DNA of 64,000 nucleotides from Thermoanaerobaculia bacterium (GTDB taxonomy: Bacteria; Acidobacteriota; Thermoanaerobaculia; Multivoradales; Multivoraceae): contig OY762911.1 in the NCBI GenBank assembly GCA_963666565.1, positions 544,001 to 608,000 on the forward strand, in the 5' to 3' direction. Both the position numbers and the translations under genes were made by a program. Below the pieces are notes generated by a model. It saw only the letters and a list, made by a program, of their open reading frames with translations. It made no database searches and was not told where the DNA came from. Shown piece by piece: positions 1 through 64,000 of the stretch; position 1 is the stretch's first letter, and each line of letters starts with the position of its first letter.

Positions 1-766
1 CGATCCGCGACATGCTGGGCGCCGAGTCGAACAGGCTGTTCGCCCCGTCGACGACGAGGGAGGGAGCGTGTCCGACGTCCATGCCCTCGCGGGCAAGCTC
101 GATCGCCCGGCGGAGCAGCTCGTCGAGCCGGGCGCGCTCGTCGCTCATCAGCCGCAGCAGATCTTCCCGGATCTCGAACAGGGTCCGTCCGCTGTAGTTC
201 TCGTTCAGGTAGTTCGAGATGCGCACCAGGTCCTCGCGCGGAATCGGCTCGTCCGTGACGACCAGCTTGTTCTCCACGAAGCCGGTCTCGGCGACGACTA
301 CGCAGAGCACCTTGCGCCCGCTCAGCGGCACGAACTCGATCCTCTTCATGACGGCCGAACCCAGGGCGGGAGTCAGCACCACGCCGACGTGGTGGGAGAG
401 CCGGGAGAGCAGCCGGGAGGTCTCCTCCGTCAGTTCCTGGCCGGTGGCGCCCGCGGTCGTCAGCCGGTTGTCGATCAGCCGCCGGTCGTCGGCGCTCACC
501 GCCTCGGCCGACATCAGGTCGTCGATGAACAGGTGGAAGCCCGCCTCGGTCGGCAGCCGGCCCGCCGAGACGTGCGGCTGCCGCAGGTACCCCATGTCCT
601 CCAGGTCCGCCATCACGTTGCGGATCGTGGCGGCCGAGAGCTGGAACTGGCGGTCCTTCGCGACGCGCCGCGAGGAGACGGGCTCGCCCGACGAAAGGTA
701 GGTCTGGATCACCTCCCGCAGGATCTCGCGGTCGCGCTCGCTGAGCTGGACGTTCGAGCGGTCCAT
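1..766 (-). CDS. hrcA: Heat-inducible transcription repressor HrcA (3' end runs off the window)
   Basis: Not in the ORF track. Minus-strand translation from ATG at 766: MDRSNVQLSERDREILREVIQTYLSSGEPVSSRRVAK..LSAATIRNVMADLEDMGYLRQPHVSAGRLPT, the typical HrcA N-terminal wHTH. Confidence 0.95.
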   Translation of the reverse strand, partial: MDRSNVQLSERDREILREVIQTYLSSGEPVSSRRVAKDRQFQLSAATIRNVMADLEDMGYLRQPHVSAGRLPTEAGFHLFIDDLMSAEAVSADDRRLIDNRLTTAGATGQELTEETSRLLSRLSHHVGVVLTPALGSAVMKRIEFVPLSGRKVLCVVVAETGFVENKLVVTDEPIPREDLVRISNYLNENYSGRTLFEIREDLLRLMSDERARLDELLRRAIELAREGMDVGHAPSLVVDGANSLFDSAPSMSRI

Positions 767-866
767 GGGAGCCGGACTTTACAACGCCTGCCGCGCCCGG
801 AGGGCCTCGCGGCCCCGGCGTCCACGGGTCCGGGCGGCCTCCCGGTGGTAGCGTTCCGCGGCAACC

Positions 867-1331
867 ATGAAGTGTCCGTTCTGCGGCGCCAACGAGGATC
901 GCGTGGTCGACTCGCGGGACGTGCGCGGCGGCGAGACCGTCAGGCGCCGGCGGGAATGCCTGAACTGCGGCCGCCGCTTCACCTCCTACGAGCAGATCGA
1001 GAACATCGCCTACCGGGTGGTCAAGTCGGACGGCCGCCGCGAGGAGTTCGACCGCCGGAAACTGCTCGCCGGCCTCCTCAAGGCCTGCGAGAAGCGGCCG
1101 GTCGGCCTGCCGGCGCTCGAGGAGATCGTCGACGAGGCCGAAGCCCGGCTCCACCGCCAGGAGGACCGCGAGATCTCGACCTCGGAGCTGGGCAACTTCG
1201 TCATCGACCGGCTGAAGAGCCTCGACCAGGTGGCCTACGTCCGCTTCGCCTCCGTCTACCGGGAGTTCGAGGACGTCAACGCGTTCATGGAGGAACTGCG
1301 AACTCTCCTGGAAGCCTCGCGCAAGGACTGA
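867..1331 (+). CDS. nrdR: Transcriptional repressor NrdR
   Basis: MKCPFC..VVDSR..VRRRRECLNCGRRFTSYE Zn ribbon, ATP-cone VVKSDGRREEFDRRKL, C-terminal VAYVRFASVYREF. Confidence 0.97.
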   Translation: MKCPFCGANEDRVVDSRDVRGGETVRRRRECLNCGRRFTSYEQIENIAYRVVKSDGRREEFDRRKLLAGLLKACEKRPVGLPALEEIVDEAEARLHRQEDREISTSELGNFVIDRLKSLDQVAYVRFASVYREFEDVNAFMEELRTLLEASRKD

Positions 1332-1351
1332 CCGGCTGCTACCGTGGCCCC

Positions 1352-3723
<2,372 letters not shown>

Positions 3724-3748
<25 letters not shown>

Positions 3749-4713
3749 CCGCCTGGCTCGCGGACTTCGCGGGCGCCGGAGACCGCATCGGCGACGACGC
3801 CGTCCTGCTCACGCTCGGCGGACGGCGGTACGCGCTCAGCGTCGACACGCAGCGCGCCGGCGTTCACGTCCCGGTCGATCTCGACCCCGCCCACGCCGCC
3901 CGCCGGCTGCTAGCCGTCGGCCTGTCGGACCTCGCCGCCACCGGCGCCGCGCCGCGGTGGATGCTCCTCGCGCTCGGCATCGACAACGAAGGCGCCGCCC
4001 GGCGCTTCCTCGCGGCCCTGGTGCGCGCCGGCCGCCGGCACGGCATCGAGCTGATCGGGGGCGACACCGCCCGGCCGACGACGCCCGGCCGGCTGGACGC
4101 CAGCCTGACCGTGGTGGGCGAGATACCGGATGGCGGCTCGCCCCTGACCCGCGCCGCGGCCCGCCCCGGCGACCGGCTCTGGCTCGGCGGGCCGGTCGGC
4201 GAATCCGCCCTGGGGCTCGACCTCGTCCGCCGGGGCGCGCGGATCGTCAAGCGACGGACCCGCCTGCCGGAAGCGCTGCCCGGCGAACTGAGCCGCGTGG
4301 CCGCCCGCGTGCTGCGCCGCCACCTGGAACCCCGGCCTCAGCTCGACCTGGGCCTGGCGCTCGGGCGGCGGCAGCCGCCCGGCGCCGCCATCGACGTGTC
4401 GGACGGCCTGGCCGCCGACGCGGCGCGGCTATGCCGCCGGAGCGGCGTCGGCTGCGAGTTCGACGAGCCGGCGCTCGCGCTCCGCGCCGACGCCCGCCGC
4501 CTGGCACGCCGCCTGGACCGGGAGCCCCTCGACCTGGCGCTCGCGGGCGGCGAGGACTACGTGCTTCTCTTCACCCTGCCGCCGGACGCCGAGTTCCGGC
4601 ATCCCGGCTGCCGGCCCGCCGGCCGCGTCGTGGGCCAGCCGGGCCTCAAGCTGCGCCGGGCCGACGGAACGCTCGAACCGTTGGCCCGCGCCGGCTGGGA
4701 TCACCTGGGCTGA
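3724..4713 (+). CDS. thiL: Thiamine-monophosphate kinase
   Basis: IGDDA, LSDLAATGA, LIGGDT, AIDVSDGL, GGEDYVLLFT, GWDH motifs. Confidence 0.92.
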
Positions 4714-4728
4714 TGCCGGCGCAGCCGG

Positions 4729-5706
4729 TCAGCGGCTCAGGGTGACCGTGATCGGCTGGTCGAGTTTCTGAAGGACCTGGCTCAACTGGGCCTCCAGAGC
4801 GGCCAGCCGCGCCTCGACGCTGCCCGCCGCGGGCGCCGCCTTGCGCCGTCTCCGCGCCGGCGCCTTCGCCGCAGCGGCCTTCTTCGCGGGCGCGGCCTTC
4901 TTCGCGGGCGCCGCCTTGGCCTTCGGCTTCCGGCCGCGCGTACTCTGCGAGCGAATCTCGCGGAACACGGCCACCGCCTCCGGGTGGTAGCGCCGCTTCC
5001 GGCCCTTGCCCTCGTGCGGAATCCGGTCGCCGTAGAGCTTGAGGTAGCGCTGCAGCGTGGGCCCGGAGATGCCCGCCTGCTGGCCGACCGCGGTCAGCGT
5101 CAGCAGCTTCGGAGCGGCGGCCTTGGGCTTCGCCGCAGCCTTGGGCTTCGCCGCAGCCTTGGGCTTCGCCGCAGCCCTGGGCTTCGCCGCAGCCTTCGGC
5201 TTCGCGGCGGCCTTCGGCTTCGCGGCGGCCTTCGGCTTCGCGGCGGCCGGCGCCTTCTTCGGCTTGCGGCCCGGTCGGCTCGCCGCCCGGAGCTCGCGGA
5301 ACACCGCCACCGCCTCCGGGTGGTAGCGCCGCTTCCGGCCTTCGCCCTCGTGTGGAATCTTGTCGCTGAACAGCTTCACGTAGCGCTGCAGCGTCGGATA
5401 GGAGATTCCGGTCTTCTCGCCGATGCTGGACAGCGTCAGCAGCTTCGGAGCGGCGGCGGCCTTCGCCGGCGCGGCGGCCTTCTTCCGACCCGCGCCGCGG
5501 CGCCTGGTGGACCGTTCGGCCTTCAGTTGCCTGAAGACCCTCACCGCGGCGACCGGGTACCGCTGCCTGCGGCCCGAGCCTTCCGACGGAAGCCGGTCCT
5601 GGTAGAGCTTCTTGTACCGCAGGGCGGTGGCCATCGACACACCCGCCCGGCGAGCCACTTCGCCCAATGTCAAGAGCTTCTTCTTTCCAGCAGCCGCTGC
5701 ACTCAC
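4729..5706 (-). CDS. Basic DNA-binding protein: three tandem MerR/Xis-like HTH modules with histone-H1-like Lys/Ala/Pro linkers and a C-terminal coiled coil
   Basis: GTG at 5706 preceded by SD AAGGAG. Three repeats of LLTL..V...GIS..TL.RY.KL..D.IP.EG.GR.RRY..EAV.VFR; (AAAKPK)x7 linker; tail VEARLAALEAQLSQVLQKL. Confidence 0.85.
   Translation of the reverse strand: MSAAAAGKKKLLTLGEVARRAGVSMATALRYKKLYQDRLPSEGSGRRQRYPVAAVRVFRQLKAERSTRRRGAGRKKAAAPAKAAAAPKLLTLSSIGEKTGISYPTLQRYVKLFSDKIPHEGEGRKRRYHPEAVAVFRELRAASRPGRKPKKAPAAAKPKAAAKPKAAAKPKAAAKPRAAAKPKAAAKPKAAAKPKAAAPKLLTLTAVGQQAGISGPTLQRYLKLYGDRIPHEGKGRKRRYHPEAVAVFREIRSQSTRGRKPKAKAAPAKKAAPAKKAAAAKAPARRRRKAAPAAGSVEARLAALEAQLSQVLQKLDQPITVTLSR
5113..5248. 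repeat. 18-bp in-frame tandem repeat (~7 copies) encoding AAAKPK
   Basis: Repeated unit GCCTT(G/C)GGCTTCGC(C/G)GC(A/G) on the + strand. Confidence 0.9.
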
Positions 5707-5821
5707 AAGGATTCTCCTTACGCCTCCGCGTTTCTCCGTTCGGCTCCCCTTGGGGAACGCAATGATCGAAGCGCGACGATAGCAGAAGAGTCCTCGGAAT
5801 CGCAGGCTCATGCCAGATCGA

Positions 5822-8800
5822 TCAGTCGTTCGTCAGAGGTTCGTAGTTCAGTTTTCTCACCAGGTACGACATCGCCTGCCGGCTGATGCCGAGAAGGCGG
5901 GCCGCCTGAGCCTGCTTGCCTCCCGCTTCCGCAAGCGCGTTGCCGATCAGGCGGCGCCGGTACCGATCCATCTTCCAGTGGTAGCCGGTCTGGCCGGGCG
6001 CCTCGTCGCCGGCGACTTCTTCCGGCAGCCCCAACATGTCAACCGAGATCTCCGGCCCTTCGGCGAGCGCCACCGCTCCGTCGATGGCGTTCTTCAACTC
6101 CCTGACGTTTCCCGGCCAGGAGTAGCCGCGAATCTTCGCGCAGGCCTCGTCGCTCAGCCTCAGATCCTGCCGCTCCAGGGCGGACTCCTCGAGGAAGTGG
6201 CGCGCAAGCAACATCACGTCTTCCTCCCGCTCGCGCAACGGCGGCGCTTGCACATGGGCGACCCGGAGCCGGTAGTAGAGATCCTGCCGGAACTCGCCGG
6301 CCTTGACCATCGCCGCGAGATCCCGATGAGTCGCGGAGACCAGCCGGAAGTCGAGCTGTCGCGTCCGGCTCTCGCCGACCCGCCGCATCTCGCCTTCCTG
6401 CAGCAGGCGCAGGAGCATTCCCTGCGCCGCCCACGGCAGTTCTCCGATCTCGTCGAGGAACACCACGCCGCCTTCCGCGCTCTCGAACACGCCGATCCGA
6501 TCGCTGTCGGCGCCGGTGAACGCCCCGCGCCGATGGCCGAAGAGGTCGGAAAGCAGCAGGCCGTCGGGCAGCGCCGCACAGTTGACCGCCAACCAGGGAA
6601 GGGAGGCGCGAGCGCTGAACCGGTGGAGCTGACGCGCCAGCAGCTCCTTGCCGGTTCCCGACTCGCCGAGAATCAGCACCGGCAGATCGTGGGCCGCGAG
6701 CTTGCGGATCCGGGCCTGCGCCTCGAGCAGGGCCTTGCTCCGACCGATCATTCCGGACCTCGCCGCCATCCTCGGTTCCGCCAGCTCGGAAACCCCGCGC
6801 CGGCGCCGGGTGGAGACCGGCAGGCGAGTCGCAACCGCCGTTGCCAGCGCCCGCGCCGGTTCGTCGATCCGGTCGGCGCTGAGCACCAGTCGCCCCATGG
6901 CGGTCTCGACCGCGAACCGGTCGCCGCCGCCGGAGCCCCGGAGAAGGACCTCTCGCCGCGCGTCCGGCGCATCGCTCCCCGCCAGGGAACCGTGCACCGC
7001 CAGCCGGGCGTCGGGATGACCGGCCGAGGACATCAGGATCCGGTAGGCCTCCGCGTCGGGATTCGGCGTGGCCAGGAACACGCGAAGAGCGCGCCAGGGA
7101 CCGACGCGCGCGCCCTCCACGCGTTGGACCAGCGCTTCGGCGCCGGCGGCCGAGAGGGTCTGCGCGGCCGTGGCCAGCAGACCGACCGGGACCGACTCGA
7201 CTCCGAGGCAGATCAGGTCGTGAACGGTCAGCGCGGCGGGGAAGGGACCCTGCTCCTCGACCCGCCTCCAGTCTGCGGCCCCCGGCGGTTCGCCCTCGCC
7301 GACGGCCTCCCAGAGTCCCGCCTGTCCGGCGCCGGGCGCGACGGCACGCGCCTCGTCCCGGAGGCTCGCGAGCAGCAGCAGGGGCGCCAGTTCGTCGGCT
7401 TCGGCCGGTGTCCAGGCAGCGAGCGGCCGCTCTACCGCGTCGGTTAGTTCCTTCGCCGCCTCCCGCGCGCGTCCGAGCTGGATCCGGGCGCGCGCCGAGA
7501 GCAGGCGCAGCGAGCGAAGCTGCCGCCATCCCGACCGCCGCCCGCGCAGGTCCTCCAGGGCCGCCGCGCAGCACCGGAGAGCCGACTCCCAGCGACCCAG
7601 CGCGAGGAACCGGCGCGCGTCCAGCAGCCGCGCCTCCACGGTCGCGCGGACGCTGCCCGCCATCAGACCTTCCCGCCGCAGGTCCTCGATCGTCCCGGCG
7701 ACTCCGTCGAAGCGGCCGGTGCGGATCCGGATCTCAGCGAGGATTCCATGGGCGGCGGCTCTCCCGGCGGGTCCGTCGCAACGCCGGAACAGGCCCACCG
7801 CGATCCGGGCCGCCCGCTCGGCCCGCTCGAAGTCGTTCACCGACAGCCGCAGCGAGGCCAGTTCGCGCCACAGCAGCGCGCGCTCGTACACCGGAAGCCC
7901 GTCGCCGAGACTCCCGAGGCCGGCCCGGAGCAGCCGCTCGGCTTCGCCGAAGCGGCCACTGGCCGAAGCGAGCCGGGCGCTCGCCAGGACCTCCGTCCAG
8001 TCCTCCGGCTCTTCGCTTCCGGGCGCCAGCAGGGCGGCCATCGCGTCGAGGTCGCCAAGTTCCCACTTCGCCAGCGCGCACAGGACGCGGGCGCGGCGGG
8101 CGCGCGGGCCGGCGGCGGCCTCGAGCGCCCGCTCCGACCAGCCCTCGATCCGGTCCGCGTGGCCCGCGGTCGCGTGGATTCCGATCGCCAGTTCGCACCG
8201 TTCCAGCTCGCGCCCGCCCGAGAGCCCGTGCTTCTCCAGCGTGCCCAGCGTGCGCCGCGCGGCGGCGGTCCGGCCCAGCCGCAGCTGAGCCCGGAGACGG
8301 ACCAGGACGTCGTCCGTTCTCCCGGAGTCCTTCACCAGCTTCAGGGCCGCCTCGAAGCGGCCGCCTTCGACAAGGCGGCGCGCCTGAGCCGACCGGTCCT
8401 CCGGCGCCTCGGGCGGCGCGGGGGTCGACCGGGCCGCCGGCGCCGCCGATCCTCCAGCGGTTCCATGGACCCCGGATCCGGCGTCCCTGGCACGGCGCCA
8501 GAACGAACGCGCCGCCTCGCCGCCCGCGACGGCTTCGCGGCGGTCGGCAGCGTCCATCCGCGCCAGGGACCGCCGCCACGCGGGCCGGCCGGCGACCGCC
8601 ACGCGTGCGCCGCCCCCGCGTTCCAGGATCGCGAACAGGGACGCGCGCGCCGCCTCGAACCCGCTCCCCCAGAGGAACGGCGCTCGGGCCAGAACGTCGG
8701 CGACCGCGCGGTTCGCGGAAACCGGCAGCAGCTCGTCGCGCCAGCTCTCGAAGAGCGGTCGAAGCGCCGCCCGCACGGCGCTCCGGCCGAGCGCTCCCTC

Positions 8801-9094
8801 GCTTCCGAACACGAGCGCAACCAGGAGCCTCAGCGGAACCTGCGGCAGCCGATCGTCCCGCACGGGCGCGACGGAGCCCGGGGGAACCCGGAGCACGCCG
8901 CCTCCGTCCACCCGAAGCTCCCGCCATTCGAGGCGCCACCCGGCCGCCCGCGCGTGAGCCAGCAGCGCCGCTCCCTGGAGGAAGAGGGACGCGCGCTCCC
9001 GGTCGGAAACGACCATCCCCTCCAGGTCGGCTACCGCGGCGCCCTCGGGAACCGGCTCGAGCGACGGGTGACGAATGCGAAGAACGCCGGTCAC
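5822..9094 (-). CDS. Sigma-54-dependent enhancer-binding protein with long N-terminal TPR-like region
   Basis: GESGTGKE, GAFTGA, FLDEIGE, WPGNVREL, Fis-type HTH AQAARLLGISRQAM. GTG start at 9094 overlaps the aroA stop (GTGA). Confidence 0.88.
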   Translation of the reverse strand: MTGVLRIRHPSLEPVPEGAAVADLEGMVVSDRERASLFLQGAALLAHARAAGWRLEWRELRVDGGGVLRVPPGSVAPVRDDRLPQVPLRLLVALVFGSEGALGRSAVRAALRPLFESWRDELLPVSANRAVADVLARAPFLWGSGFEAARASLFAILERGGGARVAVAGRPAWRRSLARMDAADRREAVAGGEAARSFWRRARDAGSGVHGTAGGSAAPAARSTPAPPEAPEDRSAQARRLVEGGRFEAALKLVKDSGRTDDVLVRLRAQLRLGRTAAARRTLGTLEKHGLSGGRELERCELAIGIHATAGHADRIEGWSERALEAAAGPRARRARVLCALAKWELGDLDAMAALLAPGSEEPEDWTEVLASARLASASGRFGEAERLLRAGLGSLGDGLPVYERALLWRELASLRLSVNDFERAERAARIAVGLFRRCDGPAGRAAAHGILAEIRIRTGRFDGVAGTIEDLRREGLMAGSVRATVEARLLDARRFLALGRWESALRCCAAALEDLRGRRSGWRQLRSLRLLSARARIQLGRAREAAKELTDAVERPLAAWTPAEADELAPLLLLASLRDEARAVAPGAGQAGLWEAVGEGEPPGAADWRRVEEQGPFPAALTVHDLICLGVESVPVGLLATAAQTLSAAGAEALVQRVEGARVGPWRALRVFLATPNPDAEAYRILMSSAGHPDARLAVHGSLAGSDAPDARREVLLRGSGGGDRFAVETAMGRLVLSADRIDEPARALATAVATRLPVSTRRRRGVSELAEPRMAARSGMIGRSKALLEAQARIRKLAAHDLPVLILGESGTGKELLARQLHRFSARASLPWLAVNCAALPDGLLLSDLFGHRRGAFTGADSDRIGVFESAEGGVVFLDEIGELPWAAQGMLLRLLQEGEMRRVGESRTRQLDFRLVSATHRDLAAMVKAGEFRQDLYYRLRVAHVQAPPLREREEDVMLLARHFLEESALERQDLRLSDEACAKIRGYSWPGNVRELKNAIDGAVALAEGPEISVDMLGLPEEVAGDEAPGQTGYHWKMDRYRRRLIGNALAEAGGKQAQAARLLGISRQAMSYLVRKLNYEPLTND

Positions 9095-10416
9095 CGGCGG
9101 ATCCCCTCGAGGTCCCGCCAGAAACCCGGGTACGACTTGCCCACGACCTCCGGACGCCGGATCGAGAGGCCTCCCCGGCGCAGCCCCACCAGGGCCATGC
9201 TCATCGCGATCCGGTGGTCGTCCCAGGCGTCGATCGGGACCCGCGGCGACCCGGGCCGGACGGAGAGGCCGGGATCGCCCTCGATCCGCAGGCCGTCCGC
9301 CAGCTCGTCGACCGTCACGCCGGCGCGGCGCAGTTCGGTCGCGACCGCGGCCAGGCGGTCGCTCTCCTTGATCTTCAGGTGGGCCACGTTGCGGATCCGG
9401 GTCGTGCCCTCGGCGAAGGCCGCCACGGCCGCCAGCGTCGGCGCCTGGTCGGGCATCGCCGACAGGTCGCAGTCGAGCGCGGTCAGGGCGCCGCCGTCCT
9501 CCACCCGGATCTCCTCCGGCGTCGCCCGGACGCGGGCGCCCATCCGTTCGAGGAGTTCCAGGAAGGCCCGGTCGCCCTGGGTCGACACCGGCGCCAGGCC
9601 GCGCAGGCGCACCGCGCCGCCGCAGATGGCGGCGGCCGCCGCCGGGTAGGCGGCCGCCGAATCGTCGCCCGCGACCCGGTAGCGGCCGCCGGCCGGTTCG
9701 GGCCGGCACGGTTCCACCCGGAACTCGCGCGCTTCGCCGTCGCGGCGCACCGCTACCGGCGCGCCGAAGTCGGCCATGACGGAGAGAGTCGTGTCCACAT
9801 ATGGACTGGAGACGAGAAACGGCGCCAGGAGTTCGATCGGGCCCTCGGCCGCGAGCGCCGCCATCAGCAGCGCGGACACGTACTGGCTCGACTCCCGCGC
9901 GTCGATCTCGACCCGGCCGCCAGCCAGCCGTCCCCCCCGGACGCGGACCGGCGCGCAGCCCGGCTCGCCGAGCTCGTCGATCCTCGCGCCGAGCTGCCGC
10001 AACGCCCCGACCAGCGGGCCGATCGGCCGCTCGCGCAACCGGGGGGCGCCGTCGAGCACCCACTCGCCCGGGGTCACGGCGCAGGTGGCGACCAGCAGGC
10101 GCAGCAGGGTGCCCGAGCTCCGGCAGTCGAGCCGGACCGGTCCCCGAACCGCCTCCCGCAGCGGCGGTTCCACCCGCAGCGCCCCGGCGGCGCCGAAACG
10201 GAGGCGCCAGTCCATCGCCTCCAGCACGGCCCGGAAGGCGGCGATGTCGTCGGCCTCCAGCAGGTTCTCGATCGTCGCCGGCCGCCGTCCGATCAGGGCG
10301 AGGTTCAGGGCGCGGTTGGAGATGCTCTTCGAACCGGGCGGCGCCACCGCGCCCCCGACGGCCGCCGCGCGGCGGACCGGGTACGGGTCCGGCAGAGGCG
10401 CCGTCAGGCCAGCCAC
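9091..10416 (-). CDS. aroA: 3-phosphoshikimate 1-carboxyvinyltransferase (EPSP synthase)
   Basis: PGSKSISNRAL, RLRERPI, SSQYVSALL, LKIKESDRL, DDHRIAMS, KSYPGFW. Start approximate (GTG 10416). Confidence 0.94.
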   Translation of the reverse strand: MAGLTAPLPDPYPVRRAAAVGGAVAPPGSKSISNRALNLALIGRRPATIENLLEADDIAAFRAVLEAMDWRLRFGAAGALRVEPPLREAVRGPVRLDCRSSGTLLRLLVATCAVTPGEWVLDGAPRLRERPIGPLVGALRQLGARIDELGEPGCAPVRVRGGRLAGGRVEIDARESSQYVSALLMAALAAEGPIELLAPFLVSSPYVDTTLSVMADFGAPVAVRRDGEAREFRVEPCRPEPAGGRYRVAGDDSAAAYPAAAAAICGGAVRLRGLAPVSTQGDRAFLELLERMGARVRATPEEIRVEDGGALTALDCDLSAMPDQAPTLAAVAAFAEGTTRIRNVAHLKIKESDRLAAVATELRRAGVTVDELADGLRIEGDPGLSVRPGSPRVPIDAWDDHRIAMSMALVGLRRGGLSIRRPEVVGKSYPGFWRDLEGIRR

Positions 10417-11081
10417 AGCAGCCTCCGGTCGTTGAACCAGGCATCCGCAACTCGCACCTCGCCGCCGCCGGCAGGCCAGCGGCGGGCGGCGTGGAAGTGC
10501 CCGAGCAGAAGCACGTCGGCGCCTTCGGCCAGCCGCCGCGCCGCGTAGCGCCGGACGGCCGCCTCCGGGATCCGGGCCTTGTGCTCGAGGTTCGTCCGCG
10601 CCAGGCCGCGCTCGGTGGACGCGACGAGGCGACGGCCGACCGACCGCGGCAGGCGAAACGTCAACCAGCGGCTCAGCGCGTTCTTCGACAGCCGGCGCCA
10701 GCAGCGATAGCGCCAGTCGCGCGGATTCAGCCCGTCGCCGTGGACCGCGAGGTACCGGACCCCGCCGTCGTCGAAGCGGACCTCGCGGCCACAGTCGTCG
10801 AAGAGGTCGCCGTAGGCGCCTTCGCCGACGAAGAAGTCGCGGTTTCCCTCCACGTAGGAGACCCGGATCCCGCGCCGCCGGAGGCCCCGGATCGCGGCCG
10901 CGAGCCGCCGCACCTCGGGCGTCTCGAAGCGGCGCGAGCCGATCCACAGGTGGAACAGGTCGCCCAGGAACAGCACCCGCGCGCAGTCGGCGGGGTCCAG
11001 CTCGCCGAGCTGCGCGGCCAGATCCTCGCCGTTGCCCCCGGGACCGCCCAGGTGCGCATCGGCGACCACGACGACAGGCAC
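10404..11081 (-). CDS. UDP-2,3-diacylglucosamine diphosphatase-like metallophosphoesterase (LpxH family)
   Basis: DAH, GDLF, GNRDF, HGD, GHFH calcineurin-like motifs. Confidence 0.85.
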   Translation of the reverse strand: MPVVVVADAHLGGPGGNGEDLAAQLGELDPADCARVLFLGDLFHLWIGSRRFETPEVRRLAAAIRGLRRRGIRVSYVEGNRDFFVGEGAYGDLFDDCGREVRFDDGGVRYLAVHGDGLNPRDWRYRCWRRLSKNALSRWLTFRLPRSVGRRLVASTERGLARTNLEHKARIPEAAVRRYAARRLAEGADVLLLGHFHAARRWPAGGGEVRVADAWFNDRRLLWLA

Positions 11082-11102
11082 GGTTGCGAAGCCCTCCGAT
11101 CC

Positions 11103-12176
11103 CTAGACGATCGTCAGGGTCGGCCGTTCCGAAGCCAGCTCCGCCAGCCGGCGCTCCACCGCCGCCGCGATGCCGCGGAAGATCGCCGCGTGCGGACCGC
11201 CGGCGTCGGACACGACGATCGGCATCCCGTCGTCGCTGCCCCGGACCAGCGCGGCGTCCAGCGGAATCGCGCCGAGCACCTCGCAGTCCAGCAGGCCGGC
11301 GGTCCGCTCCACGCCGCCGCGCTTGAAGACGTCGGTCGTCTCGCCGCAGTGCGGGCAGGTGAAGGTCGACATGTTCTCCACCATCCCGAGCACCGGCACC
11401 TCGACCTTGCGGAACATCGCCAGGCCCTTGCGCGCGTCGATCAGCGCCACGTCCTGCGGGGTCGAGACGATGACCGCGCCGGACAGGGGCAGTTTCTGGG
11501 ACAGCGTCAGCGCCGCGTCGCCGGTGCCGGGCGGCAGGTCGAGCAGCAGATAGTCGAGCCGGCCCCAGTTCACGTCGCCGAGCAACTGGCCCAGCGCCTT
11601 CATCACCATCGGGCCCCGCCAGATCACGGGCGTGTCCGGATCGAGCAGGAAGCCGAGGGACATGACCCGCACGCCGTGGCGCTCGAAGGGCTGGATCTTC
11701 CCGTCCACGATCTCCGGCCGGCGGTCGATGCCGAACATCAGGGGGATGGACGGGCCGTAGATGTCCGCGTCCAGCAGCCCGACGCGCAGGCCCAGCGCGG
11801 CCATCGCGGCGCTCAGGTTCGTCGCCACGGTCGACTTGCCCACGCCCCCCTTGCCGCTCGCCACCGCAACGACGTGAGAGACGCCCGGCAGGAGGGAGGG
11901 GTCGCGCGCCGTCGCCGGCGCCGGCGCGGTCGCCGCCTCGAGCGACACCTGCACGTCCGAAACGCCGTCCAGGGCGCCGACGGCCTCGACGATGCGGCGC
12001 CTGATCTCCGTGGCCGCTTCCGGGTCCCGCGTGGGGACCCGCAGATCGACCGCCACGCCGCCGCCGCTGACCGCCACCCGCTGCACGAACCCGAACGACA
12101 CGACGTCGCGCTTCATGCCCGGGAAGGTCACCGTCCGGAGGCACTCCCTCACCCTGCTCTCGATCGAATCGGTCAT
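11103..12176 (-). CDS. apbC: Mrp/ApbC/NBP35 Fe-S cluster carrier ATPase
   Basis: SGKGGVGKST, DADIYGPS, WRGPM, DLPPGTGD, ENMS..CPHC. Confidence 0.93.
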   Translation of the reverse strand: MTDSIESRVRECLRTVTFPGMKRDVVSFGFVQRVAVSGGGVAVDLRVPTRDPEAATEIRRRIVEAVGALDGVSDVQVSLEAATAPAPATARDPSLLPGVSHVVAVASGKGGVGKSTVATNLSAAMAALGLRVGLLDADIYGPSIPLMFGIDRRPEIVDGKIQPFERHGVRVMSLGFLLDPDTPVIWRGPMVMKALGQLLGDVNWGRLDYLLLDLPPGTGDAALTLSQKLPLSGAVIVSTPQDVALIDARKGLAMFRKVEVPVLGMVENMSTFTCPHCGETTDVFKRGGVERTAGLLDCEVLGAIPLDAALVRGSDDGMPIVVSDAGGPHAAIFRGIAAAVERRLAELASERPTLTIV

Positions 12177-13087
12177 CCCTCTCCCCCCGCTTCAGCGGCG
12201 GTCCGCAGCCCCGCCAGCCGGCCCACCTGCCGCTCGACATCGCGCATGAACGCCCGCCGCCCCCGCACTCCCGCCGCCGCCGGATCGACCGCCTCGCCGA
12301 AGGCCAGCTCGACGGTCTGCGGCCGGACCGCGAGGGTGCCCTTCCGCCGGATGCGGCCGGTGCCGCGGATGCCAACCGGCGCCACCAGGGCCCGTCCCTT
12401 CAGGGCCAGCAGGAACCCGCCGCGCTGAAACGGCCTCATGCTCGGGCCGGAGCTTCGGGTCTCCTCCGGAAACACGACGAGAGAGGTCCCGGACGCCAGC
12501 AACTCCGTGGCGGCGGCGAACGTCTCGCCGGCCCGGCTCCGGTCCTGCCGGTCCACCGGGACGAAGCCGGCCGCCTTGAGCCCCCAGCCGAAGAACGGCA
12601 GCCGGAACAGGCTGCGCTTGGCGAGGAAGCGCACCGGCAAGTCCAGGATCGCCAGCAGGGCGGCGATGTCGTAGAGGCTCCGGTGGTTCGCCATGTAGAC
12701 CACCGGCCGGCCGCCGATCGCGTCGCGCCAGGCCGCGTGGCTGCCCCCGGCGTAGGCGAGATCGAGCCGGACGCCGCTGGACCGCAGCAGCCCGCGAGCC
12801 CAGAGCCGGGCCTGCACTCCGGCCCAGTCGCGCCCCGGCGCCCAGGAGGCGACCGCCGCGGCGACGCCCATCACCGCGCTGCCCACCACCAGGTACAGGT
12901 TCCCGGTCACCGTCGCCAGCGCCGCCGACCAGGCCGGCGCCGGCCGCCCGGCGGCTTTCGCCGTAGACTCGCTCCGCCGCGCGTCGTCCGATGCGCCTGC
13001 CGGCAGGTGCGCGGGGGAGGTCGGCGGCGGCTCAAGAGGCGCCGTCAGGGTTCCGCGGCGCGCGTTGCTGGGGTTCCGGTTCGACAA
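12173..13087 (-). CDS. 1-acyl-sn-glycerol-3-phosphate acyltransferase (PlsC family); start uncertain
   Basis: NHRSLYD, VFPEETRS, PFQRGGF motifs. Confidence 0.85.
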   Translation of the reverse strand: MSNRNPSNARRGTLTAPLEPPPTSPAHLPAGASDDARRSESTAKAAGRPAPAWSAALATVTGNLYLVVGSAVMGVAAAVASWAPGRDWAGVQARLWARGLLRSSGVRLDLAYAGGSHAAWRDAIGGRPVVYMANHRSLYDIAALLAILDLPVRFLAKRSLFRLPFFGWGLKAAGFVPVDRQDRSRAGETFAAATELLASGTSLVVFPEETRSSGPSMRPFQRGGFLLALKGRALVAPVGIRGTGRIRRKGTLAVRPQTVELAFGEAVDPAAAGVRGRRAFMRDVERQVGRLAGLRTAAEAGGEG

Positions 13088-13173
13088 GGTTCTGCTCGGT
13101 GCCGTGGGTGAGGAAGCTACACCAGGCGCCCACCGCGAGGGCCGGCGACGACGAAGGCGCCCGGCGGGTATGG

Positions 13174-13953
13174 ATGCAACAGGCTGGCTACAGGATTCTG
13201 ATCGATTTCAAGGCGCCCTTGCGAGAGGTCGGCGCCATCTGGCTGCTGGCCGTACGCGGAATCGCGGCCCTCGTCAGACCCCCGTACGAGTTCCGGTCAT
13301 GGCTCCATCAGATGAGCCACCTCGGCGTCAGTTCCCTCGGCGTCGCTTCCGTCACCACCCTGTTCACCGGCATGGTGCTCGCCCTGCAGACCGCGTACAG
13401 CCTGCCGGAGCTCGGGGTCAAGTACTACATCGGCAGCGTGGTCTCCAAGTCGCTGACGCGGGAACTGGGACCCGTGCTGGTGGCGCTGATCGTCGGCGGC
13501 CGCATCGGCGCCGGCATGACCGCGGAACTCGGCACGATGAAGGTCACGGAGCAGGTCGACGCCATGCGCTCGATGGCAGCGGATCCAGTGAAGAAGCTGG
13601 TCGTTCCGAGGCTGGCGGCCAGCCTGATCATGCTGCCGGTTCTCACCGTCCTCGGCGACCTGCTGGGCATACTCGGCGGCCTGTTCGTCGCCGTGAACCA
13701 GTTGAACCTGTCCGTCGGCCTATACGTCAACGACGTCCTCCAGACCCTCACGCTGGAGGACGTCTTCAACGGCCTCGGCAAGTCCGTCTTCTTCGCCGCC
13801 TTCATCGCGGTCATCGGCTGCCACAATGGCCTGACCGCGAGCGGCGGCGCCGAGGGCGTCGGCCACGCCACGACCCGCACCGTCGTCTGGGCCTCCATCA
13901 TGGTGCTGGTGTCTGACTTCTTTCTGACCAAGCTCTTCCATGTCCTCATCTGA
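13174..13953 (+). CDS. mlaE: MlaE-family ABC permease
   Basis: RELGPVL, AELGTMKVTEQVDAMRSM, GVGHATTRTVV. Confidence 0.92.
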   Translation: MQQAGYRILIDFKAPLREVGAIWLLAVRGIAALVRPPYEFRSWLHQMSHLGVSSLGVASVTTLFTGMVLALQTAYSLPELGVKYYIGSVVSKSLTRELGPVLVALIVGGRIGAGMTAELGTMKVTEQVDAMRSMAADPVKKLVVPRLAASLIMLPVLTVLGDLLGILGGLFVAVNQLNLSVGLYVNDVLQTLTLEDVFNGLGKSVFFAAFIAVIGCHNGLTASGGAEGVGHATTRTVVWASIMVLVSDFFLTKLFHVLI

Positions 13954-14743
13954 ACCTCCGGACGCCCTGCAACCGAACCGGGAACCGCTCTACGCCGTGC
14001 GCGGGCTCCGCCGGAGCTTCGGCGAACGCGTCGTGCTCGACGGCCTGAGCTTCGACGTCCTGCGCGGCGAATGCCTGGTCGTGCTCGGCCGTTCGGGCTC
14101 CGGCAAGAGCCTCACTCTGCGCCAGCTCAACGGACTCGACCGGGCCGAGGGCGGCGAAGTGCTGTTCGAGGGCACGGACCTCGTCGGGCTGACGGAGCGC
14201 GAGCTGTACCCGCTGCGCCGGCGGATCGCCATGCTGTTCCAGGCCGGCGCCCTGTTCGATTCCCTCGACGTGCTGGAGAACGTCGCCTTCCCCATCCGCG
14301 AGCACGAACGCGCCGGCGAGGACGAGATCCGCCAGCGGGTGGCCGCCGCGCTGGAGTGGGTCGGGCTGTCCGGGATCGAGGACCGGATGCCGGCGGCCCT
14401 CTCCGGCGGCATGAAGAAGCGCGTCGCGCTCGCCCGCTCGCTCGTCCTGGAACCCGAAGTGGTCCTGTTCGACGAGCCGACCGCCGGGCTCGACCCGGTC
14501 ACTTCGGCGAGCATCTGCAGCCTGATCCGGAACACGCGGGACGAACTCGGAACGACCTCCGTGGTGGTGACCCACGACATTCGCCTGGCCCGCCACGTCG
14601 GAGACCGGCTGGCACTGCTCCACGAAGGGCGGTTCAGGTTCCTGGGCCGCTGGGAAGAGGCCGAACGGAGCGCCGACCCAGCGCTCCGCTCATTCCTGCA
14701 GGGTCCGCACGGAGACGGACGGGAGGACATCGATGCAGCGTGA
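13940..14743 (+). CDS. mlaF: MlaF-family ABC ATPase
   Basis: GRSGSGKS, LSGGMKKRVALAR, DEPTAGLDP; lies between mlaE and mlaD. Confidence 0.92.
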   Translation: MSSSEPPDALQPNREPLYAVRGLRRSFGERVVLDGLSFDVLRGECLVVLGRSGSGKSLTLRQLNGLDRAEGGEVLFEGTDLVGLTERELYPLRRRIAMLFQAGALFDSLDVLENVAFPIREHERAGEDEIRQRVAAALEWVGLSGIEDRMPAALSGGMKKRVALARSLVLEPEVVLFDEPTAGLDPVTSASICSLIRNTRDELGTTSVVVTHDIRLARHVGDRLALLHEGRFRFLGRWEEAERSADPALRSFLQGPHGDGREDIDAA

Positions 14744-15899
14744 TTCGCACACCGCCAGGGTCGGCCTGACCGTGCTCGCGGCCCTCGCCGCGCTGGCGGC
14801 CTTCATCTTCATGATCGGCGAGCAGAGCGCCCTGTTCACGCCCACCAACGGCTACCGCACCATGTTCCCGAACGCCGCCGGCCTGGTCGAAGGCAATCCC
14901 GTTCAGTTGAACGGCGTCACCGTCGGCAAGGTCGACCGCATCCTGCTCAGCGAGGATCCGGACAGCGAACTTCTGGAGGTGCGGATCAGCGTCGAGCGGC
15001 GCTACGCGGGACGGCTGCGGCGAGACTCCCTGGCGCGCCTCAAGACCCTGGGCCTGCTGGGCGACAAGTACGTCGAGATCACCTCGGGTTCGCCCGATGC
15101 CGTCCTGCTCAATCCCGGCGACGAGATCCCGGCGGCGCTGCCGACCGACGTCGACGAGCTGATCGCCAGCGGCGCGGACGCGGTCGACTACGCGGTCGCC
15201 ACGGCCCGTTCGCTGTCGAACATCCTCGCCCGCATGGAACGCGGCGAGGGCGTCCTCGGCGAACTCGTCGCCGCCCGCGAGGACAAGCGGATCACCGACA
15301 CGGTCATCCGGACGCTCGAGTCGGTCGAGCGCGTGGCCGACCGGGTCGAAGCGGGCGACGGAGTCCTCGGACGGCTGCTCACGGACCGCGAGATGGGCGA
15401 CCGGATCGCCTCGTCGATCGACCGACTGGACGAGACCCTGACGCTGCTGCGGGAGGGCGACGGACTGGCGCCGGCGCTGCTGAACGACGCGGAACTGAAG
15501 GCCCGCTTCGAGACCACCCTGGCCGACACCGAGGTCGCGGCCGCCGACCTGCGGGGCATCGCCGCCGACCTGCGCGCCGCCGACGGACTCCTGCCCCGGC
15601 TCCTGAACGACGAGGAGCTGAGCGAGTCGCTGACGAGCGAGGTGGAGGAACTCCTCGGGCGGCTGAACTCGACCCTGGGGCGGGTCGCGGAAGGCGACGG
15701 CACAGCGGCCCGCCTGATCAACGATCCCGCGATCTACGAGGCGCTGGACGATCTCGTCGTGGGCATCAACGAGTCGAAGCTGCTGCGCTGGCTGGTCCGC
15801 AACCGGCAGAAGGCGGGCATCAAGAAGCGGTACCGCGACGCGCAGGACGCGCTGGAGGCCGCCGGGACCGGGGCGGCGGATCCGGGAGCGCGGCCGTGA
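14733..15899 (+). CDS. mlaD: MCE/MlaD-family protein with long helical C-terminus
   Basis: N-terminal TM helix, GL..G.PV..NGV.VGKV, GLLGDKYVEI, repeated G.G.LG.L. Confidence 0.9.
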   Translation: MQRDSHTARVGLTVLAALAALAAFIFMIGEQSALFTPTNGYRTMFPNAAGLVEGNPVQLNGVTVGKVDRILLSEDPDSELLEVRISVERRYAGRLRRDSLARLKTLGLLGDKYVEITSGSPDAVLLNPGDEIPAALPTDVDELIASGADAVDYAVATARSLSNILARMERGEGVLGELVAAREDKRITDTVIRTLESVERVADRVEAGDGVLGRLLTDREMGDRIASSIDRLDETLTLLREGDGLAPALLNDAELKARFETTLADTEVAAADLRGIAADLRAADGLLPRLLNDEELSESLTSEVEELLGRLNSTLGRVAEGDGTAARLINDPAIYEALDDLVVGINESKLLRWLVRNRQKAGIKKRYRDAQDALEAAGTGAADPGARP

Positions 15900-16177
15900 T
15901 CGTCTGCGCGCGCTGCGGCCGCGAACGGGAAGCCCTGGCCGCGCCGCCGGCGCCCGGCCCGGTCGGCGAGGAGATCGCCCAACGGGTCTGTGCCGGCTGC
16001 TGGGACGAGTGGGCGGCGATGGAGATCAAGGTGATCAACGAACTGCGCCTGAACTTCATGGACCCGGACGCCCAGGCGATCCTCACCGGCCACATGAGGG
16101 ACTTCCTCTTCCCCGGCGACGAGCCGCCCGTTGCGCCCGGGCAACGGCTGGACTTCGACTCGATCGGCGAACCTTAG
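15896..16177 (+). CDS. Fe(II)-trafficking / oxidative damage protection protein (YggX-like)
   Basis: C..C N-terminus, VCAGCWDEW...IKVINELRLN; GTGA overlap with mlaD. Confidence 0.82.
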   Translation: MIVCARCGREREALAAPPAPGPVGEEIAQRVCAGCWDEWAAMEIKVINELRLNFMDPDAQAILTGHMRDFLFPGDEPPVAPGQRLDFDSIGEP

Positions 16178-16232
16178 CGGCCTGAGGCCGCCAAGCTTCC
16201 GGCCTCAGCCGGGCACGACCTCGGGCCCAAGG

Positions 16233-16868
16233 TCAGCAACCCGCCTTGGCCGCCAGTTCCGGCATGCTCCGGCGGAGGTTCCTGGCCAGCTTCTGGCCCT
16301 CGTCGCAGAGCAGACCCAAGGTGCTGACGAACGCCTGCTCAAGATCCTCCGGGAGCGACGATTCCATATCCCATGCGAGGACGATCCTCTCACCGTTCGG
16401 CCGGTCGTACTCCAAGTTGGCGAAGGACCGGAAGTCATCCGCGCGCTCCAGCAGACTGGCCCAGCTTTCTCGGCAGGCGCGGTGGTCACCCCCGTAGTGG
16501 AAGGCGTAGCCGGGGCCGCACTGCGGCATGGACACCCCGAGCATCTCGCTCGACCAAAACCGGACCAAGCCTTCCATCTGATCCTCGCTCAGGCGCCGGC
16601 ACGTCGTAACGTCGCCGAGCCACAACTCCGTGTACTCGAGTCCACCCGCCCCGTTGACGTCAAGGTGAAGAGACTCCGTGTAGTGCTTGTACGGCAAGTG
16701 CATCCTCAAGGTGAGCTCCACTCCATGCGCTCGCCTACCCTTCCGTCCCTGGTCTGCCGTCAGACACTGCGGGTCCAGGTAGTGGCAAGCCGTTCCGGCG
16801 AACAGCGCGGTTGCGGCGATGCTCAAGGCAAGGCCGCCAGCAGGAAGGCCCTGGCCGCTCCTCAGCAT
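16233..16868 (-). CDS. Hypothetical exported protein, probable lipoprotein
   Basis: Hydrophobic N-terminus ending LFAGTAC (lipobox-like); starts 14 nt after the stop of the PLA2-like gene; atypical codon usage. Confidence 0.6.
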   Translation of the reverse strand: MLRSGQGLPAGGLALSIAATALFAGTACHYLDPQCLTADQGRKGRRAHGVELTLRMHLPYKHYTESLHLDVNGAGGLEYTELWLGDVTTCRRLSEDQMEGLVRFWSSEMLGVSMPQCGPGYAFHYGGDHRACRESWASLLERADDFRSFANLEYDRPNGERIVLAWDMESSLPEDLEQAFVSTLGLLCDEGQKLARNLRRSMPELAAKAGC

Positions 16869-16882
16869 TGAGAACGAGGAAC

Positions 16883-17437
16883 CTAGTCGCCGTCGCCGCC
16901 CGTCACGATTGGGCCGTTCGGTGGCTCGGGTGGGCAGTCGTCTTCACAACAGCTTGGGTCCCGCTGACAGCAGTACTCTTGGGGGAGCGACCATCCCCGC
17001 CAGTCGCACATCCGGGGGTTGCAGTGGTTCAGGCACTGATTACCCGCGTAAGTCCAAAGAGCTGCGGAGACCCCACCATAGGCCAAAGTCGCCGCATCGG
17101 AACAGTCCTCAAGGAACTCCTTGACTTCGTGGCCCGGCTTCCCGGCGACCCTCATGGCGGCGCCGGTCAACGTGCAGACCGCGTTCAGGTCACCGTAGAA
17201 GGCCAGATCGCACTGAGCCTTGTGGGCGAAGCCGGGATTCCATCCGCCGCAGGTTCCCTGGGCTCGCCAACACTGGTCGTGGCGCGTGCAGGCGCCAGCC
17301 AAGGCGCCGTCGAGACCGGCCTCGACGATCTGCGGCAGCTTGAGGCTGCAACCGTAGGGGTTCGATTGAGCATTCAGCTCGCCGGACCCAATCGGGCAAA
17401 CCACCAGAATGCCGAACGCCAACAGCCATCGCTTCAT
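16883..17437 (-). CDS. Secreted Cys-rich phospholipase A2-like protein
   Basis: Signal peptide; YGCS; ACTRHDQCW (HD dyad); KAQCDLAFYGDLNAVC; CSDAATLAYGGV; 16 Cys; SD-like GAAGGAGAG upstream. Confidence 0.72.
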   Translation of the reverse strand: MKRWLLAFGILVVCPIGSGELNAQSNPYGCSLKLPQIVEAGLDGALAGACTRHDQCWRAQGTCGGWNPGFAHKAQCDLAFYGDLNAVCTLTGAAMRVAGKPGHEVKEFLEDCSDAATLAYGGVSAALWTYAGNQCLNHCNPRMCDWRGWSLPQEYCCQRDPSCCEDDCPPEPPNGPIVTGGDGD

Positions 17438-17680
17438 CGAGTCGCTCTCCTTCCCGTCACCCGGGTGTCGTTCGTACAGCCGGAAGACCCGCCGGGAACA
17501 TGCACCGACCGTCGGCTTTCCAGATGGCGCCAGACACTACACCAAGTGGCGGCGGTCGCGAGCCTGACCGCGACCTTCGACGGGCTGCGACGCAGGTCGC
17601 TGGCGGCCAAGCTGCTGTTCCGGCACAGTTCCGGCACGCGGACGCGCTCCACGACCGTTACGCTCGCCTATAGTTGAGAA

Positions 17681-20600
17681 ATGCTGCGCTGCGACTATCG
17701 CTCCTGCGTGTTGCTGGCCGTTGCGATCGGCGGGTTCGCCTGGGTGTCCCTGCGGGCTCAGTCAATCGCGGAGCCGCCGTTGGTCGTCACGGGTGCGCTC
17801 GTGGACCAAGACGGCTCGCCCGTCGCCGGGGTCGACGTGGTCCTTCGCCCCTATCCGAGCGAGCACCAGGTAGACCTTGACCTGCTCGGTTTCTCGAACG
17901 CTCTGCCCGAGGCAGTCGACCAGCGCCGCTCTGGCCCGGACGGCGCCTTCTCCCTGACCGCGCCCTTGCCCGGTCCCTACCGCCTGGAGGTCCGCCCGCT
18001 TCCGCCTCCTGGTCGACCGGATGTCGAGCTTCCCTTTCTCTACCAGGATTTGGCGCCGCTGCTTGAAGATCGATCTCTGGAGCCTCTTGAGCTGCCGCGG
18101 CGACGCCCCGTAGCGATCCGGGTCCTGGACCCTGACGACCGGCCGGTTCAAGGGGCCCGAGTCGTTGTCAGTCCCTGGGCGGGCTATCGGGAGGGCGAGT
18201 CAGCCGGAAGCCCGGCCGAAGAGCGGCGAAGCATCGACCTCGGCTTCCATCGCGCGGCCTCCACCACGAACGGGGATGGTATCGCTCGGTTCCTGATGCC
18301 TGGGTCTTCGGCCCAGGTGGTCGTTAGCGCCCCAGGGTTCGTCTTGGGTCGCACCACAGCGGACTCCCGCGAGACAACGGTCCGGCTCGAACGCTCGACC
18401 GGGTTCCGATTCCGCGTCGTGGACCCGTCCGGCAAGCCCGAGCCATGGGTGGTCGTTCGCGCGGCGGACGACTTCCAGACGCCGCTCGCGGTGACGGACG
18501 AATCGGGGGCGGTGGCGGTAGGTCGGCTCGCTGGCGGTACCAGGGGCTACCAGTTCGAACGGGCGGACCAGGCGCTGGCCTGGACCGGGTCCCCGACGCG
18601 GAGAGCGACCGACGCGTCCGGCGTAGTGCCGATCCTGGAAGTGCAGCTCGGTGAGCCGCTCCGAATCCTGGGCCGCGTCCTCGACGCCTCGACGGGGCGT
18701 CCGGTCGAGAACGTGGCCGTCTGGTCCCAAGGGGATCCAGGGCACAACGCGATCAGCGGGCCGCGCGGCGCCTTCGAACTGACGACGCGTCCGCGGCGGG
18801 GTGCGCTCGCGTTCCAGGCAGTCGCGCCCGGTTACCTGCTCGCCAAAGTAGACGCCGAGAGCCTGGAGCGCACTACCGCTTCGGAAGTTGCGGTCGCCCT
18901 TACGCCTGTGGTGACCTTGGCCGGTCAGGTCACGGATGCGGGTGGCCAGCCCGTCGCCGACGCCGAAATCCATACCGAGCCGGACGCGGGGACCTGGCCG
19001 GCGAGACGGCCCGCGCAAGGGGCTCAATTGACCACATCGAGCGGCGACGGTTCCTTCCGCTTTCGAAGGATCCTCCCCCAAACAGCCTATCGGTTGATGG
19101 TCCGCGCCTCTGGATTCCCGGCCAAGCTCGTGGAGGTTCCGCCCATCGAACCCGGCGCCGAACCCCGACAACTCCGGGTCACCCTGACCGGCGGCAGCGG
19201 CGCCTGGGGCAGGGTGATTGACACCGAAGGCAATCCCGTGGCGAAGGCCGAAGTGACGCTCCATTGGCCGAATGCCGCGCGGCGTTCCGACCACCGGCGC
19301 TCCATCCCGACGGACCCCGCGACGACCGACGAGCAAGGCCGGTTCCGCTTTTCCGCCCTCGTCGCGGGCCGCTACGAAGTGGCCCTGGCGCACGCTGAGT
19401 ACGTCGGGACCGGGGACTCGACCGCCGAAGTGAAAGCAGGCGTAGAAGAGAGCTACCTTGGCGAATTCACGCTCCTCGCCGGCGCGAAGCTGCACGGCCG
19501 GGTCATTGATTCCCGCGGCGGTCCAGTGGCGAGCGCCACGATCACCGCCCTCGGATCAGGAGCCGAGGCGCCGGAACGAATCGCGATATCGGACGCGGAG
19601 GGCCGATTTCGACTCGGCGGACTCTCGCACGATCTCGTACGGCTCCGAGTTCGGGCGGACGGTCATCCGCCGCTGGCGCTGTTTACGGCGCTCCCGGGCG
19701 CCGACGAACCGCTCGTGATCGAGCTGTCAGCCGGTGCGCTGCTGACCGGCCGCGTGACCGACGACGCCGACGCGCCCGTCCCAGCGGCTTCCGTCTGGCT
19801 GCTGCCCGACTTGGAGAACCAGGGTCAGGCCGTCGCCTGGGACTCGCGTGACCACGCTACGCAAACCAACGGCGAAGGGCGATTTCGTTTCGAGCACGTC
19901 GCGCCGGGAAGATGGTCGCTCGATGTGAGGAGCGGTCAATCGCGAGGTTCCGTCGACGGCATTGATCTGCAGGAGGGAACGAAGCGGGAAGTCGATCTCC
20001 GACTCCGCAAACGGTCCGACCTGACCATCACGGTCACGGACGAGTCGAACCGGCCGGTGGCCGACGCCTCGATACGCGTGGCGTACGCCGGGCGGCCTTT
20101 GGCCACGGTACTCGGCAGCACGGACGCGAGCGGTCGAGCGCGCATCGCGGTCGACGTCGGCGTCGCCGCAGTTCAGGTCGCGCACGGGCGGTACCGGGAG
20201 GAATCGACAAGCGTCGAGCTTGTGCCCGGCGTCAACGACCTTGCCGTCCGGCTGCTCGCCGGCGGGACCATACGAGGCTACGTTCGGTCGGCGGACCACA
20301 CTCCGCTGAGTCGGGCGACCGTTCTGGCTCAGACGGATGCCTCCCTGGATCTGCCGGCCTTCGCCCGGCGCTTTCTTGGCGTGGCGGCCGAGGCGGAAAC
20401 CGACCCCGAAGGACGGTTCGAGATTGCCGGTCTGGAGCCCGGCCGCTACGTCGTAAGCGCCAGGGCCGAGGGATTCGCGGCGAACGCGGTTGAACGGGCG
20501 ATCGACATCGCCGGTCAGTCAACCGCCGTCGTCGACATCGTGCTGGCGCCCGGCGGCTCGATCACGGGGGTCGTGACGGGCCTGCCACCCTCTCGTCTGG

Positions 20601-21376
20601 TTGACGTGGAGATCAGCGCGACGCGGTTCGCCGAGCGAGAGACCACCTCGCCCGATCACGCCGGTGCCTTCGCCCTTTCGAATCTGGTGCCTGGCGAGTG
20701 GACGATCACGGCGACAAGCGGGGACCTCGCCGGCCCGCGTACGGTGAAGCGCGCCGTGACGATTCGCGACGCAGTCGAGAGTGCCTTCGTCGAACTCCCG
20801 TTCGAACGCGGTTTCCGGTTCAGCGGGCAAGTCCTTGCGTCCGGGAAGCCGCTGGTCGGCGGACTTCTGAGCGTCCGTCGAACGGGAAGCGAGGAGGTCC
20901 GAGCGACTAGGACGGACCACCGAGGGCGATTCGCGATGGAGGGGCTCTCCCTCGGCGCATACGAGTTGACGATTCGCCGGACGACGGGCGCCATCGATCA
21001 GCGGCCCATAGACCTGTCGGGCGACCTGCAAGACCTGACAATCGATCTTCAACCGCCCGCCACCCTGGCGGGCGTCGTCATCGACGCGGTGACCGGCGAG
21101 GCGATCGTGGACGCAAATCTGACTGTCGGCGATCCGGCCACGCTCACGGGGCTGGCGGAAGACGGAAGCGCCTTCTCGCCGGCCATCGCGGGCTTCACTT
21201 TCAGCACGGTCGGAGGCCGCTTCGAACTCGACGTCGGCCCGAACGCATCTCATCTGCTTGTTTCCCGGCGGGGCTACGCCAACGCCCTGCTGCCGCTCCG
21301 CATCCTCCCTGGCCAGCGCCTTGCCGGTCTTCTCGTGGAGTTGCAGCCGAGACCACCGCTAACGCCGGGCGAGTAG
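17681..21376 (+). CDS. Large exported protein of tandem carboxypeptidase-regulatory-like (Cna-B/transthyretin-type) beta-sandwich repeats
   Basis: Signal peptide, then many repeats of G.V.D..G.PV..A.V ... TD..GRF.F..L..G.Y.L. Confidence 0.85.
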   Translation: MLRCDYRSCVLLAVAIGGFAWVSLRAQSIAEPPLVVTGALVDQDGSPVAGVDVVLRPYPSEHQVDLDLLGFSNALPEAVDQRRSGPDGAFSLTAPLPGPYRLEVRPLPPPGRPDVELPFLYQDLAPLLEDRSLEPLELPRRRPVAIRVLDPDDRPVQGARVVVSPWAGYREGESAGSPAEERRSIDLGFHRAASTTNGDGIARFLMPGSSAQVVVSAPGFVLGRTTADSRETTVRLERSTGFRFRVVDPSGKPEPWVVVRAADDFQTPLAVTDESGAVAVGRLAGGTRGYQFERADQALAWTGSPTRRATDASGVVPILEVQLGEPLRILGRVLDASTGRPVENVAVWSQGDPGHNAISGPRGAFELTTRPRRGALAFQAVAPGYLLAKVDAESLERTTASEVAVALTPVVTLAGQVTDAGGQPVADAEIHTEPDAGTWPARRPAQGAQLTTSSGDGSFRFRRILPQTAYRLMVRASGFPAKLVEVPPIEPGAEPRQLRVTLTGGSGAWGRVIDTEGNPVAKAEVTLHWPNAARRSDHRRSIPTDPATTDEQGRFRFSALVAGRYEVALAHAEYVGTGDSTAEVKAGVEESYLGEFTLLAGAKLHGRVIDSRGGPVASATITALGSGAEAPERIAISDAEGRFRLGGLSHDLVRLRVRADGHPPLALFTALPGADEPLVIELSAGALLTGRVTDDADAPVPAASVWLLPDLENQGQAVAWDSRDHATQTNGEGRFRFEHVAPGRWSLDVRSGQSRGSVDGIDLQEGTKREVDLRLRKRSDLTITVTDESNRPVADASIRVAYAGRPLATVLGSTDASGRARIAVDVGVAAVQVAHGRYREESTSVELVPGVNDLAVRLLAGGTIRGYVRSADHTPLSRATVLAQTDASLDLPAFARRFLGVAAEAETDPEGRFEIAGLEPGRYVVSARAEGFAANAVERAIDIAGQSTAVVDIVLAPGGSITGVVTGLPPSRLVDVEISATRFAERETTSPDHAGAFALSNLVPGEWTITATSGDLAGPRTVKRAVTIRDAVESAFVELPFERGFRFSGQVLASGKPLVGGLLSVRRTGSEEVRATRTDHRGRFAMEGLSLGAYELTIRRTTGAIDQRPIDLSGDLQDLTIDLQPPATLAGVVIDAVTGEAIVDANLTVGDPATLTGLAEDGSAFSPAIAGFTFSTVGGRFELDVGPNASHLLVSRRGYANALLPLRILPGQRLAGLLVELQPRPPLTPGE

Positions 21377-21592
21377 CCTGCCGACGCGAGGCCTGTTGGC
21401 CATGAACGGCAACCTGTTCCGTCACCGTCGGATGCGGTTGACGCAACACGGAGCGCTCGGGCGTGGCGAAGGTGGCCAGCCTCTGTTTCGGGTCGCTCGA
21501 CTCGGACACTGGCGGATCGATCCGGCTTCCGTCGGCCCATTGCGGGATCGTCTGCCTCAAGCCGACCCTGGGGCACCGGTGAACCGGCTCCC

Positions 21593-22192
21593 CTACCGCC
21601 AGGGCCGCCGCGGCGGTTCGCGGATGCGGCGGAGCATCCGCCGGCGCCGGTTCGCCGGGTCGCTTGGATCGTTCGAGAACAGGCGCATCACGTCGCCGTC
21701 GCGGGCGAAGCGATAGCGCCGCGCCGGCTTCCTGTCGTTGAGCCCTTTGGCCGCGCTCTTCGCGTAGGTCCAGAGCAGGATGTCCGGGTCGTCGACGTCC
21801 CGGTGCTCCTCCCACTCCGTCTTCTCCGGGTCGCCGAACAGGATGTAGACCATGCCTCGGTCCGTGCGCCGCCCGAGCCGGCCGGACTCGGAGTAGCGTT
21901 TGTCCGCCTCCGCCGCGCGCACGTCGAACTGGCGCCGCAGGCCGCCGTCCCGCCGGCCCCAGAAGTCCTCGGCGAAGGCGGCCGCCTCCTCGTCCGACTC
22001 GAGCAGCAGGTAGAGCGTCCGCTCCTCCTCGTCGGCGAGTTGTCCGACCGGCCCCACCAGCCAGCTCGCGTAGCCGGGGCCCAGGAAGGGGTTGATCAGG
22101 TCGTCCGGATGGAGCCGCTCGAGACTGTCCGCGGCCGAAGCGGCGCCGGCGGCCAGGAGGCCAAGCGCGAGAGCCAGGCCGAGCTGCCGCAT
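21593..22192 (-). CDS. GWxTD domain-containing exported protein
   Basis: ATG at 22192 overlapping the folE stop; signal peptide; FWGRRD; GRRTDRGMVYILFGDP. Confidence 0.8.
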   Translation of the reverse strand: MRQLGLALALGLLAAGAASAADSLERLHPDDLINPFLGPGYASWLVGPVGQLADEEERTLYLLLESDEEAAAFAEDFWGRRDGGLRRQFDVRAAEADKRYSESGRLGRRTDRGMVYILFGDPEKTEWEEHRDVDDPDILLWTYAKSAAKGLNDRKPARRYRFARDGDVMRLFSNDPSDPANRRRRMLRRIREPPRRPWR

Positions 22193-22815
22193 CAACGTCC
22201 CTTCAGCAGGTCCAGGAACTCCTCCCGGATCGGGCGTTCGTGGAAGATGCCCCGCAGCGCCGAGGTCACCGTCCGGGCGCCGGACTTCTCCACCCCGCGC
22301 ATCTCCACGCAGAGATGCCGGGCCTCGATCACGACCATCGCGCCGCGGGGCCGGAGTTCCTCCTCCAGGAACCTCACGACCTGCTCGGTCAGCCGTTCCT
22401 GGAGCTGCGGCCGCTTGGCGTAGAACTCCAGGATGCGCGCGAACTTGGACAGACCCAGGATCTTGTCGCCGGGAACGTAGGCCATGTGCGCGTGGCCGTA
22501 GAAGGGCACCAGATGATGCGAACACATGGAGTAGAACGGGATGTCTTTCTCCATCACCATCGCCCGGTAGTTCTCGTCGTTCGGGAAGGTCGTGACCCGC
22601 GGTTTCGTGCCCTGGTCCAGGCCACGGAACATCTCCAGGTACATCCTGGCAACCCGCTCGTGGGTCGCGTTCAGATTCGGATCCTCGAGGTCGAGGCCGA
22701 GTTCGACCAGCATGGAGCGCACGCGCTCGGCGAGGCGAGCCACTCGCTCTTCGTCCCGAGCCGGCGGACCGTCTTCGTGGGCCGAGACGTGCCCGACCGG
22801 TTCCAGTACGCGCAT
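22192..22815 (-). CDS. folE: GTP cyclohydrolase I
   Basis: SMCSHHLVPF, GLSKFAR, RPQLQERLT, HLCVEMRG. Confidence 0.96.
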   Translation of the reverse strand: MRVLEPVGHVSAHEDGPPARDEERVARLAERVRSMLVELGLDLEDPNLNATHERVARMYLEMFRGLDQGTKPRVTTFPNDENYRAMVMEKDIPFYSMCSHHLVPFYGHAHMAYVPGDKILGLSKFARILEFYAKRPQLQERLTEQVVRFLEEELRPRGAMVVIEARHLCVEMRGVEKSGARTVTSALRGIFHERPIREEFLDLLKGR

Positions 22816-22871
22816 CGGCTCATGCTACCGTAGCCGCCGGCAGAAACAGACCACCACAAGGACGGAATCCG

Positions 22872-23099
22872 ATGAGCCGAGTGACGATCGAATACTGCGT
22901 GATGTGAAACTACCGCCCCCGAGCCGCCGGTCTGGCGGCTCAGTTGAAGGAGCGGTTCGATCTCGACGCCGAACTCGTGGACGGCAGCGGCGGCGTCTTC
23001 GAGGTCGCCCTCGACGGACGCGCCGTCTTCTCGAAGAAGCAGCTCGGCCGTTTCCCGAACAACGGCGAGGTCGAGCAGTCCGTCGCCGCGTTGCTGTAG
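22872..23099 (+). CDS. SelW/SelT/SelH (Rdx) family selenoprotein, CxxU motif, TGA at 22905-22907 read as Sec
   Basis: Read-through translation MSRVTIEYCVM-U-NYRPRAAGLAAQLKERFDLDAELVDGSGGVFEVALDGRAVFSKKQLGRFPNNGEVEQSVAALL; Rdx motifs IEYC..U, GSGGVFEV, FSK...GRFP; SECIS-like hairpin downstream of TGA. Confidence 0.9.
22921..22941 (+). promoter_or_regulatory. Bacterial SECIS-like hairpin
   Basis: GAGCCGCC-GGTCT-GGCGGCTC: 8-bp stem whose G-initiated loop starts 22 nt after the UGA; loop resembles the GGUCU loop of the E. coli fdhF SECIS. Confidence 0.8.
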
Positions 23100-23186
23100 C
23101 GACTGAGACGGCGACCCGCCGGACGGCGGCGGCGCGCCGGCGGCAGCGGGACGGCGGCAGCGCGGTTGTGGCGGCGGCGGGGGCTG

Positions 23187-23372
23187 CCGTCCGCTTGGCG
23201 GGCGTTCCGGGGGAGGGCTCCCAGCGGACGCTCGCGCCTGTTGGGTGAGAGGGATGTCGGCGCTCGCTTCGGTCGCCTGCGCTGCGGGGCGGTTCGGTTG
23301 AGGTGACGGTCCGGGGAGACGCTTGGCTCCAGCCCGCTGGGAGCCCTCCCCCGGAACGCCCTGGCGGACTGG
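23187..23372 (+). repeat. ~185-nt intergenic hairpin element, copy A
   Basis: Perfect 28-bp inverted repeat 23200-23227/23334-23361; ends CCGTCC...GGACTGG; internal motifs shared with copies B-D. Confidence 0.85.
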
Positions 23373-23396
23373 ACGCTGGCGCACTCGGCGCAAAGC

Positions 23397-23508
23397 GTCG
23401 GTGCATGGGGGTCGGTACACGGGGGTCGGTGCATGGGGGTCGGTGCGCGGAGGTCGGTGCGCGGGGGTCGGTACACGGGGGTCGGTGCATGGGGGTCGGT
23501 GCGCGGGT
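23397..23508 (+). repeat. 14-bp tandem repeat array (about 8 units, GTCGGTRCRYGGRG)
   Basis: Units start at 23397, 23411, 23425, 23439, 23453, 23467, 23481, 23495; the last runs into the palindrome at 23503. Confidence 0.9.
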
Positions 23509-23520
23509 CTTCTGACCCGC
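23503..23520 (+). repeat. REP-like palindrome GCGGGTC-TTCT-GACCCGC
   Basis: Related copies at 41773-41788, 41864-41881 (inverted) and 63047-63064. Confidence 0.75.
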
Positions 23521-23600
23521 TGCCGCCGAAGGCGGCGGACAACGTCGTCGTCGGCCGGAGGCCGGCGGCGTCGCTCACGGGGGGACGCTACGATCGGTTC

Positions 23601-24152
23601 GTGTCCGGCACCTACTCGTTGCGCCTCGGCAAGGAGGACTTCAAGTTCTCGGCGGCTCACTTCACCGTTTTCGGAGAGGACGAGGCGGAGGCGCTTCACG
23701 GACACAACTATCGGGTCGGAGTGGAACTGAGCGGCGCCGATGTGGATGGGCTCGAGTTCCTGGTGCCAGTCGCCGCGGCGAAGCGGGATATCCGGTCGCA
23801 GTGCATGGAGCTCGACGAGAAGGTCCTGCTTCCGGCGGAGTGCCCGCATCTTGAAGTCGTGCAAGGCGAGACGGTGACAGCGGCGTTCGGGCCGCGGCGC
23901 TACGAGTTCCCCTCCTCGGAGGTGGTCCTGCTGCCGGTAGCGAACGTGACCGTCGAAGCTCTGGCTCGGTTACTCTGGCAACGCTTGGCGGACCGGTGGG
24001 GATCTCTTCGCGACCGCGTCGAGATCCTCGAAGTCACAGTGGCTGAAACCCGGGGCCAGGGCGCCAGCTACCGGCGCAAACTCCAGGAGCATCGCCTTGA
24101 AGACGCAGTTCGATCCCGACGACAGCCAGTTGGCTACCCTCCGCGGACTTGA
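23601..24152 (+). CDS. queD: 6-carboxytetrahydropterin synthase / 6-pyruvoyl-tetrahydropterin synthase family
   Basis: FSAAHF, LHGHNYRV, NVTVEALA, V.ET..QGASY; probable GTG start at 23601. Confidence 0.8.
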   Translation: MSGTYSLRLGKEDFKFSAAHFTVFGEDEAEALHGHNYRVGVELSGADVDGLEFLVPVAAAKRDIRSQCMELDEKVLLPAECPHLEVVQGETVTAAFGPRRYEFPSSEVVLLPVANVTVEALARLLWQRLADRWGSLRDRVEILEVTVAETRGQGASYRRKLQEHRLEDAVRSRRQPVGYPPRT

Positions 24153-24531
24153 TCCCGAGGGCCCGGTTGCCGCGCTCAACCTCTTCCAGTTCAACGACCG
24201 GGCCCGGTACGCACCGGGCGACGAGGAGTACGGCACCGAGGAAGCCGACGTCTCGGGCCAGGAGGCCTTTCAGAGATACGTAGCCGCCGCGGGCCAGGTC
24301 CTTGCCGACCTGGGAGGCCGCGTTGCGTTCACCACGATGGTGGAGCAGGTGATGATCGGGCCCTCGGACCCGGCCTGGCACGTCGCGGCGATCATGGTCT
24401 TCCCTTCCCGCCGGGCCTTCATCGAGATGACGATGAACCCCGAGTTCCAGGCCGCCTCCCGCCACCGGAAGGCCGGCTTGGCAAACCACTACCAGGTGCA
24501 CCTGAACGGCGCACCCTGGGTGGAGGAGTAG
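24097..24531 (+). CDS. DUF1330-family protein
   Basis: GPV..LNL..F, GQEAFQRY, W....MVFPSRRAFIEM...PEFQ...HR.AGL; TTG start with SD CAGGAG. Confidence 0.75.
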   Translation: MKTQFDPDDSQLATLRGLDPEGPVAALNLFQFNDRARYAPGDEEYGTEEADVSGQEAFQRYVAAAGQVLADLGGRVAFTTMVEQVMIGPSDPAWHVAAIMVFPSRRAFIEMTMNPEFQAASRHRKAGLANHYQVHLNGAPWVEE

Positions 24532-24675
24532 TCAGCCCGCTTCCCTGCTTCAGGCGAAGCTCCATCGTTGCAGGCGAGCTGGCCGCCGATGTACTCCTTC
24601 TTCTTGTTCTCGCTGTGCCGGCGAGGACGCCGGCGCACCGGCACTCCAAGGTCGTGCCACGAAAACCGACAACGA

Positions 24676-24861
24676 CCAGTCCGCGGCGGCGCCCGGAGGG
24701 GAGGTTCCCAGCGGGCCGGAGCCAAGCGACTGCCGATGCCCCTACCTCAAGCAACGCCGTCTTGAAGCGCTGGCGACCGCAGCGAGCGCAGATTCTCCCC
24801 TTCACCGTGAGAGCGCGAGCGTCCGATGGGAACCTCCCCTCCAGGCGCCGCCGCGGACGGG
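24676..24861 (-). repeat. ~185-nt intergenic hairpin element, copy B
   Basis: Terminal inverted repeat GTCCGCGGCGGCGCC.GGAGGGGAGGTTCCCA / TGGGAACCTCCCCTCC.GGCGCCGCCGCGGAC; reverse complement aligns with copy A motifs. Confidence 0.85.
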
Positions 24862-24863
24862 TA

Positions 24864-26348
24864 TCACCGACGCCGTCGCAACTGCGCCACCGTCTCGATG
24901 TGGGCCGTCTGCGGGAAGACGTCGAAGAAACGCACGGACTCCAGGTCGAAGTCGCGGGTCAGGTCGCCCAGGTCGCGGGCGAGGGTGGCGGGGTCGCAGG
25001 AGACGTAGGTCAGGCGGCGGGGCGCGGCGCGCAGGAGGGCGCCGCGGACGTTCCGGGAGAGGCCGGCGCGGGGCGGGTCGACGAGCACCCGGTCGAGGCC
25101 GGCGTCCAGGCCGGGGCCGCCACGCCGGCGGTCCGTCCAGCTCTCGACCGCCGCCCGCTCGACGCGGCAGTGGCGGAGGCCGTTGCGGCGCAGGTTGTTC
25201 CGTGCATAGCGGGCGGCCACCGACTCGCCTTCCACCGCCGTGACGCAGCGGTAGCGGTCGGCGAGGCCGACCGTGAAGAAGCCGACGCCCGCGTAGAGTT
25301 CGACCGCCGCGTCGCCCTCGAAGGGTCCCACGGCCGAGTCGAGCAGCGACTCCAGCAGCCCGCCGTGGGCCTGGAAGAAGCAGCGGGCGTCGTAGCGGAG
25401 CCGCCTGCCCGCCAGCTCGATTTCGAGTTCGCCGCCCGGCAGTCCCTCGACCGGCGGCGCCGCCACGACCGGACCGTCCGGTTCCAGGCCGGAGGTGGCC
25501 AGGCCGAGACGGCTCGGCAGCTTCTTCCTCTTCGTCCCCGGCGCGTTCGCGCCGCCGAGCAGCGACGGCAGCCCGGCCAACTCCCGCTCGAGCGCGGGAG
25601 CGAGCACCGGACAGCGGTCGACGAGCACCAGCTCGCGGCTACGACGCCGCCGGAAGCCGACGCCGACGGAACCTCCTGGTCGCTCGCTCGCCTCCCGGCG
25701 CCTGGCCCGCGCCGGCGGCTCGCCCCCCGCAGCTCGCACGGCCCCGGCCGGAGACTCGCCACCCGCCGCACGCGCGGCCCGCGCCGGAGGTTCGCCCCCC
25801 GCCGCGCGCGCGGCCCCGGTCCCGCGCTCGGCAACGTGGATCTGCGCCCGCAGCCGGTAGCCCCACGCCCGCTCGGCAACCGGCGGCTCGAACCGGCACG
25901 CCGCCAGCCGGGCCGGGTCGATGCCGCCCAGCCGGCGCAGGGTTTCCGCGGCCGCGGCCGCCTTCAGCCCGAGCTGCTTCGCGTCCTCGATGTGCTGGAG
26001 CTGGCAACCGCCGCAGCGGTCGTAGAACGGACAGGGCGCCTCCCGCCGCAGGGGTCCCCGCGTCTTCACTTCCTCGATCTCCGCGCGTGCGTAGCTCGGC
26101 CGCCGTTCGGTGATCCTGACTACGACGACGTCGCCCGGGGCGGCCCGCGGCACGAAGACCGGCAGGCCGCGCCACCGGGCCAGGCCGTCGCCGCCCAGCA
26201 CGAGCTTCTCGACGGTCAGCTCGAGGCGTTGGACGCCGGCCAGCGCGGCCAGCGTTTCCAGTCGCTCGGCCGAAAGCGGCTGCTTCCGGGGCCGGCGGCC
26301 GACCGGCGGGGCCGCTTCCTCCCGCTTGCGGGGAGCGAACTCAGTCGT
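24864..26348 (-). CDS. rlmD: 23S rRNA (uracil-5)-methyltransferase, RlmD/TrmA family; start possibly ACG at 26348
   Basis: TRAM domain LELTVEKLVLGGDG..PVFVPRAAPGD, CPFYDRCGGC, FFQA, ELYAGVG, DPPRAG, YVSCDPATLARD, FPQTAHIE. Confidence 0.85.
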   Translation of the reverse strand, partial: TTEFAPRKREEAAPPVGRRPRKQPLSAERLETLAALAGVQRLELTVEKLVLGGDGLARWRGLPVFVPRAAPGDVVVVRITERRPSYARAEIEEVKTRGPLRREAPCPFYDRCGGCQLQHIEDAKQLGLKAAAAAETLRRLGGIDPARLAACRFEPPVAERAWGYRLRAQIHVAERGTGAARAAGGEPPARAARAAGGESPAGAVRAAGGEPPARARRREASERPGGSVGVGFRRRRSRELVLVDRCPVLAPALERELAGLPSLLGGANAPGTKRKKLPSRLGLATSGLEPDGPVVAAPPVEGLPGGELEIELAGRRLRYDARCFFQAHGGLLESLLDSAVGPFEGDAAVELYAGVGFFTVGLADRYRCVTAVEGESVAARYARNNLRRNGLRHCRVERAAVESWTDRRRGGPGLDAGLDRVLVDPPRAGLSRNVRGALLRAAPRRLTYVSCDPATLARDLGDLTRDFDLESVRFFDVFPQTAHIETVAQLRRRR

Positions 26349-26577
26349 GGCCGCCTCCCGTGTGCCGCTCTCCGTGCCGCCAGGTCGGATCGCGCCGCGC
26401 GAACTCGTCCAGTTCCCGCGGCACCTCGACCAGGGTGCGGCTCAGCTCCGGGTCGCAGACCTCGTTCTCGCACTCGTAGACGTACACGTTCCACTCGTCG
26501 CGAGGCCGGTAGGCGCACAGCGTCTGGTAGGTGTCGCAGTGGCCGCACTTGACCGAGAGGTTGCGGATGTTGATCAC
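26341..26577 (-). CDS. Small hypothetical protein with 4-5 Cys (probable Zn-binding)
   Basis: CGHC ... CENEVC; host-like codon usage; in operon between tlpA-like gene and rlmD. Confidence 0.7.
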   Translation of the reverse strand: MINIRNLSVKCGHCDTYQTLCAYRPRDEWNVYVYECENEVCDPELSRTLVEVPRELDEFARRDPTWRHGERHTGGGHD

Positions 26578-26598
26578 GCCGGCCGCCCGTCTCCGGCC

Positions 26599-27150
26599 TC
26601 AGCCGGACGCCACGGCGAGTGCCTCCTCGATCGCCCTGCGGACCACGCTGGCGCCGGTCAGGCCCATCGAGACGTAGGACACCTCGCCCCGCGGGTCGAG
26701 CACCAAGACAGTCGGCAGGGCGTAGAGCTCCGCCTCGCCCATCACCTCCGCCTCGGGGTCGAGCAGCACCGGATAGCTGAACGGCGTCTCCTCGACGTAC
26801 TCGCGGACAGCCTCCGGATCCTCCCCGCTGTTCAGCGCGAGGAAACTGACCCCTCGACCCGCGTACTCCTCGTGCAGCCCCTCGATGATCACCGCCTGAG
26901 GGACGCAGGGCTTGCACCACGTCGCCCAGACGTCGACCACGACGACGTCTCCGCGCAGGTCCGGCGGACCCAGCCGGGATCCCTCCAGCGTGTCCAGCCG
27001 GAAGCTGGTCAGGATCGGATCGAGCTCCGAAACCTCCGGCGGCTCGGGGAACGCCAGCAGACTCGGCAGGACGAAGCCGAGAACCGCGACGAAACCGGCC
27101 GCGCCCGCGCCCAGGCCGATCAGCAGGCCGATCGCCAAACGTCTGGTCAT
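26599..27150 (-). CDS. TlpA/ResA-like thiol-disulfide oxidoreductase
   Basis: N-terminal TM, WATWCKPC, YPVLLD, ALPT. Confidence 0.9.
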   Translation of the reverse strand: MTRRLAIGLLIGLGAGAAGFVAVLGFVLPSLLAFPEPPEVSELDPILTSFRLDTLEGSRLGPPDLRGDVVVVDVWATWCKPCVPQAVIIEGLHEEYAGRGVSFLALNSGEDPEAVREYVEETPFSYPVLLDPEAEVMGEAELYALPTVLVLDPRGEVSYVSMGLTGASVVRRAIEEALAVASG

Positions 27151-27224
27151 GCCGGCAGACTAGCAGCGTTCGCCGCCGTGGGGCTGCCGCCGTCGGCGGC
27201 CGGTTCCATGCGGACCGGCCAGGG

Positions 27225-30092
<2,868 letters not shown>

Positions 30093-30240
30093 CGTCTCTC
30101 TCCCTTCGGTGTTCCCCGGCGCCGGCGTCAACCCACGCGGACCCGGCGCGAACCGTTCCGCGCCGTTCGTGAGGGTAGTGCCATGCCTGAGGGGGTGTGA
30201 GCCTGCATTGAAGCCAGACGGCGAGTCTAACCGGCGGCTA

Positions 30241-30288
30241 GTCCAATATGTAGTGGTTGTCAAGGGGTGAAGGCACGAGATATGGAGA
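30241..30288. promoter_or_regulatory. Tandem NrdR boxes upstream of nrdJ
   Basis: CCACTACATATTGGAC (minus strand, 30241-30256) and GCACGAGATATGGAGA (30273-30288) match acaCwAtATaTwGtg; 32-bp spacing. Confidence 0.8.
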
Positions 30289-30430
30289 TCCATCGGCTCA
30301 TGCAGACTCTTCGATATACGCGGAGAAGCTGCGGAGACGCGCCCGGATCCTGCGGATTCGGGCCGCTTGGCGCGCCCTCTCGCAAGCCGGGGCGGCGCCC
30401 GGCCGCCGAGCGGCGATAAGCTCTCCCGCC

Positions 30431-31996
30431 GTGAGCGCCCGCACGACGAGTTCGGACATCGAGCTGCCGCCCTTCTTCGCGTCGGACGACGCCGCGGAGG
30501 ACGCCGCCGGCCCCGCCCCGCCCGGCGCGTTCCCGTTCACCCGCGGCCTGTACCGGGACATGTACCGGAAGCGGCTGTGGACGATGCGGCAGTACGCCGG
30601 CTACGCCAGCGCCACCGAGTCGAACCGCCGCTACCGCTACCTGCTGGAACAGGGCACGACCGGCCTCTCGGTCGCCTTCGATCTCCCCACCCAGATCGGC
30701 TACGACTCGGACGCCCGGGCCGCCCGCGGCGAGGTGGGGCGCGTCGGCGTCGCGATCGACAGCGTCGAGGACATGAGGACACTGTTCGACGGCATCCCGC
30801 TCGGCCAGGTCACGACCTCGATGACGATCAACTCGACGGCCGCGATCCTGCTCTCGATGTACCTGGCGGTGGCCGAGGAGCAGGGGACGCCGTGGGAAAG
30901 CGTCGGCGGCACGGTGCAGAACGACATCCTGAAGGAGTACATCGCGCGCGGCACCCACATCTACCCGCCGCGGCACTCACTGCGCCTGGTCACCGACCTG
31001 ATCGTCTTCTGTTCCGAGCGCGTCCCGCGCTGGAATCCGATCTCCATCTCCGGCTACCACATCCGCGAGGCCGGATCGACCGCCGCCCAGGAGGTCGCCT
31101 TCACCCTCGCCAACGCCCTCTGCTACGTCGACCTCGTGCTGGCCCGCGGGCTCGAGATCGACGGCTTCGCCCCCCGGCTGTCCTTCTTCTTCAACGCCCA
31201 CAACAACTTCCTCGAGGAAGTCGCCAAGTTCCGGGCCGCCCGCCAGCTCTGGGCCGAACTCGTCCGCGAGCGCTACGAGCCGCGAAACGAACGCTCCTGC
31301 TGGCTGCGCTTCCACGCCCAGACCGGCGGCTCGACGCTGACCGCGCAGCAGCCCGAGAACAACGTCGCCCGAGTGGCGATCCAGGCGCTGGCCGCCGTCT
31401 GCGGCGGCACCCAGTCGCTGCACACGAACGGGGCCGACGAGGCGCTCGGCCTGCCGACCGAGACCTCGGCCCGGGTGGCGCTCCGCAGCCAGCAGATCGT
31501 CGCCCACGAGACCGGAGTCGCCGACGTCGCCGATCCGCTCGGTGGCGCCTGGGCGGTGGAGGCGCTCACCGAGGAGCTCGTGGCCAGGGCCCGGACCACG
31601 ATCGAGCAGATCGAGGAACTCGGCGGCGCCGCCCGCGCGGTCGAGTCGGGCTACCAGCAGAACGAGATCGCCAACGCCGCCTACCGCCACCAGTTGGCCG
31701 TCGAGTCCCGGGACGAGGTGATCGTCGGCGTCAACGCCTATACCCAGGAAGAAGACGAGGATGCCACGTTCCTGGCCGTCGACCCGGCCGCCGAGGCCCG
31801 GCAGGTCGAGCGGGTGCGGAAGGTCCGCGAGGAGCGCGACGCGAGCGCCGCCGAAGCGGCCCTCGACCGGCTGCGCGAGGCGGCGACCGGCGGGGAGAAC
31901 CTCGTCCCCCGCATCCTCGACTGCGTCCGCCGGCGGGCCACCCTGGGCGAGATCTCGGACCGCCTGCGGGCCGTCTGGGGCGAGTACGAACGGTGA
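30431..31996 (+). CDS. Methylmalonyl-CoA mutase family, substrate-binding (large) subunit
   Basis: [50 protein letters not shown]; no B12-binding domain. Confidence 0.93.
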
Positions 31997-32000
31997 GCCG

Positions 32001-32276
32001 GTGAAGTCGGCCTACGAGCGGGCCCTCGAGAAGCTCGAAAACCGGGGCATCTCCGCGCCCCGGCGGGACGCCCTGAGCGAGGACCAGCGGCGGCGGATCG
32101 AGGACGCCCGAAGCCGCCACCAGGCGAAGACGGCCGAACTCGAGATCCTCCACCGGAAGAACCTCGCCGCGGACCCGGCGAAGCGACTCGAGGACGAAGA
32201 GAACTACCGGACGGAACTGCGCCGTCTCGCCGACCGCCTGGAGAGCGAGGTCGAGCGCATCCGCCGCGGCGGCTGA
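32001..32276 (+). CDS. Small hypothetical helical protein
   Basis: GTG start 4 nt after the mutase stop; MKSAYERALEKL...; host-like codon usage. Confidence 0.7.
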   Translation: MKSAYERALEKLENRGISAPRRDALSEDQRRRIEDARSRHQAKTAELEILHRKNLAADPAKRLEDEENYRTELRRLADRLESEVERIRRGG

Positions 32277-32359
32277 TCGGCGCCGCCGCCGGCGAGCCGC
32301 CCGAACCCGGAGGCGCCCGGACGCAAGCCGCGCCGAAAGCGGGAGCGTCCGCGAGGCCG

Positions 32360-35593
<3,234 letters not shown>

Positions 35594-35681
35594 GAGCGCG
35601 CGGAGTGTACAGGCACCGCCGGCCAGGAAAAGACCGGCGCCGACGAAACACTTTCCCGCCGGGCCGCGTATACTTCTCACA

Positions 35682-35865
35682 GAGGCGGCGCCGAGCCACC
35701 GGCAAGGGGCTGTCGGCCTTCGGCCGATCGACTCCGCGTCCTGACTCCCGTGCCGTCACCCACCGGGTCGCGACTGGACCGCGTCCGCGGCCAGCGGAAC
35801 TGCGACCCACCCCCGGACAGCGTCCGGACCTGCCTTTACACCTCGATTTCCGCTCGGCGGCCACC
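35682..35865 (+). ncRNA. Candidate structured non-coding RNA
   Basis: TATACT at 35669-35674; nested pairings GCCGAGC(35690)/GCTCGGC(35852) and GGGTCGC(35765)/GCGACCC(35802). No family recognised. Confidence 0.3.
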
Positions 35866-35946
35866 GGCCGACCGACGCGCGATTCACACCCGGGAGGGGT
35901 TGCCTTCACGCAGCCCCTCCCTCCCACGTGCGCGCGAGGACGGACG

Positions 35947-37269
35947 CTACTCCCAGCGCAGGGCGCGCGCCGGCTCGGTCGAGGCGGCCAGCCGGGCGGG
36001 CCACCAGCACGCCAGGGCCACGACCAGCAGGCTGAAGCCGGCCACCGCCAGCAGGTCCAGCGCCCGCACCTCGAACGGAACGCTGTCGATGAAGTAGATC
36101 GCGGCCACGCCGGGATCGAACCGCACCAGTTCGTAGCGGGTGACGATGGCGCTGACCAGCGAGCCGACGGCCAGGCCGAGGCCGGCGCCGGCGGCGCCGA
36201 GGCTCAGCCCGGAGACCAGGAACACCCGCCGCAGCCGGCGCGGGCCGAGTCCGAGGGCGGCGAGCACCGCCGTGTCCCGGCCCCGTTCCCGCACCATGAC
36301 GACCAGGGCCGCGGCGATGTTGAAGGTGGACACGAGCACGATCAGGCCCAGCAGGAGGAACAGGCCCCACTTCTGCAGCCGAAGCGCGGCGAAGATGTCC
36401 CGGTTGCCCCGGCGCCAGTCCGTCACCAGCGCGCCGGCGCCCACCAGCTCCTCGATCTCCCCCAGCACCGCCGCCGGGTCGGCGCCCGGCGACGTCGCCA
36501 CCTCCAGCACGACGCCGACCGAGCCGAGGTCCGCGACCGCGTCCCGGTGGAGGACGGCGTAGCTCCGGTCGTACTCGGAGAATCCGGTCTCGAAGGCGCC
36601 GGCGACCCGGAGCGTGCGGTAGGCGAACCGGGGCCGGCCGGACGCCGAGCCGACGATGGCGGTCAGGCGCAGCAGGTCGCCGTCCGCCGCGCCCAGCGTC
36701 CGCTGGAGCTGGCGGCCGAGGACGACGCCGTCGAAGCCGGCGGCGTCCGCCGCGAGTTCCCGCTCGCCGGCGCCGAAGGTCGAGGCCCCCGGCAGGACGC
36801 CCCGGAACCAGACGTCGACGCCGGCCGGATTCGCCCCGCTCGCCAGCGCGCCCCGGCCGGCCAGGGTGACGCCGACCCGTTCGACCCCGGGCAACCCCCG
36901 CAACCGTTCGGCCGTCCGGTCCGCCTGGGCGACGTCCCCCGCGGCCTCTCCGATCGGGGTGACGACGAGCGGCCCGCTCTGCAGCAGCCGTTTCTCCACC
37001 GAGTTCGTGTAGCCGCTCATCAGAGCCATGGAGACGACCATCGCCGCCACGCCCAGGCCGGTCGACCCGAGCGCCGAACGCGCCGTCCCGGTCAGCAGCC
37101 GGCTTCGCCCTCCGAGCAGGTAGCGCGCGGCGATCCACCAAACGACCGAAGAGGACGCCGGCCTTGCGGGCGGCGCGTCTGCCCGGCCGCCTCCGGCGGC
37201 AGCCGGCGGGGACGCCGGCGCACCCGGTATGCGGCCCGTCGTCTCGGCCCGTTCCCCGGAATCACCCAC
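35947..37269 (-). CDS. LolC/LolE-like (FtsX family) ABC permease
   Basis: IAARYL, FETGFSEYD, DWRRGNRDIFAALRLQK, STFNI, YFIDSVP, PARALRWE. Confidence 0.88.
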   Translation of the reverse strand: MGDSGERAETTGRIPGAPASPPAAAGGGRADAPPARPASSSVVWWIAARYLLGGRSRLLTGTARSALGSTGLGVAAMVVSMALMSGYTNSVEKRLLQSGPLVVTPIGEAAGDVAQADRTAERLRGLPGVERVGVTLAGRGALASGANPAGVDVWFRGVLPGASTFGAGERELAADAAGFDGVVLGRQLQRTLGAADGDLLRLTAIVGSASGRPRFAYRTLRVAGAFETGFSEYDRSYAVLHRDAVADLGSVGVVLEVATSPGADPAAVLGEIEELVGAGALVTDWRRGNRDIFAALRLQKWGLFLLLGLIVLVSTFNIAAALVVMVRERGRDTAVLAALGLGPRRLRRVFLVSGLSLGAAGAGLGLAVGSLVSAIVTRYELVRFDPGVAAIYFIDSVPFEVRALDLLAVAGFSLLVVALACWWPARLAASTEPARALRWE

Positions 37270-38332
37270 AGACGTCGAGGAACTCCCCGAACAGGCGCGC
37301 GGCGTCGTGGGGCCCCGGCGCCGCCTCCGGGTGGTATTGGACCGAGAAGATCGGCCGGCCGGTCGCCTTGAAGGCCTCCACCGTGCCGTCGTTCAGGTTG
37401 ATCGCCGCCACCTGGCAGTCCTCGGGAAGGCTGTCGCCGGCCAGGGCGAAGCCGTGGTTCTGGCTGGTGATGGAGACCTCGCCGGTCTCCTCGTCGCGGA
37501 CCGGCTGGTTGCCGCCGTGGTGCCCGAACTTCAGCTTGAAGGTCCTGCCGCCCAGGGCCAGGCCCAGAAGCTGGTGGCCGAGACAGATGCCGAACAGCGG
37601 AACCTGCGAGTCGATCAGCTCCCGCACCTCGCCGACGATCTCGCGGAGCGGTTCCGGGTCTCCCGGTCCGTTCGAGAGCACCACGCCGTCGACCCCCAGG
37701 GCGAGGCATTCCCGGGCCGACGTCCGCGCCGGCAGCACGACCACCCGCGCGCCCTGGCGGACCAGCGAACGCAGGATGTTCCGCTTGACGCCGAAGTCGT
37801 AGACGGCCAGGCGAACCTTCTCCTCGCCCTCCGGCGGGAGTTCGTACGGGGCCTCGCAGGTCACCTCGTCCACCAGGGCCCGCCCCTCCATCGTCGGCTG
37901 CCGCCGCACCTCCTCGACCAGCTCGGCGTCCGGTCGGTCGCAACTCGTGATCAGGCCCCGCATGGCGCCGCGGTCGCGCAACCGCCGCACGGCGGCCCGC
38001 GTGTCGATGCCCTTGAGCGCCGGCACGCCCGCCGCCTCCAGGTACGCGCCCAGATCGCCGTCGCCCAGTCCCGAGCGCCGCGCGGTGAACTCGCGGACCA
38101 CGAAGCCCTCGACCCAGACGCGGTGCGACTCCTCCGCGTCGCCGCGCGTCCCGTAGTTGCCGATGTGCGGCTGGGTCATGATGACGATCTGGCCCCGGTA
38201 GGACGGGTCGGTCAGGATCTCCTGGTAGCCCGTCATCGAGGTGTTGAAGACGACCTCCGCGAACCGGCTGCCCTCGACCAGCGCCTCGCCGTGGAAGACG
38301 GCGCCGTCCTCGAGGATCAGGCGGCCGGTCAC
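37262..38332 (-). CDS. carA: Carbamoyl-phosphate synthase small subunit
   Basis: EVVFNTSMTGYQEILTDPSY, SNGPGDP, GICLGHQ, QYHPEAAPGP; GTG start overlapping the mce stop. Confidence 0.96.
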   Translation of the reverse strand: MTGRLILEDGAVFHGEALVEGSRFAEVVFNTSMTGYQEILTDPSYRGQIVIMTQPHIGNYGTRGDAEESHRVWVEGFVVREFTARRSGLGDGDLGAYLEAAGVPALKGIDTRAAVRRLRDRGAMRGLITSCDRPDAELVEEVRRQPTMEGRALVDEVTCEAPYELPPEGEEKVRLAVYDFGVKRNILRSLVRQGARVVVLPARTSARECLALGVDGVVLSNGPGDPEPLREIVGEVRELIDSQVPLFGICLGHQLLGLALGGRTFKLKFGHHGGNQPVRDEETGEVSITSQNHGFALAGDSLPEDCQVAAINLNDGTVEAFKATGRPIFSVQYHPEAAPGPHDAARLFGEFLDVCG

Positions 38333-38730
38333 CGCGCCGGCTCCGACAGTTCGAGCAGCACGCCTCCGGCGCTCTTCGGGTGGACGAACTGGACCGTGGC
38401 GCCCTCGGCGCCGGGCCCGGGCCGCTCGCGCAGGAGCGACAGCCCGCCCTCGCGCAGCCTGCCGTCGTCCTCGTGAACGTCGTCGCTCCGCATGCACAGG
38501 TGGTGAATGCCCGGGCCGCGCCGCTCGAGGAACCGCCCCACCGGGGAATCGGCCGAGAGCGGCTCCAGGAGTTCGATCCGCGTGCCGCCGCAGGGAATCA
38601 TCGCCACCCGCACCCCCTCGTGCTCGACCACCTCGATCGCGGCGATCTCGAGGCCCAGGCTCTCGTAGAACGACCTCGCCTCCTCGATCGAGGGGACGGC
38701 GATCGCGACATGGTCCAGGCCGGTGATCAT
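38329..38730 (-). CDS. mce: Methylmalonyl-CoA epimerase
   Basis: LDHVAIAV, IELLEP, GIHHLC, FVHPKSAGGVLLEL. Confidence 0.92.
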   Translation of the reverse strand: MITGLDHVAIAVPSIEEARSFYESLGLEIAAIEVVEHEGVRVAMIPCGGTRIELLEPLSADSPVGRFLERRGPGIHHLCMRSDDVHEDDGRLREGGLSLLRERPGPGAEGATVQFVHPKSAGGVLLELSEPAR

Positions 38731-39878
38731 GGTTCTCCGCTTCGGGGCCGCCGGAGTCCGTCGACGAACTCGCCGACCAGCCGGTCGGCCAGCTCGTACG
38801 GATCGACCGCGTCGCGGGCATCGCCGGCCGGACCGGCGTCCCGCGGCGCCCGATTCTGCTGCGAATCGTCGCCGCCGTCCAGAGGGCCGGAACCGCTCGC
38901 GCCGAGCAGCGCCCGCGCGAGCCGGTCGCCGTCGACCGAATCCACGGCGAGACGCAGGATCTCGTGGCGATAGAGGTCCAGCACCCTGCGCCGGAGCCGC
39001 GCCGCGCGCCGGGCGCCGATCTCGCCCGCCGCCCTCAGCCGTTCGAAGCGCCCGGACACCGCGTCCAGCAGCTCCGGCGCGCCCTCGCCGGTCCGCGCGA
39101 CCGTCGCCAGCACTAGCGGCGGCTCGCTCCCGGCGCCGCTCGCCGGCGACAGCATCTCGGCGATGGACCGGCGCGCGGCGTCCGCTCCCGGCAGGTCGCT
39201 CTTGTTGACGACGAACAGGTCCGCGATCTCCATCGTCCCGCTCTTGATCGCCTGAACGCCGTCGCCCAGGCCGGGCGCGGTGACCAGCACGACCAGGTCG
39301 GAGTTCCGGCGAATCGCGGTCTGGGCCTGGCCGGCGCCCACCGTCTCCACCAGAATCCGGGGAAAGCCCGCGGCATCGAGCAGATCGGTCGCCGCGGCGG
39401 CCGCCCGGGCGAGTCCGCCCCGCGCGCCGCGCGAAGCCATCGACCGGATGAAGACGCCCGGATCGGTCTCCAGGTCCGACATGCGAACGCGGTCGCCGAG
39501 CACGGCGCCGCCGGTCAGCGGGCTGGTCGGATCGAACGCGAGCACCGCCACCGGCTCTCCCCGCTTCCGGAGTTCCCGGGCCAGCGCGGCGGTCAGGGTG
39601 CTCTTGCCGACCCCGGGCGGACCGGTCAGGCCGATCGTCATCGCGCGGCCTGCCCGCCGCCAGGCCGCCTTCGCCAGGGCCAGGGCGCCCGTGCCGCCGT
39701 CAGGCGGCCGCGCGAGGTCCGCCGTCGCCGCGCCGCCGGCGCGCCGCCGGTCCGCCGCGGCCACGGACCGCGTCCGGCCGCCGCGCTCGATGGCGGTCAG
39801 CGCTCGGCCGAGGCGCCGGGTCTCGCGCCAGGGCGCCGGCCCGTCCAGCCAGGCTTCGACGGCTCCGCCGGCGCTCAC
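38727..39878 (-). CDS. meaB: Methylmalonyl-CoA mutase-associated GTPase
   Basis: GPPGVGKST, DPTSPLTGGAVLGDRVRM, FIRSMASRG, ETVGAGQ, NKSD. Confidence 0.92.
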   Translation of the reverse strand: MSAGGAVEAWLDGPAPWRETRRLGRALTAIERGGRTRSVAAADRRRAGGAATADLARPPDGGTGALALAKAAWRRAGRAMTIGLTGPPGVGKSTLTAALARELRKRGEPVAVLAFDPTSPLTGGAVLGDRVRMSDLETDPGVFIRSMASRGARGGLARAAAAATDLLDAAGFPRILVETVGAGQAQTAIRRNSDLVVLVTAPGLGDGVQAIKSGTMEIADLFVVNKSDLPGADAARRSIAEMLSPASGAGSEPPLVLATVARTGEGAPELLDAVSGRFERLRAAGEIGARRAARLRRRVLDLYRHEILRLAVDSVDGDRLARALLGASGSGPLDGGDDSQQNRAPRDAGPAGDARDAVDPYELADRLVGEFVDGLRRPRSGEP

Positions 39879-41695
39879 GACGCCAGCCTGCCCAGCTCGA
39901 CGGCGCCGTAGTAGTGCCAGAGGATCTCGCGGTAGGTCAGGCCCCTCTGTGCCATGAGGAAGGCGCCGACCTGGCACATGCCGACGCCGTGGCCGCGGCC
40001 GCGGCCGCGGAAGCGCCAGCCCGGAAGGCCGCCTTCGCCGGCTTCGGCCGTCAGCTCGACGAGGTGCTCCGGAACGTCCAGCAGCCAGCGGATCGCGAGG
40101 CCCTGGAGTTCCACCGTCCTCTCCCCGCCCACCAGCTCGAGCCTGGCCACCCGGCCCGAGGCGCCGCGCTCCAGCACCCGCAGGGACTCGAGGCCCAGGC
40201 CCGGGAAGCGCTTCTCCGCCGCCACGCGCACGGAACGCCGGGAACGCCAGACCGACCACGGCTCGGCGGCCGCCCGGGCGCGCCGGGCCGGCGTTTCGTG
40301 GACGACGAGAACGGCCCGGCCGCGAACCAGGTACGCCCGCAGGCGGTCGCCGGGCGCCGCCGCCAGCGAGCGCGCGGGCGTCCCGAGGTCGCCGGACGCC
40401 GCTCCCGGCGCGACCCGGGCGACCAGCAACGCCGGCGCCGGGGCGAGCGGGACAAGCCGCCGCCGGCCCTGCCGCCGCAGCTCGAGCCGGCCGCCGCCGA
40501 GGCCGCCCAGGTTGCCCTCCACGACCTCCAGGCCGCCCCTGGAGCGGGCCCGGCGCAGCCGTTCGTCCACTCGCCCGTCGCGCGCCCCGCGGACGCCGAG
40601 AGACCGCAGAAGGTGTCCGCCGGGCGTACCTTCCGCGCCGCCGGCCAGCGTCACGCCTCCACCTTCGACGCAGGGAGTTCCCGCCGGGCCGCCGCCCGCG
40701 AGGCGAGGAAAGACGTGATCGACGAGCTCCGTGCTGCCGCCGCAACTCGCCGTGAACAGCGCCTCCTGGGGCAGACCCCCGCGCATCGCGATCTCGCCTC
40801 CGGTCTCGAGGATCGCCCGGTCCGAGACCGGGTGTTCCACGTCCAGGCCGCCGTAGACCTGGCACAACGGGGTGGCGCAGAGGTCGTAGCCCTCGGCTTC
40901 GAACTCGCCCAGGCGCCGCACCGCATAGGTGCGCGCCGCGACGGCCTGCGCCTTGATCGCCTCGAGCTCCGGGTAGAGGTTCGGCCCGAGCTCGACCGGC
41001 ACGACCCCGCGAAGGTAGTCCTCGAGCGGCGCGGCGTTGACCGCGTTCAGGCCGGCCCGATCGCTCAGGAAGACCTCCAGCGCCCCCCGGTAGCGGCGGC
41101 CGAGAATGTCCACGACCCCATCGGCGGACTCGAACCGGAGCTTCCGCCCCTCGATCCTGCCGATGCCGTCGACGTCGAATCCCGGCGCCTCCAGGATCTG
41201 GCCCTCCACCGTGATCCAGACGTCGTCGAAGCCTTCGACGTGGAGCCGGCCCCGACCCTCCTCGGCGCCCTCCCGGTGCGCGAAGCGTCCCACCCGGACC
41301 CGGTACAGCCCGGTCGCCGCGTCGAGCACCGAGTCCGCCCGCTGCCCGAGCAGACCGGCCAGCCGGCCGGCCAGCTTCTCCGCCTGCGCCCGATCCCGCA
41401 ACGCCGCCACCTGCAGGCGATGAACCCCCGGATTCGCCTCGCCCGGCGCCGGCGCCACGCCGAAGGCGCCGGCCACCTCGTACCGCCGGCCCGTCTCGTC
41501 CACGAGCCAGGAAGGCCCGTCGCAGCAGGCGACCTCGACCCGCTCCAGATCCGTGGCGAGCCCGAGCCGGATCTCCTCCGGCATCGCGATCGACGGCGGC
41601 GACGCCGCCGGGCCCGGACGCGCCGCCGGCGTCGCAGCCAGCAGCAGACAGGCCGCAACCCCCAGTCCGAGGTTCGTCGTCCACCGCTTCGCCAT
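39875..41695 (-). CDS. SpoIID/LytB-domain lytic transglycosylase with SPOR domain
   Basis: Signal peptide; SPOR-like YRVRVGRF; LEDYLRGVVPVE, EAIKAQAVAARTYA, CQVYGG, GHGVGMCQ. Start 41695 or up to 41728. Confidence 0.88.
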   Translation of the reverse strand: MAKRWTTNLGLGVAACLLLAATPAARPGPAASPPSIAMPEEIRLGLATDLERVEVACCDGPSWLVDETGRRYEVAGAFGVAPAPGEANPGVHRLQVAALRDRAQAEKLAGRLAGLLGQRADSVLDAATGLYRVRVGRFAHREGAEEGRGRLHVEGFDDVWITVEGQILEAPGFDVDGIGRIEGRKLRFESADGVVDILGRRYRGALEVFLSDRAGLNAVNAAPLEDYLRGVVPVELGPNLYPELEAIKAQAVAARTYAVRRLGEFEAEGYDLCATPLCQVYGGLDVEHPVSDRAILETGGEIAMRGGLPQEALFTASCGGSTELVDHVFPRLAGGGPAGTPCVEGGGVTLAGGAEGTPGGHLLRSLGVRGARDGRVDERLRRARSRGGLEVVEGNLGGLGGGRLELRRQGRRRLVPLAPAPALLVARVAPGAASGDLGTPARSLAAAPGDRLRAYLVRGRAVLVVHETPARRARAAAEPWSVWRSRRSVRVAAEKRFPGLGLESLRVLERGASGRVARLELVGGERTVELQGLAIRWLLDVPEHLVELTAEAGEGGLPGWRFRGRGRGHGVGMCQVGAFLMAQRGLTYREILWHYYGAVELGRLAS

Positions 41696-41772
41696 CTGCG
41701 ATCCGCTCACTCCCATCGCCCGTTGCATACGTTATTGCAGATACGCCGAAACAGCGGTTCCCGCGGGCTGCA

Positions 41773-41881
41773 CGGGTCTTCCGACCCGCCCCACGCGCGA
41801 AGCCCGAAAGAGGCCAACGCCCGCCAAGAGCCGGCGACGTACTCCTGGCCGCCTCCGGCGGCAGCGGGTCAGAGGACCCGC
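41773..41881. repeat. Inverted pair of REP-like palindromes
   Basis: CGGGTCTTCCGACCCG (41773-41788) and GCGGGTCAGAGGACCCGC (41864-41881); 41848-41886 is a 37/39 reverse-complement match to 23498-23536. Confidence 0.75.
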
Positions 41882-41923
41882 GCACCCAGCGGACGCCGGG
41901 CCGTAGCGCCCAGCCGAAAGCGT

Positions 41924-42108
41924 CCAGTCCACGGCGTCGGCCGGAGGGGAGGGTCCCAGGGCGTCGGAGGCAAGCGTCTGCCGGCCCGGCCCCGTCGACC
42001 GCCGCCGACGTGAAGCGCAGCCGACAACAGCGAGCGCCCAGGCCCCATCCTCCGTGAAGGCGCGAGCGTGCCCCTGGGACCCTCCCCTCCGGCCGATGCC
42101 GTGGACGG
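41924..42108 (-). repeat. ~185-nt intergenic hairpin element, copy C
   Basis: Inverted repeat GTCCACGGCGTCGGCCGGAGGGGAGGGTCCCAGGG / CCCTGGGACCCTCCCCTCCGGCCGATGCCGTGGAC plus shared internal motifs. Confidence 0.85.
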
Positions 42109-42143
42109 GTCTCGCCCTGGGACGCCGCCGTTGCGGACGGGCG

Positions 42144-42893
42144 CTACCGGTGCTGGTGCGCCTGGAGTTCGTGGCGGTAGTCGCCGACGGCGTCGATCAG
42201 GATGGGCTTGGCCATCTGGTGGAGGCGGCTGATCAGGCTGGCGGGGACGCGGCCGTCCAGGGCTCGGCCGGCGTCGGCGCGGTCGCCGTCCGCTTCGGCG
42301 GTCAGGTGGTAGTTGCTGGTGAAGAGGGTCGGCCGGCGGGCCATGTAGCGGCCGTTGATCAGCAGGTAGAGGGTGTCGGAGACGAAGGGCGACGGCCGGC
42401 GCGCGCCGAGCTCGTCGACCACGACCACGTCGGCCTCGTGGAGCGGCCGCAGCAGGTCGGCCTGGTTCCGCGTCGCCTCGGGCTGGAAGGTGGCCTGGAT
42501 GTCGGCGACAAGGCTGGTGAAGTCGACGAACCGGCCGCGGACGCCGTACTGCTCGGCCAGTTCCATCAGCACCGCCACCGCCAGGTGGGTCTTGCCCCGC
42601 CCGCTCGGCCCGATGAACATCAGCCCGGTCTCGTTCAGCGACCCGTCGAGCTCCATGAACTCCTCGACGTACCGGTCGCAGTCGCGCCGCGCATTGAGGA
42701 GCTGATCGCCCACGTCTCCCGCCAGACGGAAGTTCGTCAGCCGGCAGCCCTGGTACTTCAGCGGGATGCCGAGATCGTCGAGGCGCCGGCCGCGGACGCG
42801 CACCGAGTGACAGGCGCAGCGGCGCGCGCGGTTGGTGTCGAGATCGACGATCCAGCCGCGCCCCTGGCAGAGCTCGCAGCCTTCCTCGTTCAA
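42144..42893 (-). CDS. DnaC/DnaI/IstB-like AAA+ ATPase with N-terminal Cys4 motif
   Basis: CELC...CAC, GPSGRGKTHLA, DELG, PTLFTSN, SRL. Confidence 0.85.
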   Translation of the reverse strand: MNEEGCELCQGRGWIVDLDTNRARRCACHSVRVRGRRLDDLGIPLKYQGCRLTNFRLAGDVGDQLLNARRDCDRYVEEFMELDGSLNETGLMFIGPSGRGKTHLAVAVLMELAEQYGVRGRFVDFTSLVADIQATFQPEATRNQADLLRPLHEADVVVVDELGARRPSPFVSDTLYLLINGRYMARRPTLFTSNYHLTAEADGDRADAGRALDGRVPASLISRLHQMAKPILIDAVGDYRHELQAHQHR

Positions 42894-43315
42894 TCCTCGT
42901 CCTCGACCTTGACCAGCGCGCCGCTCCGCACCCAGACCAGGGCGTGCCGGCGCCGGACGCCGCGGCGGCGGTCCGCCGCGTCGCGCTCGACGATCTCCAG
43001 CAGCCGGTCCCGTTCCGCCTCGAGCCGCGCCAGCCGCTCCTGGAGCGTGAGGATGACCTCGACGCCCGCGAGGTTGACCCCCATGTCGCGGGTCAGGGTG
43101 AGGATCGACTCCAGCCGGTGCAGCGCGTCCTCGTCGTAGAGCCGCGTGTTGCCGTCGCTGCGGTCCGGCTGGAGCAGTCCCTCCCGCTCGTACAGGCGCA
43201 GCGTCTGCGGATGGATGCCGTAGCGCTCCGCCACCTTGCTGATCATCACGTAGCGGCCGCCCCCCACCCGCCGGCGGCGGGGGCGGCGCGGCGGCGCCGA
43301 GCGAGGACCGGCCAT
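42890..43315 (-). CDS. hspR: Heat-shock transcriptional repressor HspR (MerR family)
   Basis: MISKVAERYGIHPQTLRLYEREGLL.P.RSDGNTRLY, LTRDMGVNLAGVEVIL; directly follows dnaK. Confidence 0.88.
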   Translation of the reverse strand: MAGPRSAPPRRPRRRRVGGGRYVMISKVAERYGIHPQTLRLYEREGLLQPDRSDGNTRLYDEDALHRLESILTLTRDMGVNLAGVEVILTLQERLARLEAERDRLLEIVERDAADRRRGVRRRHALVWVRSGALVKVEDED

Positions 43316-43321
43316 GCCGCG

Positions 43322-45247
43322 CTAGCTCGCCTTGCCGTCCCCGGCGGAGTCGTCGAGGTCGACGAAGTCGGCGTCGATCACGTCGGCGTCGTCTCCCGCC
43401 GGTCCCGCGCCCGGGCCGCCCGGCGGCGGCGGGGGCGGCGGCGACTCCGCGCCGGTCTGTTCGTAGATCGCTTGCGCAAGCTTGTGCGAGGCCTGGGTCA
43501 GCCGTTCCGACGCGGCCGCCATCGCGGCGGCGTCCTCGCCTTCCATGCTCTTCTTCGCGTCGGCGATCGCCGACTCGATCTCGGCGGCATCGCTCTCGGG
43601 CAGCTTGTCCCTGTTCTCGGCGAGGTTCTTCTCCGTGCCGTAGACCAGGGAGTCGAGCTGGTTGCGGGCGTCCACCGCCTCGCGCCGCTTCCTGTCCTCC
43701 TCGCTGTGGGCCTGGGCGTCCTCGACCATCCGCTCGATCTCGTCCTTGTCGATGCCGCCGGAGCCGGTGATCGTGATCTTCTGCTCCTTGCCGGTGCCCT
43801 TGTCCTTCGCGGAGACGTTGACGATGCCGTTCGCGTCGATGTCGAAGGTGACCTCGATCTGCGGCATGCCGCGCGGCGCCGGCGGGATGCCCACCAGGTG
43901 GAAACGCCCAAGCGTCCGGTTCGCGCCCGCCATCTCGCGTTCGCCCTGCAGCACGTGGACCTCAACCGAGGTCTGGCTGTCGGCGGCGGTCGAGAAGGTC
44001 TCGCTCTTGCGCGTCGGAATCGTCGTGTTGCGGTCGATCAGCTTGGTGAACACGCCGCCCAGGGTCTCGATGCCGAGGGACAGGGGCGTGACGTCGAGGA
44101 GCAGGACGTCCGTCACGTCGCCGGTCAGCACGCCGCCCTGGACCGCGGCGCCGATCGCCACGACCTCGTCGGGGTTGACGCCCCGGTGCGGCGCCCGGCC
44201 GAAGAACTCCTCGACCGCGCTCTGGACCGCGGGCATCCGCGTCTGGCCGCCGACCATCACGACTTCCTCGATGTCGCTCGCCGCCAGCCCCGCGTCCTGC
44301 AGCGCCTGGCGGCAAGGACCGAGCGTGCCGCGGATCAGGTCCTCGACGAGCTGCTCCAGCTTGCTCCGGGTGAGCTTGTAGTTGAGGTGCTTCGGACCCG
44401 AGGCGTCGGCGGTGACGAACGGCAGGTTGATCTCCGTCTCCTGCACGCCGGACAGCTCGATCTTCGCCTTCTCGCCGGCCTCCTTGAGGCGCTGCATGGC
44501 CATCGGATCCTGGCCCAGGTCGATGCCCTGGTCCTTCTTGAACTCGGCCAGCAGCCAGTCGATGATCCGCTGGTCGACGTTGTCGCCGCCGAGGTGGGTG
44601 TCGCCGTTCGTCGACTTCACCTCGACCACGCCCTCGCCGACCTCCAGGATGGAGATGTCGAAGGTGCCGCCGCCGAAGTCGTAGACCGCGATCGTCCGGT
44701 CGCCCTCCTTGTCCAGGCCATAGGCGAGCGCGGCCGCGGTCGGCTCGTTGACCAGCCGCTCGACCGTCAGCCCCGCGATCTGGCCCGCGTCCCGCGTGGC
44801 CTGGCGCTGGGCGTCGTTGAAGTAGGCGGGCACCGTGATCACGGCGCGTTCCACCGGCGCTCCGAGGTAGTCCTCGGCCGCCTGCTTCAGCTTCTGGAGC
44901 ACCATGGCGGAGATCTGCGGCGGCGTGTAGTCCTTGCCCGACGCCGCGATCCGCACGTCCTCGCCGGAACTCGTCACCGCGTAGGGGACCATCTTCTGCT
45001 CTTCCGAAACCTCGGCCAGGCGCCGTCCCATGAAGCGCTTGATCGAGAAGATCGTGTTCTCCGGGTTGGTCACCGCCTGCCGCTTGGCGACCTGACCGAC
45101 CAGCCGCTCGCCCTTGTCGGTGAACGCGACGATCGACGGCGTGGTCCGGCTTCCTTCCGAGTTCGGAATCACCTTCGGATCCGAACCCTCCATCAGGGCG
45201 ACGACGCTGTTCGTCGTGCCCAGGTCGATGCCAATGATCTTGCTCAA
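43322..45247 (-). CDS. dnaK: Molecular chaperone DnaK
   Basis: [56 protein letters not shown]; TTG start with SD CAGGAGAG. Confidence 0.98.
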
Positions 45248-45355
45248 GTCTCTCTCCTGAATCGTCCGCGCAGCGGCGCGAACGGGTGGCTTTCCGTTTC
45301 TCCGGGCGCTTCGGGCGGGCGCCGGCCGACCGGCAGCCTGCCCGATGCGACGAAG

Positions 45356-45422
45356 ACCCTAAGACCTAAGCGGCTCGCTGTCAAGTCCCGAAGACGCTTG
45401 ATCTGATGATCGAACGCTCAAG
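45356..45422 (-). promoter_or_regulatory. dnaK sigma70-type promoter overlapped by HAIR-like (HspR) operators
   Basis: Minus strand TTGACA(45384-45379)-N17-TAGGGT(45361-45356); CCTAAGC-N7-TGTCAAG (45365-45385) and TCTGATG-N7-GCTCAAG (45402-45422) resemble CTTGAGT-N7-ACTCAAG. Confidence 0.65.
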
Positions 45423-45476
45423 TTTTGCGCTGTCCGGGGCGACGGACGACCGGCGCCCGCGGATCGCGGCGGGCGT

Positions 45477-46031
45477 TCAGCTACGGGACTTCTCGACGTA
45501 CCGCATCCGGAGCTGCGCGAGGAGATCGTCGAGCAGCGCCGTCTCCTCGGTGGAGACGTTGCCGCGCGTCTTCTCCTGCAACACGGCCAGGAGGTCGATG
45601 TGGAGTCGTGCGCGCGGCAGATCCTGGGCGCTCCGACCGTCCGGAAGCTGGGCGTCGCCGAGCAGGAAGGCGATCGGCTCGGCGAGCACGGCGATCAGGT
45701 CCATGAAGCCCGGAGATCCCGCGGGTCCCGGCGGCATCTCGTGGGCGCCCGCGTCGGTTGCCGCGGCGCCAGCGGCAGGTTCCGCGCCGGCGGCCGTCGC
45801 TTGCCCCGGCCCGCCGGCGGGATCGGCCGGACCGCCCCGGGCGGCCGCGGCAGGCGGCGAACCGGCGGAGGCCGCCTCGCCGGGCCCGTCAGCCGGGCCG
45901 GCCGGGCGAACCGGATCGGCCTCGGGGGACGGCGGAGCGGCGCCGTCCGCGCCCTTCCGCTGCTCCAGAAAGCGGTACTCTTCGCGCAGTTCGCCGTCGT
46001 CCGTGAACATCCTTCTGTCGGTGACCTTCAC
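45477..46031 (-). CDS. DUF1844-domain protein
   Basis: VKVTDRRMF N-terminus; C-terminal DLPRARLHIDLLAVLQEKTRGN...EE..LL..L..QLRMRYV. Confidence 0.82.
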   Translation of the reverse strand: MKVTDRRMFTDDGELREEYRFLEQRKGADGAAPPSPEADPVRPAGPADGPGEAASAGSPPAAAARGGPADPAGGPGQATAAGAEPAAGAAATDAGAHEMPPGPAGSPGFMDLIAVLAEPIAFLLGDAQLPDGRSAQDLPRARLHIDLLAVLQEKTRGNVSTEETALLDDLLAQLRMRYVEKSRS

Positions 46032-46051
46032 TTTCCGACCTCCCCGCGCGA

Positions 46052-46900
46052 ATGCAGGATCGTAACAAAGGCGAGGGCGCCGAAACCGCCCCTTGCTCGC
46101 TCGCTCCGATCGGCGAGCTGATCGACCGGCTGCGGGTCGACTGCCCCTGGGACCGCGAGCTGTCGCTGGCGGACCTGCGGGCGTACCTGATCGAAGAGGC
46201 GCACGAACTGGCGGCGGCGATCGACGAGCGCGATCCCTCGGCGATCGAGGAGGAACTGGGCGACCTGCTGTTCGAGGCGGTCTACGTCGCCCGCCTCGCC
46301 GGCGCCGAACTGGCCGACGTGGAGGAGATGCCGCTCGACGGGGCGATCCGCGCGGTGATCGACAAGATGGTCGCCCGCCACCCCCATGTGTTCGGCGGCG
46401 AGGAGGAACGCGGCAAGGCCGGCTCCGCGGCCGAGGTCGCGGCGCTCTGGGAGCGGCGAAAGCAGAGTCCGGACGACGGGCGCTCCGCGCTGGACGGCGT
46501 GCCGGCCTCCCTGCCGGCGCTCGTCGGCGCCTACCGGCTCGGCCAGAAGGCCGCCGGCGTCGGTTTCGACTGGGAGTCGCCCGGGGCCGTGCGGGCCAAG
46601 GTGGCGGAGGAACTCGGCGAACTGGACCGCGAGACGGCGGACGGGGACGGCGGCCCACCGTCCGCCGAGGCGAAGGCGAGAGTCGAGGAGGAGCTGGGCG
46701 ACGTGCTGTTCGCGGTCGCCAACCTCGCCCGCCACCTGGAGATCGATCCGGAGCGCGCGCTCGCCGGGGCGAACCGGAAGTTCCGGCGGCGCTTCGCGGC
46801 GGTCGAGGCGGGGCTCGAGGCCGGGGAGGACGGGGAGACGGAGGCCGGCAGGATGGAGCGGATGGAGCGGTTGTGGGAAGAGGCGAAGCGGGGCGAGTAG
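46052..46900 (+). CDS. mazG: Nucleoside triphosphate pyrophosphohydrolase MazG (start uncertain)
   Basis: CPWDRE, EEAHE, EELGDLL, RHPHVF, GFDW, EELGDVLF, KFRRRF. Confidence 0.93.
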   Translation: MQDRNKGEGAETAPCSLAPIGELIDRLRVDCPWDRELSLADLRAYLIEEAHELAAAIDERDPSAIEEELGDLLFEAVYVARLAGAELADVEEMPLDGAIRAVIDKMVARHPHVFGGEEERGKAGSAAEVAALWERRKQSPDDGRSALDGVPASLPALVGAYRLGQKAAGVGFDWESPGAVRAKVAEELGELDRETADGDGGPPSAEAKARVEEELGDVLFAVANLARHLEIDPERALAGANRKFRRRFAAVEAGLEAGEDGETEAGRMERMERLWEEAKRGE

Positions 46901-46907
46901 CGCCGGG

Positions 46908-48137
46908 CTACAACTGGGGCGGCGGGGGCGCTTCCAGGATCAGCAGATCCAGCGCGTCTTCCAGGGCCGGGTCCGAGCCGTCTTCGGGCTCGCCGCCGTA
47001 GAGCGCGTTCACCCGGTTGTCGCTCTCGACGCGAATGCGGTCGTTGAGCCGCTCGCCTTCGGGGTCCGTGTAGAAGGCGTCGGTCGTCTCCAGCAGGCCG
47101 CCGCCGTTCGCCAGTTCGATCTGCCGCAGCGTGCCGGCATGGCCGAAGGTCGATTCGCCCAGGTGCCCGGCTTCGACCGCCTGGAGCAGGACGGCGGTCA
47201 GAACCTCGGCCGGCCCCTGGGAGCTCCGGTCGGTCAGGACGTCGATGTCGCCCGAGTACAGGCCGCCCGCGCCCACGAAGGTCGCCAGCTTCCGGTCCGC
47301 GCGGTCGAGCAGGCTGCCCAGCTCGCCCTCGGCGAACAGGCCGGCGACGGCGTAGGCGGCCTCGAAGGAACCTCCCGCGACGCCGCGGACGTCGATCAGC
47401 AGGGAGTCGCCGGCGTAGCCGTCGACCAACTCCTCCACCCGGGCCGCCGTGCCGGCGTCGAAGCTGGAGATCCTCAGCACGCCGACTCCCCGGACCTCCT
47501 CGAACTCCGGCGGCGCCGGATCGTACTCGTCCAGGATCAGCGTCGCCTCGACGCTGTCGCCGCGCCGCACCAGTTCCAGGTTCAGTTCGGAACCGGCCGG
47601 ACCGGCGAGCTGGCGCCGCAGTTCCCACAGCGGCATCGCGCGGGACGAGCGGCCGTTGATGCCGGCCACGATGTCGCCCCGCTCGAGGCCCGCCTTCTCG
47701 GCCGGACCGCCGTAGTCGACGGCGACCACGTAAGCCGTGCCGCGCTCCTTCAGCACAAGGACGCCCGAGTGCCGGCGGCCCACCTCGGCCGCGGCGCGGT
47801 ACGACTCGACCTCGCTCGCCGGCACGTAGACCGAGAACGGATCCAGGGCGTCCGTCACGCCGTCCAGGGATCCCGCCAGCAGGCGCCGGCCCTCGGGCTC
47901 TTCGACGTACGAGCCGCGGACGTGCTGCAGCACCTCTTCCCACAACGTGAGGTACTTGTAGATCGAGTCCCGCCCGCCGCCTTCCGGGTCGTCGCTGGCG
48001 CCCAGCCAGGCGCCGCCGGCGAGGCCCAGCAGCAGGAGCAGGAACAGGCCGGCGAACGCCAGCCGGCCGCGGCCGGACCCGCGGGCGCCGGTCGCCGACG
48101 GCCGCTCGCTGGCGTCACGATTCCGGTTGGGATGCAT
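46908..48137 (-). CDS. S41 (CtpA-like) PDZ peptidase homolog with apparently substituted catalytic residues
   Basis: LDPFSVY, PDZ PAEKAGLERGD, IDVRG..GG, SSQGPAEV in place of SASASE, TFGHA in place of TFGKG. Confidence 0.8.
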   Translation of the reverse strand: MHPNRNRDASERPSATGARGSGRGRLAFAGLFLLLLLGLAGGAWLGASDDPEGGGRDSIYKYLTLWEEVLQHVRGSYVEEPEGRRLLAGSLDGVTDALDPFSVYVPASEVESYRAAAEVGRRHSGVLVLKERGTAYVVAVDYGGPAEKAGLERGDIVAGINGRSSRAMPLWELRRQLAGPAGSELNLELVRRGDSVEATLILDEYDPAPPEFEEVRGVGVLRISSFDAGTAARVEELVDGYAGDSLLIDVRGVAGGSFEAAYAVAGLFAEGELGSLLDRADRKLATFVGAGGLYSGDIDVLTDRSSQGPAEVLTAVLLQAVEAGHLGESTFGHAGTLRQIELANGGGLLETTDAFYTDPEGERLNDRIRVESDNRVNALYGGEPEDGSDPALEDALDLLILEAPPPPQL

Positions 48138-48180
48138 GGCCGTTCGAAGGCAAGCGCGACTCGCGCCGCGGACTGCCGGA

Positions 48181-48519
48181 TCAGGCGAGCGAGGCGACCG
48201 CCTCGTCCTCGTCCTCCAGGATGTCCAGCACGGTGACCAACTGGGTGATCTGGAGCACGCCCAGCACCCGGCCCGGCAGGGAGAAGAGGCGCAGCTTGCC
48301 GCCCCGGTTGGTGACCGTGGTGTAGGCCGCGACCAGCTCGCCGACGCCGGAGGAGTCGATGGAACGCACGCGCCCCATGTTGAGCAGGATGTTCACGGCG
48401 CCGTCGGCGACCGCCGCCTGGACGGCCTCCCTCAGAGCCACGTCGCCCTCGCCAATGGTGATCCTGCCCTGGAGATCGAGGATCGTCGCTCCATCCCGCT
48501 GGCGCTTGTCAATCTTCAT
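48181..48519 (-). CDS. STAS-domain anti-sigma factor antagonist
   Basis: IDSSGVGELV with conserved phosphorylatable Ser; LQITQL. Confidence 0.9.
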   Translation of the reverse strand: MKIDKRQRDGATILDLQGRITIGEGDVALREAVQAAVADGAVNILLNMGRVRSIDSSGVGELVAAYTTVTNRGGKLRLFSLPGRVLGVLQITQLVTVLDILEDEDEAVASLA

Positions 48520-48981
48520 TCAGTCCTCCTGGTCTGCCTCGACCGCCGCCCCGGCGGCGCCGAACTTCTTCTGAAGCCGGACCTTCGTGCCGCCGCCGGC
48601 GCCGAAATCGTAGTCGATCTTATCCATGAACTTCCGCATGTAGAAGATCCCCCTGCCCTCCGTCTTCAGCAGGTTGTCGGGGGCCAGCGGATCGGCGACC
48701 GCGCTCGGGTCGAAGCCGCTGCCCCGGTCCTCCACCGTGATGTCGATGCCGCTCTCGTCCACCGCCAGGCACACCTCCACCTTCTTCTCCGGATCGAGCC
48801 CGTTGCCGTGCTTCATCGCGTTCGTCAGCGCTTCCCGCAGCGCGATCCCCATCCAGTAGCCCGCGTCTTCGTCGAGCGGCAGGGACGCGAGCGTCTCGTC
48901 CAGGACCGCCTGCACCAGTTCGATGTTCTCGTACCGGCTGCCGATGGAGAGCCGAATCGTGCGCTCAACGGGTTCCGGCAC
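48520..48981 (-). CDS. RsbW-like anti-sigma factor / Ser kinase (HATPase_c_2)
   Basis: EALTNAMKHGN, VEDRGSGFD, GRGIFYMRKFMD. Confidence 0.9.
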   Translation of the reverse strand: MPEPVERTIRLSIGSRYENIELVQAVLDETLASLPLDEDAGYWMGIALREALTNAMKHGNGLDPEKKVEVCLAVDESGIDITVEDRGSGFDPSAVADPLAPDNLLKTEGRGIFYMRKFMDKIDYDFGAGGGTKVRLQKKFGAAGAAVEADQED

Positions 48982-48994
48982 GGCAGCCTCCGCC

Positions 48995-49483
48995 TCAGGA
49001 ACGGGCCCGGGTGGCGCCGCGCTGGTGCTGGTACCGGCTTCCGGCGCCCGGTTCCCCGTACGCGGTCTCCGGCTCGGACTCCATCGCGATGAAGATCAAC
49101 TGGGCGATGCGGCGGCCGGCGTCGAGCACGAACGGCACCGGGCCGAGGTTCTGCAGCTCCAGGGTGATGTTCCCCTCGAACCCGGGGTCGCACCAGCCGG
49201 CCAGCGAGTGGTTGATCCACAGCCGGCCCAGCGTCGACTTGAGCTTCAGGTCGCAGGCCACCGAGCGCGGAATCCGCACGAACTCCAGGGTGGTGGCGAG
49301 CACCACCTCGCTCGGGAACAGCTTGATCCGGTCGCCGTGGAACTCCTCCGGGTCGCGGGTGGGGCAGATCCAGTGATCGCCGACGCGGACGTCGTAGCTG
49401 GCGGAGTTCACCTGCTCCGGCTTGAAGGGATCGACGCCGCCGGCCTCGCCCCAGGCGCGGATCCAGTGGTCCGGCTTGATCAT
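48995..49483 (-). CDS. dcd: dCTP deaminase
   Basis: SYDVR, KSTLGR, DPGFEGNITLE, RIAQLIF, YQHQRG. Confidence 0.9.
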   Translation of the reverse strand: MIKPDHWIRAWGEAGGVDPFKPEQVNSASYDVRVGDHWICPTRDPEEFHGDRIKLFPSEVVLATTLEFVRIPRSVACDLKLKSTLGRLWINHSLAGWCDPGFEGNITLELQNLGPVPFVLDAGRRIAQLIFIAMESEPETAYGEPGAGSRYQHQRGATRARS

Positions 49484-49501
49484 CGTTGCGCCGCCCCCGC
49501 C

Positions 49502-50476
49502 TCAGTGGAAGAACACGGGGCCCCGGTCGTCGCCCCGGTGGATCGTCTCGACGAAGCGGATCGCGCCCTCGGCGAGCGACATGAGCAGGGTCGAGGTCCG
49601 GTGGCCGCCGCCCTCGAAGCGGACGCCGCGCAGGAGGTCGCCGCCGGTGACGCCGGTGCAGCAGAACAGGATGTCCTCGCCCGGCGCCAGTTCCTCCGTG
49701 GTGCAGATCCGGTCGGGATCCTCGATGTCGAACTCGGCGAGCCGCCGCTCCTGCTCGTCGGACAGCGCCGACAGCCGGCCCTGGATCTCGCCGCCGAGGC
49801 AGCGCATCGCCGCCGCCGTGATGACCCCTTCCGGCGCCCCGCCTGTGCCGATCACCGCGTGGACGCCAGTGCCGCGAACCGCGGCCGCGATGCCCGTCGA
49901 CAGATCGCCGTCGCCGATCAGCTTGATCCGGGCGCCCGCGGTCCGGATGTCGTCGATCAGCCCGCGGTGCCGGTCCCGGTCGAGCACGACCACGGTCAGC
50001 GCGCTGACCGCGCAGTCGAAAGCGCCGGCGATCGCGTTCAGGTTGTCCTCGACGGGCGCGTCCAGGTCGACGCGTCCCCGCGCGGTGGGACCGACGACGA
50101 TCTTGTCCATGTAGATGTCCGGCGCGTGAAGCAGGCCGCCGCGCTCGGAGGCGGCGAGCACCGCCATCGCGTCGGACGCGCCGGTCGCGCAGAGATTCGT
50201 CCCCTCCAGCGGATCGACCGCGAAGTCGACCGGCAGGTCGCCGGCGGCCCGGCGGCCGACCTCTTCGCCGACGTAGAGCATCGGCGCCTTGTCCCGTTCT
50301 CCCTCGCCGATCACGACCCGGCCGTCGATCGCCATGCCGGCCAGTGCCTCGCGCATCGCCTCCACCGCGACGTGATCCGAGTGGCGCCGGTCGCCGTAGC
50401 CCATCGTCTGGGCCGCCGCCACCGCCGCGGCCTCGGTGACGGCGACGAAGTCGTGCTCGCGCAGGCCTCCCGTCAC
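49502..50476 (-). CDS. glpX: Class II fructose-1,6-bisphosphatase
   Basis: [42 protein letters not shown]; GTG start overlapping the upstream stop. Confidence 0.95.
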
Positions 50477-51747
50477 GCGCCGGCCCCGGCCGCCGCCGCC
50501 AGCTCCGGCCGCGCCTCGGTTTCCCGCGCCTGCGCGCGGCTCATCGGCGGATTGAAGGAGGGAATGCCGGTCACCGCGGCGCCGATCACCAGGCCGTGGA
50601 TGTCGTGCGTGCCCTCGTAGGTGTAGACCGACTCGATGTTCAGCATGTGGCGCACCACCGGATACTCGTCGGAGATGCCGTTGGCGCCCAGGATCTCCCG
50701 CGCCAGCTTCGCGCACTCGCGCGCCACCCAGACGTTGTTCCGCTTGCACATGGAGACGTGCTGCGGTTCCATCGTGCCGGCCGTCTTGAGGCCCGCCAAC
50801 TGGCGGACGAGGAACTGGCCCTTCGTGATCTCCGTGATCATCCACGCCAGCTTCTCCTGCACGAGCTGGTGGCTGGCGATCGGCTGGCCGGCGAACTGCA
50901 CCCGCTGGCGGGCGTACTCGAGCGCCGTGTGGTAGCACTCCATCGCCGACCCCAGACCGCCCCAGCAGATGCCGTAACGCGCCTGGTTCAGGGTCTGGAG
51001 CGCGCTGCCCACGCCGCGGGTGCCCGGCAGGATGTTCTCGGCCGGAATCCGGCAGTTCTGGAACGAGAGCTCGCCGGTCGCCGAGGCCCGCAGCGAGAAC
51101 TTGCCGTGCATCTCGGCGCTCGCGAAGCCGTCCGTCCCCTTCTCGACGAGAAAGCCGCGGATCCCCTCGTCCGTGCGCGCCCAGACGACCGCCACGTCGG
51201 CGACGTTGCCGTTCGTGATCCACTGCTTGGCGCCGTTCAGCACCCAGCAGTCCCCGTCCCGCCGCGCACGCGTCCGCATCGCCGAGGGGTTCGAGCCGAA
51301 GTCCGGCTCGGTGAGCCCGAAGCAGCCGATCAGGCGGCCGCTCGCCAGCCCCGGGATGAAGCGGTCCTTCTGCTCCTTCGAGCCGAAGGTCAGGATCGGG
51401 TACATGACCAGGGAGCTCTGGACCGAGACCATGCTGCGGACGCCCGAGTCTCCGCGCTCGAGCTCCTGCATGACCAGGCCGTACGCCACGTCGCCCAGGC
51501 CCGGCAGCCCGTACTCGGTGAAGTTCGCCCCGAACAGGTTCAGGTCGCCCATCTCGGGAGCGAGTTCCATCGGCGCCCGCGCCTCGCGGTGGCACTGCTC
51601 GATGATCGGCTTCACCCGCTCGTCGACGAACTGGCGGACGGTGTCCCTGATCAGCCGCTCCTCGCCGCTGAGCAGCGAATCGAAGTTCATGAAATCAACG
51701 CCGGGGAATCGCTCCAAGGCCTCGCTCCTGGTGGTTTGCGGCAGCAC
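50473..51747 (-). CDS. Acyl-CoA dehydrogenase, glutaryl-CoA dehydrogenase-like
   Basis: [44 protein letters not shown]. Confidence 0.9.
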
Positions 51748-51821
51748 CGAACCCTAGCAGCCGGCGCGCCGCCCGCCAGGAGGCTGCGTCGCTCAACGCA
51801 GCGAGGCGGCGTCGGACGTAC

Positions 51822-52004
51822 CCGCCCGTCCTGGGTCAGGAGGGGTCGGCGCCCAGGTGACGCTCGCGCTCCAGAGGAGAATGGGAGGGGTTGCGCCCGC
51901 TCCGCTTCACTCGCTCCGGTTCGGCGTCGGCTTCCGGGAAGGCGTCGGCCGTCGCTCGTTCAGAGGCGCCTGGGCGCCGACCCCTCCTGACCCGACTGGG
52001 CTGG
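51822..52004 (+). repeat. ~185-nt intergenic hairpin element, copy D (most diverged)
   Basis: Inverted repeat GGGTCAGGAGGGGTCGGCGCCCAGG / CCTGGGCGCCGACCCCTCCTGACCC; GACGCTCGCGC after the left arm; ends CCGCCC...GGGCTGG then ACGC. Confidence 0.75.
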
Positions 52005-52173
52005 ACGCCGGTGCCTGGGGCAAACATGGGGCCTGCGACAGGTGGACGGCTAGGAGCTTGCGCCGCAGAACGCAGCGCAGCAAGTCTGCGGCGCAAGCGC
52101 CGCCGTGCGGACGGGATGGGCCGAAACACCGAGTACCGCGAGGGGTTTCGGGGCGCTAGCATCCGGTTCCGCC

Positions 52174-53016
52174 GTGACCTGGATCCGACTCCTCCTGCCG
52201 CTTCTCGCCGGCGTCGCCTGCGCCTGGTGGATCGACCGCTCGACGACGGTGCGGGGGTTGCTGCCGCCGGGCTTCGCGGGCGCCTCGCGCGAAGCCGTTC
52301 GCCGGCGCCTCTGGGCCACGGCGCTGCTGGCGCTCGTGCTCTGGGTCGGCGTGTTCGCCGCCGCCGGCCAGATCGGCCTGCCGTCGCCCGTCGAGGACAT
52401 CGATCTGGAGAGCCTGTCCCCCCTGAACCTGTTCCTGACTCACGCGATCCTCGTCGCGACGCTGACGGCGTGGATGGTCCTCGGCTACTGGCGCTGCGGC
52501 CACGACGCCCGAACCGTCGTCGCGACCCAGCTCGGTCTGCGCACCCGCGCCGGCCAGTCGATCTCCGCCGAAGTCGGGCTCGGACTCGGCGCCGGCGTCG
52601 TCCTGTGGGGCGGCGTACTCGCCGTCGTGCTCCTGGCGGCCCTGATCGTCGGCGCCATCGGCGGCTTCGAGAACCTCCCCGACGAGGCGCCGACGATGGT
52701 CCTCTGGATGGGTAGCCTGCCGGTACTGATCCGGCTCCTGCTCAGCCTCTCCGCCGGCGTCGTCGAGGAGATCTTCTTCCGCGGCTTCCTCATGCCCAGA
52801 GCCGGCTTCGCGACCTCGAACGTCCTGTTCGTACTCGGCCACATGAACTACCAGCAGCCGCTCATGCTGCTGGGCGTCGCCCTGCTCTCCGTCGCCTTCA
52901 GCTACCTCACCCTCTGGCGAGGCAACATCTGGCCCGCCATCGCCGCCCACTTCCTGTTCGACGCGATCCAGTTGCTCATCGTCGTCCCCTCCGCCGCCGG
53001 CGCCGCAGGGGGTTAG
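52174..53016 (+). CDS. CPBP/Abi (CAAX protease) family intramembrane metalloprotease
   Basis: Multiple TM helices; EEIFFRG, FVLGH, AHFLFD. Confidence 0.88.
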   Translation: MTWIRLLLPLLAGVACAWWIDRSTTVRGLLPPGFAGASREAVRRRLWATALLALVLWVGVFAAAGQIGLPSPVEDIDLESLSPLNLFLTHAILVATLTAWMVLGYWRCGHDARTVVATQLGLRTRAGQSISAEVGLGLGAGVVLWGGVLAVVLLAALIVGAIGGFENLPDEAPTMVLWMGSLPVLIRLLLSLSAGVVEEIFFRGFLMPRAGFATSNVLFVLGHMNYQQPLMLLGVALLSVAFSYLTLWRGNIWPAIAAHFLFDAIQLLIVVPSAAGAAGG

Positions 53017-53046
53017 CCGCCGGCGACCGCGACATTGTCATCGGCC

Positions 53047-54246
53047 TCAGACCAGCAGGCCGGCGATCGTCGCCGTCTGCAGGCAAGCGAGGGTGCCGGC
53101 GATCATCGCGCGGAGGCCGAGGCTCGCCAGTTCGCTCTTGCGTTCCGGGGCGATGCCGCCGATGCCGCCGATCTGGATCGCGATCGACGAGAAGTTCGAG
53201 AAGCCGCACAGTGCGTAGGTGGCGATGACCCGTGACTTCTCGGACAAACGGTTCTCGGCCGAGATGTCCTCGAACCGCGAGTAGGCGACGAACTCGTTGG
53301 CCGCGGTCTTGAGGCCAAGGAGCGTTCCCACCGCGTCCGCTTCCGCCCACGGCACCCCCATGACCCAGGCCAGGGGCCGGAACAGGAAGCCGAGGATCAT
53401 CTCCAGGTTCAGGCCGGGAAGGCCGATCCAGCCCCCCACCGGGGCGAGCAGGCCATTCGCCAGCGCCACCAGGGCGATGAACGCGAGCAGCATGGCACCG
53501 ACGTTCAGCGCCAGCTTCAGGCCGTCGCCGGCGCCCTGGGCGGCGGCGTCGATCATGTTGGCCCAGGGCGTCTTCACCTTGAAGTCGGCCTTCGCGGGAA
53601 CGCGCCCGGTTTCCGTCTCCGGGACCATCAGTTTGGCCATGACGAGAGCCGCCGGCGCCGACATGACGCTCGCCGCGATCAGGTGGCCGGCCGAGATGCC
53701 CATGCCGACGTATGCGGCAAGAACGCCGCCGGCGACCGTGGCGAAGCCGCCGGTCATCACCGCCATCAGCTCCGAGCGGGTCATGCCGCCGACGTAGGAG
53801 CGGATCAGGAGCGGCGCCTCCGTCTGACCCACGAAGATGTTCGCGGAAGCGGACAGCGACTCGGGACCGGACGTGCCCATCGCCTTCGTCATCACCACGG
53901 CGAAGACCTTGACCACCCGCTGGATGACGCCGAGGTGGTAGAGCACGGCGACCACGCTCGAGAAGAAGATGATCGTCGGCAGCACCCGGAAGGCGAAGGG
54001 AACGTGGTCGAACCCCTGGCCGAAGACGAACCGCGAACCGTCGTCGGCAAAGGTCAGGAACGTCGTCACGACATCCGTGGCGACCGCGAAGAACGCCTCC
54101 CCGGGGGCCGTCTTCAGAATCAGCAGCGCGAGGGCGAACTGGATCGCGATGCCCGTGACCACGGTCCGCCAGCGGACCTGGAAGCGGTTCGTGGAGATCA
54201 GCCAGGCGATGCCCGGGATGACGAGGAGTCCGATCAGCCCCGTCAT
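53047..54246 (-). CDS. nupC: NupC/CNT-family nucleoside transporter
   Basis: [51 protein letters not shown]. Confidence 0.92.
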
Positions 54247-54345
54247 CGCGCGGCTCGGTCGAACGCTCCCGGCACGTTCCCTCGGCGCGCCCTGGAGGCG
54301 CCCCTCGCCGGTCCCGGTGCTAAGGCGGTCCCTGCCAAGGGAGAA

Positions 54346-55278
54346 CTACGGACCGCTCGCCTTCAGGAAGCTGAAGTAGTCGCTGTCGGTCGAGACGACC
54401 AGCCAGGTGTTCGGGTCGATCGTCGTCTCGAACGCCTCCATCGTGCGCAGGAACTCGTAGAAGTTGCGCGACTGGACCGACTGGTTGTAGGCCGAGGCGT
54501 AGATCTCGGTGGCCTCGGCGTCGGCCCGGCCCCGGATCTCGGTCGCCTGGCGGTAGGCCTCGGACTCGATCCGCTTCAGGTCGCGGTCCATGTTGCCGAG
54601 AATCTCCGAGGCCTGACCCTGGCCCTGGGAGCGGAAGCGGTCGGCGATCCGCTGCCGTTCCGAAATCATCCGGTTGAAGACGTCCGGCTCGACCTGCTCG
54701 CCGTAGTTGATGCGGCGGAACTGCACGTCCAGGACCTGAATGCCGAGATCGTCGGTCCGGGTCTGCGCCGCGGCCAGGATGTCCTGCCGGATCTTGTCCC
54801 GGCCGGTGACGATCTCCTCCAGGCCGCCGCCGGCGTCCGGGTACGACTCGTCGGCCGCCGCCTCGCGGTTCGAGCTGCGGATGACCTCGATCAGGTCGTG
54901 GTTGGCGATCGCGTTCCGGGTCTCGCCGTCCAGGATGTCGTCGAGCCGCGACTGCGCGCCGCGCTCGTCGCGCAGCCGCTGGAAGAACAGCAGCGGATCC
55001 GAGATCCGCCATCGGGCGTAGGTGTCGACGAAGATGAAGACCTTGTCGCGGGTGGGCAACTCCTCCGCGGAGCCCTGCCACTCCAGGAAGCGGCGGTCGA
55101 AGTACTGCGCGTTCCGCCAGGGCAACTTGAACTTGAGCCCCGGCGTGTCGATCGCGTCGCCGACGGGAGCGCCGAACTCGGTGATGATCGCCTGGCGGTC
55201 CTCCCGCACGATGAACAGCGACAGGTTGGCCAGCAGCAGCAGCCCCAGGGCCAGAATCACGACGACGATCCTCTTCAC
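54346..55278 (-). CDS. hflC: FtsH protease modulator HflC
   Basis: TM + SPFH; VDTYARWRISDP, RMISERQRIADRFRSQGQG, FYEFLRTMEA. Confidence 0.93.
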   Translation of the reverse strand: MKRIVVVILALGLLLLANLSLFIVREDRQAIITEFGAPVGDAIDTPGLKFKLPWRNAQYFDRRFLEWQGSAEELPTRDKVFIFVDTYARWRISDPLLFFQRLRDERGAQSRLDDILDGETRNAIANHDLIEVIRSSNREAAADESYPDAGGGLEEIVTGRDKIRQDILAAAQTRTDDLGIQVLDVQFRRINYGEQVEPDVFNRMISERQRIADRFRSQGQGQASEILGNMDRDLKRIESEAYRQATEIRGRADAEATEIYASAYNQSVQSRNFYEFLRTMEAFETTIDPNTWLVVSTDSDYFSFLKASGP

Positions 55279-56312
55279 GGCGTTCCCTCCCCGGCCTGCT
55301 GGGCCGCGACCTGCCGGCTCGTCCGCGCCGTGCTGACTCCCTCGAAGCTCATGATCGGCGTCAGGCCGTCCACGTCCTCGTCGACGACGATCTTCCGGCC
55401 GACCTTCGGCAGCACCCGCTCCATCGTCTCGATGAACAGCCGCTTCCGCGTCACTTCCGGCGCCTGGCGGAACTCCTCGTAGAGGGCGTTGAAGCGCGTC
55501 GCGTCGCCCTGGGCGCGGTTGACCCGGTCGAGCGCGTAGCCCTCCGCCTGCTGGATCGTCTGCAGCGCCTGGCCCTCGGCCCGGGGGATGACCCGGTTGT
55601 ATTCGGCCTCGGCTTCGTTGACCAGGCGCTCGAGCTCCTGCTCGGCCTGATTGACCGCGTTGAAGGAGGGCTTGACCGGCTCGGGCGGGTTGTTGCTCTG
55701 GAGCACGACCTGATCGATATCGATCCCGGTCTCGTACTGGTCGCAGAGCGCCTGCAATTCGAGCTTGACCGTGCCTTCGATGTCGGCCCGGCCGACAGTG
55801 AGCACCTCGTTCACCGTGCGGTCGCCGACCACCTTGCGCATGACCGCCTCGCTCATGTCGCGGAAGGTGCCGTCCAGGTTGCGGACCCGGTACAGGTAGC
55901 GGTACGGGTCGACGACCCGGTACTGCACGACCCATTCGACCACCGCCGCGTTCAGGTCGCCGGTCAGCATGTTCGCCTCTTCGGCGTTGCCCACGAAGGA
56001 GCTGCGCACCGCCACGTTCTCGCTGCGGAAACCGAACTCCTGCTTCAACTGGCGCCTCACCGGGACCTTCTCCAGTTGGTCGACCACCGGGATCTTGAAG
56101 TTCAGCCCCGGTTCCTTGGTGCCGGCGTACTTGCCGAGACGCAGGATCACTCCCACTTCCTCGGGCTGCACCGTGTAGACGCTGTTCAGCGCAAGCAGGC
56201 CGACCACGACGACCAGCGCGACGATCTTCAGACCGCCCAGCCGCTCGCGCAGGACCTTCGTTACGTTGCCTAGATCGAGCGGACTGTCGCCGCCGGGAAA
56301 GTTGTCTGCCAT
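55275..56312 (-). CDS. hflK: FtsH protease modulator HflK
   Basis: MLTGDLN, PEPVKPSF, IPRAEGQA, APEVTRKRLFIETM; ATG at 56312. Confidence 0.93.
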   Translation of the reverse strand: MADNFPGGDSPLDLGNVTKVLRERLGGLKIVALVVVVGLLALNSVYTVQPEEVGVILRLGKYAGTKEPGLNFKIPVVDQLEKVPVRRQLKQEFGFRSENVAVRSSFVGNAEEANMLTGDLNAAVVEWVVQYRVVDPYRYLYRVRNLDGTFRDMSEAVMRKVVGDRTVNEVLTVGRADIEGTVKLELQALCDQYETGIDIDQVVLQSNNPPEPVKPSFNAVNQAEQELERLVNEAEAEYNRVIPRAEGQALQTIQQAEGYALDRVNRAQGDATRFNALYEEFRQAPEVTRKRLFIETMERVLPKVGRKIVVDEDVDGLTPIMSFEGVSTARTSRQVAAQQAGEGTP

Positions 56313-56457
56313 GGCAGCCGAGGCTATGCCATCGCCGCCTTGTTGACAACCGGCGGCGCGCCGAATCCGCGCCGCCGCGCGCGGACCGCGGCGCGGCGTG
56401 CCGGAGGCCCCCGTCAGCGGGCCCGGCGCCGGCCGGGCAGCCGTTAGTCTCGCCGCC

Positions 56458-58935
56458 ATGCCGCCGCGCTTCGACGACGATGCGAACACGCTGCGGCTGT
56501 CCGTGGCGGACCTGCTCGAACACGGCGCCGCGAGGCACCTCGGGTTCGCAAACCGGGGCGGCTTCGAACGGCTCTGGGTGGGTCAGGCGATCCACAGCCG
56601 CTACCAGGAGCGGGCGATGGAGCGCGAGCCGAGCTACCGCCGCGAGGTCGAGCTGTCGCTGGCGTTCGAGCACCGGGGCTGGACGGTGACCCTCGCCGGC
56701 CGGGCCGACGGCCTCTACCGGGACGCCGGCGGCCGGCTGGCGATCGAGGAGATCAAGTCCGTGCGGCCGAACGCGGAGCCTTCGCCGGGTCTGCTGGCGG
56801 TCTACCGCCGGCAGGCCGCGCTCTACGCCTGGATAGTCCACCGATCCGGCGCCGCCGGCTCGGTGCCGGTGCGCGCCGAACTCGTGCTGATCGAGATCGG
56901 CAGCGCGGAGATCGAGCGGCTCGACGTGGAACTCGACTTCGAGGAGCTCGAGGCCGGCGTCCGCCTCCGGCTCAACGCGATCGTCCGCGAGTACGAGTCG
57001 GCGAGAGCGGAGCGCCAGCGCCGGGAGCTGGCCGCCGAACGGCTCGAGTTCCCATTCCACCGGCCGCGGCCCGGCCAGCAGGAGATCGTGGACCGCGCGG
57101 GCCTCGCGGTCGAGCAGCGCGAGCACCTGCTGGTCCAAGCGCCGACCGGCCTGGGCAAGACCGCCGCCGTTCTGTTCCCGGTGCTGCGCGAGGCGCTCGC
57201 CAACGACCTTCGCGTGTTCGTGCTCACCGCCAAGAACACGCAGCAGGCGATGGCCAACCGCGTTCTCGATCTGCTGAACCGGGAGCGTTCCTTCCACGCC
57301 CTGCACCTCCGCGCCAAGGCGCGCATGTGCGCCAACGACGAGATCATCTGCCACGAGGACTACTGCCAGTACGCCCGCGACTACTACGCCAAGCTGCAGC
57401 GGAGCCGGGTGATTCCCCGGCTGCTCGACGAGCACAGCCTGCTCGAACCGGACACGATCTTCGATGTCGCGAAGGGAGTCCGTGCGTGCCCGTTCGAGAT
57501 CAGCCTCGAACTCGGCCGGCGCGTGCAGGTCGTGGTCGGCGACTACAACTACGCGCTCGACCCCTTCGTCAAGCTGACCGAGTTCCAGGGCGACGCCGAC
57601 CTCTCCGGCACCGTCCTCGTCGTCGACGAGATCCACAACCTGGTCGACCGTGGGCGCGGCTACTACAGCCCGGAACTCTCGGCCGCGAGCTGCCGGGCGG
57701 CGCGGACCGGCCTGCGCCGGGCCGGCCGCGGCACGGAGGGCGGACCGACGGAGCGCCTGCGGGAGCTCTGCGCCGCCCTCGAGAAGCTGATCCGCGACGA
57801 GGTCGACGCGCAGCTCGACCGGCCCGACCGCGACGCGGTGGCCGAGGGCGCGCCGCCCGAGGAGCAGCTCTGGCGCCTGCGGCCCGCCTTCGACCGGGGC
57901 TTCGTCGACTACCTGGAGTTCCGCCGCGACACCCGTTCCTTTGCCGCCAACGACGCCTTCGTCGAGCTCTACTTCGAGCTGCTGCGGTTCCTGAACACGC
58001 TCCAGCTCGCCTCGCAGCCGAAGCACGCCGAGTCCTTCGGCTTCCTGTTCCGGCGAATCGACGGCAAGCCCAGCCTGGCGATCCTGTGCAAGGACGCGAG
58101 TGCGTTCCTGGGCGCCACGATCAACCGCTGCCGCTCGGCGATCGGCCTGTCCGCGACCCTGCAGCCGTTCGAGTTCTACCGGGACCTGCTCGGCTTCGAC
58201 CCGGCCCGCACCTCGACCCTCGAGGTGCCGAGCGCCTTCCCGGCCGCGAACCGCCGGATCGTCGTCGACACGTCGGTCACCACCACGTACAGGACCCGCG
58301 ACCGGAACTACGGCCCGATCGCCGAGCGGCTGGCCGAGTTCGCCCGCTCCGTTCCCGGCAACTCGATGGCGATCTTCCCCAGCTACAAGTTCCTCGCCGA
58401 GGTCAGGGAGCGGCTCCCCGACTGCGGGCGCGCCGTCCTGGTCCAGCAGCAGACGACCAGCGAGGCGAAACGGCAGGAGGTGCTCGACGCCCTGACCAAC
58501 CCGCTCTACGGCGACGCATTGCTCCTGGCCGTGGCGGGCGGCGTCTTCTCCGAGGGCGTCGACTACCCGGGAGACGCGCTGCTCGCCGTGGCCGTCGTCG
58601 GCCCCTGCCTGCCCGCGGTAACGATCGAGCAGAAGCTGCTTCAGGCGTACTACGACGAGCGCTTCGAACGCGGCTTCGAGTACGCCTTCGTGGTTCCCGG
58701 CATGACCCGCGTGGTCCAGGCCGCCGGCCGGCTGATCCGTTCCGCCGACGACCGCGGCGTGATCGCCCTGTTCGACCGCCGGTTCCTGCAGCGGCCCTAC
58801 CGGCGGCACCTGCCCGCCGAGTGGTGGCCGGAGTCCGCCGGCGAGGGGGAGGCCGATCTCGCCGGCCATCCGGCCAGCGTCGCCGCCGCCTTCTTCGACG
58901 AAGCGGCGCCGGCCGCGGTGGAAGGCGTTTCGTGA
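56458..58935 (+). CDS. DinG/XPD-family Fe-S DNA helicase with N-terminal PD-(D/E)xK nuclease domain
   Basis: N-terminal GQAIH..GRADG..IEEIKS..QAALY; APTGLGKT; Cys cluster MC..IC...YC...CPFE; DEIH; SATL; QAAGRLIR. Confidence 0.9.
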   Translation: MPPRFDDDANTLRLSVADLLEHGAARHLGFANRGGFERLWVGQAIHSRYQERAMEREPSYRREVELSLAFEHRGWTVTLAGRADGLYRDAGGRLAIEEIKSVRPNAEPSPGLLAVYRRQAALYAWIVHRSGAAGSVPVRAELVLIEIGSAEIERLDVELDFEELEAGVRLRLNAIVREYESARAERQRRELAAERLEFPFHRPRPGQQEIVDRAGLAVEQREHLLVQAPTGLGKTAAVLFPVLREALANDLRVFVLTAKNTQQAMANRVLDLLNRERSFHALHLRAKARMCANDEIICHEDYCQYARDYYAKLQRSRVIPRLLDEHSLLEPDTIFDVAKGVRACPFEISLELGRRVQVVVGDYNYALDPFVKLTEFQGDADLSGTVLVVDEIHNLVDRGRGYYSPELSAASCRAARTGLRRAGRGTEGGPTERLRELCAALEKLIRDEVDAQLDRPDRDAVAEGAPPEEQLWRLRPAFDRGFVDYLEFRRDTRSFAANDAFVELYFELLRFLNTLQLASQPKHAESFGFLFRRIDGKPSLAILCKDASAFLGATINRCRSAIGLSATLQPFEFYRDLLGFDPARTSTLEVPSAFPAANRRIVVDTSVTTTYRTRDRNYGPIAERLAEFARSVPGNSMAIFPSYKFLAEVRERLPDCGRAVLVQQQTTSEAKRQEVLDALTNPLYGDALLLAVAGGVFSEGVDYPGDALLAVAVVGPCLPAVTIEQKLLQAYYDERFERGFEYAFVVPGMTRVVQAAGRLIRSADDRGVIALFDRRFLQRPYRRHLPAEWWPESAGEGEADLAGHPASVAAAFFDEAAPAAVEGVS

Positions 58936-59975
58936 CGGCGCTGGTCCAACGGATCGAACGCTTCATCGTCGCGGGTGAAGGCGACTTCGGCGAACTCGCC
59001 GCCTCGGCGGCCCGGTTCGGCTACGAGCGGGTCGAGCCCTATCGCCGGCTGTGCGACCGGCGCGGAATCGCCCCCGGCGCGCTCGACGACTGGCGCCTCG
59101 CCCCGGCCGTGCCCACCTCCGCCTTCAAGTCGTTGCGGCTCGCCGCCGGCGAACCGCGCGAGGTGTTCAGGAGCAGCGGCACCACCCGCGGCGCGGAGCG
59201 GCGAAGCGTCCATTACCACCCCTACCCCGACCTCTACCGGACCGTGATCGACGCCTCCTTCGCCGGCGCCTGCCTGCCCCCGGCTGCGGGGCGCCTGCCG
59301 ATCCTCTCGCTCATCCCCGACCGCGCGGCCGCTCCCGACTCGAGCCTGTCGTTCATGGCGGCCCACGTCTTCGAGCGCCACGCCGCGCCGGGCAGCGCCT
59401 GGGCGGCAAGGAAGGACGGCATCGACCTCGACCTCGCCTGCCGCTGGCTTCGCGCGCACGCCGACGGTGAGCCCGTCCTCGTTCTCGCGACCGCCCTGGC
59501 TCTCGTCCTGCTTCTCGACCGGCTCGAAGACGAAGCGGGAGGCGCCGTCCGGCTGCCGCCCGGCAGCCGCGTCTTCGAGACCGGCGGCTTCAAGGGCCGG
59601 CGCCTGGAGACGACCCCCGAGGCGGTCCGGCGACGCGCGGGCGCCCTTCTCGGCCTCGACCCGGACACCGTGGTGCGCGAGTACGGCATGACCGAACTGA
59701 CCAGCCAGGCCTACTCCCGCGCCGGCGGCGAGCGCCTGCGCACGCCGCCCTGGATGCCGTTTCGCGTCCTGGACCCGGAATCCCTCGATGAGGTCGAGGA
59801 CGGCGAACCCGGCCTGCTCGCGTTCTTCGACCTCGCCAACCTCGGCTCCGTCTGCCACGTCCTCACCGAGGATCTCGGCGTCCGCGAAGACGGCGCCTTC
59901 CGCCTGCTCGGCCGCGCCAGCGGCGCCGAACTGCGCGGCTGCTCGCTGACCGCCGAAGAACTGGGCGCCGCGTGA
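58932..59975 (+). CDS. LuxE-like acyl-protein synthetase
   Basis: FRSSGTT, FETGGFKGR, EYGMTELTSQAY, DLAN, TEDLG, LGRASGAELRGCS; GTGA overlap with the helicase. Confidence 0.88.
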   Translation: MTALVQRIERFIVAGEGDFGELAASAARFGYERVEPYRRLCDRRGIAPGALDDWRLAPAVPTSAFKSLRLAAGEPREVFRSSGTTRGAERRSVHYHPYPDLYRTVIDASFAGACLPPAAGRLPILSLIPDRAAAPDSSLSFMAAHVFERHAAPGSAWAARKDGIDLDLACRWLRAHADGEPVLVLATALALVLLLDRLEDEAGGAVRLPPGSRVFETGGFKGRRLETTPEAVRRRAGALLGLDPDTVVREYGMTELTSQAYSRAGGERLRTPPWMPFRVLDPESLDEVEDGEPGLLAFFDLANLGSVCHVLTEDLGVREDGAFRLLGRASGAELRGCSLTAEELGAA

Positions 59976-60054
59976 CCTGTCTCTCGCTCCCGGTCGCCGC
60001 CCACCGGGTGCGCGGGCCCTCTGGCCCGCATCCGGCGCGAAGCGCCGGCTCCGC

Positions 60055-61368
60055 ATGAGTTCGCCGATCGTCGTCGCGCAACGTCTGGCCGCGGCCGCGC
60101 CGTCTCTCCGCGCCATCCCGACCGAGCGACTCCTTGCCGCCTGGAACGACACCCTGGCAGCCTCCCTCGACCCGGCGAGCCCCGAACGCCGCAACCTCGA
60201 CCCCGACCTGCTGCGGTCCACCCGCCTCTCGCAGGACGGCCTCGACCACGGTCTCCGAACCATCGGCGCCGGCATGATCGGCGAGGCTGCGGCAGCCGAA
60301 CTCCGCCGCGCGATCCGCCAGCAGGAAGACGGCTTCAGCCTGGTCGTGTTGCCGGCCGAGCCACCGGGGCTGATGCTGCAGTCCCTCCTGCCCGCCCTGG
60401 CCGCGCGATCCCCCGTCCTGTTCAAGTCGTCCCGCGCCGAGCCGCACTTCGCGCCGGCCTTCCTGGGCGCCCTGGCCCGACGGCTGCCGGCCCTCCGCGA
60501 GGCGTACGCGGCCGCCGTCTGGACCGGCGGCGACGAAACGATCGAACCCGCGCTGCACGCCGTCGCCCGCGTCGCGGTCGCCTACGGCGGGGAAGAGGCG
60601 ATCGAGGCCCTCCAGGCAGCAGCAGGCGCTGAAGCCGACCGGTGCCGCGTGGCATTTGTCCGACCTCCGCGACGTGCTGAACGGGCTGGTGCAGCAGGCC
60701 CTGAAGCCGACCGGCGCCGCGTGGCGGCGCGGCGCCCGCGACAGGCGGATCGAGTCGGCGTCGAGCCGGCGGCAGCCCACCGACTCATCGCCTTCGGCCC
60801 CAGGCTCAGCCTCGGCTGGGTCGGCCCTGGCGCCGACCTGAGGCGTACCGCCCGCGGCATGGCGCTGGACGTCGCGACCTTCGATCAGCGGGGCTGCCTC
60901 TCGGTTCACGCCGTCCTCGTCGATCCCGCCGTCGCCGCCGCCTTCGCCGGCGCCCTGGCCAGGGCCCTGCGCGAGCTCGCGGAGGAACTGCCTCCCGGCC
61001 CCGCGGCCGCAGCGGACCGCGCCGGCGTTCGCCTCGTGCGCGAAGACGCCGACCTCCGGGGTCTCGCCCGGTCGGGCGGCCGCCTCGACGCCGGCACCGT
61101 CGTCGTCGAGCACGACGCCCGAATCGGCCCCTCGCCCGGCCTCCGCACCGTCCGAGTCCATCCAGTCGCTGGCGTTCCGCCGCTCGACGATTGGAACGGC
61201 CGGCTTCAGGGGATCGCCGTGGCCGGCCACCTGCCCGCGACCGTCCGCCGCGCCTTCGAACGGGCCGGCGTCTCCCGCTTCGCCCCCGCCGGCCGACTCC
61301 AGGCCACCGGCGCCGCCTGGCGCAACGGCGGCATCGATCTCGCCGCCGAGTTCGCCCGCGACTGCTGA
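60055..61368 (+). CDS. LuxC-like acyl-CoA reductase
   Basis: AYGGEEAI, FGPRLS, FDQRGCLS (catalytic Cys context), GRLQ. Confidence 0.82.
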   Translation: MSSPIVVAQRLAAAAPSLRAIPTERLLAAWNDTLAASLDPASPERRNLDPDLLRSTRLSQDGLDHGLRTIGAGMIGEAAAAELRRAIRQQEDGFSLVVLPAEPPGLMLQSLLPALAARSPVLFKSSRAEPHFAPAFLGALARRLPALREAYAAAVWTGGDETIEPALHAVARVAVAYGGEEAIEALQAAAGAEADRCRVAFVRPPRRAERAGAAGPEADRRRVAARRPRQADRVGVEPAAAHRLIAFGPRLSLGWVGPGADLRRTARGMALDVATFDQRGCLSVHAVLVDPAVAAAFAGALARALRELAEELPPGPAAAADRAGVRLVREDADLRGLARSGGRLDAGTVVVEHDARIGPSPGLRTVRVHPVAGVPPLDDWNGRLQGIAVAGHLPATVRRAFERAGVSRFAPAGRLQATGAAWRNGGIDLAAEFARDC

Positions 61369-61492
61369 GAACGCCCCGACCGGCCGATCGGAAACCCCTG
61401 GCGCAGGGTTCCGACGCCGGTTCGCGTCTTTGTCATGCAGGAGCCCGGAACCAACCGGGCGCAGCGAAACTACAGGACTGGAGTGAGAGACG

Positions 61493-61957
61493 ATGCAGAC
61501 AACCGCGGTAGTAGAATCGGACGCGGCAATGACCCGGCGAACCCTCAAGAGCGTCGGCTTCGACGACGATCAGGCGCAGGCGCTGCTCGACCTGAGCGGC
61601 ACGGCCGCCGAACGACGGGAACTCAACGCCGACATGGCCCAGGCGAAGACCGACATCGCCGAACTCAAGACCGATGTCGCCGAACTCAAGACCGACATGG
61701 TCCAGGTCAAGGCCGACCTCGCCACCTTCCGCGCCGAGACGCGGGGCGAGTTCGCGAGACTGGATGCCCGGATCGACGGACTGAGAGACGAGATGAACGC
61801 CCGGTTCAAGGGGCTGGAAGGTCGGATCGACGCGCGGTTCGAGGGGCTGGAAGGCCGCTTGAGTCTGATGCTGTGGTTCATGGGGATCGGCCTGACCCTG
61901 TACACAGGCACGACGATCTCCCTGATGGTCCTCCTGTTCCGCGGCGTCCTGTCCTGA
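61493..61957 (+). CDS. Coiled-coil repeat protein with C-terminal TM (CCDC90/DUF1640-like)
   Basis: LKSVGFDDDQAQAL, heptads KTDIAEL-KTDVAEL-KTDMVQV, 11-mers NARFKGLEGRI-DARFEGLEGRL, hydrophobic tail. Confidence 0.8.
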   Translation: MQTTAVVESDAAMTRRTLKSVGFDDDQAQALLDLSGTAAERRELNADMAQAKTDIAELKTDVAELKTDMVQVKADLATFRAETRGEFARLDARIDGLRDEMNARFKGLEGRIDARFEGLEGRLSLMLWFMGIGLTLYTGTTISLMVLLFRGVLS

Positions 61958-61975
61958 CTGCCTCCGCCGGCGCGG

Positions 61976-62941
61976 CTACGGCGCCGGCGGCAGGCCCGAC
62001 ACCGTCTCGACGACCACGCCGGCGTCGACCCGGAACGAGCGCGGAAGCGTCCGGTAGAGCGGCGCCAGGAACGTCGGCGGCGCCTCGCGGATCTCGAAGG
62101 CGGGGCCATAGGACCAGAAGAAGGTCCGGTTCTCGTCCGGCGTCGCGGAACTAAGCACCCACATGCGGCCGCCGGCGAAGACATGCTGGTTCAGGCCGTC
62201 GACGGCCTTGCCGAGGTCTTCGTCCAGGTCGGCGACGACCAGCCAGTGTTCGCCTTCTTCCAACTCCGGCACGATCGTGCTCAGGCAGAGCCGGCTGTCG
62301 CCGTCGCCGCTGCAGATCTCGTCGATGGCAAGGTCCGGCTTCAGCCGCGTCGCCAGGTTGTCGAGCGGCAGGTCGGGCGCGGCGCGGGCGAATGCGAGCA
62401 GGCCCACGGTGAGCGCGCCGACGACGGCGAGCCGGATCCAGGGCATGCCGTCGGCCGCGCGGCGGCCCAGGAACGCCAGGGCGAGCGCCGGGACCATGAG
62501 CGCCAGGTCCTGCCAGAAGGCCTCGGCCGGCGTTCGCTCCACCAGGTTGCCGAAGCAGCCGCAGCCGGCCTCGTCCTCGGTCGCGATGCCGCGCACGTCG
62601 CGGTAGTAGGCGCGGCCGGTCAGGAACAGGAAGAAGGCGACGAGGAGCGCCGACGGGCCGAGCACCCACGTCCGGCGCAGCCCCAGGATCAGCGCGCTGC
62701 CGAGGCCCATCTCGAGCGCCAGCGCGATCGCGGTCACCGCGACGGCCGGCAGCAGGAAGTCCAGGCCCTCGATCTCGATCTGCCTGACGAACGCCTGCGG
62801 GTCGAGCGCCTTGACGACTCCCCCGAACACGAGAACCGCGCCCAGGAAGGCGCCGCCGGCCCAGCCTACGATCGGCAGCAGCCGGTCGAGCGGCCCGGCC
62901 GGCACGGCGGCGCGGGTCTTGCGCCGCACGCTACTCGCCAC
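61976..62941 (-). CDS. MauE/DoxX-family membrane protein
   Basis: GVVKALDPQAF, LE..LG, CGCFG, AFWQDL; start uncertain (GTG 62941). Confidence 0.8.
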   Translation of the reverse strand: MASSVRRKTRAAVPAGPLDRLLPIVGWAGGAFLGAVLVFGGVVKALDPQAFVRQIEIEGLDFLLPAVAVTAIALALEMGLGSALILGLRRTWVLGPSALLVAFFLFLTGRAYYRDVRGIATEDEAGCGCFGNLVERTPAEAFWQDLALMVPALALAFLGRRAADGMPWIRLAVVGALTVGLLAFARAAPDLPLDNLATRLKPDLAIDEICSGDGDSRLCLSTIVPELEEGEHWLVVADLDEDLGKAVDGLNQHVFAGGRMWVLSSATPDENRTFFWSYGPAFEIREAPPTFLAPLYRTLPRSFRVDAGVVVETVSGLPPAP

Positions 62942-63175
62942 GGTCGGCTCTCGTCGGTCTGATGTCCATGCGTTGCTATCCTGACCTCGGCTCGACGACC
63001 GGCGAACCCGGCCGCGGGACGCGCCGGCGTCGCCGCCGGCTGTGGTGCGGGTCTTCCGACCCGCGAAACGGGCGTCGCGAAGCGGCGAGCCCGGAGTCTC
63101 CAACCGCGCAGCCTACTCGCGCCCCCGAACCCGTCGCAAGCTCCACGCCCGGCCCGACCCTGCCCACCGGTCTCG

Positions 63176-64000
<825 letters not shown>

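Follow-up and report, generated by a model that had tools for sequence, protein, structure and literature searches.

Does a bacterial protein that strings together three small helix-turn-helix (HTH) domains on histone H1-like linkers shape the chromosome, or does it control a defined set of genes? The question is raised by a gene on the minus strand of the 64,000-nucleotide stretch of DNA analysed here (the window). Its reading frame (4729..5706) encodes a protein of 325 amino acids with a pI of 11.67 and a net charge of +65 (82 Lys and Arg versus 17 Asp and Glu residues). An earlier note on this sequence had described a very basic 325-residue protein with three modules in an unrecognised architecture. 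The reading frame, the pI and Pfam matches in three stretches agree with this description. No curated family matches the architecture, and we found no paper describing it in the literature searched.

The gene, its upstream region and its neighbours

The gene (4729..5706, minus strand) comprises 325 codons and a stop codon, and starts with GTG. A Shine-Dalgarno sequence, AAGGAG (5714..5719, minus strand), is located 7 nt before the GTG, in line with the strong ribosome-binding site claimed in the earlier note, and its GGAG is kept in 6/6 aligned upstream regions of the genus. The orthologues begin at the same point (MSAAAAG...), and the arrangement GGAG-N7-GTG is kept in the DNA alignment. Because the orthologue starts and the conserved GGAG-N7-GTG both favour the GTG, we rejected a longer reading of 360 amino acids from an ATG at 5811.

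About 70 nt before the start lies TTCTGCTATCGT (5776..5787, minus strand), which fits the pattern of an extended -10 element (TGnTAnnnT) and is conserved in 5/6 genus loci; TTCTGCTA is present in 33/39 loci of the three- and four-module clade. Judged from its sequence, TTCTGCTATCGT is a candidate promoter element. The presumed 5' leader contains the palindrome CCCCTTGGGG (5746..5755, minus strand), and the aligned leaders of orthologues contain similar palindromes of the form CCC..GGG. A scan of positions 4400-6200 for sigma-70 promoter and terminator consensus sequences gave no match. A putative sigma-54 promoter, TGGCAT-N5-TGC, was rejected on reading the sequence by eye, as its spacing falls short of the requirement by one base and the sequence is unconserved in the genus alignment. 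Among the related loci described below, 1.08 Mb searched on both strands yielded 15 matches to TTGAC[AT]-N16-18-[TG]A[TA]AAT, all of them just upstream of the gene's homologue and on the same strand. These near-consensus sigma-70 promoters are followed by GGAGG-type ribosome-binding sites and belong to two-module relatives; the window gene has no such promoter upstream, and a match is also missing from the rest of its genome. Apart from the ribosome-binding site, no motif is common to the sequences upstream of the gene in the two- and three-module clades.

Nothing in the codon usage suggests high expression: the codon adaptation of 0.647, calculated against the cluster of ribosomal-protein and elongation-factor genes, ranks at the 35th percentile among 2,559 genes from a crude gene call, on an index that separates poorly in this genome (median of 0.726 for ribosomal genes and 0.684 for all genes).

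The gene is present as a single copy in the 4.79-Mb genome and is found in 5/5 other genomes of the genus. We collected 65 related loci from contigs representing one genome per species, all but two of which are labelled Acidobacteria or Thermoanaerobaculia. The gene order is sigma-54 activator > this gene < thiL < lon. The activator is located upstream on the same strand in 58/65 loci, and stays the neighbour even where it is only 41-47% identical; thiL is convergent in 58/65 loci, and lon follows beyond thiL in 56/65. Look-alikes in a protein atlas are restricted to Acidobacteriota clusters of the HTH_17/MerR_1 type, automatically named 'hypothetical protein' or given generic HTH terms. The gene is thus a conserved, vertically inherited core gene of a Thermoanaerobaculia-type lineage of Acidobacteriota, an uncultured group.

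Three winged-HTH modules

The window protein contains three modules, which we assigned by Pfam, predicted fold, structural matches and a module tree: a type A winged HTH at residues 11-66 (5509..5676; pLDDT about 90-96), a type B winged HTH at residues 89-144 (5275..5442) and a second B-type module, B', at residues 201-256 (4939..5106), all on the minus strand. Both MerR_1 (PF13411; E 1.6e-12, 47.8 bits, cut-off 21.6) and HTH_17 (PF12728; E 1e-10, 42.2 bits, cut-off 27) match in three stretches. In the AlphaFold model the modules have a pLDDT of about 90 or more and the linkers less than 50. Each module is predicted to close with a helix of 12-19 residues, after which the chain becomes disordered (pLDDT < 50). 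The long antiparallel coiled-coil dimerisation helix that follows the winged HTH of classical MerR proteins is missing in the model, with no long helix after any wing, and neither Pfam nor the model contains an effector domain or a C-terminal metal-binding domain. Pfam also found no HU domain and no CarD_CdnL_TRCF match in the window protein.

Structural comparison leads to the same family. MerR-family DNA-binding domains account for 17 of the first 18 matches, with Z scores of 7.8 for CbpM, 7.3 for Rv1828 and CvkR, 7.0 for SoxR, 6.9 for TnrA, and 6.8 for RacA and GlnR; further down are pSK1 Par (5.6), RdfS and TorI (both 5.0), and BldC (3.8). The RacA DNA-binding domain superimposes with a r.m.s. 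deviation of 2.7 Å for 59 aligned residues, and Foldseek matches it with a probability of 1.00, a r.m.s. deviation of 2.4-2.8 Å and a target-normalised TM score of 0.64-0.69. For the whole model, in which the modules are placed arbitrarily relative to one another, Foldseek therefore returned nothing at E <= 0.001; matches to single domains are still informative. A search of PDB sequences with a whole-protein profile and with a module profile gave generic HTH-level or spurious matches only (TetR, LacI, S18 and a designed solenoid), and did not return RacA, BldC or Xis. BldC was not returned by the module profile at E values up to 10; its structural match is to module 2, over 51 residues. Together, the Pfam profiles and the predicted fold support the earlier reading of the modules as MerR/Xis-type winged HTHs. 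The DNA contacts of each module are proposed to come from a recognition helix, GIS..TLQRY.K, and a wing, P.EG.GR.RRY.

The second Foldseek match (E 0.045; Z 4.2) is TraN of the Enterococcus plasmid pIP501, a protein that binds double-stranded DNA and has two excisionase/MerR-like HTH folds in one chain. Unlike the window protein, TraN is compact (114-117 residues), belongs to a conjugation system and has neither basic linkers nor a C-terminal helix.

How did the three modules arise? Between modules 2 and 3, 71% of the amino acids and 79% of the nucleotides are identical, and both modules lie within a 266-nt direct repeat of 76% identity. They had been called nearly identical at the DNA level on the strength of one quoted stretch; given the overall values, the description holds for that stretch only (59/63 nt identical, including 35 nt without a mismatch). 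In the module tree, the A clade has a support of 0.998, and types A and B are distinct across the whole group. Read from the sequences, the ancestral form had these two module types, A and B, and a single duplication of B took place at the base of the three-module clade. Across species, the second modules form one clade and the third modules another, which led us to reject recent gene conversion as the general cause of their likeness; a short local conversion tract between modules 2 and 3 of this genome is possible. Among relatives the module count ranges from 1 to 5 in an otherwise similar layout, and the recognition-helix residues are near-invariant in 22 orthologues.

The modules also bring to mind the excisionases and recombination directionality factors of mobile elements. 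Lambda Xis, RdfS and TorI have the same small winged-HTH fold (Z 4.6-5.0), HTH_17 scores above its cut-off, and PHROG 66, 'excisionase and transcriptional regulator', matches the window protein with an E value of 1.8e-12. According to PMC11963761, proteins of this kind bend DNA and form cooperative filaments on it, and RdfS filaments read long DNA regions indirectly. However, excisionases are encoded by mobile elements and work with an integrase, whereas the window gene is chromosomal, single-copy and syntenic across the lineage, with the housekeeping neighbours lon and thiL constant in 56-58 of 65 loci. A scan of six neighbouring ORFs gave no integrase-family match, and the G+C content of the gene (71.8%) equals that of the window (71.1%). 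An excisionase function is therefore highly improbable, and we give it next to no weight.

Basic linkers and the C-terminal end

Linker 1 (residues 67-88; 5443..5508, minus strand), TRRRGAGRKKAAAPAKAAAAPK, is basic by charge count and has a pLDDT below 50 for residues 73-85. Module 2 runs into an AT-hook-like motif, RPGRKPK (residues 144-150; 5257..5277, minus strand), in which PGRKPK is near-invariant in 22 orthologues; it differs from the canonical RGRP core. Linker 2 contains (AAAKPK)x7 (residues 154-195; 5122..5247, minus strand), one unit of which reads KPR, and which is encoded by an 18-bp tandem array of 6.8 units with 95% matches. The array is absent from all 21 aligned orthologues and, judged by this alignment, it is a peculiarity of the present genome, not a family feature. 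Contigs assembled from DNA short reads (four runs of one study) match the flanks without a difference and break inside the repeats; the 18-bp copy number is therefore without independent confirmation from these reads. A second AT-hook-like motif, TRGRKPK (residues 256-262; 4921..4941, minus strand), is evident from the sequence and the orthologue alignment. It leads into a basic, H1-like tail (residues 257-294; 4825..4938, minus strand; pLDDT < 50 for residues 263-294) with PAKKA repeats at about residues 266-284. Both AT-hook-like motifs and both kinds of repeat are present where the earlier note had placed them.

The same note had called the motifs AT-hook-like, and the relatives bear this out. 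The canonical RGRP core occurs in all 23 two-module relatives, on average 1.5 times per protein and just after module A. It is missing from the window protein and from 37/37 three-module relatives, which carry GRKP instead (mean 1.8). The type of hook is not linked to base composition, as the two-module RGRP loci span 56-72% G+C and the three-module loci 66-70%. The mean charge is +0.17 per residue in the 37 three-module proteins and +0.16 in the 23 two-module proteins. In some relatives long acidic repeats stand in for the basic tail, giving tail net charges of -31 in L040 and -19 in L044; P0081 and P0082 resemble these two.

Lysine-alanine-proline repeats like those of histone H1 are also found in HupB/Hlp, AlgP and Hc-type proteins. 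There the repeats are joined to an HU fold or stand alone; in the window protein, which has no HU domain, they are variable linkers and not the conserved core. A different parallel is CarD of myxobacteria, which, according to PMC4374960, binds DNA via an unfolded HMGA-like RGRP domain beside an acidic stretch; the same paper cites, by title, a 2009 study of the functional equivalence of HMGA- and H1-like domains in a bacterial transcription factor. The window family resembles CarD in such a swap, with RGRP in two-module members, GRKPK and AKPK/PAKKA in the window protein, and acidic repeats in some members. The folded part of CarD binds RNA polymerase and CarG, not DNA, whereas the folded parts of the window protein are predicted winged HTHs.

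AT-hook-type motifs, combined with a presumed oligomerisation helix, could direct the protein to foreign, AT-rich DNA in a genome of 71% G+C, which would make it an analogue of the xenogeneic silencers. H-NS and Lsr2 target such DNA, and neither family (PF00816 and PF11774, respectively) has a match in the genome, which is 97% complete. Many bacteria have neither family, however, so that their absence says little. The RGRP hooks that would suit a silencer are present in relatives, but the window protein has none, and its most conserved parts are the folded modules and not the hooks. We consider a silencer improbable.

The chain ends in a predicted amphipathic helix of three heptads (residues 297-315; 4762..4818, minus strand), with hydrophobic a/d positions V297-L301-L304-L308-V311-L315. 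Both this pattern and the AlphaFold helix match the leucine-zipper-like tail suggested earlier. The helix is near-invariant across relatives (E298, R300, L301, L304, E305, Q307, V311, L312 and L315 are invariant), and outside the HTH modules no part of the protein is better conserved than the last 30 residues. It is only moderately amphipathic, with an Eisenberg moment of 0.30 and a mean hydrophobicity of -0.01. The final residues, PITVTLSR (318-325; 4732..4755, minus strand), consist of a proline followed by alternating hydrophobics, and the pattern P[ILMF]x[ILV][TSV][LV]xR recurs in most three- and two-module relatives. A self-association prediction for two copies of the C-terminal 40 residues, run with an alignment, scored 0.03 (mark, 0.42) and gives no evidence either way. 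The comparison of sequences across the family supports basic linkers and the C-terminal helix as conserved family traits.

This C-terminal end might instead dock on a polar, membrane or segregation partner while the winged HTHs hold the chromosome, at specific sites and unspecifically, as in the anchoring or segregation adaptors RacA, RocS and RicO. In the preprint on these proteins (10.64898/2026.03.06.710092), a MerR-type winged HTH that binds DNA specifically and unspecifically is combined with a helical self-association region (a coiled coil), the C-terminal helix being amphipathic in RocS and RicO, and these proteins compact or position DNA. The RacA DNA-binding domain is among the best fold matches of the modules, and pSK1 Par, which also matches, is a partition protein; the only named NCBIfam match over a module and the C-terminal helix is again RacA, and the conservation of the last 30 residues would fit a docking site. 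Nevertheless, the RacA model (NF009647) scores 21.4 bits against a cut-off of 165. The adaptors of Firmicutes have one winged HTH and a long coiled coil, whereas the window protein, from a different phylum, has three winged HTHs, disordered basic linkers and about 19 predicted helical residues at its end, of the moderate amphipathicity given above. Nor does the conserved neighbourhood contain an evident partner gene. An adaptor of this kind is unlikely.

Architectural protein or regulator

The reading we prefer, at a probability of roughly 0.45, is that of a polydentate architectural or global DNA-binding protein, in which BldC/Xis-like units are covalently linked by HMGA/H1-like segments. It draws on analogy with BldC, a monomeric MerR-like winged HTH that, according to PMC5859096, aligns head-to-tail on direct repeats and distorts DNA; RacA and Xis are grouped there as architectural proteins of the same fold. 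D29 Gp36 is a BldC-like MerR-type winged-HTH regulator that also acts on direct repeats, according to PMC12266134. Like the window modules, BldC of Streptomyces and Gp36 have no dimerisation helix and no effector domain. BldC is a single domain of 68 residues that forms non-covalent multimers, whereas the window protein has three domains (one to five in relatives) in 325 residues, basic AT-hook/H1-like linkers and a C-terminal helix.

We infer the DNA binding of the window protein, its binding mode, any oligomerisation and its cellular role as follows. Each module would be a monomeric MerR/Xis-type winged HTH and, since it lacks the MerR dimerisation helix and an effector domain, should occupy one DNA site via its recognition helix and wing, which is how subunits of BldC, Xis and RdfS behave. 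Those subunits align on DNA by weak protein-protein contacts; here the units would be held together covalently by disordered, strongly basic linkers. The linkers (GRKPK and the AKPK/PAKKA repeats, with RGRP AT-hooks in relatives) should enter the minor groove or neutralise phosphates, and would give the modules enough reach for sites close by or far apart on the DNA. We would expect such a protein to be a polydentate binder of high avidity, most probably one that influences many genes by bending, wrapping or bridging DNA, with the conserved C-terminal helix and strand as a possible self-association or docking point.

Several observations count against the architectural reading. Codon adaptation is at the 35th percentile, albeit on a weak index, and the near-consensus promoter is absent at the window gene. 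The genome already has three HU/IHF-family genes, and the protein is thus not needed as the sole nucleoid protein. The canonical RGRP is missing from the window protein, and acidic repeats replace the basic tail in the four relatives named above. Finally, types A and B stay distinct with highly conserved recognition helices, as for a sequence-specific factor with a composite site; their distinctness across the whole group is accounted for by sequence-specific binding no less well than by unspecific coating.

This last point leads to the alternative of a BldC-like, pleiotropic transcription factor with sequence specificity. Its operator would be a composite of direct repeats, with one element for each of A, B and B', and the protein would control a defined regulon. 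Loop-dependent sigma-54 promoters often require a DNA-bending helper, and the protein could be such a helper for the adjacent sigma-54 activator, its same-strand upstream neighbour in most loci even at 41-47% identity. Besides the near-invariant recognition helices, the precedents of BldC and Gp36 and the ordinary codon adaptation are in keeping with a regulator. The whole block of lon, thiL, gene and activator is conserved, however, so that the activator's adjacency need not mean a functional link, and the gene has promoter-like signals of its own. On reading the upstream sequence by eye we found no sigma-54 promoter, and no repeated operator-like motif is common to the two- and three-module clades. 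It would also be unusual for a narrow regulator to have a charge of +65 and AT-hook/H1-like linkers. We regard a regulator of this kind as a serious possibility, though a doubtful one.

To return to the architectural reading, the overall interpretation in the earlier note stands in part. The winged-HTH fold and the basic linkers support it, as does the multivalency, which follows by construction from three modules in one chain; against it, the (AAAKPK)x7 linker is specific to this genome and the tails of some relatives are acidic. A bolder form would make the family an unrecognised class of bacterial chromatin protein in Thermoanaerobaculia-type Acidobacteriota: 'beads on a string', in which BldC/Xis-like winged helices are fused by HMGA/H1-like linkers, their valency is tuned by tandem module duplication (one to five), and DNA is bridged or coated genome-wide, possibly with silencing of AT-rich foreign DNA. 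We put this forward tentatively, as a proposal that may well prove too bold.

To our knowledge, detailed work on nucleoid and global DNA-binding proteins covers only a handful of phyla, and in the literature searched we found none described for Acidobacteriota. The gene is a good candidate for filling this gap, as it is core, single-copy and syntenic and encodes an extremely basic protein made of parts for which an influence on DNA shape has been documented separately: BldC/Xis/RacA winged helices, AT-hooks and H1-like repeats. Should the protein turn out to be a narrow regulator, it would represent a new transcription-factor family of an ordinary kind. If it does bind DNA in the proposed way, covalent concatenation can replace the cooperative filament formation of small winged helices, and the relatives with one to five modules would provide a natural series for studying how valency and linker chemistry lead to bridging versus site-specific binding.

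The gene and its predicted product

The minus-strand open reading frame that ends at window position 4729 can be read from an ATG at 5811 (360 residues) or from a GTG at 5706 (325 residues). On the sequence evidence, GTG 5706 is the true start. A Shine-Dalgarno-like AAGGAG lies 7 nt 5' of it, and in a DNA alignment of the genus conservation sets in precisely at GGAG-N7-GTG, in agreement with the strong ribosome-binding site described in the earlier note; all 21 aligned orthologues have their N-terminus at or downstream of the equivalent residue, most of them with MSAAAAG.

The 325-residue protein is very basic, as had been stated (pI 11.67, 82 Lys and Arg against 17 Asp and Glu), and contains 22.8% alanine. 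The GRKPK motifs, (AAAKPK)x7 array, PAKKA repeats and heptad tail ascribed to it are all present. Its three modules (residues 11-66, 89-144 and 201-256) were likewise recovered by Pfam, with MerR_1 (E 1.6e-12, 47.8 bits, cut-off 21.6) and HTH_17 (E 1e-10, 42.2 bits, cut-off 27) matching in three stretches each. Module 1 shares 46-50% of its residues with the other two; modules 2 and 3 are 71% identical in protein and 79% in DNA, and are spanned by a direct repeat of 266 nt with 76% identity. The near-identity at the DNA level claimed for modules 2 and 3 therefore holds for the stretch quoted in support of it (window 5275-5337 against 4939-5001; 59 of 63 nt identical, 35 nt exact), and not for the whole modules. 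The (AAAKPK)x7 array corresponds to 6.8 copies of an 18-bp unit with 95% matches. Contigs from four DNA runs of one study match the flanks of the gene and break within the repeats, so that the copy number of the array is known from the assembly alone.

An AlphaFold2 model built with an alignment of 22 orthologues has a pLDDT of about 90 or higher in all three modules, each laid out as helix, helix, short hairpin, helix, and of less than 50 in the linkers (residues 73-85, 151-197 and 263-294); a final helix spans residues 297-315. The pTM for the whole protein is 0.28, which indicates that the modules have no fixed arrangement relative to one another. In a structural search against all representatives, MerR-family DNA-binding domains hold 17 of the 18 top places; by Pfam and by predicted fold the modules are MerR/Xis-type winged helix-turn-helix (wHTH) domains. 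The top matches are CbpM (Z = 7.8), Rv1828 (7.3), CvkR (7.3), SoxR (7.0), TnrA (6.9), RacA (6.8) and GlnR (6.8), followed lower down by pSK1 Par (5.6), RdfS (5.0), TorI (5.0), Pukovnik Xis (4.6), TraN (4.2) and BldC (3.8), all of these Z values being middling by the search tool's own warning. The list is near-uniform, and each match covers a whole module, consistent with Pfam. Foldseek returned no match to the whole model at E <= 0.001, and aligned the RacA domain at an r.m.s. deviation of 2.4-2.8 Å. No relative was found among solved structures by sequence, using whole-protein and module profiles.

Distribution and module history

The gene is single-copy in its 4.79 Mb one-contig genome. A word-seeded protein search yielded 370 relatives at E <= 1e-3, from metagenome-assembled genomes of Holophagales, Acidobacteria and Thermoanaerobaculia; where named at all, they are called 'hypothetical', 'MerR regulator', 'AlpA', 'excisionase family' or 'helix-turn-helix domain-containing'. 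A sample of 301 genomes of the phylum contains at least 21 with a match at E <= 1e-5, counting that of the window (a floor, by the tool's warning); among them are all 5 further genomes of the genus and at least 4 of the 6 remaining ones of the order. Scanning a single genome from each species turned up 65 loci, with Acidobacteria- or Thermoanaerobaculia-type titles (including Candidatus Multivorans, Multivoraceae, Multivoradales and Thermoanaerobaculum) in all but two, one titled Deltaproteobacteria and one merely 'bacterium'. By module profile, 38 of these loci encode three modules, one encodes four, 23 encode two and three encode one, two of the last being cut by contig ends. The same profile found 850 matches at E <= 1e-3 among 1.84 billion cluster representatives; the 82 matches at E <= 1e-30 have two matched stretches (75 proteins), three (3), four (2) or five (2).

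A tree was built from 161 modules of 61 proteins, without the one-module loci (three) and without L045, part of which is masked. It divides the modules into type A (support 0.998), always found as module 1, and type B. In the B part of the tree, modules 2 and 3 of the three-module proteins form a clade each (0.79 and 0.90) and together have module 2 of the two-module proteins as their sister (0.80). By this topology the ancestor was A-B, and the three-module clade began with a single duplication of B. The likeness of modules 2 and 3 is thus old by this tree; recent conversion as its general source is ruled out by the separate clades across species. On a smaller scale, module 2 of the window's genome has HPEAVAVFRE exactly as in module 3, where most close orthologues have HPD[SA]VAVFR, so that a short gene-conversion tract may exist there at 5275-5337 / 4939-5001. 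Downstream of an intact homologue in genome G196 (L006, 714-870) lies a decayed extra B-type module, RRYHREAVAVLCEIRSQSKRGRK with a preceding fragment, whose match contains one TGA and one TAG; it looks like the remnant of a further tandem duplication.

Both module types are conserved across the family, as is a basic motif directly after each module: canonical RGRP behind module A in those two-module sequences that were inspected, PGRKPK or RGRKPK in the three-module proteins. Also conserved are the strong net positive charge (mean +0.16 to +0.17 per residue) and the C-terminal helix; after the latter most members have P-[ILMF]-x-[ILV]-[TSV]-[LV]-x-R, while the proteins of one subgroup close with ...LQKLFR. 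The (AAAKPK)x7 array is a local feature, all 21 aligned orthologues having a KAPARKKRKARAKAA-type linker of ~35-44 residues instead. Nor is the basic last linker conserved: it gives way to long acidic repeats in the four-module L040 (4031-5470), in L044 (4046-5431) and in the related proteins P0078, P0081 and P0082. Among these variants, acidic inserts of 200-240 residues, VDDSGDD-type or repeated VAVRDQLEAGPAETRGEVE, sit between the last module and the C-terminal helix, giving an HMGA-like layout of basic hooks and acidic tail. In the three-module homologue L045 (4034-4963), a partly masked locus, unrelated sequence replaces the helix, likely through a frameshift or assembly error. In some proteins A-type modules are joined to different regions: P0122 (853 residues) has an N-terminal region of 600 residues and then four tandem A modules, P0152 (465 residues) two modules and ~250 residues of unassigned sequence, and P0214 (380 residues) one module with RGRP and a C-terminal region resembling a TIR domain by eye.

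Neighbourhood and promoter signals

The gene lies downstream of a sigma-54 activator on the same strand and converges with thiL, which is followed by lon. The activator is kept at 58 of the 65 loci, thiL at 58 and lon at 56, the missing cases being mostly short or cut loci. This conserved order shows that the gene is inherited vertically, and it rules out a mobile-element excisionase; because the entire block is conserved, it is no proof of a functional tie to the activator. The latter is very large (window 5822-10450 (-), 1542 codons); its true start is well within this frame. Its Pfam matches (Sigma54_activat, AAA_lid_14 and HTH_8) are confined to the last ~310 residues, placing AAA+ and HTH_8 at the C-terminus; at E <= 1e-5 Pfam finds nothing in the long N-terminal part, which is nevertheless conserved within the genus at 50-69% identity.

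About 70 nt 5' of the start is an element, TTCTGCTAT.GT, conserved in the genus; in the clade of three- and four-module proteins, 33 of 39 loci have TTCTGCTA, and the element resembles an extended -10. The genome contains 31 occurrences of TTCTGCTA, with 16 lying outside crude gene calls; the motif may be a -10-type promoter element of the genus. A similar motif, TTCTGCTAACGT, is present at G000:C1:230706 (-), in the gap that separates the presumed rpoC frame from rpsL (230066-230383), ~300 nt before the latter. The presumed 5' leader contains a CCCCTTGGGG palindrome (window 5746-5755), with similar CCC..GGG palindromes in aligned orthologous leaders; it may form a hairpin in the RNA or serve as an operator.

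The pattern TTGAC[AT]-N16-18-[TG]A[TA]AAT matches 15 times in the 1.08 Mb of the 65 loci (both strands counted), every time directly upstream of a homologue from outside the three- and four-module clade and on its strand, accompanied by T-rich spacers and GGAGG ribosome-binding sites. These near-consensus sigma-70 promoters (TTGACA, 17-nt T-rich spacer, GATAAT) lie ~60-210 nt 5' of the homologue at L052, L054, L057-L060, L062, L064 and L070-L076, in genomes of 56-72% G+C; the pattern has zero occurrences in the window's whole genome. They suggest that the relatives' gene has its own strong promoter, an indirect hint of high expression and the sole one. Codon adaptation is unremarkable (0.647, 35th percentile), on an index that barely separates ribosomal genes.

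Proposed mode of DNA binding

Among known wHTH proteins, a classical MerR regulator was rejected on two of three defining features, the long dimerisation helix and the effector domain being absent after all three modules in Pfam and the AlphaFold2 model. Strict membership of the BldC family was rejected on the several domains, RacA on the failure of its curated model, and an excisionase on genomic context; the protein contains no canonical AT-hook. It would work most like these proteins, but in a combination outside every curated family searched. No NCBIfam model came close to its own cut-off, and we found no description of the architecture in open-access papers or bioRxiv, which agrees with its having been unfamiliar to the earlier note's author.

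BldC is a monomeric MerR-like wHTH protein that forms a head-to-tail array on direct repeats and bends DNA, and is classed with RacA and Xis as architectural proteins of a common fold (PMC5859096); RdfS forms helical wHTH filaments that read long DNA regions indirectly (PMC11963761); and the MerR-type repressor D29 Gp36 oligomerises weakly and acts on direct repeats that are GC-rich (PMC12266134). CarD binds DNA via an unfolded RGRP/acidic HMGA-like tail (PMC4374960). The protein studied here resembles BldC- and RdfS-type arrays made covalent, with linkers that look like the tail of CarD. A study cited by title in the CarD paper's reference list reportedly concerns the equivalence of HMGA- and H1-like domains.

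From this likeness, one site per module is expected. We infer that each module would occupy one DNA site, while the linkers would supply extra minor-groove and phosphate contacts and set the reach; the whole protein would bind clustered or distant sites with high avidity, bending or bridging the DNA. We put the probability of such an architectural role at a little under one half. A BldC-like pleiotropic regulator is possible though less probable, and stays a strong rival because the conserved distinction between module types A and B speaks for a sequence component in DNA binding. RacA, RocS and RicO combine one wHTH domain with a coiled coil, compact and anchor chromosomes, and in RocS and RicO have a C-terminal amphipathic helix in addition (10.64898/2026.03.06.710092); similar anchoring through the conserved tail ranks third, and we consider it unlikely.

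The genome encodes three HU/IHF-type proteins, and H-NS and Lsr2 gave no match in it. Two of the HU/IHF matches, G000:C1:3416757-3417026 (-) and 3286390-3286650 (+), lie in frames of 163 and 132 codons, against a domain of 90 positions; an extension, for instance a basic tail, may be present in one or both. As judged from sequence, the protein studied here is likely a lineage-specific global DNA-binding protein, and its family a natural valency series.
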